A stretch of 64,000 bases of DNA from Flaccisagitta enflata (lineage: Eukaryota), in contig OZ231126.1 in the NCBI GenBank assembly GCA_965153355.1, forward strand, positions 8,370,001 to 8,434,000. The letters run 5' to 3'. This document shows, piece after piece, positions 1-64,000 of the stretch (its first letter is position 1; the number at the start of each line of letters is the position of its first letter). A program made the position numbers and the translations under genes. A model generated the notes under the pieces. That model worked only from the letters and a program-made list of their open reading frames with translations, was not told where the DNA came from and searched no databases.

Positions 1-260
1 CGCGGCATCTTTCCGATTTATTTGTTTGTTTGTTTATTCATCTATTCATTCATTGATCTATCCATTTATTTATTAAATCTAGTCCATGCATACATTCTTT
101 ATTCATTGAGTTCATTCGTTTTTTTTCTTCAAAAATCCTTGTAGAGACTCATCAACTGATTGGTAAAATATAATTCCCATTTTCTGTCCCAATTTCTTTA
201 CTTTCTGCTGCTTCTTCTTTTATGTTTCATTGTCCCTATTCCTAACTCATTCTCCATTTG

Positions 261-359
<99 letters not shown>

Positions 360-450
360 CTCCATCTACACAGGGCAAGCGTGGATCGCCGGGCATGCCG
401 GGTCTCCCGGGAGCCAAAGGACACAGGGTAAGTGTTAAGTGTACCATTGC

Positions 451-533
<83 letters not shown>

Positions 534-537
534 GCTG
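261..537. repeat. (CT)n and (TTG)n microsatellites flanking the collagen exon
   Basis: Direct reading. Confidence 0.95.
374..427 (+). CDS. Fibrillar collagen triple-helix exon (GKRGSPGMPGLPGAKGHR)
   Basis: Exactly 54 nt, six Gly-X-Y triplets, phase 0/0. Preceded by a (CT)n tract and cag, followed by gtaagt. Ends in the KGHR cross-link motif and resembles the 54-bp GARGLPGTAGLPGMKGHR exon of vertebrate COL1A1. Confidence 0.85.
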
Positions 538-1448
538 TACCATAATATCACCAATTTCTGTTCTTTTGAAACTTGAGACTTTTATCCTCCAGCTTTTCCT
601 TTTTTTTTAAAGAAGGGGGTTAAAGGGTGAGAGAGTGGAGGGATTATCAAGAAAAGAGGAGTGATAAAGGGAGAAAGTAAAAGGCAAGTGTATGTATCAT
701 GGGCCGTGTGACTCTCCTCTCAGTTGTAGTCAGTAGTCTTGAGTCTGAGAGAAATCGCTTCTTGTCTTGTCGACGATGAGGAAAATGGTTTTTGGCTTCT
801 CTTGAATTTAAATGATGTTCTAATGAATAACTACGAAGATTTTGAATACCAACCAAGTTTCCAAGGGATCCAAGGCCAACGGGGATTCCTCATAACAATT
901 TATATTCTTAAGCTTAATTAAGCCGAATGAACTCGGACGTTCCGTCCGCCGCAACACACACCCCCGACCCCCGACCCCCGCCCGCCCCCGGCGCCCGCCC
1001 ACCCTCTAACCCCTTCCGCCTATGGGCTCCATCCTCCCCCTTTCGGCCACAAGCTTCTTCTCCCACCCAAAAGCTTCCCTTCCCCTTCTCCCATTAGCTC
1101 TCCCTTCCCCTTTAACTCTCTCTTCCCCTTCCACCCATCGACACCCCCTACTTCTTCTGCCAATTAGCACCCCCATCCCTCTTTCGCTTATAAGCTTCCC
1201 CTTCCCATTTTCCCCCATTAGCTTCTCCTTCCCCTTCCCCCTTCCACCCATTGAGTCTCACACCCGTCAATTATCTATTTAGCTCCCCCATCCCTCTTCC
1301 CCCCATTAGCTCCCTCTTTCCCCTGCTCACATTAGCTCCCCCTTCCCCCATTTGCCCAATAGCCTCACCATCCCCCATAAGCTCCGCGAACAATTTTCAA
1401 TTAAAAAACAGTCTATGATGAGACATCCAACAAAGGAAAACATACTCG

Positions 1449-1857
1449 TTGGGCAGCGGCCCTGAAGGGGTCGATGACCTATGCTTTCAGACATTGTATT
1501 GTCTTCTCTTCCTCTTCTCATTATATCCCCCTTCTTCTTCATCTATTCAGCCCAGACAGGTGGAATCAAAGTCCCATATCCCCATGCAAACCTCGAGGCC
1601 CAAATCCTAGTCTTGAGGAAGAATCCCCAATGGATAAAACCTCACCCAAGGCCCAATTCCAGGGAATTGGGATTTGGGAACAAGAAATGGGAAATGGAAA
1701 CAGATGAGATGCTGAGGCCTCAGGCTGGGGGTGGCGGAGGGGAAAAAGAAAATTCATATAGTGAAATCATGGGTCATCGACCCCCGGGCCTGCCCTGCTC
1801 CCCCCTCAACTTCAACCACAACCTACTTAAGCAGGGCACGGGTACCGCTGACCATTG
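1449..1857 (+). mobile_element. HINE/Helentron-like non-autonomous element, family B
   Basis: Head ttgggcagcggccc-gaagggg-cgatgacctatgct and tail caacctactta-gcagggca-gggtaccgctg-ccat are shared with copies at 27.97-29.81 kb and 41.9-42.44 kb. It carries one GGCCCAAATCCYAGTCTYGA unit. Confidence 0.6.
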
Positions 1858-2106
1858 TTTTTACAAATTTTATTTAGGACAATGGTAAAAGAAATTGTAT
1901 TGTACATTCTCTGTCCACTGGAGAAGATATGACGCACGGGTTGAGACATGACACTGATATGAAAGTAGAGACACTGGTAGAGTTTACCTATACGCTTTTT
2001 TATACGCCACCTCTACCGGCAGTGGCTGATGTGACGCAAAAACGTATTTGGCGCCAAAATGCGTTTCCGGTTTGAGTTTTTTCAGGTAGTGGAGGAGGAA
2101 GAGGAG

Positions 2107-2147
<41 letters not shown>

Positions 2148-2717
2148 CCAGAGACACAGACAATTCAACACATAAGCAAAGAATAATAAGAGAGCCTTGG
2201 TAATAATTCTTTGTTTACATCCTATAAGCATCAATTCCCAAAGTGATATGGTGAAGCTACAAATGAACTACAAGAGGATGTTTCAGGAAAGATAATTAGA
2301 TGACAGGTCGTATTTTTTCTTAAAGTCCTTTGATTAAATGCGGGTATGTTAGGGCATAGATGCAGAAGCCATTTTGGTTTTTTGATCAAAGCATTGATGA
2401 AAAAAGCCAACTTGATGCAGACTGACTGACACAGCCCAGGTTATTGGTGAAAAAAAAAATTAAAAAAAAAACGTTTTCACATTTTTTTCCGGTCGGCAAT
2501 AATTGTTATCACTGGCGTTATAACATTCACATAACGAAAAACGCAATAATAGATTAAAATAGATGAAAATCTAAATGTAATGAAAACCACCATCTTTGGT
2601 TTTAAAGAAATATTTGTTTTGTAGTTTCTCGTTGGTTTTTCGTGACGCGTTTAGTAGAAGTAAATGGTGTCTTATTCAGCGCGAACATAAAAAACATGAG
2701 AAAAGGTACTTGGAATT

Positions 2718-3107
2718 NNNNNNNNNNTTTCTGGTTTTTCTGGTCGCTGTCTTTCTGGTCTTTCTGGTCACAATCTTTCTGGTCTTTCTGGTCTCGGTCT
2801 TTCTGGTCGCAGTCTTTCTGGTCTCTATGGTCACGACCTTTCTGTTTTTTCTGGTCACAATCTTTCTGGTCTCTCTGGTCACGGTCTTTCTGGTGGCGGT
2901 TTTTCTGGTCTTTCTGGTCACGCTCTTACTGGACTTTCTTCTCATGATCTTTCTGGTCGCGGTCTTTCTGGTCTTTCTGGTCACGGTCTTTCTGGTCACG
3001 ATCTTTCTGTTTTTTTCTGGTCGCGGTCTTTCTGGTTTTTCTGGTCGCGGTCTTTCTGGTCTTTCTGGTCTTTCTGGTCTTTCTGGTCTTTCTGGTCTTT
3101 CTGGTCA
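2718..3107. repeat. Assembly gap (N x10 at 2718-2727) followed by a (TCTTTCTGG)n-based minisatellite
   Basis: Direct reading. Confidence 0.9.
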
Positions 3108-3414
3108 CTCTAGTCACTGTCTGTGCGCAACCGCGTTTGAGGTGTCATTGGTGGCGTGTGCGGTTGCGTGCAAAGAAGAGAGCAATTAACCCGGAGAGAT
3201 TCCCATCATTTTTTTGTCGAGTCATAAAGCTTCATCCTTTTCGCTCTTCAAATTTCCATACATCATCTTTTATCAGCGAGAAAAGATAGTGAGGAAGAGA
3301 AGGAGGAGAAGGAGGATGAGGAGGAGAAGGAAAAGCTGGAGGAAAACGGGAAGCTTCATTCTCTAAATATTCAAAAGTGGTTGTTGTCTGGTAGCAAGAC
3401 GAGTAGGAGACATT

Positions 3415-3654
3415 TAGGGCGTGTTTCTAGTGAGCGCCAAAAACGCGTTTGTTCCCGTGGAACAGTGTGAACATATATTCATGAATTTCAACTGTCCCAC
3501 GAGGGAGTGAGCAAAGTGAGTGAGCGAGCCCGTGAACGGAGTGAGCGAGCGAAGCGAGCGTAGCGAAGCGGAGTGAGCTGTGCGAGCAAACGAACGTAGC
3601 GAGCGACCGAGTGGCCCTTTCAAAACGCGATCGTCTTTGACTAGAAACGCCCCC
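3415..3654. mobile_element. MITE with GGGCGTGTTTC termini and GAGC-rich core
   Basis: Imperfect terminal inverted repeats. Related copies at about 14715-14918 and, inverted, at about 20122-20366. Confidence 0.65.
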
Positions 3655-3974
3655 ATAAAGTTCTCTATCATCATCGTTTGTCTGTCTCTCTCTCTCTCTC
3701 AACATCATTCTCTCTCTCCCTCTGCTTTCGAGACATTCTGTCCTTATTCAATAAACCTCTTAGTTGGTCGTCTCTTTCTATCCGTCTCAGTCAGTCAGTT
3801 TTTCTGTCTACTTGGCTAACTGTCTCTCTGTTATTCCATCCTTTCATCCTTCCATCCTCTCTGTTATTCCATCTTTGTTGTCTAGAGTCTGTCTTTACGT
3901 CTGTCTGTCTGTCTTTCTTGTAATCATTTCAAGTTCCATTCCATTTATTGACGTCCACTTTTTTGCTTTCTTAG

Positions 3975-4995
3975 CTTTCTTCATCGTGCCGACCAACCGA
4001 GGCGCGTCGCCAGTCGTAGAGGGATCGACGAGGACGAGCAAGCTCCCGAACCCGAAGATCCGTTTGACCGGGATCAAGAGGAACAAAAACAGGACGACGA
4101 AGCCTGGAAAGCGTTCCTGAAGAGAAGACGTCTTGAACTCTCCAAGATACGAGATCTCTCCAAGAAGCCCGTCGGATGGATCGTCAGCGACTGGGAAGCA
4201 TGGAGAAGAGTAGAGCGAGTTAGAGCGGAGAGGATGGAATTCCGCAATCATCCAGACGCCGCCCGCCCGCCGCCGCCTCCTTCTCCTCCCAGCCAACTGG
4301 AGGAGATCAGCCCAGAAGAAGATGAGGGAGAAGAAGAGAACGCAAACGCAGATGACGACTGCGTTCTTGTCACCCACATCCGGTCGCCAACTGCCGGACA
4401 TGCCCCGCCGTCAAGCAAAGTCAAAGCCGCTAGTGCCGCGCTAACTGCGGACCTCCAACACAGAAGCAAGAGAGAGGCAGCTGCTGGAATCATCCAAAAA
4501 GCCCTCAAAGCGCCGGAAGTGAAGAGGACGGCAAGGAAGACTGCGACTCCACTCCCATCATCACCAACCGATCCACGTGGTGAAAGCAGATACGTCCCGC
4601 TCGAGCAAGCGACGTCGTCGTCTCCTTCACCGCCGCCCCAGCGAAGGGTCGTCGCGAGCAATCCCGATGCTCTTAGCTCGATAGGAGACAGCGCCGAAGA
4701 AGTTCTCCTTGAGGAAGCTCGCCAAGGTACGGTGAAGATGAGACGCCAAATCAACGAGCTGCACTCCAGCGCCGAAGCACTGAATCGCGAGATCGACGCG
4801 GCAAGAGCCTCCTCCATCAAAACCCAGAAGAAGATGGATGAGCCTAAGAAGAAGAAAAGAACGGGGGTTCTGCGGCATCCGCCGCCGCCTCTCGCTCCAA
4901 AAGGCGGTGCCCCGCCCGGATGCCAGTGGCGAGCGTGCCGACGCTGGGATGCTCGCGCCATCACAGCAGCCGGCAGACCACGGACGGGTGCGTGA
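3975..4995 (+). CDS. Orphan exon or gene, acidic/Pro-Ser-rich with a coiled-coil-like segment
   Basis: Acceptor ttttgctttcttag at 3974. The frame is open from 3976 (FLHRADQPRR...AWKAFLKRRRLELSKIRDLSKKPVGWIVSDWEAWRRVE...) into ORF 4234-4995. GC-rich and non-repetitive. No family recognised. Confidence 0.5.
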
Positions 4996-6680
4996 CGCTT
5001 CATTTTGTGAACGATATCTGGGAATTCGTTAAGGAGAAAATCGCCAAATCGCTTACAGGATATGACCGGTGAAGAGCGATACCTCAGCGCCCCATGGAAA
5101 GAAGCCCGCCAAAGGGAACACGCGAAAAGGAAATAGCGGGGATCTGAAAACGCGACCGCGCGATAACACCAGATTTAAGAAGAATCAGATGATTGATTAT
5201 GGGATGCCAAACTGGTACCCGATAACCACGCCGCATAAACCACGAGAAGATATTAATTTTTATATCACTCTTCATAACGCCGGTTATATGGCAGTAGGTT
5301 TAGTTGTGATAAACAGAGCATAAGAAAGAAATCCGCTGAAACAAATTGTCTCTGTGATTGACTTACCATCCTTTATGTTTATTTTGAAAGAATCACCACC
5401 CGGTAACTGCAGACTTGTTTTCCTCCCATCTGTGCCTCTCTTTTTCAATTATACTGTGAGTCGATCCGTTACACAAAGAAAGACGTAGGATGTAGTTGTC
5501 CACCCTGTTGCATTAACTTGCCTTGCATACGGGCATGACTATTGCTGCCCTGATATGACTGTGACTTGTTTGTCCCTCGTCTTCGCAACGTCCCTAGCTG
5601 GTATTATTCGTATACTCAGACTTAGAATCCAGTGTTTGTTTAGAACGGCTTTGTACTTGATATTGCATCTTTATTGGATACTGCTTCTCATATTGCAATT
5701 AAAAGTTCAAAATCAAAATCAATCAAGTTTTCATTGTTTCACAATTTTTCCTTTATTTTGTTTTTCCTTTGACTTTTGCTACTCTCTTTTTTCTTTTCCC
5801 ATTTTTACCATCTTCTTCTTCTTCTTCTTCTTCTTCTTCTTCTTCTTCTTCTTCTTTTTCATCTATTCTTCTTTTTCTTCTCTTTCTTCATCTTCTTCTT
5901 CTTCTTCTACTTCTTCTTGTTCTTCTTCTTCTTTTTCACCTTCTTCTTTTTCACCTTCTTCTTCTTCGTTTCCATAACGTTTCTCATGGAGCCATTTTCT
6001 CGGTTTCGTTCTTGTGCGAGTCGATTAAGCGAGCATGATATCGAAATCTTTAATCAGATTTCCAAACCCATTTTGGCTTTTTTGTCCATCATCAACTCGG
6101 AATCAGAACTGGAGCTGGCAAATGGATGTTGTAGAAACGGAGATGGAAATGGAATTTGGGGATGGAAATGTTATGGGGAAAAGGAATTTGGGGATGGAAA
6201 TGGAATTCAAGAACAGGAACATTGAGGAGAAAATGATCAAGAAACGGGAATTTTGTGAGAAATATCAAGGAGGAGTAGGAATTTTTTGGTTGAAATGGAT
6301 TAGGTATCGGTATTTTGCGGTTAAAATGGATGAGGTACCGGAATTATGTGACTGAAATGGATAAGGAACAGGGATGGATTAGGAAAGAAAATTCTGTGGT
6401 TAAGTAAAATGGATAAGGCACTGGAATTTTGTAATCGAAATGGATTAGGCAAAGGAACTTTGTGGTTGAAATGGACGAGGAACAGGAATTTTGCAGGATA
6501 GACGGACAAGGAACACGGATTTTATGATTGAAATTGATAAGGTACAGGAATTTTGTGGTTAAAATGGAGATGGCGCATTAGGTACTGGAACAAAACAGAA
6601 ATTGACTTTCAAATTTGATTTGACTGTGACGTCAGCGTGTTTTTATGGTTAACGCGCAATGTTTATGCGCTGATGCCTTA

Positions 6681-6820
6681 TTTGACTGTAGCCTGTTCTT
6701 CCTCAAACCAGGTGTGACTGTAGAGCCGAATTTGACTGTAGCCTGTCCTTCCTTAAACCAGGTGTGACTGCAGAGTCTGATTTGACTGTAGTCTGTTCAT
6801 TCTCATACCTGGTGTGACTG
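6681..6820. repeat. About 50-bp tandem repeat, 3 copies
   Basis: tttgactgtagcctgt...accaggtgtgactg repeated. Confidence 0.8.
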
Positions 6821-6902
6821 CACTGTAGAACGTCTAGTCAGGAAATTGCCTTTCTTTACTCAATCATTCGGAGAGAGTCGATTATTCATGCGAGAGGTAC
6901 GC

Positions 6903-7660
6903 CAATTGCAAACCATCTTATGGAGTGCTTTCACATTGTGTCTGATTGCAAACCATTTTATGGAGTGCTTTTACATTGTATTCAATTGCAAACCATCTCC
7001 AGGAGCGCTTTGACATTGTGTCCGATTGCAAACCATCTTATTGAGTGCTTTCACATTGTGTCTGATTGCAAACCATCTTATGGAGTGCTTTCACATTGTG
7101 TCTGATTGCAAACCATCTTATGGAGTGCTTTCACATTGTGTCTGATTGCAAACCATCTTATGGAGTGCTTTTATAATGTATTTAATTGCAAACCATCTTA
7201 TGGAGTGCTTTCACATCGTATTTAATTGCAAACCATCTTATGGAGTGCTTTTACATTGTATTTAATTGCAAACCATCTTATGAAGCGCTTCCACATTGTG
7301 TTTAATTGCAAACCATCTTATAGAGTGCTTCCACATTGTGTTTAATTGGAAACCATCTTATGGAGTGCTTCCACATTGTGTCTGACAGCAAACCATCATA
7401 TGGAGCGCTTCCACATTGTGTCTTATTGAAACCCATCTGATGGAGTGCTTCACATTGTGTTTAATTGCAAACCATCTTATGGAGTGCTTTCACATTGTGT
7501 CCTATAGCAAACTATCTTATGAAGTGCCTTTACTTTGTGTTTAGTTGCAAATTGTCTTGTGGTGTATTCACATTGTGTCCAATTGAGTTCCATTTTATCA
7601 AATATCCAGCTGCAAACCACCTTTTAGAGTGCCTTTTCATAGTGTTGAATTGCAAATCAT
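6903..7660. repeat. 40-bp tandem minisatellite, about 18 copies
   Basis: Unit ATTGCAAACCATCTTATGGAGTGCTTTCACATTGTGTCTG, decaying toward the 3' end. Confidence 0.92.
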
Positions 7661-7921
7661 AGTCCGTAAAACAGAGTGCTTTCAAATTATATCTAATAGG
7701 TATTCATTTTATGAACTGGTAAAACATTCTGTCCAATTGCAAATCCATGTGAACAAACTCTTTTCTTCCTTCTTTGCCAAATTCTAGCATTCTTCCCTTC
7801 GTTCTGCGTCAAGCGGAAGCCGTCGTTCGTCTAATCACTCTCTCTCTCTTCTTCTCTTTCTTCTTCTTCTTCTTCTTTTGTTTCACTGGATTATGCTTGA
7901 GGACCAAAGGAAGACTAAAAA

Positions 7922-8026
<105 letters not shown>

Positions 8027-8514
8027 CAGACATAAACTACAAACACTATCACGAACATGAACATACAAACACATGGACACAAAAGCTTATGACAAAGGTC
8101 GAAAATTTGCTAGAATCTGTGATTACCTCTGAACACAAGCAACCCCCCCCCCCCAAAAAAAGAAGATTTGAAACCCATTAGATTCAAATAAGAACAAAGC
8201 TAAGTTTTCTTTTTTTAAACATTTATGATTACAACGAGATCGCTTTTGGAAAGCTTTAAGCAGCGTTTTAAAAAGCTTTAAGCAATTCTTTAAAAGAGGG
8301 TCAATTTATTCAAGCGCAGCATCTTTCCAGTGGAAAGATATTTCAGCGCGAGTTTTAAGGAGATTTACTTTAAGCAATTTAGTCTAAGAAACTAACTCTG
8401 ATATGTCCTAAAATTACGGCATGTAGTACCGATCAAGTGCAATATTCCTTTAATTCGCAAGAAATGCATTGATATCCTCTCAACCACTGCTGTGAGCCTC
8501 ATCTTCAGCGTACA

Positions 8515-9050
8515 TAGCCAGACCTACAATCAGACCCGCAGCCTGACCCGCAGCCTGACCCGCAGCCAGACCCACAGCCAGACCTGCAGCCAGACCCGCA
8601 GCCAGACCCCTAGCCAGACCCGCAGCCAGAACCGCAGCCAGACCTGCAGCCAGACCTGCAGCCAGACCCGTAGCAAGACCCGCAGCCACAACCCGTAGCA
8701 AGACCTGAAGCCACAACTCGCAACCAGACCCGCAGCCAGACCCGTAGCAAGACCCGCAGCCACAACCCGTAGCAAGACCTGAAGCCACAACTCGCAACCA
8801 GACCTGCAGCCAGACCCGTAGCAAGACCCGCAGCCACAACCCGTAGCAAGACCTGAAGCCACAACTCGCAACCAGACCTGCAGCCAGACCCGTAGCAAGA
8901 CCCGCAGCCACAACCCGTAGCAAGACCTGAAGCCACAACTCGCAACCACGTCACCGCAACGTCACCGCAACGTCACCGCAACGTCACCGCAACGTCACCG
9001 CAACGTCACCACAACGTCACCGCAACGTCACCGCAACGTCACCAAAATGT
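8515..9050. repeat. 12-bp CAGACCCGCAGC minisatellite with a higher-order unit, then an 11-bp CAACGTCACCG array
   Basis: Direct reading. Confidence 0.9.
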
Positions 9051-9340
9051 CAGTCCAGGTTAATCACCAACGCCCGACAATTATATCGTGATAATTACCT
9101 GGATGAAAAAATCTAATGAAAGGAAGAACAAAAGCAATTATCAGAGTCTCTTTCCTTAATGCAATATGCATACCACATGTGGTCGAAAGAAAGACAATAG
9201 CTCTTGCAAACAAAAGGACAGACAAACTGACAGGCAGATCGAGAAAAAAGACCGTCACTTCTTTTATGAAAGTTGAAACAACATTGCCTTTACAAATGGA
9301 GGATTGGAGGTTCATTATGTAAGACCTGTTATGAATATGC

Positions 9341-9741
9341 TTATGTCGTGGTGCAGAACAGCGCCAAATTTGACAAATCGTTCTGTACTGTCCTGGCGTT
9401 GTTGCTGTTGTCACTGTTGTTTTTGGCGCTGTTGTTGTTATTGTTGTCGTTGAATTGGATCATGTTGGAGAGTTCCGCGCAGAGCGCGTTGACGTAGGCG
9501 TTCTCGAACCCTGAGGCTGCCATCGCGTAGACGTCGTCTTGGCCAGGAGTTTGGGAATGAGAAGCGCTACGAGGAGCTGGCGGAGGAGGAGGAGGAAGAG
9601 GAGGAGGAGCGGACAGATCTGGCCGGTTGGTTCTTCCGCCGGCATCGAATTCCTCGCATTCCAAAGTTTCGTGATTCGTCGATGAAAAAGTCGTCATTCC
9701 TAATAAGGAGAAATCGATAGTTGAAGAGTTGAAGAGTTCAA
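9341..9741 (-). CDS. CPEB1: CPEB1/Orb-like putative last exon 13 (C-terminal extension)
   Basis: Unique sequence ([11 protein letters not shown]...LALFCTTT*) after a multi-kb pyrimidine-rich tract. Acceptor gaag|TT is phase 1, matching the donor at 14290. Confidence 0.6.
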
Positions 9742-9760
9742 CTTCAAGGCCGTGTGTTTG

Positions 9761-9794
9761 ACAGAGAGAGAGAGAGAGAGGGAGAGAGAGAGAA

Positions 9795-9891
<97 letters not shown>

Positions 9892-9916
9892 GACAGACAG
9901 AGACAGACAGACAGAC

Positions 9917-9949
<33 letters not shown>

Positions 9950-10044
9950 GACAGACAGAGACAGACAGACAGACAGAGACAGACAGAGACAGACAGAGAG
10001 AGACAGAGACAGAGACAGACAGAGACAGAGACAGAGAGACAGAC

Positions 10045-10075
<31 letters not shown>

Positions 10076-12590
10076 CAGAGAGGGGGAGAGAGAGAAACAG
10101 AGAGGGGGAGAGAGAGAAACAGAGAGGGGGAGAGAGAGAAACAGAGAGGGGGAGAGAGAGAAACAGAGAGGGGGAGAGAGAGAAACAGAGAGGGGGAGAG
10201 AGAGAAACAGAGAGGGGGAGAGAGAGAAACAGAGAGGGGGAGAGAGAGAAACAGAGAGGGGGAGAGAGAGAAACAGAGAGGGGGAGAGAGAGAAACAGAG
10301 AGGGGGAGAGAGAGAAACAGAGAGGGGGAGAGAGAGAAACAGAGAGGGGGAGAGAGAGAAACAGAGAGGGGGAGAGAGAGAAACAGAGAGGGGGAGAGAG
10401 AGAAACAGAGAGGGGGAGAGAGAGAAACAGAGAGGGGGAGAGAGAGAAACAGAGAGGGGGAGAGAGAGAAACAGAGAGGGGGAGAGAGAGAAACAGAGAG
10501 GGGGAGAGAGAGAAACAGAGAGGGGGAGAGAGAGAAACGGAGAGGGGGAGAGAGAGAAACAGAGAGGGGGAGAGAGAGACACGGAGAGGGAGAGAGAGAA
10601 ACAGAGAGGGAGAGAGAGAAACAGAGAGGGAGAGAGAGAAACTGAGAGGGAGAGAGAGAAACAGAGAGGGAGAGAGAGAAACAGAGAGGGAGAGAGAGAA
10701 ACAGAGAGGGAGAGAGAGAAACAGAGAGGGGGAGAGAGAGAAACAGAGAGGGGGAGAGAGAGAAACAGAGAGGGAGAGAGAGAAACAGAGAGGGAGAGAG
10801 AGAAACAGAGAGGGAGAGAGAGAAACAGAGAGGGAGAGAGAGAAACAGAGAGGGAGAGAGAGAAACAGAGAGGGAGAGAGAGAAACAGAGAGGGAGAGAG
10901 AGAAACAGAGAGGGAGAGAGAGAAACAGAGTGTGAGAGAGAGAAACAGAGAGGGAGAGAGAGAAACAGAGTGAGAGAGAGAAACAGAGTGAGAGAGAGAA
11001 ACAGAGAGGGAGAGAGAGAAACAGAGAGGGAGAGAGAGAAACAGAGAGGGAGAGAGAGAAACAGAGAGGGTGAGAAACAGAGGGGGAGAGAAACAGAGGG
11101 AGAGAAACAGAGAGGGAGAGAAACAGAGAGGGAGAGAAACAGAGAGGGAGAGAAACAGAGAGGGAGGGAAACAGAGAGGGAGAGAAACAGAGAGGGAGAG
11201 AAACAGAGAGGGAGAGAAACAGAGAGGGAGAGAAACAGAGAGGGAGAGAAACAGAGAGGGAGAGAAACAGAGGGGGAGAGAAACAGAGAGGGAGAGAAAC
11301 AGAGAGGGAGAGAAACAGAGAGGGAGAGAAACAGAGAGGGAGAGAAACAGAGAGGGAGAGAAACAGAGAGGGAGAGAAACAGAGAGGGAGAGAAACAGAG
11401 AGGGAGAGAAACAGAGAGGGAGAGAAACAGAGAGGGAGAGAAACAGAGAGGGAGAGAAACAGAGAGGGAGAGAAACAGAGAGGGAGAGAAACAGAGAGGG
11501 AGAGAAACAGAGAGGGAGAGAAACAGAGAGGGAGAGAAACAGAGAGGGAGAGAAACAGAGAGGCAGAGAAACAGAGAGGCAGAGAAACAGAGAGGCAGTA
11601 GACTTCCCAGAAAAACTCAATTTATTGAAAAATACTCATCCCTGCAGCTTTTCTCAAAGAAAATACACCAGTTAATAAGAATTCAGCAGAAAATTTTTGA
11701 ATGCCATGGCGGAAGTAAGAAGCAGATATGATCAAAATTTCAAAATGAGAATTTTGTAGCTGATTGCAGATTCATCCTGCAAACTGTCAAAGAAAGTGCT
11801 CTTCTTTTTTTGATATTCCTTCGGGAAGATTGTCAAAATTGAGGTCAAAGATTTGAATAAGGCCAATTTTAAACAAAAGAACAATTTTGACCCGATCTAG
11901 ATATTTGACCTTTATTTTGACTATGTTCCTGAAGGAATATCAATAAAAGAAGATTACTTTCTTTTGACAGTTTTTTGCAAGGATTATGAATCTGCAATCA
12001 GATTTATAAAATTCTCATTTTGAAATTTTGACCTTATATCACCTTTGGCCTAATACTTCCGCCATAAAAAAATTTCAAAAAAAATTTTTGCTGCTGAATT
12101 CTTATTCAGTGGTCTTTATTCTCATTCTTATTCGCATTCTTATTCTATTTTTAACAAAGAGGAGAGAAACAGAGAGGCAGAGAAACAGAGAGGCAGAGAA
12201 ACAGAGAGGCAGAGAAACAGAGAGGCAGAGAAACAGAGAGGCAGAGAAACAGAGAGGGAGAGAAACAGAGAGGGAGAGAAACAGAGAGGGAGAGAAACAG
12301 AGGGGGAGAGAAACAGAGGGGGAGAGAAACAGAGGGGGAGAGAAACAGAGGGGGAGAGAAACAGAGGGGGAGAGAAACAGAGGGGGAGAGAAACAGAGGG
12401 GGAGAGAAACAGAGGGGGAGAGAAACAGAGGGGGAGAGAAACAGAGGGGGAGAGAAACAGAGGGGGAGAGAAACAGAGGGGGAGAGAAACAGAGGGGGAG
12501 AGAAACAGAGGGGGAGAGAAACAGAGGGGGAGAGAAACAGAGGGGGAGAGAAACAGAGGGGGAGAGAAACAGAGGGAGAGAAACAGAGTG
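9761..12590. repeat. GA-rich micro/minisatellite complex (AG, AGAC, AGAAACAGAGAGGG variants)
   Basis: Direct reading. Interrupted by a fold-back element at about 11668-12110. Confidence 0.95.
11668..12110. mobile_element. Fold-back MITE
   Basis: aataagaattcagcag...ctgctgaattcttatt with long inverted arms. Confidence 0.7.
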
Positions 12591-12909
12591 TAGTTTGGCG
12601 ATCTGGCTATTAGCTAACGGTTCAATTAATTGATTAATAATCGCGAATATAGATTCGGTTCAGATACTGCTACAACCAACTTTAGGTTGCGGTTTTTATC
12701 AATCATTTTTATAACAAAATGACCTTTTTTGCATGCATGCGTTTTATATAATTGCTAATCATCCAAGAATAGCGATAGTAGTTGAAGTAAAAAAAATAAA
12801 GCATTTTTTAGTTTCTCATTTTTTGAATTTATATTCAATTCATCTTTGCATATTTTAACTTTTTTCACATTTTCTTTTTTTTTCATACTTTCTTTAAAAA
12901 AAGAATAAG

Positions 12910-13053
12910 AACAAGGCCGGATACACGGCAATCCAGTCGCGGACGGTTGGGCAGGAGCAGTAATGCGAAAACCACCTGGAATTTAGAAATCTGACGGACG
13001 GACTGACGGACGGTCCAACACGGCAAGATGTAGTCATGTGTTCGCGACTAAAA
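12910..13053. mobile_element. Short HINE/DINE-1-like element, family A
   Basis: acaaggccggatacacgg...(GACG)n...gcgactaaaaa. Similar copies at about 18757-19940 (several), 42445-42555, 47488-47702, 50340-50497, 52220-52731, 59233-59430 and 59707-59926. Confidence 0.75.
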
Positions 13054-13109
13054 ATGATCATTAGATATGATGGATGCATATGTCATGAGAAAGAGAGGGA
13101 GAGAGAGAC

Positions 13110-13194
<85 letters not shown>

Positions 13195-13392
13195 GATAGA
13201 ATGATGAATAGATAGGCATATAGAAAAGCTAAGTTTACAGTCGACTTTCTATTAGGAGGAGGAAGAGGAGGAAGAGGAGGAAGAGAAGGAGGAAGAGGAA
13301 AAGGGTCAGTAACCATAACCGATCGTTACCGCATCAATGAGTAGCAACCGATAATCCAGTTAACAGCTATTTACTAGTCGACAAAAGGATAA

Positions 13393-13958
13393 TTTGGAAA
13401 AAAGTCGAAGAATACCTTCGGCTTTTAGTCCTATGGCGGAAATCAATTTTCCCTTCTTCTCACGGGGCGTTTAGAGAAGTTGATCAATTTTGGGAGCTGA
13501 ATGGGACTACGCATAAAATTAATAGCTGAGAAAGAGCTAAATCTCTTTCAGATGACACCAAGCAGAATTTTGTGCGATTTATAGTTTCGGAGCTATGATT
13601 TTCTGAATCTTTTTATTTTTTCACATTTTTCGCATTTTTTCCCAAAATGAGGAATTAAGTAATTGAAGTTTATTTCAACTTCAAATTGTCCCAGATGGTG
13701 ATTGTGCATGCTGGTAGCAAAGTCTCTCACTCTTTTAGTCGTGGAATCTATAAGAGGCTTTGTCCATCTGTCAGTCTATCCGTTGGTCTGTTGGTCCATC
13801 TGTCTGTCTGTCCGTCCGTCCATCTGTCTCTCCATCGTTTGTCTGTCTGTCTGTCTGTGTCTGTCTCTCTCTCTCTCTTTCTTTCTCTCTCTCTCTCTCT
13901 CTCTCTCAGCATTTACGAATTTTTTTTCCTACGGCGATTAGCCGCCTTTATTGGTATA
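13393..13958 (+). mobile_element. Dispersed HINE-like repeat, copy 1 (copy 2 at about 43446-44200)
   Basis: Shared head aaaaaagtcgaagaataccttcggcttt and 3' hairpin ggcgattagccgcc. Confidence 0.7.
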
Positions 13959-14289
13959 GGGTACCCGCTCATGGATAACAGAGAAAGAAACAGAGAGAGA
14001 GAAACAGAGAAGGAGAGAAACAGAGGAGAGAAACAGCGAGGGAGAAAAACAGAGAGGGAGAGAAACAGAGAAGGAGAGAAACAGAGAAGGAGAGAAGGAG
14101 AGAAACAGAGAAGGAGAGAAACAGAGGAGAGAAACAGAGAGGGAGGGAAACAGAAAGGGAGGGAAACAGAAAGGGAGGGAAACAGAAAGGGAGGGAAACA
14201 GAAAGGGAGGGAAACAGAGGGCGAGTGAGAAAAAGACAGCCTCTCAAGCGGTAATGTTCCACTTATAATTGAAAGGCGGTGAGACCGAC

Positions 14290-14432
14290 CTGCCATGAGA
14301 GTCCCGAGAGTGCCAGCTGCCAGACCGCCGAACGCGTTGGCCACTCCAAAGGCTGAAGGCGTCTTGGAATTGCGCATCAGAGGTTTGTGATGACGATTAG
14401 CATCAGCACCATGCTGCCAAACCCAGCAGGGC
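14290..14432 (-). CDS. CPEB1: CPEB1/Orb-like exon 12 (end of ZZ finger, PCWVWQHG...HHKPLMRNSK)
   Basis: Conserved CWxWxH...HxPLMRN motif and cag acceptor. The donor G|gtcggt is inferred. Confidence 0.85.
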
Positions 14433-14972
14433 CTGATACGAAGTTAAAATTTAAGAGAACCGAGCCGGTGAAACCAGCAGAGCCTAATTTGGAACTTTCC
14501 TGCGCCTCGCACTATATGTAGCGCTCTGCATATTGAGCATTGGCGATTCTGACAGCATCAGTCAGAATGTCCCCGCTAGCCTTATCAAAGGAGGTCCTGT
14601 GTACAGCGGACGAAACCTCCGGCTAGTCCCACAGCTGATGACGCCAGCTCATTGCTAGACACTCAAGCATCATTTCTCACTATTCTACAGTATACACGTA
14701 ACACGTCCGCAGTCAGGGCGTGTTTCCTGTGACAACAAATGCGTTTTTTCCCGTTCATGGCGTTTTTCCGCTGACCCTCGAGGGAATGAGCAAAGTGAGT
14801 GAGCGAGCCTGTGAACAAAGCAAGCGACCGAAGCACCGCAGAGTGGTGCGAGCAAACGAACGTAGCAAGCGACGAATGGGCCCATTCAAAACGCGAGTGG
14901 CTTTCTTGAAACACGCCCTTTGTAGTAAATGTAATTATAGATTACTAAATACTGGTTCCGTGCAAAAAATAC

Positions 14973-15073
14973 CTGCAGTAGTATTTGAAGCATTGCAGCT
15001 CGCGGCAAAAGTAAGGCCCCGGTGCGCCAGAATTGCAAAGACAGCAAGGGGAGTCTTCGAGGTAAGGATCAAC
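14973..15073 (-). CDS. CPEB1: CPEB1/Orb-like exon 11 ([13 protein letters not shown]...CFKYYCR)
   Basis: CPEB ZZ-domain motif, AG/GT boundaries, phase 0/2. Confidence 0.93.
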
Positions 15074-15117
15074 CTGTTTGTTTATATGTTTTTCGAATAA
15101 TTTGGTTACAAAAACTG

Positions 15118-17364
15118 TACTACGCGAATAAAAAAAAAGCTTCAAAATTACAGTCCCCGACTGGGGACTGTAATTTTTGAAGCTTTCTCGTTGCGTAAAC
15201 GCAACTCGATGAAATACACAACAAGACAGCAATTTCAAGAAGAAAAAAAAAGAAAAAATTATTCAATATTGTTTTAATGATGACAAAACTTGAAAATGAT
15301 AACAATAGTGGATAATGATGATGACAACAATGAATGACAATGACAACAAAAATCTAAGAAAAAAAATATTCAAAAAAAGTTTTTTTTTAATTTTCAAAAA
15401 AAAAAAAAAAAAAAAATTTTCCAAAAAAAATTTTCAAAAAAAATCTTAAAAAATTTTCTTAAAAAATTTAGTAGTCGAAGATGATGACAGTAGTTGAAGA
15501 TGATGACAGTAGTTGAAGATGATGACAGTAGTTGAAGATGATGACAGTAGTTGAAGATGATGACAGTCGTTGAAGATGATGACAGTAGTTGAAGATGATG
15601 ACAGTCGTTGAAGATGATGACAGTCGTTGCAGATGATGACAGTCGTTGCAGATGATGACAGTCGTTGCAGATGATGACAGTCGTTGCAGATGATGACAGT
15701 CGTTGCAGATGATGACAGTCGTTGAAGATGATGACAGTCGTTGAAGATGATGACAGTCGTTGAAGATGATGACAGTCATGAAGATGATGACAGTCGTGAA
15801 GATGATGACAGTCGTTGAAGATGATGACAGTCGTTGAAGATGATGACAGTCGTTGAAGATGATGACAGTCGTTGAAGATGATGACAGTCGTTGAAGATGA
15901 TGACAGTCGTTGAAGATGATGACAGTCGTTGAAGATGATGACAGTCGTTGAAGATGATGACAGTCGTTGAAGATGATGACAGTCGTTGAAGATAATGACA
16001 GTCGTTGAAGATAATGACAGTCGTTGAAGATGATGACAGTCGTTGAAGATGATGACAGTAGTTGAAGGTGATGACAGTAGTTGAAGATGATGACAGTAGT
16101 TGAAGATGAATCTTGAAATCCATGATGGCAAACCTAAAGAAAAATCAGAATGTAATAAATGAGCAAGTAAAAGAATTCATCAACTCCAATCCTCTATATA
16201 AATCGCCTGAGTCCTAGTAACATTATATATATATATTATATATATATTGTTCCACTTTTCATTACTACATTAACAAGCTAATATCTTATAAACCAGACTT
16301 CAGATTTAATTCAAATTTTACAGGGGCAGTTCAATTAATATCCTTTACTTGTATACCAAATTGAAAAAGAATTCACATAATTTTGCTACCCTTTGCCTAT
16401 GTAAACTACCTAAGTCATAATAACATATTACTACATAAGCTAATATCTCATAAACCAGACTTCAGATTTAATTCGAATTTTGCTGGGGTTATTTACTTAC
16501 TACCCCCTACTTGTGTACCAAATCAGAAAAAAATTCACACACCTTTACTACCCTTTGCCTATGTAAATTGCCAAAGTCCTAGCAACATACTACTACATAA
16601 ATAAGCTAATATCTCATAAACCAGACTTCAGATTTAATTTGAATTTTGCAGGGGTTGTTTATTTAGTACCCTTTACTTGTATACCAAATTTTAAAAAAAT
16701 TCACATAGGTTTACCCTGAGGTCTACCCTCTACCTATGTAAATTGCCTAAGTCCAGTAAAATATTACTACAAAAATAATAGGCAAAGGGTAGTAAAAGTT
16801 AATGAAATTTTCTGAAAATTGGTACACAAGCTCCCATTGACATAAAAATAACACTGGTAAAATTTCATGAACTTTTGAAGTCTGGTTCAAAATATATGAG
16901 AAGGTTTTAAACACCAGACAAACAGACTACACGATCAGGTCCAACTCATAGTCACCGACGAAAACTTTTCGTCGGGGACAAAAAACCGCACTTTTAAATG
17001 ACATTCATCATATCAAATTTCAAAATAATTAAATAAAATCTTAAACCATTTTGAAGATCTCAAAGAGATCTTTCATTTGGCGCCAATCTGGTATTTCTAG
17101 CTTTATTCGTTTTAAAATGGCATAAAAAAGAGTGAAAACATTGCCATTTTCAGTTTTGCAATCCTTCGAAAAAAGAGTATTTTTGCAAAAAACAGGTTCA
17201 CTTTGGCAAGCTCTATCTCCTAAACGGTTTGGAGATACAGACCTGGGGTTGGTCTAGAATGAAGAAAAATTCAAAAATCTTTAAAATCAATTTAACAAAA
17301 AAATTTTTTGTGTCTATTCCACTTAGCTACAAAAGGGTGCGGCTTTTTTTTTATTCGCGTAGTA
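15118..17364. mobile_element. TA-flanked MITE (CTACGCGAAT termini) interrupted by a 1.85-kb HINE-like element
   Basis: tactacgcgaataaaaaa...ttttttattcgcgtagta. Related to the uninterrupted MITE at 23143-23556. Confidence 0.7.
15130..16986 (-). mobile_element. HINE/Helentron-like element with internal about 120-bp and 18-bp tandem repeats, copy 1
   Basis: Subterminal inverted repeat GTCCCCGAC, terminal hairpin, insertion in an A/T run. Inverted copy at 56166-57820. Confidence 0.8.
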
Positions 17365-19181
17365 GGGCAACGTTAAGCTTTATGAGCGTGCCATGGATAA
17401 ATTCCAACAACCTATTCAGGCTTTAAAGCAGTGATTCAAAACTAAGCCTTCAATAGATGCATATAGGGCGAATTGGAAGACAACAATACACATCACACAA
17501 AATTTTTGCCGGCTTGGAGAAAGTCGGTTTAAATGAATCATTTATCCGCGAGCATCATTTTACTGCAAAGAACCTGATCGGAATTTCTATTTTTTCGTTT
17601 TTTTATTCAAAACTTTATTCCTATCACGAGTTGCAAGGGAAGAACACTTGTAAGTTGAGGAGGAAAGCGTTAACTACAAACGGACACCGCGTGAACCAGG
17701 TGAGATGAATACTGTCCGATTCCAAGAGTTCAGCGAATGAAATTCAAAATGAATAAAATAGATATTAACTTAAAAAAGATATAATTCGATGGTTATTTTA
17801 GATAAAAATGACAAAGATGAAGGAGAAGAACGACGACGATGAGGGAGAACAACGACGGTGATGAAGGAGAACAACGCTGATGGAGAAGGAGAAGAACGAC
17901 GACGATGAAGGAGACGAACGATGGCAATGAAAGGAGAGAGTGACAACAATGAAGGAGAAGAAAAACGAAGATGAAGGAGAAGACCGGCGATGATGATTGG
18001 GAGTAAACGATAACGATGAACGGGGAATACATGACAACCATAAAAGAACGACAACAATGAAGGGGAAAAACAATGACAATGAAGGAAAAGAATAATGAAA
18101 ATGAAAGAGAGGAACAACGACGACGATGGGGAGGAGCACAGGAAAAGAACTGGGATGATGAAGTATAACAATGGAGAAAAACACAGCATGCAGCAACAAC
18201 AATGATCATCGACAAAAAAAAAAAGATCAAATGAAATTTTGTATTTGCCTGTTTTTGGTCAATTTTGTTTCTTTTAAATAACTGTTACATTTTTGTTGCA
18301 TACATTGATCTTAAAGTTAAGAAACTTGATTTTATGAATTTTATCTTAGCATATCCTTCATCATTGTTCGATCATTGCTCCAAACTGAGGCCGGGACTAG
18401 GTTGGTGAGGCTGGGATAGGTCGGTGAGGCCAGGTTTAGGAAAGTGAGGTTGGTGATGCCAAGATTAGGTTGGCGAGGCTAGAATGGGTCGCTGAGGTTT
18501 GGAATAGGTTGGTGAGACCGGTATTAGGTTGGTGAGGTCAAGACAGGTTGCTGGGGCCAGGGTTATTGGGTGCTTCACAAAACAAAAGTTGGGAATGTCC
18601 TTTCACCCAAGTTATATAATATAAAAGAAAAGTAAAATTATTAACTTATGCTATGTGAAGCACGCATGACCACAAAGCAATGCATGATGTGCGGCCGAGG
18701 CGTTCATATTTTGAAAATCTTCACAATTTTCTCCCATCAAGTTTCCCATACGCAAATTTTTTAAGTCGCGTGTACGCGACTCTACAACCCGCTTTGTCCG
18801 TCCGTCGGTCGGTCACACTATACTTTTTTTATGATTTTAAATCTTTGACCTCACTGCTCTTGCCCACATGGTTTGGTGACGTCACATATGGCCCCTGCCC
18901 ACCCGCACGCAACTTCGGTAACCGTGTATCCGGCCTTGTTTTATCACATCCTAACAATCAAAATGAAAACAAAACAAACAAAGCCGTATACACGGCAAGA
19001 CAGTCGCGGACGGTTGGGAAGGGGCCGTAATTCAAAAACTGCTCGTAATTCAAAAAAGTTTGGGACAGATAGATGGATGGACGGACGGACGGACCGACAC
19101 GGCAAGGTGTAGAGTTGCATGTCCGCGACTAAAAATGATACAGAAAATTAGGGAGACAGACTTTTTTAATTCACAGGTTTC

Positions 19182-19244
<63 letters not shown>

Positions 19245-20672
19245 GGCGCAGAATTTGTTTTTTTTTCTATTTTCCTCCTTTTCAGTCACGGACACGCGAC
19301 TCTACACCTCCCCGTGTCGGTCTGTTGGTACGCCACATTTCTGAATTGCGAGCGGTTTATTCATTACTGCCCCTGCCCGACCGTCCGCAACTGACCTGCC
19401 GTGTATCCAGCCTTGTTAGTTGCGGACTCGCAACTCTTTAGGAGGCTTTGTTCATCCATCAGTCCGTCAGTCTGTTGGTCCACCGATCTGTCGGTCTGTT
19501 GTTCCATCGGTCTGGCGGTCCATCAGTCAGTTGGTTCATTGGTAAATTGGTCCGTTGGTTCATCACGCTCGAGCTGAAACCGCGGAATACGCGCATCTGA
19601 TGCTGCATTTGCTATTCTTTGTATGTATGTGTGTGTGAGCGTGTAGGAGGGGGCTTGGGGCAGGGGTCAGGCTGGAGGTTGAATGCCCCTGCACCCTGTC
19701 CGCAACGATATTGTGACCCGGCGTCACTTGTTTTTTCTTTTCTTTCTTCCCTCTCGTCCTTTTCTTTTTTAGGTGCGGACACGCAACTCTAAAAGAGGCT
19801 TTGTCCGTCCATCCGTCGGTCCATCTGTCCGTCGGTTCGCCCGTCCGTCCGTAATGATTGAGTCAAAACGTGGGAAAGAGCGCATTTCCGCCCCTGCCCA
19901 CCCGTCCGCAACTGGTGGCCGTGTATCCGGCCTTGTTCTCCTTTCCCTTTCTTTCTTTCCGAAAAGCATCCCCTCCTTCGGCGCGGCGCGTTTCGCGTGT
20001 TTCGCGCCTACAAAATATTAACGCCATGACACATCACACAGCCTTATTGCGTCACTCCCGGTCATGATGTGTCATGCTTCAAATGCGGCCTCAACATGTT
20101 GCTTGCAGATGTATCGTATTTAGAGCCTGTTTCTACTCGTGGGACAATCATGTTTTGAGAGGGCCACTCAGTCGCTCTCTACGTTCGTTTGCTTGAACCG
20201 CTCACTCTGCTCTTTCGCTACACTCGGTCGCTCCGTTCACGGGCTCGCTCTTTTCGCTTACTCCCTCGTGGGATGATTGAAATTCATGAATCTGTGTTCA
20301 TGCTGTAATCGGATTAACATTAATGGGATTGAACGCAATAATTGTCATCACTAGAAACACGCCCTTAGCGCGGCTGTGTTATGTTACACGTGGCCAAAAC
20401 GCATCACGAATGGCCATAATGCGTTGCGTGTTGCCGTCATACAACATGTGACGTGGGTCCACAATATTGTGGCAGACAGCTGGGCAGGGGCATACTCCTC
20501 CCAAACCCAAGCTCCGGGTCCGTTTCTGATCGAGAGAATTACATTTTTAGCACATTACTCGGTCGTTTGCATCGCTCATTCGCTCCACAGCGCTCCGCTT
20601 TGCTACGCTTGCTCCGCTTGCTCCGCTCGCTCCGTTCATGAACAGACCGGCAGACAGATGACGGATAAACAG

Positions 20673-20999
20673 TAGGGCGGCTACCTGGAGGGTCAAATGT
20701 GGTCATATTTCAGAACGCCTCAGCCAACTAACCATACTCTCTACGTCATATTTAAAAAGGAATTGAGGCCAGCGGAGATTGGTATCTGGAAAGAAAACCC
20801 GCACGGCAACACCATAGAGTTACAATGGGCATAAAATTGCTTTCATATACTTTACCATTGTGTTGCCGTGAGGGTTTCTTGATCAAATACCGACCTCTGC
20901 TTGTCTGATTTACTGCCACAATGCCGCTTAAAATGTATGGTTAGATGGCGGAGGAATTTTAAATTTTGAGCCAAATTCACCCTTCAGGTAACCAGCCTA
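20673..20999. mobile_element. hAT-type MITE
   Basis: Imperfect TIRs TAGG...CCTA with 8-bp duplication ATAAACAG at 20665-20672 and 21000-21007. Confidence 0.8.
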
Positions 21000-21799
21000 A
21001 TAAACAGAGCCTCTTATTTAGTTGTTTGTTCGCAACTTAAAACGTTTTAATTTTTGATATGTGAGAAAAATGTTCTATGCAATTGCAGTGAAAGTAATTA
21101 CGTGATTGTTGTACAACTTACTCAGGATATGTCAAGGGATGGATGATCATTCATGCAAAATTTCAGACATTTTCATCGAACTACTTGCTTAAAATTTCAG
21201 ACATTTTCATCGAACTACTTGCTTAAAATTTTCAGGCAGGTAGGCTGGTTGGTGTGGGTTTACTTCTAAAAAATTCCTGAAACTTAATACAGTAATAGAC
21301 AAGGTCATGTGACATTACCGTACAAAAAATCAAGCCAATCCGTTGATTCGTCTCTGAGTTACGGCGTTTCAAAAATTAGATTAAAAAGTCACAATGATTT
21401 CAATTCATGATTCGATTTGTGCGTAGGAGCATTTGCTCGATTCATTAATAATTGCTCAGCATTCGTTTCTGCTCTAAATCAGAATGGCATCATGGCCTAT
21501 TGGTTAAGTTGCCGAACTTAAGACTTAGCAGTCGCGAGTTCGCGCCTGGAAGATTGATCCTTTTTAAATTCTGACATTTCAGGGAAGGTGGAAGAGAAGG
21601 GATGAGGGGAGACCACGTGACAGGAAGTGAGTGGCAGCGAGGGTGCGCAAACATCCAAGAGCAGTAAAGGAATTATAATTAAAAGCATATTTGTCTGGAA
21701 GAATTTCAATTAAATTCTGAGCCCGGCATTAGAAATTTACAATGTGGGCCGATTAAGTTGTAAATGGCCTATTAATACATGACCTGATGAATTGATCAC

Positions 21800-21933
21800 C
21801 TGAATTTTCTTGGTAAACTTGGCGGTTTTGACCTCGATAAAAGCTGCGTTGACTGCGCGCATGAACGACTTGTGATTGTTGAAAGTTACGCGTCCAGAGC
21901 CAATCGGGTATTTGTACTTGTCCGTGTCAACCC
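21800..21933 (-). CDS. CPEB1: CPEB1/Orb-like exon 10 (RRM2, [18 protein letters not shown]...KFTKKIQ)
   Basis: CPEB1-class RRM2 signature, AG/GT boundaries, phase 1/0. Confidence 0.95.
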
Positions 21934-22129
21934 CTAAGTACAAACAGACAACGGAAATGAATAAGGGAAGACGTCTAAGAGTAAGACAGTGCTAAGGGCC
22001 TCATACTGACTGTCAAATTGACAAGTGACCAACAGACCGTCCAAAACAATTAACACAATCAAATTAAACATGTGACCGACAAACCGACCAATTACAATTC
22101 AAACATGACCAAATTGACACGTGAGTGAC

Positions 22130-22289
22130 CTGCGTAGACGACTCCGCCGAAGAGATCGTTGAAGATGGTGGCCAGAGCTTCCGAGTTAAGCATTCCGTGC
22201 AAAGCCCCGACAAAAACTGTCTTCTGAGGATCCAAACGCTGAGAAGGACAACGGATGAAGTTGGAATCCGTCAAAACCCACGGAATCAC
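22130..22289 (-). CDS. CPEB1: CPEB1/Orb-like exon 9 ([11 protein letters not shown]...TVFVGALHG...GGVVYA)
   Basis: CPEB1 linker and RRM2 start, phase 0/1. Confidence 0.95.
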
Positions 22290-24150
22290 CTAACAAATCG
22301 AATTGAATAGAATATTAGAATGGAATTACCTGACAAATAGAATCGGATAGAATGGAATCACCTGACAAATGGAGCACAATAGCCTGTCAAATAGAATCAC
22401 CTGACAAACGGAAAGGAACAGAATGGAATCGCCTGACAAACAGAATGGAATAGAATGAAATCACCCGACACCCAACAAATGGAATGGATTTATACAGAAT
22501 AACCGGTCAAATGGAATGGAATAGAACAAAATCACCCGACAAATGGAATAGAATGAAATCACCCGACAAATGGAATAGAATAGAATGAAATCACCCGACA
22601 AATGGAATAGAGATCATCTGACAAATGGAATGGAATAGGTTCAAATGTAATTGCCAAATGGAATAGGTTAGAATGGAATTACCTGACAAATGGATAAAAA
22701 TCACCCGACACATGGAATCACCTGACAAATGAAATGGAATAGAATGGAATCACCTGATCACCTGAATCATCTGAAAAATGGAAAATGATAGAATGCAATC
22801 AGCTGAGAATGGAACAGGATAGGTCGCACTGAAAATTAGCATAGATCTTGCTACCCATGCCCAATGAATCAGGATTTCTATAAAATGGAATTAGCTGAAA
22901 TTTTTGTCTTGGGTGTTTTCAATAAAGTTGTGAATCGATACATTTTGCATGGATAAACTTTCACATGCCAGTTTTGACCTCTAAACTTCTCATTTTATGG
23001 TTGAAAAATAGGCGAAAAACATAGAAAAATTCAATCTCTTATTCTACCATAACCTACACAGAATTACAAATTTGCATAAAAAATCTAAACATCAACAAAA
23101 TAAGAACATGGCGCGATCCCTAAATCATGTACTGAGCGCGCTACCACGCGTATCAAAAAAAAGACGCACCCTTTTATTTATGAATAAAACAGATAAAAGA
23201 AATAATTTTAACTATTTTCAGTTAAGTCATTTTTAAAGATTTTCAAAAAATCTTTCATTCTAGACCAATCCCAGGTCTGTATCTCAAACGGTTTAGGAGC
23301 TAGAGCTCTGCAAAGAGAAGCACTATTTTGCTAAAATGCACATTTTACATAGGGATTGCGAAACTGAAACAGGCAACATTTTTACTCAAACTAATGCCAT
23401 TTCTAAACAAAAAAAAGATAGAAATACCAGATTGGCGCCAAATGAAAGTACTTTCAAAGAGCTTTAAAATGGTCTAAGATTTTAATTAGTTTCTCTGAAT
23501 CCTTATAGCTAAATGAGTCATTTAAAAGTGCGTCTTTTTTTTTTATACGCGTGGTATGTTCTTAGTTTGTTGATATTTTGATTTTCTATGCAAATTTGTA
23601 ATTCTGTCTAAGCATAAATGAGATGATTGTAAATGATTTACTCACTTTTTTGGCTCTTTATCATCGAATTTCTCTCAATCATTTTGCATTTATTTCATTT
23701 GGTGACTACAAAATGGAGATTCTTCATAACATGACATTTCATGGTTGTAAAAAAATAATAGATATATTGACTGAAGCAGAATCAGTGATGGAAATGTTAA
23801 CCATGTCCTCTGGGTAAGTTCTTCCGGTTTAATTTTCAGTGCGTCATAGAATGGAATAGGATAGAATGGAATTACCTGACAAAAGGAATATGACAGAATA
23901 GCATCACCTGACATATGGAATTGAATACAAAGGAATCACCTGACAAATAGAATAAGATAGAATGGCATCACCCGACAAATGGAATTGAATAGAATGGAGT
24001 TACCGGGAAAATGAATAGGATAGATTTGAGTAACCTGACAAATAAAATAGGATAGGATGGAATGGCCTGACAAATGGAATGGAATCACCTTTTGAATGAT
24101 ATGTTATCTGACGAATCATCTCAGAAACGGAATGGAGAAGAATGGAATAG
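22282..24150. repeat. About 27-32-bp minisatellite (GGAATCACCTGACAAATGGAATAGAAT) split by nested MITEs
   Basis: More than 20 units at 22282-22810 and 23845-24150. Confidence 0.9.
22827..23843. mobile_element. Fold-back element containing a nested TA-flanked MITE (23143-23556)
   Basis: Outer gcactgaaaatta...taattttcagtgc, inner taccacgcgtat...atacgcgtggta. Confidence 0.65.
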
Positions 24151-24350
24151 ATTCTTTCATCCACTTATAGTTAACCTTACAAGGGGCGAGTGTTGGCAAT
24201 AAATGTATATCTATATAAAGAAGAAGTGAAGTGAATTAATTATCAACAACAAATAGATCACTTTGTTCATGAAAAGAGCTGGCTACATATCAAAACATAT
24301 CACCAACGACGTGAGAATGAACAGCAATCCAAAGCTCCCGAGGTACATAC

Positions 24351-24497
24351 CTGGACTTCTTTGCATCGCATGCGTCTCGACGACATTTTGTAGTAATACT
24401 CGCCACCATTGGAGTAGTCGTGAGTGCACTGTTTCAGCAGCTCTTTCACTGACTTGTCGCAATCGAATAAAATGTAGACGTAACCTTTTGGTCCACC
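24351..24497 (-). CDS. CPEB1: CPEB1/Orb-like exon 8 ([11 protein letters not shown]...[13 protein letters not shown])
   Basis: RRM1 RNP1 and the CPEB1-type [13 protein letters not shown] motif, phase 0/0. Confidence 0.95.
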
Positions 24498-24813
24498 CTG
24501 CAATTTGATGGATGGATGGATGGATGAAAGTAAGGATGACTGGATGAAAGGACATACCCTTATGCAGAGGTAATAAGAATTCACCATCCTTTCTCTCTCA
24601 AACAGTAGCAGTAAACGAAACCCTATTCTTTTTAAACTGTCAATTGTCAAGATTAGCATACTGCTCTTTTGTTTAAGATGTTACGCACGATGTTCCTTTG
24701 TTAAAATGATAAAAACGACGAAAGACAAAAGATTAAATCATTATCGTCGAAACCGATAATCGACATACAACTCAAATCTTTGAGTATTTCCCCTCGAAAA
24801 AAAAACTTAAAAC

Positions 24814-25120
24814 CTTTGGCGGATATTTCGGGTGTTTGCCGTCTTTCCCCGGCCACTCGATCCTCAGATTGCCGTAACACTTGAACGTGTTAAGCAGCCC
24901 GATTTCGGTGATGTCCCAAGGCACTCCGCCGATGAAAACTTTGCAACTGTAGATGGGGTTCCGATATATCCTCGGAGGCAGGACGCCGCTCCAAGTGCAG
25001 GTGGCCTCGCAAATGGTGGCCGCGTTGCGATACAGACGCGCCGCTCTTTCGATGGAAAACGGATCGTCAGGGGAAGTCCCAAACAGCTCGTGAGGACTTG
25101 ACGGCCAGTCCAACAGTCCA
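24814..25120 (-). CDS. CPEB1: CPEB1/Orb-like exon 7 ([11 protein letters not shown]...[16 protein letters not shown]...[13 protein letters not shown])
   Basis: CPEB1-class pre-RRM and RRM1 motifs, phase 2/0. Confidence 0.95.
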
Positions 25121-25154
25121 CTGTTGGAACACAAACGGAAAGAGAAACGCGATA

Positions 25155-25720
25155 TGTAGATGTCTACAATTGGAAATACGGGGGAATTCATTACAGGAAG
25201 ATAAACATACTTAAAAGACTAATATTTGGAAAATAGACAAAGAAAAGGATGCTTTATTGCCCATGAGTGTTGGTTCCCATTGAATCACTTTTCTATGCAT
25301 TCACGAAAAAATATCAATATTTTGAGAAATGTTTCGAGGGAACATTGTTTAGATAAAATTTGCTACAACTTTCCCCACAATATGTTCTGTAAGAATATTG
25401 CTTGTTTAGCCGTTGCTAGGGAACGTAACTATGTGTGACAGCCCTGTTATGCTCCCTAGCAGCCGCCAAACAAGCGATATTTTTACAAAACATTGTGGGA
25501 AAGTTGTAGCAAATTTTATTTTGAAAAATGTTCCCTCATAAAATTTCTCAAAATATTGATACTTCTGCGTGAAAACATGGAAATGTGTTTCCGCGCCAAC
25601 CACCACCCATGGGCAATAAAACATCATTTCATTAGTTTATATTTCAAATATCAGTCTCTTAAGTTTATTTGTCTTCCTGTAATGAATTCTCCCGTATTTC
25701 CAAGTCTAGACGACATCTAC
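25155..25720. mobile_element. Fold-back MITE
   Basis: gtagatgtc...ggaaatacggg-gaattcattacaggaag paired with cttcctgtaatgaattc-cccgtatttcc...gacatctac. Confidence 0.75.
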
Positions 25721-25835
25721 TGTACTTAACTAGCAACTGCCACTCAACAGGCCACTGAACAAGCCACTTAATCAATTCAACACGCCACTCAACAAGAAAC
25801 GACGAAACACAGAGCGGGTAATGAAAGCAACTTAC

Positions 25836-27512
25836 CGTTCCCCGTTGTTGCTGTTGTTGTTCACATCCACTTCGTTGTTATGAAAGGGAACCAAATCGAG
25901 GCAAGATGGTTTGTTGGCGGTGAAGGGCGACCCTGGCGGAGGGTAGCGGAAGGGGCTCTGCGGCGGCGGATGCAGCGGCGAAGGCGTCCCGCGAGTTGTG
26001 GCGAAATGAGTGCCGTGGAAATGATTACCGCCACCAGAGCCGGCGCCGTGGTGGTGATGGTGATGATGGTGCAAAGCGCCGGTTCCGTGATGCGGCGCCG
26101 TCATGGAACGCCTCGTCAAGGCTGCGTTGGAAGTAGCGTAGTTGGATAAAGTCGAAGGAGAGAAAGGATAGGCGGAACCGATGCCGTGGCCGCCGCCGCC
26201 TCCGCCGCTGCTGCTGCTGTAACGACTGGCACTGAATGGAGATGCCAGCGCTGCTGCAGCGGCGTTAAAACCATCGGCGAAACCCGAACTGGCCGCTGCA
26301 CCGCCGCTGTTGGGATGCAGTGTCAGCGGCGATGGCGGCATAATGCGCTGCCGCAACATCGACGTCAACTGACTGACGCTTGGAGCCGGCGTCTGCTTTG
26401 CTGCAGCCCCTGCAGCGGCGTGTGGATGGAATACAGGTGGAGGCGGCAGTTGAGAATCGTGAAGAGGAATTTGCTTTAGAAGACGCTGGAAAGCATTTTC
26501 ATTGGACTGCTGCTGTTGCTGCTGTTGCTGCTGCTGCTGCAGCTGGTGGGATGAGGAAGTATTCGGCGCAGAAGTGACAGCTCCTGAATTACCCAAAATG
26601 GAACTGGATGACGCCGCCGCCGCGGCGACGGCAGCAGAAACTGACGCACCAGAAGCGGTAACGCCGCGCTGCTGCAGCCGCTCCACAAAGTGGCAGAGAT
26701 GCGTCATGTCGCCGCTGACCGAGGTCGCGCTTCCGGAAGCGTCCGATTGCACGCCGCTGGACACGCAACTTTCGCCACTCGACTCCATCGGATCCTCGTC
26801 GCTTTTCGACGTCATCTCGCCGACGAAGCCGCCGCCATCTCCACCGGCGTCGAACTGGCCACTTCCGGCGCCTTCGCCAACGCCACTTGGCGGCGCCCCC
26901 ACGTAGGCTTGGCGCATCTGCTCTAACGAATTTGACGACATATTGTGAATCAGATCCCTCTCCTGCTCCAACAAATAAGCGGCGCGGTCGCGGGCGTTTT
27001 TCGGTCGACCCTCGTAATCTTGATTCTGATAGGTCCCACCACCGGCTTGGAATTCCGCGTTCTGATTGGCCAATCCGACGTTGGGAAGGAAATCGCGTGG
27101 ATGATTCTGATTGGCCGAACTCGCTACTTCGGAAATTGGGGACGATAAAGAACAACTACTTCGTCCAGAACCGGAAGCGTAACCGGAAGTCGACGTCAAC
27201 ATGCTCAGACGCGAACTTGTGGAAGACGACGTCGGTAGATGGAACGATTTATCTGCAAAGGGCGCCGGAGTGTCGGGACGGGAGACGACGGGTGAGTGGA
27301 CGGCGCCAACGTCGCTGACGTAATTCGTGATCAATTTGGGACGAGCGCCGGTGACGGTCGGGCGGAACTCTTCGGCCGTCGGACGGAATTGATGAGAAGA
27401 GGAGGAAGCGGAAGAAGAGGACGAGGAGGAGGCGGCAGAATCCACGGCTTCGAAAATCGCAGCTAAGCTGAAACATGGCTCAGGAGAGGACGCGGTGACC
27501 TTGGCTTCGGAT
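25836..27512 (-). CDS. CPEB1: CPEB1/Orb-like exon 6 (large low-complexity exon)
   Basis: 1677-nt open frame, acceptor ccaag|A, donor CG|gtaag, phases 2/2 fit both neighbours. Confidence 0.85.
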
Positions 27513-27573
27513 CTTGGAGGTGTGGGAGCGAGAGTAGAGAGAATGTGGAGAATGTGGAGAAAATGGAGAGAAG

Positions 27574-27714
<141 letters not shown>

Positions 27715-27725
27715 TAAGAGAGAGA

Positions 27726-27864
<139 letters not shown>

Positions 27865-27973
27865 GAGAAAGAGAAATAAAGAAAGAAAGAAAGAGAGAAA
27901 GAGAGAGAGATGCAGACAGACAGACGGACACAGACAGGCACAGAGAATGGAGAGAAGGTGGGAGAGAGTGAGA

Positions 27974-29812
27974 ACTAGTCATCCACGAATCGCGCATGGT
28001 TAGCGGTACCCGATGCCCTGCTTGGAGTGATTCAATGAAAAAGTAGAAAGAGAGCAGGGCAGCGGCTCCAAAGGGCCGAGGTCCTGCAGAACACGGGGGT
28101 ATTTCCAGACGTCTTGAGGGGGCATATTTCAGGCCTTAGACAACTAATTTAGGACACTGAAGGCAGGAAAGCAGGACGGCAGAATTAAGGTTTGGAGAGC
28201 AGATTTGAGGTTTGAAGGGCAAATTTGAGGTCTGGGGTTCAGATTTGAGGTCTGGAGGGAAAATTTGAGGTCTGGAGGGAAAATTTGAGGTCTGGGGTTC
28301 AGATTTGAGGTCTGGAGGGAAAATTTGAGGTCTGGGATTCAGATTTGAGGTCTCAAGAGCAGATTTGAGGTCTGAGGGTCAGGTTTGAGGCTGGTCGGCT
28401 GATTTGAAGCCTGGAAGGCGAATGTGAGGCCTGGAGGGCTAAATTGAGGGCTGGGAGGCCTTGATGGCCAACTGAGGGGGATGGAAGGACAAACTGAATA
28501 GTCGCAAAAGCGTTAGATGGTCAGCGGTACCCGTTGCCCCTAAGTGAGTGTATGAGGGTCTGAGGCGGTGAGAGGGGCAGCGGCCCCGAAGGGGCCGATG
28601 ACCTATGCTGTTTTTATTTGAGCCTGGAGGCTGGAATTGGGCCTTGAGGCTGGGATTTGGGCAACGAGGCTGAGATTTGGGCCTTGAGGCTGGAATCTGG
28701 GCCTTGAGGCTGGGATTTGGGCCTTGAGGCTGGATTTGGCCTTGAGGCTGATTAGCCTGAGGCTGAGATTGAGCAACAAGGCTGAGATTTTTCTGAGGCT
28801 AGGATATGGGCTCGAGGCGGATTTGGGCCTCAAGGCTTGGATTTGGGCCTTGAGGCTTGATTTGGGTTTTGAGGCCAGGATTTAGGCCTCAAGGCTGGGA
28901 TTTGGGTCTCAGGCTGAAAGCAGCACTGGAAGGAGGAGGAGGAGAAATTTCTCCTGTGTGAAAGCATAGGTCATCGGCCCCTTCGGGGCCGCTGCCCAAA
29001 AACCGAAAGATGACAGACGTCCTGTGTTCTACAGGACATCGGCCCATTGGGGCCGCTGCCCAAAATGAGAGGAGAGAGGGAATGAATAGAGATAAGATGA
29101 GTGGAGAAAGAGCGGAAAGAGGAGAGGGAGAGAGTGAAGAAAGAGCGGAGAGGGAGAGAGTGGAGATAGAGCGGAGAGAGGTGAGGGAGAGAGTGGAGAA
29201 CTAGTCATCCAAGGATCGCACATGGTCAGCGGTACCCGATGCCCTGCTAGGAGTGATCAGCTGAAGAAGTATAGTGAGAGCAGGGCAGCGGCCCCAAAGG
29301 GCCGATGTCCTGTAGGACACAGGGGTGAATTTCCAGACGTCCTTAGAAGGCACATTAAAGGGCTGACATGCTTGATTTTGAGCCTGACAAGGCTGATTTA
29401 GGGTATTAGAGAGCTAATTTTGGAGTTGAAAGGGCTGATTTTGGGCCTGAGAGGACTGATTTTGGGCCTGAGAGAGCTGATTTTGGGCTTGAGAGGGCTG
29501 ATTTTGGGCTTGAGAGGGCTGATTTAGGGCTAATTTGGAGCTAATTTTGGAGCTGAAAGAGCTGATTTTGGGCCTGCGAGGGCTGATTTTGAGTCTGAGA
29601 GCGCTGATTTTGGGCCTGAGAGGGCTGATTTTGGGCTTGAGAGGGCTGATTTTGGGCTTGAGAGGGCTGATTTTGAGCCTGAGAGGGCTGATTTTGGGCC
29701 TGAGAGGGCTGATTTTGGCTTGAGAGGGCTGATTTGGGGTCTGAGAGGGCCAGGGGGACACGTCACGGACGTCTGGGGTAGTCCTAAGACATCGGGCGCT
29801 GCCCAAAAAAGA
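27974..29812 (-). mobile_element. Cluster of family-B HINE-like elements, each with a different 20-21-bp internal satellite
   Basis: Shared termini catggtcagcggtacccg and gccgctgcccaaaa around three distinct arrays. Confidence 0.7.
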
Positions 29813-29813
29813 G

Positions 29814-30001
<188 letters not shown>

Positions 30002-30200
30002 GAGAAAGAAAGAAAGAGAGAAAGAAAGAGAGAAAGATAGAGAAAGAGACGACGGACAGTCAAGGGCAAAAAATAAACGCATAATAATGCGATCTGAGAT
30101 ACAAATTCAATTCGCGGCGTAAATGAAAAGGATATCGGTGAATTTCTCGGAGGTGAGGACAAAACTTCAATTGGCAAGTGAAAAATAATGAAACACTTAC

Positions 30201-30522
30201 TTTGAATAAGGTGTGGAAAAGTAAGTTGGCTGTTCCATTTGAGATTTGGACAAAATATCGAAGGATGTAGACGAGTTAACGAACACGCCGCCTCCTCCGC
30301 CTCCTGCGCCTAGCCCACCATCCACGCCGCTGAGAGACAAGGCGGAGCTCGAAACAACCAATTGCTGCTGCTGCTGCTGCTGCAGTTGGTGCCGCTGCGC
30401 GTCTCCGGTATTGGCAATTGGGTCGTCCTCGGGGTGACAGATCGACCCTTCAAAAGCCGACGCAGCCGCGCATCTCTTTTGATTCATTGCCAACTGATTC
30501 AGTCCGTCGACCAAAAACGACT
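30201..30522 (-). CDS. CPEB1: CPEB1/Orb-like exon 5
   Basis: ttattccag acceptor, gtaag donor, phase 1/2, polyQ tract. Confidence 0.8.
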
Positions 30523-30860
30523 CTGGAATAATAAAATGTTTTATTCTCATATTTGGCTAATGTCACAACCTAAAAATAAAATACCAACCAATACCTGAAA
30601 TATCTATAAGCCGCCCGAAAAACATTGCGACGGACAAAAAGACACCAAGATCAGGCCTCTCAAAACGCTGGAATATGGATAACTTTCAACATCGCATAGG
30701 GAACCGTCATTCTTTTTCAAATTGCGTCATAAAACATCTAATGAAGATAACTGCCCATTGGTCGGTCGGTTGTCCGGTCACGCACATTTTTACTGCGCAC
30801 AAAGACTGGTTCCGACAAGGCTTCCCAGATTCACATACAAATCTTTGACTTTCTCCCTAC

Positions 30861-31153
30861 CTTCAGTCTCGCGCTGGGAGGCATTTGCTGAGAATTCGAC
30901 GGACGAATTGGAAAAATCAACGGCAGATTGATTGAAGTAATTAGAGGCGTCCGACTTGGAAAGGTCGAGATCCACGCCGGAAATGGCTGCAGACTGCATT
31001 TGCTGTTGTTGTTGCTGTTGTTGTTTTTCTCTATGTCTCAAGAGCTGCTCTGCGAGTGCGGATGTGTCCGGAGTGTCGGTGTAAGAGACGCGTCTCGTCC
31101 CGCGCAACACTTCGTAACTTTTCTCCACGAAAGGCGTCAGCGCTGGATCAAAT
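30861..31153 (-). CDS. CPEB1: CPEB1/Orb-like exon 4
   Basis: ttccttcatag acceptor, G|gtagg donor, phase 2/1, polyQ tract. Confidence 0.8.
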
Positions 31154-31446
31154 CTATGAAGGAAAACAAATGTATAAACCTCCCGTAAAAACGAATCATT
31201 TCTAAGATTGAGTGAGTATAATGCCGCATAGATCAATAAATATCAAATATGTCGTGGCTGTAAAGGGGACGACGCTCATGAAAATATGCTCATAACGAAT
31301 AGAAAAACAAAAACCAAAATATTATCAAAGAAGCGATCCTGATCCGATGAGATTTTTTCACGCAATAAATTAAGCGGCATTCTAACACTGACGCAGAACA
31401 GGAAAAGGAAATTTAGTTCTAAACATTGACATTTATGCAGTTTCAC

Positions 31447-31631
31447 CTGAAAAATTCTGCCCTCGCGGGGTTGAATTGCCCTTCTTCACTCTGTTGTTGC
31501 GTTTGACGTTGCATTTGTTGTTCTTGTTGTTGCCTCTGGAAGAGTTGTTGCAGATCGTTTGGGGAGACGGGAGTCGGTGGTGCATTTGCCGGAATCGACG
31601 CCAAAACGGTGTTCAAATGATTGAGAAGCTC
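31447..31631 (-). CDS. CPEB1: CPEB1/Orb-like exon 3 (ELLNHLNTVL...QRQQQEQQMQRQTQQQ...AEFF)
   Basis: Open Q-rich frame, cag and gtgaaa boundaries, phase 0/2. Confidence 0.75.
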
Positions 31632-31891
31632 CTGATCAGGTCGAGGTGCAAAGCAAGATCAAATTTGACGGGTCAAAACAATTTTTTCAATATTTTTAAT
31701 TTTGATACTGCAGATTTTTTAAGAAAAACATTATATCATATTAGTCCTTGCTTGCACCCCGATATCAATGACGAAACTAGGAACCATGTTTATCGGGAAA
31801 AAAGCCGAAGTCAGTCTTCGACTTTTTGACATATTTGAGAAACAGGGTTTTCATTTTCTTATGAGGAAGTTGAGCATCTCCACCGACCAAA

Positions 31892-32640
31892 CAGCTGAGT
31901 TTCCTACGATTCTAAGAAACGTAGGAATCTGGGTTAGAAAGCTTAGGATTCTAAGTTTCCTAACCAACTTTACAATGGGAAATTGAGTTTTTCTCATTTT
32001 AATCCAGGAAGCGCCCCTTCAATTTTTCCAATTTTTTGGGTGGTTACTAATAACGGGAAAACATCCTGATGCTTTAGAATAATAGCGTTGCCACTCCACT
32101 CTAAGTTGGTGGAAAAAGTGAAAGAAAAATTTTAACCTAGGTTTCTTACGTTTCTAGGTTTTCTAAGAAGATTTTGCATAGGTTTCTTAGAATTCTAGGT
32201 TTTCCAAGATTAACAATATCAGTGAAAATGAAAATCTTTCCAACAAAAAAGTGAATCAACCTATGAAAGGAGCAACAGATGTACAAGGAAGAAAAAAATC
32301 TTTATTCTTGTTGATATTGTAAATCCTTGGAAATCTAGAATTTTAAGAAACATAAGCAACATTTTCCTAGAAAACTTAGAAACCTAAGAAACGTAGGTGG
32401 GATTTTTTCATTCACATTTTTTATCTATTTACAGCAGAGTGGCAGTGCTATTCTTTTATGGTATCTGGATGTTGTGCCATCATGGACAATCACCCAAAAA
32501 AGGAGAAAAATCAAAGCAGCGCTTTTTGGGTTATAATGATAAGACTCACTTTCCCTTTGTAAAATCAGCTAGGAAACCTAGAAACGTAAGCTTTCTAACC
32601 CAGAATCCTAGGTTTCTTAGAATCGTAGGATACCCAGCTG
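31892..32640. mobile_element. Fold-back MITE
   Basis: cagctg-gt-tcctacgattctaagaaac inverted at both ends. Confidence 0.75.
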
Positions 32641-32687
32641 CCAAATGAGCCCTCCAATGAAATTGACAGGGTAAGTACACCATTTTT

Positions 32688-33433
32688 AAATCGAAATGGC
32701 AAATAGTAAACCTTTGTTGCTCCAAAACTACTAGCCCAAAAACCTTCAAATTTTCAGTGAATGTTGGTAACAACTGACCATTTTGTCATGCCAAAACTCA
32801 GATTTTATTACTGAATGGTTTGGGGTCAGTAAAACACACGGAATATGCCCAATTTTTAGGGTTGAATTTTTTTTCTCGCTTTGCTTGAAAACACTTGTCT
32901 TGATCAATATACAGATATCAAAAAAATTGAGCTAGAACTCCGGGGTTGGTCTCAAATAATAGAAAATTTTTCAGAGATTACACTTTTACCAAAAAAAAAA
33001 ACGAAAAAAGTTGGAGACTTTTGAGGTTATCATTGGTTTTTGACAATCATTGCTAAAATCCAAACTGTCAATCATTTGAAAGTCTTTCAAATCTTCTTAA
33101 ATACAATAGAATAATGAAATTTTCAAGGAGAACTTATATTCATGATTTGTTACTCTTAATTTAAGACCAACTCAAGGGTTCAAGCTTGCTTAATCAGGAA
33201 AAAAACAATAAACAAAAAAAGATTTTTCCAAGTATAACTGGGACAAATTGATTTTTTCCATAAAATTGATAGCTTTTCAATCAATGCTTTAATAACCCCC
33301 AACCTATTCAGTAGTAAAATCTGAGTTTTGGCATGACAAAATGGTCAGTTGTTGCCAACATTCACTGAAAATTTGAAGGCTTTTGGGCTAGTAGTTTTGG
33401 AGCTACAAAGGTTTACTATTTGCCATTTCGATC
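32688..33433. mobile_element. Fold-back MITE
   Basis: atcgaaatggcaaatagtaaacctttg paired with caaaggtttactatttgccatttcgat. Confidence 0.8.
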
Positions 33434-33789
33434 TAACATCTGAGATGACGAGTCTCCAATTCCCAAACTGGTTTCAAAACACAAGAAATTCTCCTGTACC
33501 CTATTTTTGGCCGTACCGTATTCTGACTGAATCTGACGCGAAATTGGCAAAGTCTGGGATTTTTTTTCTGTCTATCTATCTTGATGCTAAAAAGCCACAA
33601 AAACTCACTGATTATGTATGCTCTCCCCGAAGATACAGATTCACTGTATCTGTCCATATCCGACGCCCATGTGGTGTTACAGTAGGGCTGACATCGAGCA
33701 TTTTGCAATTGATACAAAACCATTAATCATTTGTATTTCTTTATAGAAAATTCATTTCAATGAGGGCAATAAAGAGGCAAGGCATACTT

Positions 33790-34406
33790 AAGTCGAGGTG
33801 CAAACAAAGACCAAATTAGAAGAGTCAAAACATTTTTTTTTCAATATTCTAAATTTGACAAATTTAGATTTTTTTCATTAAAGAATATAATTGTTATAAA
33901 ATATTGTATTTAGTTTTGCATAGAAAATGATTTCTAGATAAAAAAAAAGTGCTGAGCAAGTTAAAAGGGGAGAAAAAACAAGGAAATCTAAAGAAAATTT
34001 AATTTTGCAACTTAATTTATCTTTGGAAAAATTCTAAGATTCTCTTTATATGCAAAATTTTGCATTTTAAAAAACATGGCCTCATTCTAAGAACATATAA
34101 GATAAGGGCCATGTTCTTAGTAATGCAAAATTGTTCAATCTTTTCAAATCATAGAATTTTCCCTTCACAGGTTCTGAATTTTTGCTCTACTATTTTTAAA
34201 GAATCTATCATTTCCAGTGATTCTTTCTTGTCTTCCTCAATAAAACAAAGCTATGGCTTTAACATACTAGGGTTTCTTTTACTAATAAAAAAGAATTTAA
34301 CTTCAAAATTACAAATTACAAAAATACAAAAATCAAAAAATAGTTATGCATATAGTTATGAAAAGAGACTGAAACCGAAATTTCATCTTTATTTGCACCT
34401 CAACTT
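33790..34406. mobile_element. Fold-back MITE (GAGGTGCAAA termini)
   Basis: aagtcgaggtgcaaa...tttgcacctcaactt. A short relative lies at 31640-31763. Confidence 0.65.
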
Positions 34407-34959
34407 AACTAATGCACACCACGCAGACATACGTAACTACACAAAACAGAACATGGAAAAAAAAAACAATTGTAAAGCAAAGAACAAATGACGCTACTTG
34501 ACCTTTCAGGTTTCAGTGCAGGTCTTGGACTATCAGTTCAAAACAACAGACGGAACTTCAATAACTACCATTCATCTCAATTCACTCGTGCAGAACGTAT
34601 ATCTGCCAAGTGACGGCTTGTAGATTATCACTAAGTGATCAACTCTTTTCATTCACAAGGTTATACCCACATTCCCAAATCTAGCCCTGAATGAAAATTG
34701 AGGTACACCACTACGCAACTCTTACAATTCATATCAATCCAATCATTCTCCAATCGACGCCCCCTGTATGCTTCCAAATTACCCTTATCTACCCCCTCAA
34801 TCCATACAAAATCATATTATGAACAGAGTATAAAAATGTGGAGCTCCATTATTCATCCAACATGTGTGACGCAGATTACGATGTGAAGACCACGTTGTAG
34901 AGAGCCGCAAAATTAACTTTGTTTCAGATGCTGCATAGCAAGGCCTGTACCTGTGTATC

Positions 34960-35008
<49 letters not shown>

Positions 35009-35242
35009 TCCATATGTTTTCCAATCCGCATGTCTGTCAGTCAATCTATGTCTCTTATACACACACCATTTGCGTTCATCTTGGTAGAATGAGTTGGTGC
35101 TCCGCATGATGATATCATATTGCAGTTGTCTCCATGAAATGCAAAGGCCCTCCTGATGATAAAATATTGGGGTGTTAAACCAGCCTAGGCCGCTTCATGT
35201 CTGAGTGCTTGTCTTTTTACTGAAGGTAAAACAATCTAAGTC

Positions 35243-35276
<34 letters not shown>

Positions 35277-37542
35277 AAGACACACGCACGCGCACACACA
35301 CGCACGCACACACTCATGCATGCGCGCACACACACACACACACGCACATGCACACACGCACACACTCATTGTCTATCTAACCATCAGTGAATTTTGAAGA
35401 ACGATGGTCTTTAAGCTTTGATGTGAATTTCGCAACTTCTTCAATGCCAGGTTTGGAGGATGTAATGATGATGCTGAAGTTCTGCAACAAAAGGAAGTAC
35501 TACGAGCTTAACTTTCACATTCAAACATACACCAAAAACTAATAAGTAATGCAAAACTTATCCCCACAAAAAAATTACCACGTCAGCACTGTAATTGTTG
35601 ACAGTGATGGGGTCTTTTCTTTCTTTCTTTGCCGGTTTGAAGATAAATATTGTTCTGGTCAGCGCCACTTTTGACATTTTCTCCAGCTTCGGCGTCTTAG
35701 GAGTTACATCATCAGCACCTTCCAATGATGGCTTCGTCCCTCCATGGCACCTTCGTCATTGGTGTTTCGTAACATTGTCTTTTTCATCAGTTATCTTCGT
35801 CACGGTTGTCTTCATCACCGTCATCTTCAACACCGTCATCTTCACCGTCGTCGTCTTCACCGTTGTCTTCATCGTCGTCGTCTTCATCGTCATCATCTTC
35901 ATCGCCGTCGTCTTCATAGTTGTCTTTATCTTTGCTGTCTTCATCACCGTCGTTTTCATTGTCTTTGTTGTTTTCATTGTCCTCTTTTTTAACAGCGTCA
36001 TCGTCTTTATCATGATCATGTCCAAAAATTGTCAATCAAAAGTGAGGTTGTAACAAACCGCATGCTGCAAATAAGTGGGGCATCAGGTCCCAGCGTCAGA
36101 CTTCAATTGTTTTATATACCTAGATATCTTGATAGATAAACACTATTTTTTCTTTCATTTACTTAATTCTAGCCTGAGTGTCCGACTGCGGGCATGTAAG
36201 CTTAGGCTCCCGATGCCCCTTTCAATATGGCGTCATCATAGTGAGCGAAAAGCGTTCATTTGAAGGACAATTTCTGTTCAGCTGACGCTTGAAACATATG
36301 TCGTGAGGAAGAGGTTTCATCCAGCAAGTGCTCTGAGTCGTCTAATTCATTGATTGGCCGTCGTTATGTATGCATTGTCTGGAGATTTGTGTGGAAATTT
36401 GCGCAAATCTTCCTAAAACATTTTTTGACGATCAAGTCTCTTATTATAAACTTCGGAAGAAGAAATTTCTGGTTGATAACAGAATTGTCTTCGATAAACC
36501 CAGGTTTCTCGGTTTGGAAGTATTGACTGCTGTTTTCTTCAGATGAGACGGTGTAAATTCAATAATTCTTTCATTTGGCGCCAAGCAGAATGCTCTACAA
36601 AAAATATTTTTCGCGCTATGATTTTTTAAAGATTTATTTAAGAAAATTGTAAATTGAATTTTTTTCGATTCTTTATGATTTTAAGTAGGATCAATAAAGG
36701 GGTGTATTTATGTATGTTTGAGCATGCAAATACAAGAAAACATAATTATTAGCATAGCTGCTCATCTGTGGGGGTGTTTTGAAAGATTCTTGCTCATTTA
36801 GCTCATTTAGCTCAGTTTCTTTTTTTTTATTTCAAATATGATAAATAAATAAATATTTTGATATATGTTTAAGAAAGCAGATACTAAAACGCATATCAGT
36901 GAGCATAACTTCTCATCTGTGAGGGTGTTTTTAAGCATTTTAGCTCACTTAGCTCATTCAGCTCAGGTTTTTTTTTCTGATTTTTAATGGGATAAATAAA
37001 TGTTTTGATGAAAGCATGTTAATACACGAAAGCATGTCAGTGAGCATAGGTGGTTGTCTGGTTAGAGATTTCGAGCATTTTAGCTCATCTAGCTCATTTG
37101 GCTCAGTCCTATTTTTCTCTGATTTTCAGTGCAATCAATAAATACAATTGCTCTTGATTTGATCTAATAGACAAAAGACAAAAACTTAGTGAAAAGCGAC
37201 CAATGCTTACGACTTTTTTCCTCACGGCGACAGCCGCCATTACTGGTAAGAACGTTTGGATTTATTCACCATAATAATTAAAATTTGCCACAAAATAATT
37301 TCAGGAAAATTCTTTCAAACTTCTAAACAAGTCTATGAAAACTCGAAGTTGCGTCTGTGGGTGAATATGTGAATCAACATGTTGAACGATTGAAAGATTG
37401 AATGAACGACTGCATAAATGAATGAAGTCAATGAAGGACATAACGAAAGTGAGTATATGGAAAGGCATAAGAGGTAACACGCATAAAAACGCCGAAAACG
37501 TCCTTAAGCCGGTAAAACCATCGAGAGAACAATAAGAGTGAC

Positions 37543-37724
37543 CTGGCTGGATTTGTTGGGCGATTCTACGTGAAAGTCGATGTTATTCTGATTAAAACTG
37601 GAGCAATTCTCGGCAGTTGAAGCCTCAAGATTGTCGCTACGACTCGAATCGGCAGAGGATGGAGGCGTCACAAATGGCGTGGACTCGGCAGGAGGCGTGG
37701 GGGTGTGAGTATCAACCCCGAAAC
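37543..37724 (-). CDS. CPEB1: CPEB1/Orb-like exon 2 (GFGVDTHTPTPPAES...NKSSQ)
   Basis: 182-nt open frame, cag/gt boundaries, phase 1/0 links exons 1 and 3. Confidence 0.7.
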
Positions 37725-38068
37725 CTGCCGAGGTAACATGAAGGTAAGACGAAAGGAATGTATCTACATCGCTTGTATAGCTGGTTTGAGTGAATCACTT
37801 TATTCTGGAATTTGTATCACTGTTTAGGTGACGCGCATAGCTTAGCAACCCTTTAGGCTATACCCAGCATCCACACTGGCAGTCCGTCCGTCAGTTGGTT
37901 AATCGCTCAGTCTTATAAGGCCACGTTGAGTTCATTCATATAATTCTAAGGTCATTTTGGTCATTTTGGTCATTTTGGTCATTTTGGTCAATTTGGTCAT
38001 TCAGATAAGCATGCTGAATTTTTAAAGTTTGTCATGTGCAAGAATTCACTTTCTTAAGGCAGGCTTAC

Positions 38069-38156
38069 CTTGGGCGTGGGAGTGCGCATGCGCAGGGGCG
38101 CTAATCGCAGTGTCCAGCAACAGCCCGTCCACCATCTGTGAAATACTTTCCTCCAT
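38069..38156 (-). CDS. CPEB1: CPEB1/Orb-like first coding exon (MEESISQMVDGLLLDTAISAPAHAHSHAQ)
   Basis: aatcATGG start context, strong G|gtaag donor, phase 1. Confidence 0.65.
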
Positions 38157-38500
38157 GATTCTCCGTCTGCCAGCTGATTGTCGCGATTTAATTCAGCGAG
38201 ATTCTTGGTTAAGTCAAAACCAATTAACGTAAAACAAGGAAGCTAAATTTAAAGTACCTGAACTCGACAAAGAAAGCAATTTTGGATGACATGTTCCGAA
38301 TGAGTCGTAAATGAGCTCACATACTTTTCCTACGGCTTGACGAAAAATTGAGAACTCCCGTTTAATTCGTTCTGCCAAACAGACAAGGGACAATAGAAGG
38401 AACAAGGCCGGATACACGGACCAAGACGGTGCGCAGGGCGTTATTAATTCTTAGACCTATCCCTATTTGCATCAGACCTATCCCGAGTTCTTTCACCCTA

Positions 38501-41458
38501 CAGTACGAGTATCGAAGAACTGTATAACTCTGGGGAAGCCATATCTGCCAAACGGCTAGGATTCATACGTAATCAAATTTTTTACCACATAATGCACCTA
38601 TAGGTCTACTATGTTGTTTAAGGTTTTGGAGCCATTCCAACAAATTAATTTTTTTTAAGTCAAAAAATTTTTTTTTCAGTTTTTTGCTGATTTTGACCAC
38701 AAAAATTACACTAAAAAAAAAATCTCTCATATGTAAATTAGTTAGACTCATTTACACAAATTTCATTTGTTGGGGATTTTCCACAATTTTGAAGCTATAC
38801 TAAAACCCAAAAAACACAAAAGTGGAATATTTCCTAGGTTTTCAATAAAATCGCCTGATTTTTGGCGTGGTAGTAGTTTAGGACTCACTAATAAGTGTGC
38901 AAAATTTCAGTTCTTAAAATGGAGTTTTGATACAGTTATGAAATTTTGAGTTCACAAAAAGCAGTGTAGACAATTTTTCATCAAGATTTTTTTTTTCAAA
39001 TAAAAAATTCTGTCAATTGTCATATTTTGATATAATTAATAAATTAAAAGTCTCAAAAATTTGATAATCTATAAGAAAAAAAATTTTTCTCAAAATTGCA
39101 AAAATGACCCATTTTCAGGTTAATAAAAATCGCTCCTGTCATCCGATCATCTTCATTTTTGGTGGAGCACCTGTTATCTACCCTAACTTCATTTAAAATT
39201 TATTCACTGCAACATCGGCTGCAGAGATATTGACGTTCGTTATTTGTCAGAGCAAAATCAGCAAAATTTGCATTTTTTTAGCCATTTTTGAGCTTGTATA
39301 AAATTTTATTTTTTTCTAGATATCTTCTTTTGCTGAAGTTAATCAAGTTTACATTATATTCATATTCCAGAACACATTTGTCATGAAGCCGTTTTAGTTA
39401 TGATGGTCCAAAGTTTTAAAAAACACCAATTTTTTAACAAAATTTTAAAGAAAATTTTCAAAAAATTGAAAAAAAGTTGTCTTCAGGGTTTTGGATCTGG
39501 GCGAATTAGATATTTTCCAATTGTTTTGACCCCCCCTTTGTAGACCATTTTTTGAAAATTTTTCGTCAATTTTTTACCCACTGATTTGGTGGAAAAATTG
39601 GTGTTTTTTGAAACTTTGGACCATCATAACTCTAAAACGGCTTCACTGACAAATGTGAAATTCTGGAATACAAATATATGCTTATATTTGAGTAACTTCA
39701 GCAAAAAAGAAAGTATCTGAAAGAAAAAATAAAATTTTATGCAAGCTCAAAAATGGCCAAAATGCAAATTTTGCTGATTTTGCTCTGACAAAGTAACTTT
39801 GAATGTCAATATCTCCGCAGGCGTTACTCGCAGTTAGCTCAAATTTTAGGTGAAGTTAGGGTAGATAACAGATAACAACTCCACCAAAAATGAAGATGAT
39901 CAGATGACAGGAACAGTTTTTATTCAACCTCAAAAAAAAGGTCATTTTTGCAATTTTTGAGAAAAATTTTTTTTTTCTAACAGGGCTAGCTCAAAAAATT
40001 TTTTAGTAACTTTTAATTTGTTATTTAATATATCAAAAAATGATAATTGACAGAATTTTTTATTTGAAAAAAAAAATTTTGATGGAAAATTGTCCTACAC
40101 TGCATTTTGTGAAAAATTCAAAATTTCATAACTGTATCAAAATTTTATTTTAAGAGCTGAAATTTTTCACACTTATTAGTGAGTTCTAAAACTACTACCA
40201 CGCCAAAAATCAGGCGATTTTATTGAAAACCTTAGGAAATATTCCACTTGTGTTTTTTGAGTTTTGGGTGCCATAGCTACAAAAATTGGTGGAAAATCCC
40301 CAGCAAAAAATGAAATTTATGTAAATGTGTCTACATGTGTAAATGTGTCTACATGTGTATACATGTGAGAGATTTTTTTTTAGTGTAATTTTTGTAGTCA
40401 AAATCAGCAAAAAACTGAAAAAAATTTTTTGGACTAAAAAAAATGAATTTGTTGGAATGGCTCCAAAACCTTAAACAACATAGTAGACCTATAGGTGCAT
40501 TATGCAGGGAATGTAAAAAACCCAAAATTTTGAAAAAACCTGAAAAAACCCGGGTTTTTTAAAAAACCCAGGTTTTATCAGGGGTTTTTTCAAACTCCGG
40601 GTTTTTTCAAAAGATGATCGTGTGCTACTGTAAAAACATTCTAAACTGGGATATATTCATGATCAATAAAGTAATCATAAAATAAGGATACTTAATATAA
40701 TATACAAACTTAAGTATGTATAATATTGCTTCATGTGAATTACACAAACACAATTCTTTTTGTTTTATAACCGTTTCTGATTGGGTCAAGTTTTTTACCT
40801 AACGAGTATCTACTACCACCAGCCATATTTTCTTGATCTTACAGAATCAAGGTGTAACTGGAGAAAAACAAAAACAGAATGCCATCATGTAAATAACAAA
40901 CTCAGTGCCAAGTATGTAGCTAATGAATTGCTTAGATCGGAGAATTTCACAGATTGTATTAAGCTAGTAAGATGAGAATTCTTCAGAAACTTCATTAAGT
41001 ATCCCATCAGGTTGAACTAAACATTGAAGTAATTGAGCCACATATGAGTCATGGTTGCCAAAACATTGCTGAGGTCCTGATCCTGAGCAGGAGAAAAGAG
41101 ATATTATCAGTTTGATCTATAAAATGTCAGTATCAGAAATAGTCAATTTATCAATAATTTGCTGATAAATTAATAAGAAATATACAGATTAAAATAGGGA
41201 GAAACTATATTTCATGAAAAAAAATGTTTTTAAGCAGGACACAATCATGAAAATGAACTTTTTTGAAAAAACCCGGGTTTTTTCAAAATTTCTTTGAAAA
41301 AGCCCAATAAAACCCGGTAATAAAACCCGGGTTTTTTCAAGCGGGTTTTATTGCCTTACATTCCCTGGCATTATGTGGTAAAAAATTTGATTATGAATGC
41401 TAGCCATTTGGCAGATATGGCTTCCCCAGAGTTATACCTTTCTTCGATACTCGTACTG
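38501..41458. mobile_element. Tc1/mariner-type fold-back element with about 1-kb inverted arms
   Basis: TA|CAGTACGAGTATCGAAGAA...TTCTTCGATACTCGTACTG|TA. Confidence 0.88.
40505..41367. mobile_element. hAT-type non-autonomous element nested in the fold-back element
   Basis: TIR CAGGGAATGTAA/TTACATTCCCTG with 8-bp duplication GCATTATG at 40497-40504 and 41368-41375. Confidence 0.9.
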
Positions 41459-41920
41459 TATCCGGAGCTCTATCAGACCTGTCCCGAGCTCTATCAGACC
41501 TATCCTCAGCCCTATCAGACCTGTCCCCAGACCTATCCGACCTATCACCAGCTCTGTCAGACCTAACCCCAGCTCCATCAGACCTATTCCCAGACCTCTC
41601 CGACCTATCACCAGCTCTATCAGACCTATCCCTATCTTTATCAGACCTAACTGTAGCTGATAACTTCTGTGAATGAAATGAGTATCATTAATGATAAACG
41701 AAATGAGTTTTCAATTGATATCAAACATTTCTAGTGATTTTTCATTAAAGCGTGACAGACGGACGGACGAATGAACGGACAGAGCCTCTTAAAGAGGTGC
41801 TATGGCGCACCTAAAAATCATCATAGCATATCTGAATCATTTTCAGTGATATTTTCTTCTTTTGGCGATTATCAGCTAGAGTGTGACCAACCGACCAACC
41901 GAAAGACAAATCCGTCTCAA

Positions 41921-42344
41921 GGCCCAAATCCCAGTCTCGAGGCCCAAATCCCAGTCTCGAGGCCCAAATCCCAGTCTCGAGGCCCAAATCCCAGTCTCGA
42001 GGCCCAAATCCCAGTCTCGAGGCCCAAATCCCAGTCTCGAGGCCCAAATCCCAGTCTCGAGGCCCAAATCCCAGTCTCGAGGCTCAAATCCCAGTCTCGA
42101 GGCCCAAATCCCAGTCTCGAGGCCCAAATCCCAGTCTCGAGGCCCAAATCCCAGTCTCGAGGCCCAAATCCCAGTCTCGAGGCCCAAATCCCAGTCTCGA
42201 GGCCCAAATCCCAGTCTCGAGGCCCAAATCCCAGTCTCGAGGCCCAAATCCCAGTCTCGAGGCCCAAATCCCAGTCTCGAGGCCCAAATCCCAGTCTCGA
42301 GGCCCAAATCCCAGTCTCGAGGCCCAAATCCCAGTCTCGAGGCC
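41921..42344 (+). repeat. 20-bp near-perfect satellite GGCCCAAATCCCAGTCTCGA, 21 copies, inside a family-B element
   Basis: Direct reading. Followed by the family-B tail at about 42370-42440. Confidence 0.95.
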
Positions 42345-44098
42345 TAAATTCCACTCATGAGGCCAAAATCTTCAACTTCAAGCACAACCTACTTAGGCAG
42401 GGCAAGGGTACCGCTGCCCATCTAACGCTTTTGCGACTATCACTTTTTTGGCGTTTTTTAGCTCCTGTCCAGATGCCCTAATCAGTAGTGACCTTCTCCA
42501 GCACTGCTCCTGCCCACCCGCACGCGACTAGGGTAGCCGTGTATCCGGCCTTGTTTCCGATTAAAGCCATCTTTATATCTTCAGACACTTGTGAATTGCA
42601 TGTCCTCAGAACTTGCTATTGTAAGTCTCATTATCATAATAGGTTGCAGTGCACAGGAACAGCCAAGTTTGGAAATCATTTCTCGTGAAATTCTTAATCT
42701 CTCTCTGAATGCAAAATTTTGCATTTCTAAGAACATGGCCCCTTTCTTATATGTCTTTAAAACAGGGCCATGTTCTTAGAAATGCAAATTTATGCATTCA
42801 GAGACCGATTAAGAATTTCAAATCTATGAAAGGAGGCTAATTTTCTTTTTTTTCTCTTAATTTTTCCAACTGGTTTTGATCACATAAATGATTCTCAATG
42901 CTAATAGATAAATGATTTACACTGAAAATACGATTTCTTTTCAAAAAATTGTGAATTCATCTTAATATTTTTTTTTCTAAAACATGATTGGACCGTAAAA
43001 ACTGCCCCTTCGTGTACACCTTGACATAGGTTCTTTATTTGATTCCAGCAGTTAGTTCTTTGTTTTTTTTTAAGGTTTTTTCATCGCCTACAAAGAAAAT
43101 AACAATGAAACGTTAACAACGGAGTTGATACGGTTCTAATTTATTACTTACGACAAAATAAGTAAAAATAGAAAATACGCAGGAGCAGCAGTTGGGTACA
43201 ACTGCGGAAACTATGTAAAATAGTTAATTGCGCGCATCACATGCAATTAAGCATGCTTCGTTAAAAAATGAAGTATAAATAGTTATCGAGCAACGGTAGA
43301 CAATTAGCGTAGCAAACATTGATGCGATTCAATAAAAGTTTCGCTTTCGCTCTCTCTTCAAGAGCAACCGGTATTCGCCCCAACCGATTTTCGCCTTTGA
43401 TCGCAAGATCGTCTGAACACGTGAAAAGAGTAAAAGGAAGAATCATTTGGAAAAAAGTCGAAGAATACCTTCGGCTTTTTGAAACCTATGGCGGAAATCG
43501 ATTTTTCCCTTATTCTCATAAGTGGTTTGCGAAAGTTGAGCAATTTTGGGGGCCAAATGAGACTACCCATGAAATTCATGGCTAAGAAAGAGCTAAATCT
43601 CCTCTTTCAGATTACACCAAGCAGAAAGTTTTGGAGCTATGATTTTCTAAATCTTTTTTTATTTTTTTGCACTTTTAACATTTTTCCCAAAAATGAAGAA
43701 TTAAGGTATTGAAATCTATTTGAACTTCAAATTGTCCCAGATGATGATTGTGCATGCTGATAGCAAAGTCTCTCACTCTCGTCGAATCTATAAGAGGCTT
43801 TTTGCATCCATCCGTCAGTCCATCCATTGGTTTGTTAATCCATCAGTCTATCCATGGTGATCAAGTCAAAAGTGGAAAAACAAACATTCTCTGTCTGTCT
43901 GTCTGTCTATCCATAGTCTATGCATAGTCTATCCACAGTCTGTCGGTCTATTGTCTGTCCATAGTCTGTCCATAGTCTGTCGGTCTGTCCATAGTCTGTC
44001 GGTCTGTCCATAGTCTGTCGGTCTGTCCATAGTCTGTCGGTCTGTCCATAGTCTGTCAGTCTGTCCATAGTCTGTCAGTCTGTCCATTGTCTCTTTTC

Positions 44099-44141
<43 letters not shown>

Positions 44142-44336
44142 TCCTTTTCTCTCAGCATATACGACTTTTTTCCTTCGGCGATTAGCGCCTTTATTGGTAG
44201 ACATAAGTTGTTACAAACTGAATAAAGTGAAAGACCAATTCGGGGTAATATCCTGATTGAGCCAATACACTCCCATGTCGATAACGTCATTTGTCAACTT
44301 TGTTCGAGACTAACCTTTTTGTTTCCTCAGCTGCAA

Positions 44337-44699
44337 CTACGCTGAAATCGGATCTTTTGTTGTCGGAGGTTCGTAAGAAACGTCTTCGCTACACTCGGAC
44401 TTGCCATCTTCTTCATATAATGAAAGACTGCAGATGCTACTAGCGTCCCCGCTGCCGATATCGTCTGGAGCATCGCAAACTGCGGCAGGGGGACGTGCGG
44501 CGACGGATTCGGCTGCAGCAGCAGGAGTCTTCGTCACGGGGGTAGACGCAGCAGTTATGCCAGGACAGAAACCGGCGTGCCTGTAGGGCGTCGGCTGCGC
44601 ATGATGCTGTGGTTGGGGGTGTAGATTCCGTGGCGGCGGTGGGTACAGCAAGTGAGTCGCAGGGGTGAGGCAGTGTGGATGAGACATGGGCGCCGTTAT
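44337..44699 (-). CDS. HMG-box gene last exon (ITAPMSHPHC...KDPISA*)
   Basis: ttcttacttcag acceptor, phase 0, stop at 44337. Confidence 0.75.
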   Translation of the reverse strand: MTAPMSHPHCLTPATHLLYPPPPRNLHPQPQHHAQPTPYRHAGFCPGITAASTPVTKTPAAAAESVAARPPAAVCDAPDDIGSGDASSICSLSLYEEDGKSECSEDVSYEPPTTKDPISA

Positions 44700-44739
44700 C
44701 TGAAGTAAGAACCCAGAACGTAATGGCTAATCTTAAAAA

Positions 44740-46916
44740 AAAAAAAGTCGAAGTCAGTCTTCGACTCTTTGACATGGAGAGATATGGAGAGACATGAGGA
44801 AATATGAGGATATATAAAAGACATAAAGAGACATGAAGAGACCTGAGTAAACATGAGGAGACATGAGAGACAAAGAGACATGAAGAGACATAAGAGATAT
44901 ATGAGACACAAGAGACACATAGGAGACATAAGTGACATAAAGGAGACATAGGAAAAATATAGGAGACAAAAGAGACAAAGACAAACAAATGATAAGAGAC
45001 AGAAGAGACATAGGAGACCTAGGATACATGATAAAATAAGAGACATAAGAGATATAAGAGACATATAGGAGACATAAAAGAGACATATAGGAGACATATA
45101 GGAGACATATAGGAGAGAAAAGAGACCAAAGAGATAAGAGACATGAAGAGACATAAAGAGACAAAGAGAAATGAAAAGAAAACCTTGAAAATCGCGTTTT
45201 AAAATTTTCGTGTTTCACTCAGACAGACAGACATTCAGACAGACAGACTAAGGGACACACCCTCTTATAGAAATGCAAGGACGCATCTAAAAAGCTGAGC
45301 ATCTCAACCGCCTGATTGTGGCCTCCTATGAAATTGATAAAATAAGTAAATCTGATAATTTGATGATTTCCTTTCATTTCGCTCCATGCAGAATGCTGTA
45401 CGACAAATATTATTTTAGTGATGATTTTTTCAATCTTTTGATTTTTTATGTTTTTGTATAAAATAAATAATGCATGCCAATACAAGAAAATACAGTTATG
45501 AGCAAGACTGCTCATCTATGAGGGTGTTTTTAATTATTCTAGCTCATTTAGCTCTGTTTTTAGGTGTGACAAAGCACCTCTATAACTGGCTGTGTCCGTT
45601 GGTTGGTCGGTTGGTCGGGTAACGCATTTGTTTGACGATCCACATATCGCACCTTATTGGCCTACTTGGCCTTGTTTTTCTGATTTTCAATAAGATAATT
45701 GATATTTTGATACGTGTTTGAGCATGCAAATACAAACAAATATATCTATGAGTTTAGCTGCTTATCAGTGTGAGTATTTTTAAGTATTCCAGCTCATTTG
45801 GCTTAATTTTTTTATTTCATTTTTAAAAGGATAAATAAATAGTAGGACGGATATTGCACTGTTGTAGTAGTTGATGCATGTATAATAGCTTGTACCTAAA
45901 TGACTAAAAGCAATAAAATCAGAATTCTACAAGTAGTTCTTGTTGTGGGGCTGTCTTGGGCTTCTATTGGCATCAATTTTGGTCTGAAAAATTTGCATCT
46001 TGCTGTCCGCGCCTTACCTTGAATTTTCCTTCAGCCTATGGGAAACCAAAAATTTCAAAGTGCTTAAATCTCTGTTTTGACTGCAGATTTGAAATCTGCA
46101 GAAAAAATTGTTAATTGAAAGTGCTTTCCTTTTTTCAACATTCCTTCGGGATCATAGTCAAAATTCATCTTAAAGATATAAAAAAAAGTAAGTTCGGCGA
46201 TTTCAAATATAAATAAAAGAGTAAGGTAAGTTTTGCAAACTTTGACACTTATTTTGAGCACCTTCTAGTTGGAATATTGAAAAAAAGGAAAGCACTTTCA
46301 ATTAACAATTTTTTCTGCAGATTTCAAATCTGCAGTCAAAACAGAGATTTAAGCACTATGAAATTTTTGGTTTCCCATAGGCTGAAGGAAAATTCAAGGT
46401 AAGGCGCGGACAGCAAGATGCAATTTTTTTCAGACCACAAGTGATGTCATTGGAAGCCCAAGACAATAAGAACTACTTGTGGAGTTCTGATTTTATTGTT
46501 TGTCATTTCAGTACAAGCTAATGTATAATGGTTAAACTTGTCATACTAAATTTGCCATGACCAAGTGTTGTTTAATACACATAAAAATTCACTTTCATTT
46601 TTTCTGTTTTCATTTTTTTTTTCTACATTATGCAACAAGTTTAACCATGAAACAGGATAATTGTTTTGATACATGTTAGAGCATGCAGATATACAAAAAT
46701 ATGTGTGTGAGCATAACTGGCCGTCTGGAGGAGTAACTGAGTATTTTAGCTCATCTACCTCATTTTGCTCAGTTCTTTTCTTATATAATTTTAAGTGCAA
46801 CTAATATATATAATAAATATTGATTTAATCTAACTAATAAAAAAAATTACATAGATTGAAAAATGATCATTGCTTACGACTTTTTTTCCCTGACGGCGAT
46901 AGCCGCCATTACAGGT
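44740..46916 (+). mobile_element. HINE-like element with a GAGACAT minisatellite and a nested fold-back (about 45890-46520)
   Basis: Head aaaaaagtcgaagtcagtcttcgac, tail cgactttttt followed by hairpin ggcgatagccgcc. Confidence 0.6.
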
Positions 46917-47074
46917 ACAATAACATGAAACGAGTGGATATTACAACAGATACAATCCAGTTGTATGAAAAAAGTTCTTTCTGCCTTAAAAAAAAAGGGA
47001 CATTTGGGAATCAATAATTTTCCTTTGCCCCAAAAGAGATTTAGCTAGTCACTAAAGCGATTTCGAGAACTGAC

Positions 47075-47251
47075 CTGACTCGGCATGGGACCGGGGTAGA
47101 GATGAGCATGGTTTGGATGTGGCATGCTGGCGTGAACTGCCGGAGACGCGTTATAATTGGGAGGAGTCAACATACGACCGGCGCCATAAAGAGCGTTGAA
47201 CGCATTCATGTGAGCTGTCATCATCGGCGGCGGTGGTAGAAAATATGGGTG
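47075..47251 (-). CDS. HMG-box gene exon 3 (HPYFLPPPPMM...PMPSQ)
   Basis: ttttgtcag and gtcagt boundaries, phase 0/0. Confidence 0.78.
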
Positions 47252-48540
47252 CTGACAAAATACCAAGAATGGATATGGGCAAAGCAGAGGGACAAGGGTA
47301 AAGCAAATTAAACAAGTTAATGGATGGGTACATCATCGTAGCAACGCTCTCTTGCAAAAAAAAAAAACGTCCAAAATTTTTAAGTTTTATGAAAAAGATC
47401 AGACTTTGAATATACACTACATTTATAAAGAATTTTTAGTTTTTGTTGATGTTTTTTTTAGCATGTTTTTTTTTTTATCAGTTAGGTTTTTTAGTTGCGT
47501 GCTACGCAACTCTACACCCCACTTTGTCCATCCGTTGGTTGGTTGGTCTGTCTGTCAGTCCGTCACATGTTTATTTTTTTATCAATTTTATTTCCTTCAG
47601 TCATTTTGAGTCATTTGAGAAGATACTAAGTCATTCTAAGATATTTTAAGTCATTCTAAAGCATTGTGTAAGTCTTGCACGCGACTTTTAGGTGTTGGCC
47701 TTATTTTCTCTTTTACTGCCTTTTTGTTTTTTTCCCTCTCTTTATTTCTTTCCCTCTCATACCTTAACCAGTCACTCTCACGTAGAATTTTATATTTATT
47801 CCCACTTAGACTATTAAATATTCTACTCCCTTTTCTTATCTTTTACTTATTTTCATTTCTTTCATTCACCCTTTTTTGAAGATTTATGATTTACTCAATT
47901 TTGAAAATGAATTTTATTACGATATTTTTTGTGTAAAATTTTCCAAAACAAAACCAAACTATTCCTCAAAACTCATTTAATGCTAAAAACGTTTTTGAGT
48001 TTCAGTAGCTAGATCTGCAGTTAGGTACTGGAAGCAGATGCAGAAAGGTAAACTCTACAAATACCTCTCATAAGACCACAGATTATATGCGTTGTAGGCG
48101 AGCATGCTTATTAACAGGTGCACTTTATATCATGCTAAACTCATGTTTTTGAGAAATATTGATCCTGCCTGGTTAGTGCTTTACCTTTTTTATGAAGTTG
48201 AATTTTGAATAAACAAATAAGAGTTTAAAATCTGTAAAAAATTGCCTATTATTTAGTCGCAATTTGTTTTTTAAGCCCATCCGCGGGTTTTTATTTAACC
48301 GACTGAGTTTTGATTGGTGATTTGCCATTAAGTAGGGTCCCACTCATAGGTTTATCGAGTATCTGAAGCCGTTCTTTGAAATTTGTTAATTTTTGGGATA
48401 TCTCGTACTCCCTTTTAGAGGCTTTGTCCGTCGGTCTGTCAGTCCGTGCTGATTGATTAATGGTGCAGCTAAACTCTTTTTGGGAATGTGTAAGAGGTGG
48501 ATGGGGGCTTTATGCCCCTACCCACCTGCCCGCAACGATA

Positions 48541-49155
48541 CCGGGTCATCCACCGGAGTTGTCGGATTATGTTAAGCTTTCACTCTTTGATGCCTGAAGT
48601 CAAATAATTGAAATTTATCTAGTCCTAAAGAGTAAGTATTGACGTGTTTTGTATCAAAATTTCATCCGTTTTGGTCAAGTAATTTGTCTTTAACATGGAT
48701 TTGAAGTAAAACCTCCTGTTTCCCCACTGAGCAGATTTTCCATCAAAATCCAAAGTTTTTCATGTCAACATTTCATTTCATTTTTGAACAATCTGAGCTA
48801 CTTATCTAGATAAGCCTTGAATAATTGATGATTCAAACTAATTAAGTATTTTTCTTTAAATTTATCTTTAGTTCAAGACTAATTTTGTCTCTTTGGAATG
48901 ATTTTGTTAAAAAAATATTAAAAATGAAGGCAACCAGTATTCTTGATTTTCATGAAAAATTTGTCCAATTGGAGAACATCAGCTCTTCCTTCAAATCCAT
49001 ACAACAGACAAACTACTTGACCAAAATGGATGAAATTTTGATACAAAAAACGTCAAAGTATACTCTTTAAGACTAGATCAATTTCAAATCCATGACTGCT
49101 ACCATTTGTGAGTAAAAGCTTAACATTTATCCGACAACTCAGGTGGATGTCCCGG
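48541..49155. mobile_element. TA-flanked MITE inserted in a family-A-related element
   Basis: TA|CCGGG-CATCCACC-GAGTTGTCGGAT...ATCCGACAACTC-GGTGGATG-CCCGG|TA. Confidence 0.8.
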
Positions 49156-49294
49156 TATTGTGACCCCCGTCAAGAAGCGCGCTTTAAATCTATCAGTCTG
49201 AAAGTTTTGAGACCGCTCTTTGTGACAAAAACCTTGGAAACTAAACAGAATTATACAAAAATCTACATCTGAATTCGGAACACAAATTAAGTAC

Positions 49295-49552
49295 CAGATA
49301 AGAGACAGGGTAGGAGGATTGGATCATTTGCGGTACCATTGGATGATACGCGAAGTGAGGCGCGCTAAGAGGAGCAAATGCGGGCATTCCAACGCCAGCG
49401 GCGGCAGCGGCAGCAGCAGCGGCGGCAGCGGTAGGAGGAGCGGCGTAGAGAGGATGCGGCGGAATGGCAGCAGGGTTGACCAGCATCGGCTTCGGCAGAG
49501 AGTTTGTTGGCCGACTTCCGAGTTGACGCGATTGTTGAGTAGATGATGCGAC
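49295..49552 (-). CDS. HMG-box gene exon 2 (VASSTQQ...polyAla...PVSYL)
   Basis: ttttcag and gtactt boundaries, phase 0/0. Confidence 0.78.
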
Positions 49553-49888
49553 CTGAAAACAAGAAAAATAGAATAAAATTTGAGTAAAGTGAAAACAAAA
49601 GCTTTTAAAAAACGAACGAGACGATGAAATGGGATGCGAAAACAGCGAAAACAGTCTGTCTTATAATTAAAAATGACGTAGTAGCGTAGAACAACAAATC
49701 TTATGAAGGCATGGATGAGATCGCGAAGAGTAAGGCGACATATAAAGACCTCTAGAGTCTAGAGTGGCGGACGGTGGAACAGTGGCGGTTGTGTACGGGC
49801 GCTTGCAGGAAAGAGGAATAACAAAAGCGCTTAAAGAGGGAAAACAAAAGACTTGAGAATTAGGAAAACGAACGCTCAAAAACACATA

Positions 49889-50324
49889 CACGCTGTATTT
49901 TGTCTAAGATCACTGTTTATAAGAACATCAGCCTCAGATATGGTGAAAAAATAAGAACATATTAAGAACATGCTCAGGCTCAGATTTTAGCAAAAATATG
50001 TTTTACATACGCTTTGATATAATTTTTAAAGAAAACAATCATAAAAAGTTGTACAGAATCCTCCAACCTAAACAATTAGACCAGTTACCTTTATCATTTA
50101 CATAATTTTTAATTCTACAACTTACAAAAACACAATTTTGTATGGACTGAGAATAAAGTACATTTACTTCATTGATTATGAATAGCTAGCAACTATGATA
50201 AAGAATCTTCAATGCAATAAAAATAAGAACAGGTTAAGAACGTTTGAGCCTGAAAATTAGATAAAAAATAAGAACGATGAGCCTCACTTCAAAAAACTGT
50301 GTTCTTATAAAAAATACGGCGTGT
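49889..50324. mobile_element. MITE with CACGC-GTATTTT termini
   Basis: tacacgctgtatttt...aaaatacggcgtgta. Confidence 0.6.
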
Positions 50325-50783
50325 ACAAGAGGAAGACAAAACAAGGCCGGATACACGGCAATCCAGTCGCGGACGGTTGGGCAGGAGCAGTAATGCGAAA
50401 ACCGCTCGGAATTCAAAAATGTGACGGACGGACGGACGGACCGACCGACCGACCTACCGACACGGCAAGGTGTAGAGTCGCGTGTCCGCTACTAAAAACA
50501 GAAAAGAGGAAACCAAAAATACAGAAAAGGGGGAAAGCAAAAATACAGAAAAGAGGGGAAACGTCCAAAACAAAGGCGCAGAAAAGAGGGAAAACAAAGG
50601 GAAAAAAAAGAGAAAACAAAGGCGCAAAAATAAGGAAAACAAAGGCGCAGAAAAGAGGGGAAACAAAGGTGAGCAAAAGAGGGAAAAAAGGCGCGCGAAA
50701 GAGGGAAAACAAAGGCGCAAAATTGAGGGAAAACAAAAGGGAAAACAAAAGAGTAGAGAGAGAGCAAATACAAAGAAGAGCAC

Positions 50784-51245
50784 CTTGGTTTTGGCTTTAG
50801 TTTCTTTTTTCGCAGGACTTGGCGAAGAAGATGATGACACTGAAGACGCATCCTCGTCCACCGTCGAGGGACATCCGGAATCCGGCGATGATGGCGCAGA
50901 CAACTCGTCGCCGCTTCCATCCCTTCCGGCCGTTAATGACGCCGTCGGTGACGGTGGCGATTCGCTTTCCGTCGACAACGTTGAAGTCGGGGACGTCGCG
51001 GCGACGGCGGCTAAAGCAGCTGCAGCAGCGGCAATGCGCGCGCGATCGCGCTTCCGTTGTTGCTTGTTGGTGGCGTCCCGGCGAAGTTTCTCGGCGCGAT
51101 CGAAATACGGGCGCTTCTCTTCCGACGTCAACACGAAGCGCCACTTCTGGTGGACGAGTTTGTCGATGTCTTCTTGAGTCGTCGCAGGATTCTCCTTCAA
51201 TGTCGCGATTTTTACTTCCTTCGCGAAGAGCAGGTACGCATTCAT
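50784..51245 (-). CDS. Divergent Sox-like HMG-box protein, HMG exon
   Basis: MNAYLLFAKE...ENP...I..L..KW...L..EEKRPYFDRAEKLR matches the HMG-box pattern of the Sox/TCF branch. Donor AAG|gtgct. Confidence 0.85.
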
Positions 51246-52350
51246 TTTCTAGCTTTGTAGACCAACGGCAATTGTTCTTTTTTTTTCTGATGCGCCGGAA
51301 TGACTCCTTTTTACTTAAGCTTCATGAAGTTTTTTTTTTTGTTATTTTTTATGTCATTGATAACTTGAAATAGATTGAGATATCAGCTCATTGCCGTTGG
51401 TTCTTTGGAGTACTCTTGAGAAGGGATAGGAGACGATCAAACAAAACAGTCACATGTAAGATATACACGATGATCATTGATAGAACTGGGCATCTTAAAC
51501 AAAGTTGTCTTTACAATAAGCAATCTAGAAATCCTTTTTGACTATTAGAATGAGGGACATGACGGGGCTTTTTTGGGTCATACACACCCTGTCGGTCCAC
51601 TGTCCAACCGTCTGTTCGATGCAACCTTCACTCAAAATTTAGGATCGGCTCTACATTGCCGTCTTTTTAGACCTATTTAAAGAAAAATAAAGATTGCCGA
51701 GTGGCTCGGTACAAAAAGAATGGAGCCTTAAAAAGAAGCCGATTTCCGAGTGACTTCCTACAAAATGACTTGCATTTTTAGTATCTAGAATTATTTTTGA
51801 GTGGGTTCTTGCTTGACTAACATCTAGCTACTCTTTTAAAACCAACCTACTTGTCAGATGTATGAGTATAGCAATCTGAAATATTGTAACCGCACTAACT
51901 CGTTAGGATTTACCAACACTATTTTAATGTTCTCCGCTAACCACCTCTCAGAGTCAGCTTTCTTTTTAAAATCCGAAAATATTTTTAAGTGTGAGTTGAA
52001 ATGGAGGTAATTCGATTTTTTAGCGTGATTTTTCTCGTTTAATGTTTGAGGGTTTGTTTACGTGTGATTCTCTCTAGGTCTGAGAGGTGTTTTCTGAGCT
52101 GACAGAGCCACGTCAACTAACATGTCAATAACTTCAGCACACATGAAGGCGACGGAGAACACGTTTTAGAAACGGAGAAAACGTTTTAGAAACCGCGAAG
52201 TCTCACTGCCTACACTTCGAAACAAGGCCGGATACACGGCAATCCAGTCGCGGACGGTTGGGCAGGAGCAGTGATACGCAAACCGATCGCAATTCAAAAA
52301 TATTTCGGACCGACGGACGGACCGACGGACCGACAAGGCAAGGTGTAGAG

Positions 52351-52702
52351 TACGTCTGTCAGAGTGCCTAGAAAAGCCAAAATTAAACTTTGCTCCTCAA
52401 AAATATTTTTCCTTTGCAAAAATGCATTCAAATGAGCCATTGCGCGACTATCAAATCAATCAGGAACCATCTTTAGGATGACTTTGAAGTTTCTATAGAT
52501 CTGAATGAGAAAGATAAAATTTGCATCATGGAAAAAAAGATTCCAATGATGATTCAATGCAAACTTCAACCTCACCCTAAAGATGGTTCCCAATTGATTT
52601 GAAAGTTGCGCAATGGCTCATTTGAAAGCATTTTTGCAAAAGAAAAATATTTTTGAGGAGCAAAGTACAATTTTGGCTTTTCTAGGCACTCTGACAGACG
52701 TA
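52351..52702. mobile_element. hAT-type fold-back MITE nested in a family-A element
   Basis: TIR TACGTCTGTCAGAGTGCCTAGAAAAGCC with 8-bp duplication GTGTAGAG. Confidence 0.9.
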
Positions 52703-52855
52703 GTGTAGAGTCGCGTGTCCGCGACTAAAAACACTAACTGAACGGCGAGAGGAATGAGCAATTCATATCGCATTGGTCACGATCAAAACCAACACCCTCT
52801 CCCAGCAAGATCAGGTGAAAAGTGATATTGCAGTAGGTTTTTTTAGTTTTGTATA

Positions 52856-53457
52856 CAGTACGATGGGAGCAATGACGACCTAGACTGGAGGATAGATTTT
52901 AGGTATCTTAATTTTGATTGTATCATAAAATATTTGAGATCTAGGGTAATCAAAAGTTGCTTTATTGAATGAAAATGTTTGTGTCTGTCAAACTTAAACT
53001 TGCGACTTGACCTCATCAAGACTTCATTTTTCAAAGTTTTAACCTATCTCAATAGATTGGGTGGAAAATTTTATATGGTTTTGAAAAAAGAATCCGCTCA
53101 ATTGGTCCATTTTTTCAGGTTTTATGGCCATTTTAAATTTTGCCCAAAAATTAATTTGCATAACTTTTATTTACTAAACATAGCCATAAAACCCGTAAAA
53201 ATGGTCCAATTGAGCTGATTTTTTTTTTTCAAAATTCTATAGAATTTTTTGCCCGATATAATGAAAATAGTAAGAACCTTGAAAAATGAAGTCTTGATGA
53301 GGTCAAATCACAAGTTGAGGTTTATAAAACGCAAATGCATTCGCTCAATAGAGCAATCTTTAATTTGCCTAAATGTCGAATATTTTATAATACAAATAAA
53401 ATAAGGATACTTAAAATATATTATCCAGTCTAGGTCGTCATTGCTCCCATCGTACTG
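52856..53457. mobile_element. Tc1/mariner-type MITE
   Basis: TA|CAGTACGATGGGAGCAATGACGACCTAGACTGGA...inverse|TA. Confidence 0.88.
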
Positions 53458-54573
53458 TAGAATCTGAGCTCTATTTACTGGAAAAAGTGGAAATAAAATC
53501 TTTTCAAGAGCGCTTATTGAGATTTTCATAAAAATTGGCTTTTAGCCTTGTTTTGCATTTAGATTCTACTGGGAACTAAAAACAATTTTTTTGACAGCAT
53601 ATTTGAATTCCTGTTGAAATTTCCATTCAATTTTTGTGAAAATCTTTCTGACAAAATTATGTTTTCATTAGTTCCAGTAAAAAGAGCTCAAATTCTATAG
53701 AGACCTGTATGAAAACCGGAAGAAATTTTGAAGATGAAACTGATCTTTTGTTTTTATCGAGTTTTCCCGTTTGGGCGAAGTTCGAGTTGATTCGGGTTGA
53801 AATGTATTTAACCCAGCAGCCTCTCACCTAGCCCTAACGCTAGCCCTGACCCTAAAACCAACCCCAACCTTAACCCTAACCCTAAATAAAAACTCGCTTA
53901 GAAAGTAATTAAAACAAAAGACATCACCGAATTCAAGAACATGAAACAGTACCCGAAAACCTACCGCAATATTACATTTCAGTTTTCACCTGATTTTGCT
54001 ATGAGAGGGTAGTGAAACTGGCAACGAAGCATGGCAATGATCGACCGGCACGCCGCACGGTCAGTGCTTAAGCATTGCTCAATGAGCACGGCGGAACGAT
54101 TAACGGACAAAGACAATTTTGAGTGTGCAGACCCCGGACTGGTCAAGAACGGTCCCACGGCATGTGAGGAACATCAAACACCCGTTGGCAAATTAGTCTG
54201 AAGGCAAAAAATTGATTGCATGACACTTTGGTTATAGTAAGGAAATCCTAGTTTCCGATGTAATTTTTTTTTTATTCACCTACATAATTCTGCTAGTTAG
54301 AGCTGATTAATTGCTCGAGAAAATCATGTGACCATGCAAATTGAAGCAGCAAACATAAATTCTATTGAAATCCCATCTTTGAGACCGCTGCAAAGTCTCG
54401 TCGACTGCTTCTGCTGTGTCTATGGATGATATGCTTGGAATTTTCATTGGCGATATTCATGTCACTATCTTGACTGAACCTTTTTGTCATTAAATTTGTC
54501 GGTATGTCTGTCTATATCTGCCCGTTTGTCTATCCGTCTGTCTGTATGTGTCTATCTCCATCTATCTGTATGG

Positions 54574-54574
<1 letters not shown>

Positions 54575-54629
<55 letters not shown>

Positions 54630-54745
54630 GTTTCGAGGGATTTTGTCATTTCAACTCCAAAGGCAATCAAGTGGTATTGTTTTGTCCATTTAGAACAACA
54701 AGCTAAGAGTGACGCGGTAGAAAATAGCATCTCATCACACGCACG

Positions 54746-54801
<56 letters not shown>

Positions 54802-55114
54802 CACGCACATACGCACACACACGCACATACGCACACATTCGCACAGACGCACTTCTTCCTTCTCTACTCTCTAGGATCACTTTCTTTCTCTTTCTTCCTT
54901 TTTCAACCTTCCTTTCTCTCTCTTCCTTTCTCTCTCTCTCTCTTCCTTTCTCTCTCTTCCTTCTCTCTTTCTTCCTTTCTCTCTTTCTTTCTTTCTCTGT
55001 TTCTCTCTCTCTTTCTTTCTTTCTCTGTTTCTCTCGCTCGATCTTTCTTTCTCTGTTTCTCTCTCTGTTTCTCTCTCTCGATCTTTCTTTTTCTGTTTCT
55101 CTCTCTCTTTCATT

Positions 55115-55182
<68 letters not shown>

Positions 55183-55504
55183 TTTTTGCTTTTTGCTTCC
55201 TTTCTTTTTTTGCTTTTTGCTTTCTTTCTTTCCATGAAATATTTCGTTACGCGTCACTCAGAAATACCACTTTCAATGGAAAAGACTTTGTTACAGGCGA
55301 TTTTTGGTTAGTCACTATGCGTTTTAGGCGATTTCTTTAACGAAGAATCTGAAGAAAGAATGACAGGGCTTTCAAAAATATTCGTTAGAGGCGGAATTTC
55401 GTAAGAAGCGTGTTCGTTAGAACGATTTTCTTCTGTACTTAGTAGATCAATGCTATTCTCTCATGTTTGCTTGCCCTCCTTAATTCTTTCTTTATACGTT
55501 TGAA

Positions 55505-55601
<97 letters not shown>

Positions 55602-55870
55602 GTGTGTGTTTGTGCGTGTGTGTGTTTGTGCGTGTGTGTGTTTGTGCGTGTGTGTGTTTGTGCATGTGTGTTTGTGCATGTGTGTTTGTGCATGTGTGTT
55701 TGTGCATGTGTGTTTGTGCATGTGTGTTTGTGCATGTGTGTTTGTGCATGTGTGTGTGTGTGTGTGTGTGTTTGTGCATGTGTGTGTGTGTGCGCGCACG
55801 TATGTGTGCGTGTATTTATTTGCGTGCTTTCTTTTACGTCCATGCTGGTAAACATGAGTGCGTGTGTGCA
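54575..55870. repeat. (CT)n, (CA)n, (CTTT)n and (TG)n microsatellite cluster
   Basis: Direct reading. Confidence 0.92.
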
Positions 55871-56165
55871 TGTATTTTCATTTTCATTTCTTTTTGTGTG
55901 TTTAAAGTGATAGATACGAAAATGAAATTTGTCATTTTATGATTGGGATCCTCTATAGGACATGGAACAGCTTTGCTGAATGAGTCTGCGGGGGAAGCAT
56001 TACATGCGGACTTCGATGCGCACTACAAAGGATACATTGTGAGAGATCTCCAGAATGCCACCTCGTACGCGACAAAGTTGCTTAAAAGCGTTATGGTCTA
56101 CAATGCTTGTTATATCTGAGAGATTGAATTCATGTTAATCGTTTTTTGCTAATGTGGTATTCGTA

Positions 56166-57820
56166 TTTTTGTCCCCGACGAACAGTTTTCGTCGGTGACT
56201 ATGTGATAGCAGTGATGTGTAGTCTGTTTGTCGTTTGTTCGTTTAAAACCTTCTCATATCTTTTGATCCAGACTTCAGAAGATTATGAAACTTTACCAAT
56301 GTTATTTTTATGTCAATAGGAGCTTGTGTACCAATTTTCAGAAAAATTCATAAACTTTTACTACCCTTTGCCTATTATTTTTGTAGTAATATTTAGCTGG
56401 GACTTCGCTGGTTTACATAGGTAGAGGGTAGTAAAGGTTTATGAATTTTTTTTTAATTTGGTATACAAGTAGAGGGTAGTGAATAAACAACCCCTGCAAA
56501 ATTCGAATTAAATCTGAAGTCTGGTTTATGAGATATTAGCTTATTTATGTAGTAGTATGTTGCTAGGACTTAGGCAATTTACATGGGCAAAGGGTAGTAG
56601 AGGTATGTGAATTTTTTTCTAATTTGGTTTACAAGTAGAGCGTAGTAAATAAATAACCCTTGCAAAATTCAAATTAAATCTGAAGTCTGGTTTATGAGAT
56701 ATTAGCTTATTTATGTAGTAATATGTTACTATGACTTAGGCAGTTTACATAGGCAAAGGGTAGCAAAGTTATGTGAATTCTTTTTTAATTTGGTATACAA
56801 GTAAAGGATATTAATTGAACTGCCCCTGCAAAATTTGAATTAAATCTGAAGTCTGGTTTATAAGATATTAGCTTATTAATGTAGTAATATGTTACTAGGA
56901 CTTAGGCGATTTATATAGAGGATTGGAGTTGATGAATTCTTTTACTTGCTCATTTATTACATTTTGGTTTTTCTTTAGGTTTGCCATCATGGATTTCAAG
57001 ATTCATCTTCAACTACTGTCATCATATTCAACTACTGTCATCATCTTCAACTACTGTCATCATCTTCAACTACTGTCATCATCTTCAACTACTGTCATCA
57101 TCTTCAACTACTGTCATCATCTTCAACTGCTTTCATCATCTTCAACCGCTGTCATTATCTTCAATCACTGTCATCATCTTCAACCACTGTCATCATCTTC
57201 AACCACTGTCATCATCTTCAACCACTGTCATCATCTTCAATCACTGTCATCATATTCAACCATTGTCATCATCTTTAACCACTGTTATCATCTTCAACCA
57301 CTGTCATCATCTTCAACCACTGTCATCATCTTCAACCACTGTCATCATCTTCAACCACTGTCATCATCTTCAACTACTGTCATCATCTTCAACTACTGTC
57401 ATTATCCTCGACTACTGTCATCATCTTCGACTACCAAATTTTTTTCTGAAAATTTTTCTGAAAATTTTTTTTTGAAAATTTTTTTTGAAAATTTTTTTTT
57501 TTAAATTTTTTTTGAAAATTTTTTTTTGAAAATTGTTTTTGAAAATTTTTTTTTGAAAAAATATTTTTTTTTAAAGTTTTTGGATTTTTTTATAAATATT
57601 TTTTTTTAGATTTTTGTTGTCATTATCATTCATTGTTGTCATCATTATCATCCACTATTGTTATCATTTTCTAGTTTTGTCATCATTAAAACTATATTGA
57701 ATATTTTTTTTCTTCTTGAAAGTGTTGTCTTGTCGTGTATCTCATCGAGTTGCGTTTACGCAACGAGAAAGCTTCAAAAATTACAGTCCCCAGTCGGGGA
57801 CTGTAATTTTGAAGCTTTTT
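56166..57820 (+). mobile_element. HINE/Helentron-like element with internal tandem repeats, copy 2
   Basis: Reverse complement of 15130-16986 with fewer 18-bp units. Confidence 0.8.
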
Positions 57821-58126
57821 GAATTGTTGAAAAGTATTTGAATTTGAATCTCGCATTAAAATTTTTATTTTGGTAAAGAATGATTTTTTTGTATGGAGAT
57901 AAAAGTACAGTGTAACGGATGGCCAGCTGGCTAAATAGACGTATATAGACGAACCAACCGACAAGCAGTTCCAGTTACGTACACGCAACAAGTAAAATGA
58001 AATTGACAGGCGGGCCCAAATGCCTTCAGAGCAATTACAGAAACACTTTTAACGCCCCCCCCCCCCAGACACACGCACAAGCACACACACACAAGCACAC
58101 TCACACAAGCACACACACATACACAC

Positions 58127-58209
<83 letters not shown>

Positions 58210-58242
58210 GAGAGAGAGATTGAGAGAGAGATTGAGAGAGAG

Positions 58243-58363
<121 letters not shown>

Positions 58364-59117
58364 GAGAGAGACAGAGAGAGAGGGAGACAGGGAATGACAG
58401 AAAGACAGACATTGACAAATTGACAGACAGATACTAATGGCCTGATTAATATTTAAGTTTTCAATTGTCGGAAAATAGCGATATTGATCTGGCGTTTACT
58501 CTGTGGATGCTGTCGACGAGACATTCCAGCATACCCAAAACTCAGAACATTAAAAAGATGTTCATCTGTTACTGCAATTTACGCAGTACTTTGATTTTTG
58601 CAAGCGACAAAGTAAGAACTTCCTACGTAGATAGAAAGAAAAACGATACCTGAGAAACTAAAGTTTGGGACTTTCGCAGCCATACAAAAGTGTTGTGTAA
58701 TCAATTTTTTGCCTTCGGAATAATTTGTCAACGGGTGTTTGTTGTTCACCACATGCTGTGGGACCTTTCTTGACCAGTCAGAGGTCTGCACACTCAAAAT
58801 TGTCTATGTCCGTCAATGGTGCCGCCGTGTGAGTCTAGTGCATTGCATAAGCATTGGCTGCATCGCTAAGCACTGCTTAGGCATCGATCGTGAACATCCT
58901 CGAAATCGGCAACGATCCTAATCTTCAATTCCAGAAGGGCCAACACTTTTACGTTCAGCATGATCATCAAGGGATGAGGGTTTCAAGTTACTGAGAGAGC
59001 GAAGCCGGTACCGTGATGTTGTTGAAGTAGGAATGCGAACAATTTTGCTGTGATTGATGCAAATTCAAGTGCCTCATCTTTTACCTGCTGCAAGCTGAAG
59101 ACAGGACGCGACCCAAT

Positions 59118-59174
<57 letters not shown>

Positions 59175-60909
59175 TAACAAAAGAGCAATCTTTGAGCTCA
59201 AGTTCCAAGAGGCGAACAAGAACATCGTGTGATTTTTAGTCGTGTGCACGTTACTCTATAACCCGCTTTGTCTGTCCGCCGGTCCATCCGTCGGTCCGTC
59301 CATCGCTTTTTTGGCGTTGCGGGCGGTTTTTGCATTACTGCTCGTGCCCAAATGCTTTGGAAAGCCTCTTTCTTCACTGCCCCTGCCCAACCGCACGGGA
59401 CTTCGGGAGCCGTGTGTACGGCCTTGTTTACTTACCTGGGCGTCGATAACATCGTTCAAATTTTGTATTGGTTTCACTTCTTTCATCTTTTTACATTTCG
59501 ATACATCCACAGGATTTAACTTCTAAGCATCAATGAATGCGGCAAGAGTATGTGATAGAAATTGCTCTGCGGATAGAAAGCTCGAATTACGTTTATAGTC
59601 TGTCATACTGATGTCACACTGTATCATAGTTTCATAGTAAGTTTAGGGTTTGAAATCTTTAAGGTACATGAAGAAAATTGTATGAATATCCACATCCAGG
59701 TAAGGAAACAAGGCCGGATACACGGCTACCCTAGTCGCGTGCGGGTGGGCAGGAGCAGTGCTGGAGAAGGTCACTAGGACATCTGGGCAGGAGCCGTATG
59801 CTCAAAAAGCTCAAAAACGCCAGAAAAGTAAAAAGTGGACCGACCAACCAACCGACCAACCAACCGACCGACCAACCGACGGACTGACATAGCGGGGTGT
59901 AGAGTCGCGTAGCACGCGACTAAAAATTGTTACATCGACTATAGCTAGTTAGATGAATGAGTGTAAAATAGGGAAATATCAGTGTGAAGGATTATGAACA
60001 TAATCAGTTCTTTGACATTAAACGTGTACCCGGTCTTGTTTTACGGAGACAAGGATAGACAGTGAGAGAAGCCGCCAAAATTGCCAGCACCCCTACCAAT
60101 AGGTTTGAAATCGGGCAGAGATAGCAATTGATGATTTTCTCCCATCAATATACCGGTTGAAATGATTGTTTCATATTTGTTTCAGGTTGCTACCTTATTT
60201 CATCATTTTGAAATTTAGGGTCTAAAATTCGGCCTTATTTACAAATTACGTCATTATACATACTGTTTTTTCGTCATAAAAGTTTGCAAAAGAGCAACCA
60301 AGCATAATACAGTAAAAGAATGATTAAGAAAATTTAAAAGATGTGCTACTCAAATCCGACCTCTTTTGAATCTTGATCACCGGTGCTGCGTGGATACAAA
60401 GCCTTTGTCTCAAGGACTGGTTGGAAATTGGAATAAAAGTTATGCAACAACAAATCATTTGACAATTGAAATCAGCGATTCCTTCTGTGTCGAAAAAGGC
60501 CTACTACATTTACTGTACATCGATTTACTATGGACATAATTGTCGTATGTTCATCGATTCACGAAGGACATCTTAAGGACAAGATGACGTAGAGTGTATC
60601 CCTCCTGGAAGGCTAAGCTCTTTTAAAAAAAATCGGTGAGTTGTATCTTCTTTAATTATTCTCACTCTCATATTGTGCATCATTGAGCCAAGTTTGCGTT
60701 TAATGAGACACACACGCGCACAAATGCACACACACAGACACACACAAATACACACACACAAAGACACACACAAATACACACACACAAAGACACACACATA
60801 AATGATGTCATGTCACACTTCAATGAGCCCATTAAAGGGTTTGAGAAATCTCGGAGGTTAGACAATAGGTCAGCATGGGTTTCACGGGATTCTCTAGGTC
60901 TCAAGGTTG

Positions 60910-61032
<123 letters not shown>

Positions 61033-61060
61033 CGAGAGAGCGAGAGAGCGAGAGAGAGAC

Positions 61061-61093
<33 letters not shown>

Positions 61094-62089
61094 CAGAGAG
61101 AGAGAGAGAGAGAATCCAGGTTGCCGTGGAGGTCCACCATTCCATTCATTCTTTTAAAGAAACATGCAGTAACATCCATGGATGTAGGAGTAGGACTAGG
61201 GTTATCCAGAAGGAGATATTGATCATGCGCTGAGGCTGATGCTGATGTCTCTGGCGTTTGGCCTAGAGACAAAGAAGGAGGAGGACAAGAAGTAGAAATT
61301 TCCCCTGTGTGGGAGCATAGGTCACCGGTCCCTTCGAGGCCGCTGCTTAAAACAGTCAGGAGACAGGGCAGGAGGCAATAAAAGGGCAGGAGCATTACCT
61401 TTCCTCACTAGGAATGACGATGGAAACCATCAACTACTGAGACTGAGGAGGCAATGGGAAATGATAGAAAAGGTCGACCTTACGTCAGCTACCAAGGAGT
61501 GGCAAGAACAAAGAGCAAGGGCAAAGGGGCAGGCTCATCCCGACTAATACCTCAATCCTCAGTGTCTTAGTGATGACATAACCGATTCATTCCGTAGTCT
61601 TTGATTTTACAGTGGAATCCCACCTTAGTGGTACCTCTATTCAAGGGATATCCGCAGTTAAGAGACAACATAGTCAGGTCCCAAATTCTTTCAAGCTTTT
61701 CTAATGTTAAAAAACCTCTATCTAAGAAATCTCTATTTAAGGGGTTTTTAGGATTTGAGAGACAAGTTTTTGATAATTTCTATTATATCAAGGGGAATTT
61801 TTGAAAAAAAGAATTGGATTTTGATATAATTTTAAAGAAAAAATGTATCAAAAAATGATAAGATATTTCCTTTGCCATGAATATCCTGCCATTTTTCTTA
61901 ACTAGCTTAATCATAGTTGATGAACATACTTAAAGCAAAAAGGTGTGGTTAGACGTTACACTATGAATTTTGTAATCTGTAGTAACTAGCAAAACAAGGC
62001 CAACACCTATAAGTCGCGTGCGAGACTTAATTGTATAATCGCCTAATTATAGAAGAACATTATTTCCTGTAATGACGATAATGGCAATA

Positions 62090-64000
62090 ATTACCTATTG
62101 ACCGATAATTGCTTATAATGACCTATAATTACCTATAATTACCCACAATCAAATAATGACCTATAAGTACCTATGAAGACCTATGATAACCTATAATTAC
62201 ATATGGACCAATGATTACCTACAATGAAGTATGATTACCCTGTGTTCAAAAGCAAGTGATACCAGCAAAACCTTCATCGTGCCTAAAGTATTCATTTTGA
62301 GAAATTCAGATTGGTTTCATCCGAAAGCATATAACCTACCATTTATTCATGCAAAATTTCAAAGCACCGGGTCTAGTAGTTCAGCTTCCATAAAATCTTG
62401 AAAATTCATGAAATTTCCAGGAATTTTGCTCAAAAACTGCATTGTAAAACTGTTTTACATCAATGAACCCTTGTAATTTTTGCATATATTGAACTAAAAT
62501 CACCAGATTGGTCGTAAATTGTTAGTTTTCCACCCTTCTTTTTCATATGATTTGATTTGTCAATATTTTGGAGAAAACTAGAAACCTTATGACTAGCAAT
62601 GTGATTCAAAACCTATTCAAACTTCAAAAAATCAAAGAAAAATTAAGATTTTGCACCTGAATTTCCGCGATTTGGTATTTATGGCTTGAAATATGTAAAC
62701 TGAAACTCATATCCTGCTTTCTGGACCAATCTGGTCATTTTTGCATGATTCATTAAAGAATGCCATTGATTCTAAGCTACATAAGTCAGTCCATCATTAT
62801 CTTAGGAATCTTCTAATGGTTTATCCACAATTTCATTCCTAACTATGTGGAAGCTCAACCGCTAGAGCCACTACTATGAAATTTTGTATGTATAAATGGT
62901 AGGGAATGTGCTTTCAGGCAGAACCAATCCGAAATTCTCAAAATGAATACTTAAAGCGCAATAATGGTTTTGCTGGTATCACTTGCTTTTGAACACAGGG
63001 TATCCATAATTACCCATAATTACCTATAATAACATAATGACCTATAATTACCTATAATGACCTATGATTACCTATAATTACCAATAATTGCCCATAATTA
63101 AATAATGACCTATAAGTACCTATAAAGACCTATGATTACCTATAATCACATATGGACCAATAATTACCTATATTGACCTATGATTACCTATAATTACCCA
63201 TGATTACCTATTATAACATAATGACCTGTAATTACCTGTAATTACCTATAATTACCTATACTTACCTATAATTGCATAATGACCTATAATTACCTATAAT
63301 TACCTATGATTAGCTATAATTACCTATAACTGAATAATGACCTATAATTACCTAAGATTGTCTATTGACATATAATTACCTATAATGACCTATAATTACC
63401 TATTATTACTTATAATTACATAATGACCTATAATTGCCTTTAATGACCTTTGATTACCTATAACTACCCATAATTGCATAAAGACCTTTGATTACCAATA
63501 ATTACCTATAATGACCTATAATGACCTATAATTACCTATAATTACAAAATGACCTATAATTACCTATAATTACCTATAATTATCTATAATTACATAATGA
63601 CCTATAATTGCCAATAATGACCTATAATTGCATAATGACTTATAATTACCTATTATGACCTATAATTACCTATAATTACATAATAACCTATAATTACCTA
63701 TAATTACCTATAATGGCCTATAATTTCCGATAATTACCTATAATTACCTATGATTACATACTGACCAATAATGACCTATAATTACATAATAACCTATGAT
63801 TACCTATAATGACCTATAATGACCTATAATTGCATAATAACCTATAATTGCATAATAACCTATAATTACCTATAATTACCTATAATCACCTATAATGACC
63901 TATTATTACCTATAATTACCTATAATTACTTATAATGACCTATAATTGCATAATTACCTATAATGGCCTATGATTACCTATAATGACCTATGATTACCTG
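62090..64000. repeat. 10-bp satellite (TACCTATAAT)n running off the window end
   Basis: Direct reading. Confidence 0.92.
62238..63000. mobile_element. TA-flanked fold-back MITE inserted in the satellite
   Basis: TA|CCCTGTGTTCAAAAGCAAGTGATACCAGCAAAACC...inverse|TA. Confidence 0.88.

What the first reader, a model, noticed from the sequence alone, without database searches (positions are those of the whole stretch)
22282..24150. Intronic satellite built from CPEB's own 3' splice junction, giving an array of AG|GT sites
Seen: the true acceptor of exon 9 reads (minus strand) attctattcaattcgatttgttag|GTGATTCC. The upstream intron holds more than 20 degenerate tandem units of ATTCTATTCCATTTGTCAG GTGATTCC, that is a pyrimidine tract, an AG and the first 8 exon bases. 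Many units keep CAG|GTRATT and others have mutated to CGG. Established: an acceptor followed directly by a GT donor is the architecture of recursive-splicing ratchet points, and duplication of AGGT is a proposed route to intron gain. Inference: the array could act as decoy acceptors, a recursive-splicing ladder, or a source of frameshifted or extended RRM1-RRM2 linker isoforms.
Basis: partly seen in the sequence, partly recalled or inferred. Interest (0 to 1): 0.78.

Follow-up and report, generated by a model that had tools for sequence, protein, structure and literature searches.

The report
Intron repeat copied from splice junction
One intron of an animal CPEB1 gene has been inflated by about 26 decayed tandem copies of its own end-of-intron/start-of-exon junction, which appear to be silent look-alike splice sites, and similar junction-copy arrays turn up at the same exon in unrelated animals.

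Summary
The 2,061-nt intron between the CPEB1 exons ending KEVQ (24351) and starting VIPW (22289) holds 26 degenerate units, mostly 32 nt, plus the true junction. Each unit is about 24 nt of pyrimidine-rich intron end followed by GTGATTCC, the first 8 exon bases. Eleven of 26 keep AG|GT and 8 have lost the AG.

The array is specific to this locus. Its DNA depth equals that of the flanks, and the window has no copies outside the intron. A 1,029-bp TA-flanked inverted-repeat transposon at 22820-23848, about 100 to 25,000 times deeper, splits it.

The functional reading is unsupported. One assembled transcript contig and a 98-100% identical transcript-derived protein use only acceptor 22289. Every AG-bearing decoy would give a premature stop. 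Only the terminal copy has a consensus branch point (CTAAT, A at 22315). The raw RNA reads were too few to exclude rare decoy or recursive use.

New here: 8 of 22 other animal lineages carry independent junction-derived copies or arrays upstream of the orthologous exon, with up to 21 or more units of 27-82 nt. In one clade the next acceptor of the gene shows the same.

Best reading: a tolerated minisatellite born by tandem duplication across an AG|GT-type acceptor.

The parts
24351..24497 (-). Upstream CPEB1 exon (..[18 protein letters not shown]); donor CAG|gtatgt, last exon base 24351
   Evidence: tblastn of P0003; boundary context; covered by transcript contig X7 record 17 at 24349-24496
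22290..24350 (-). The intron, 2,061 nt. About 190 nt of unique 5' sequence, then the junction-derived array split by a transposon
23849..24150 (-). Distal array block: 9 degenerate units, with 16-mer cores starting at 24127 to 23883
   Evidence: TRF period 32, 7.2 copies at 23850-24080; DNA depth equals the flanks
22820..23848 (.). Inserted 1,029-bp element with 19-nt terminal inverted repeats (22820-22838 / 23830-23848) flanked by TA. It carries long internal inverted repeats and a nested dispersed repeat at 23138-23539
   Evidence: the repeat finder I1-I4. Flanks and a 74.5% identical copy of 23138-23539 at 16980-17368. Summed contig depth 1.7e4 to 3.7e6 against about 150-240 in the flanks in X1, and 665 to 2.5e5 against 7-8 in X2
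22290..22819 (-). Proximal array block: 17 units (cores starting at 22810 to 22337) plus the terminal unit that supplies the true acceptor. Includes a sub-block, 22472-22602, of four AG-to-GG units that share GTGATTT
   Evidence: TRF rows 22282-22814; depth 168-335 against flanks of 149-243 in X1
22282..22313 (-). Terminal unit, the true 3' splice junction: 24 intron nt (attctattcaattcgatttgttag) plus the first 8 exon nt, GTGATTCC
   Evidence: junction used in X7 record 17 and P0003
22314..22318 (-). CTAAT branch-point consensus, with the putative branch A at 22315, 26 nt upstream of the first exon base. There is no AG between it and the true acceptor. It is the only strict CTRAY in the proximal block apart from three units next to the transposon
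   Evidence: The motif match is shown. Its use as the branch point is inferred
22130..22289 (-). CPEB1 exon beginning [11 protein letters not shown].. (160 nt); donor GCAG|gtcact
   Evidence: X7 record 17 covers 22129-22287

Best explanation
This is a locus-specific intronic minisatellite that arose from the intron's own 3' splice junction.

Origin (inferred). A segment of about 32 nt was duplicated in tandem. It covered the last 24 or so intron bases and the first 8 exon bases, GTGATTCC, which encode the conserved V-I-P. The short ATTCC repeats inside the unit and in the exon start could have provided the microhomology. Unequal exchange or slippage then amplified the segment to at least 26 units, about 830 nt. 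Sub-blocks were re-amplified, for example the AG-to-GG variant at 22472-22602. The copies have since decayed.

Later history. A TA-flanked inverted-repeat transposon, itself carrying a nested very-high-copy repeat, inserted into the array. Together the array and the transposon inflate the intron to 2,061 nt. The orthologous intron of a relative is about 129 nt.

Splicing. The upstream copies behave as silent pseudo-acceptors, and splicing joins 24351 to 22289.
- Shown: the terminal copy is the only one in the proximal block with a consensus branch point (CTAAT, A at 22315), and no AG lies between that site and the true acceptor.
- Inferred: this is why the last AG is chosen.

Why the duplication is tolerated (inferred). 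The exon starts with GT. Each copy is therefore AG|GTGATT, identical at positions -3 to +5 to a real donor of the same gene (CAG|GTGATC). This AG|GT-type junction seems especially tolerant of, or prone to, such duplication, because independent junction-derived arrays recur at the orthologous acceptor in other animals.
For: Repeat content and junction origin.
- 26 units plus the true junction, against 1.1 expected.
- The match runs 8 of 8 bases into the exon and then stops.
- VIPW/IIPW is conserved across the CPEB1 proteins and loci recovered.

Locus specificity.
- The array bins show 149-335 in X1 against flanks of 149-243.
- In X2, an independent marine metagenome, they show 6.5-13 against 7-8.
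- The inserted element reaches 3.7e6 (all).
- The window has no copies outside the intron.
- A metagenome scan for the unit found 0 matches.

Canonical splicing.
- X7 record 17 (1,676 nt) joins four exons, including 24349|22287, which is the same junction given 2 ambiguous letters. The array has zero depth in X7.
- P0003 reads KEVQVIPW.

Decoy properties.
- All 18 AG-bearing decoys give a stop within 61 codons.
- 12 of those 18 have no yTnAy motif at -45 to -11.
- CTAAT at -26 is present only at the true site within 22290-22730.

History.
- The array runs on across the transposon, with TA on both sides.
- X1 and X2 contigs cross both array/transposon borders (records 3, 7, 10 and 16).
- A relative's gene call reads through a 43-codon (129-nt) intron at the same KEVQ|VIPW position, with no unit-like translation.

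In-window control. Only 1 of 6 CPEB1 acceptors and 0 of 6 donors have junction copies.

Recurrence elsewhere. 8 of 22 testable lineage groups have junction-spanning copies upstream of the orthologous exon, with different unit lengths.
Against: There is no direct measurement of splice-site use at depth.
- Contigs drop rare variants.
- The raw-read RNA run gave 17 reads, 15 of them under 90% alike and none on a junction. Low-level decoy or recursive use is therefore untested.

Eighteen of 26 units still keep AG, and 11 keep AG|GT, after enough time for a transposon insertion. That is more retention than a strongly deleterious decoy would be expected to show.

The same junction has given arrays in another animal clade, and the next acceptor of the gene does so too. 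This may mean a mechanistic or selective cause beyond neutral slippage.

The branch-point argument rests on a motif match only. The relative's intron was seen only as a translated read-through, not as DNA.
Confidence: 0.7

Rival explanations
1. The units are actually used by the spliceosome as zero-length recursive sites or decoys. Exon 8 is first joined to a unit's AG. The regenerated CAG|GTGATT donor is then re-spliced to a downstream acceptor, so use of the copies leaves no trace in mRNA. Such self-correction would explain why duplications across this AG|GT junction are tolerated and recur.
For: - 11 of 26 units keep the juxtaposed AG|GT.
- CAG|GTGATT equals, at -3 to +5, the authentic donor CAG|GTGATC of the next-but-one intron of the same gene.
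- Tandem acceptor-donor pairs define recursive sites, and exons with a donor at their 5' end exist (PMC8605326, introduction read).
- In the other animals, junction arrays sit at the two acceptors whose exons carry CAGGT within the first 8 nt. That is 8 of 22 and 5 of 10, against 2 of 19 other acceptors.
- L069 units carry the near-consensus donor CAG|GTGAGG.
Against: - No RNA evidence supports it. X7 has zero depth on the array, and X24 is uninformative.
- The intron is only 2.06 kb, and about 1 kb without the transposon.
- Units are 32 nt apart, too close for unit-to-next-unit splicing in most animals (general knowledge).
- AG and GT are not retained together. GT is kept in 8 of 8 AG-less units but only 11 of 18 AG-bearing ones (Fisher p = 0.06, opposite to the prediction).
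- Most units lack a branch-point motif.
- The lineages compared are related, so the acceptor counts are not independent.
Confidence: 0.15
2. The array is a maintained regulatory element. One form would be a tunable source of unproductive (NMD-targeted) splicing that sets CPEB1 dosage. Another would be a platform binding U2AF, U1 or other factors. A third would be a cluster of CAGGTG/CAGGTA boxes for DNA-binding proteins.
For: - The array is present with near-identical sequence in an independent wild sample. X2 has 4 other letters and 15 gap letters over 649 nt at 21790-22438.
- Every decoy would create a premature stop, the property of a poison site.
- Arrays recur at the same exon in another clade.
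Against: - The units are decayed, with about 73-85% matches by TRF.
- The array is interrupted by a transposon without apparent consequence.
- It is absent from a relative's 129-nt intron.
- Unit length and content differ completely between lineages.
- The protein-binding ideas are recalled motifs, not tested here.
Confidence: 0.07
3. The unit is a dispersed or genome-wide satellite that merely happens to abut the exon, and the 8-base match to the exon is coincidence.
For: - The window is extremely rich in tandem repeats, with 304 TRF rows.
- The unit contains ATTCC-like pentamers common in satellites.
- Another array of 31-nt period with a similar flavour lies at 6134-6568.
Against: - No depth excess over the flanks in two DNA runs at 85% likeness or more, while the adjacent transposon shows an excess of about 100 to 25,000 times.
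- 0 copies elsewhere in 64 kb for both halves of the unit.
- 0 matches in the metagenome scan.
- An in-phase 8 of 8 continuation into the exon has a chance of about 1.5e-5 (4^-8, own arithmetic).
- The 6.1-6.6 kb array has a different unit.
Confidence: 0.03

Closest known systems
Intron creation by tandem duplication of an AGGT-containing segment (Rogers model; PMC3265369 and PMC4974935, search listing and start of abstracts only)
   Same: A tandem duplication that carries an AG|GT. The extra copy is hidden from the mRNA because the splice signals are duplicated with it, so the mRNA is unchanged.
   Different: No new intron is made here. The donor (GTATGT at 24350) is not part of the repeat. 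The intron already exists in a relative (P0002) and in other lineages (the L038 and L039 groups). The duplication spans an existing acceptor, is iterated about 26 times, and expands an old intron.
Recursive splice sites / ratchet points and RS-exons (PMC8605326, introduction read)
   Same: A juxtaposed 3' acceptor and 5' donor (Y-tract, AG|GT). The real exon also begins with a donor-like GTGATT, as expressed RS-exons do.
   Different: - Ratchet points are single, ultraconserved sites in very long introns, with demonstrated intermediates.
- These are 26 decaying copies in a 2-kb intron.
- They are absent from a relative.
- No RNA intermediates were seen.
Ordinary intronic minisatellites (VNTRs)
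   Same: Head-to-tail units of 32 nt at a single locus, with internal sub-amplification and small indel differences between samples.
   Different: The unit is the splice junction itself, including exon bases. Every unit is therefore a candidate acceptor and donor directly upstream of a constitutive exon of a conserved gene.
Tandem (NAGNAG-type) acceptors and intron sliding
   Same: Closely spaced alternative AGs at one exon start. At this very site the intron lies 6 nt apart in different animals: |VQVIPW in 20 groups, against VQ|VIPW here and in 2 groups.
   Different: NAGNAG sites are 3 nt apart and give in-frame isoforms. Here the spacing is 32 nt and every alternative AG would be unproductive.

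Membership tests
Recursive splice site (ratchet point) | Juxtaposed polypyrimidine tract, AG and GT donor | tested here: met
   11 of 26 units are AG|GT. Pyrimidine content at -23 to -4 is 0.50-0.90. The unit's CAG|GTGATT equals the real donor CAG|GTGATC at -3 to +5.
Recursive splice site (ratchet point) | Lies in a very long intron, tens of kb (PMC8605326 introduction) | tested here: not met
   The intron is 2,061 nt, of which 1,029 nt is a transposon.
Recursive splice site (ratchet point) | Strong sequence conservation of the site between species | tested here: not met
   A relative's intron at the same position is about 129 nt with no unit-like translation (P0002). The units are decayed.
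Recursive splice site (ratchet point) | Splicing intermediates: junction reads into the site, a sawtooth profile, lariats | tested here: inconclusive
   The array has zero depth in X7 transcript contigs. The X24 raw reads were 17 in all, 15 under 90% alike, none on a junction. No nascent-RNA data were available.
Intron gain by AGGT tandem duplication | Tandem duplication of a segment containing AGGT | tested here: met
   The units carry CAG|GTGATTCC copied from the junction.
Intron gain by AGGT tandem duplication | The intron is new, bounded by the GT of one copy and the AG of the next, and absent in relatives | tested here: not met
   The donor GTATGT at 24350 lies in unique sequence. An intron sits at the same position in P0002 and in the L038 and L039 groups.
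Locus-specific minisatellite | Head-to-tail units of 10-100 bp confined to one locus | tested here: met
   TRF period 32. Depth equals the flanks in X1 and X2. No copies elsewhere in the window.
Locus-specific minisatellite | Length variation between individuals | tested here: inconclusive
   - A 9-nt insertion behind 22612 in both X1 and X2.
- 15 gap letters over 21790-22438 in X2.
- About twofold depth and contig breaks at 22439-22582.
- No whole-array read to count the units.
Genome-wide satellite | Many copies at other loci | tested here: not met
   No depth excess at 85% likeness or more. The metagenome scan found 0 matches. No copies in the rest of the window. No whole genome was available.

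The most novel reading that the evidence does not exclude
Splice-junction satellites may be a recurrent, mechanistically favoured class. At acceptors whose exon begins with, or carries within 8 nt, a donor-like AG|GT, tandem duplication of the junction would be self-correcting. A mis-chosen upstream copy can be re-spliced from its regenerated donor. Such junctions would then repeatedly grow arrays of functional acceptor-donor pairs.

The CPEB1 VIPW exon would be a cross-phylum hotspot. It would also be a natural system for asking how the spliceosome picks the last of more than 20 near-identical 3' splice sites.
Probability: 0.15. Interest if true: 0.8.

Novelty: new variant of a known kind. 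Interest (0 to 1): 0.5.

Why it matters
Splice-site choice. The array offers the spliceosome 18 AG-bearing copies of a constitutive acceptor, 11 of them also donor-like, immediately upstream of an essential RRM-coding exon. The assembled mRNA nevertheless shows only the last one. It is a natural experiment on 3' splice-site choice, testing branch-point placement against exon definition.

Intron growth. It also shows concretely how introns grow: an old, short intron was expanded about tenfold by duplicating its own end, followed by a transposon hit.

Recurrence. Independent arrays occur at the orthologous acceptor, and at the neighbouring acceptor, in another animal clade. This suggests that AG|GT-type junctions are preferred or tolerated sites for such duplications. 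That links intron expansion to the duplication model of intron gain and to the 6-nt shift of this intron between lineages.

If the copies are truly inert, this is an ordinary minisatellite with an unusual origin.

Tried and rejected
- Whole-genome search for the unit: no genome is held for this window.
- Metagenome scan with a degenerate 23-mer of the unit: 0 matches. This is weak, because that collection may not hold the species.
- Earlier notes by place: none for this genome. By words: none on junction-derived repeats.
- Rfam scan of 21500-25200 at E up to 1: no match.
- Raw RNA reads of organism A (X24): 17 reads laid, 15 under 90% alike, mostly on the transposon, none on a junction. They are uninformative about decoy use.
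- Extended or frameshifted linker isoforms: rejected. All 18 AG-bearing decoys meet a stop within 61 codons, and units of mostly 32 nt do not keep the reading frame.
- Selection keeping AG and GT paired: not supported, with the trend in the opposite direction and Fisher p = 0.06.
- Selective destruction of AG. The A of AG is among the least conserved core positions, at 18 of 26. Positions +3, +7 and +8 are similar (18, 18 and 17 of 26). Four of the six GG units form one re-amplified block, so no conclusion follows.
- Kinship with the 31-nt-period array at 6134-6568: rejected. The unit is different and there are no matches.
- Donor-side control in the other loci: not usable. In most of them the exon runs on past the window's donor position.
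- Literature. Three searches (one search failed on a syntax rule) listed no paper describing an intronic array made of a 3' splice junction. These are searches of an open-access subset only.
Full report
**What is there**

The gene on the minus strand is a CPEB1 orthologue. A transcript-derived protein from a public collection, P0003 (689 aa), is 98-100% identical. It maps onto exons at 26368-25835, 25119-24814, 24497-24351, 22289-22130, about 21930-21800, about 15060-14972, 14434 onward and 9727 onward. It carries the CPEB1 Pfam domains. The intron in question runs from 24350 to 22290, 2,061 nt. It separates ...RCKEVQ from [11 protein letters not shown]..., at the C-terminal edge of RRM1 (residues 328|329).

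**The repeat**

- Tandem Repeats Finder reports overlapping arrays over 22282-22814 and 23850-24080, with period 32 the clearest.
- The junction 16-mer TTTGTCAG|GTGATTCC with up to 2 mismatches occurs 13 times, all inside the intron, against 0.09 expected.
- With up to 5 mismatches there are 28 hits, against 1.1 in shuffled intron. One is the true junction and one (22902) lies inside the inserted element, leaving 26 units.
- The pyrimidine-rich half of the unit is likewise confined to the intron: 17 of 17 matches, 0.05 expected.
- Of the 26 units, 18 keep AG (11 AG|GT, 3 AG|GC, 3 AG|AT, 1 AG|CT) and 8 have lost it (6 GG, 2 CG).
- Four of the six GG units lie together at 22472-22602 and share GTGATTT. 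This points to re-amplification of one mutated unit rather than repeated loss of AG (inference).

**The array comes from the junction and is not a genome-wide satellite**

The unit consensus continues in phase for 8 of 8 bases into the exon (GTGATTCC) and then diverges. Those bases encode V-I-P of the VIPW/IIPW motif, which is conserved across the CPEB1 proteins and loci recovered. The exon copy is therefore the older one.

Two DNA runs were laid on the locus at 85% likeness or more. X1 is organism A and may be the source sample. X2 is an independent marine metagenome.
- Array bins: 149-335 in X1 and 6.5-13 in X2.
- Flanks: 149-243 in X1 and 7-8 in X2.
- The segment 22798-23917: 1.7e4 to 3.7e6 in X1 and 665 to 2.5e5 in X2.

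The tool warns that summed contig depth is not a copy number, but the contrast is stark. No whole genome was available. A metagenome scan for the unit found nothing.

**The insertion**

The segment 22820-23848 has 19-nt terminal inverted repeats flanked by TA on both sides. It also has long internal inverted repeats. Its core, 23138-23539, has a 74.5% identical copy at 16980-17368. The array continues on both sides of it. X1 and X2 contigs cross both borders. The array therefore predates the insertion, and both features are present in an independent sample. I read the element as a Tc1/mariner-type non-autonomous element carrying a nested repeat. That family assignment rests on the TA duplication and the inverted repeats only, and is recalled.

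**Which acceptor is used**

- One assembled metatranscriptome contig, X7 record 17 (1,676 nt, 0-3 other letters per exon piece), joins four exons in order. It includes 24349|22287, which is the 24351|22289 junction given two ambiguous letters. X7 has zero depth over both array blocks.
- P0003 reads KEVQVIPW.
- The raw-read polyA run of organism A (X24) placed only 17 reads. Fifteen were under 90% alike, most lay on the transposon, and none lay on a junction. Rare events are therefore untested.

**Consequences and signals of the decoys**

- Using any of the 18 AG-bearing copies would add 40 to 1,830 nt and meet a stop within 61 codons. No extended linker isoform is possible.
- The true acceptor has CTAAT with its A 26 nt upstream (22315), and no AG lies between.
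- Within the proximal block, strict CTRAY motifs otherwise occur only at the three units next to the transposon. One of those motifs belongs to the transposon's end.
- 12 of the 18 AG-bearing copies lack even yTnAy at -45 to -11.
- I infer that branch-point placement explains the choice of the last AG. This was not measured.
- The units' CAG|GTGATT matches a real donor of this gene, CAG|GTGATC after the exon ending at 21800. The copies are therefore plausible donors as well.
- AG and GT are not co-retained. GT is kept in 8 of 8 AG-less units and in 11 of 18 AG-bearing units (p = 0.06).

**Relatives**

A short gene call from a 612-nt public contig, P0002, is 96% identical over the exon. It reads straight through a 43-codon (129-nt) intron at the same KEVQ|VIPW position. 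That stretch starts with V (GTN), ends with Q (CAG), and has no unit-like translation. I could not see its DNA.

The window's 190 nt of unique 5' intron plus one terminal unit add up to about 230 nt. The array and the transposon therefore account for about 1.8 kb of the intron.

**A wider pattern**

A scan of metagenome contigs with the exon's peptide returned 80 loci.
- 15 lacked the motif I used and were not analysed.
- 26 were intron-less at this site (transcripts, or no intron).
- 39 were genomic and fell into 24 groups at 97% exon identity or more.
- 22 of those groups had enough upstream sequence to test.

In 20 groups the intron lies 6 nt upstream (|VQVIPW). In 2 groups (L038, L039) it lies where it does in the window.

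In 8 of the 22 groups the upstream intron contains copies of the junction that span the acceptor.
- L057 has at least 21 units of 29-30 nt, reaching the contig end. Each unit is the acceptor plus about 20 exon bases.
- L069 has at least 14 units of 27 or 38 nt.
- L055 has 4-5 units of 35 nt.
- L065 has three units of 81-82 nt.
- L033, L052, L053 and L066 have one or two copies.

All eight belong to one clade, whose exon begins VIPWVLSDSNYV. The unit lengths and intron parts differ between them. In that clade the next acceptor of the gene (exon starting GGTCAGGTCG) shows the same in 5 of 10 loci tested. Examples are five 36-nt units in L046 and three 70-nt units in L053. Other acceptors do so in 2 of 19. 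In the window itself, only this acceptor of 6, and none of 6 donors, has junction copies.

These lineages are related and rich in minisatellites, so the counts are not independent. Still, the window's array differs from theirs in intron position, unit and organism, and is clearly a separate origin.

**Comparison with known systems**

The architecture is that of recursive splice sites, tandem acceptor-donor pairs (PMC8605326, introduction read). However, the long intron, the conservation and the intermediates that define ratchet points are not met or not shown.

The mutational event is the one invoked for intron gain by AGGT duplication (PMC3265369 and PMC4974935, listing and abstract starts only). 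Here, though, it expands an existing intron rather than creating one.

Three literature searches listed no description of an intronic array made from a 3' splice junction. I did not test it.

**Verdict**

The origin of the array from the junction is supported. A splicing function is unsupported, though rare use is not excluded.

My best reading, at 0.7, is a tolerated, locus-specific minisatellite born by tandem duplication across an AG|GT-type acceptor and later split by a transposon. The recurrence at the same exon in other animals is the most interesting part and deserves a genome-wide test.

Noticed in passing
window 22820-23848 (core 23138-23539; second copy 16980-17368): A TA-flanked element with 19-nt terminal inverted repeats, 55-nt and 28-nt internal inverted repeats, and a nested core. 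Summed contig depth on the core is up to about 25,000 times the flanks in organism A DNA, which makes it one of the most abundant repeats of this genome.
   Followed up: partly
window 24351|22289; loci L005-L075: The intron at this site lies 6 nt apart in different animals. It is |VQVIPW in 20 groups, against VQ|VIPW in the window, P0002 and the L038 and L039 groups. The hexamer GTNCAG begins with GT and ends with AG, so both positions are AG|GT sites. This may be a case of intron sliding or re-gain.
   Followed up: partly
L046:1720-1899, L053:2300-2538, L056:2640-3007, L061:3765-3885: In one animal clade a second CPEB1 acceptor (exon starting GGTCAGGTCG, ..GSGRVTF) is also embedded in tandem arrays. 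Each unit is made of the acceptor plus 17-34 exon bases, with unit lengths of 36, 70, about 183 and 62 nt.
   Followed up: partly
L069:1631-2231: The units here changed the exon-derived CAG|GTGATT to CAG|GTGAGG, a near-consensus donor. Each unit could then act as a 6-nt GTACAG (VQ) micro-exon. The 27-nt units are in frame and free of stops (VQVRLVWMQ).
   Followed up: no
L052:589-951: The sequence between two junction copies looks tRNA-derived by eye (SINE-like, ...GTAGCGCGTCAGACT...GGTTCGATTCC...). It was not tested with a tRNA finder.
   Followed up: no
window 22612; 21790-22438; 23760-24804: There are indel differences between the window and public DNA contigs inside or near the array. A 9-nt insertion lies behind 22612 in both X1 and X2. 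X2 has 15 gap letters and X1 has 17. Contigs break, and depth is about twofold, at 22439-22582, the block of near-identical GG units.
   Followed up: partly
window 1-64000: The tandem-repeat load is extreme: 304 TRF rows at score 30 or more, including kilobase (AG)n-like arrays at 9763-11595 and 12161-12588, and a 19-nt array at 15477-16109 inside the long CPEB1 intron. Ten Ns lie at 2718-2727.
   Followed up: no
window 6134-6568: Arrays of 31-nt and 19-nt period with an ATTCC/CCATTT flavour. They resemble the intron unit superficially but have a different unit (AACCACAAAATTCCTGTACCTTATCCATTTC-like).
   Followed up: yes
window 22130|22129 and 22289: The VIPW exon has the layout of an expressed RS-exon. 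It begins with a donor-like GTGATT, while its own donor (GCAG|gtcact) looks weaker by consensus. Re-splicing from the exon-8/exon-9 junction would skip a 160-nt exon and shift the frame. The assembled transcript includes the exon.
   Followed up: no
window 50457-51248 (minus strand): A long open frame that looks by eye like an HMG-box protein (..KMNAYLLFAKEVK..KWRFVLTSEEKRPYFDRAEKLRR..), upstream of CPEB1 on the same strand. Not tested.
   Followed up: no
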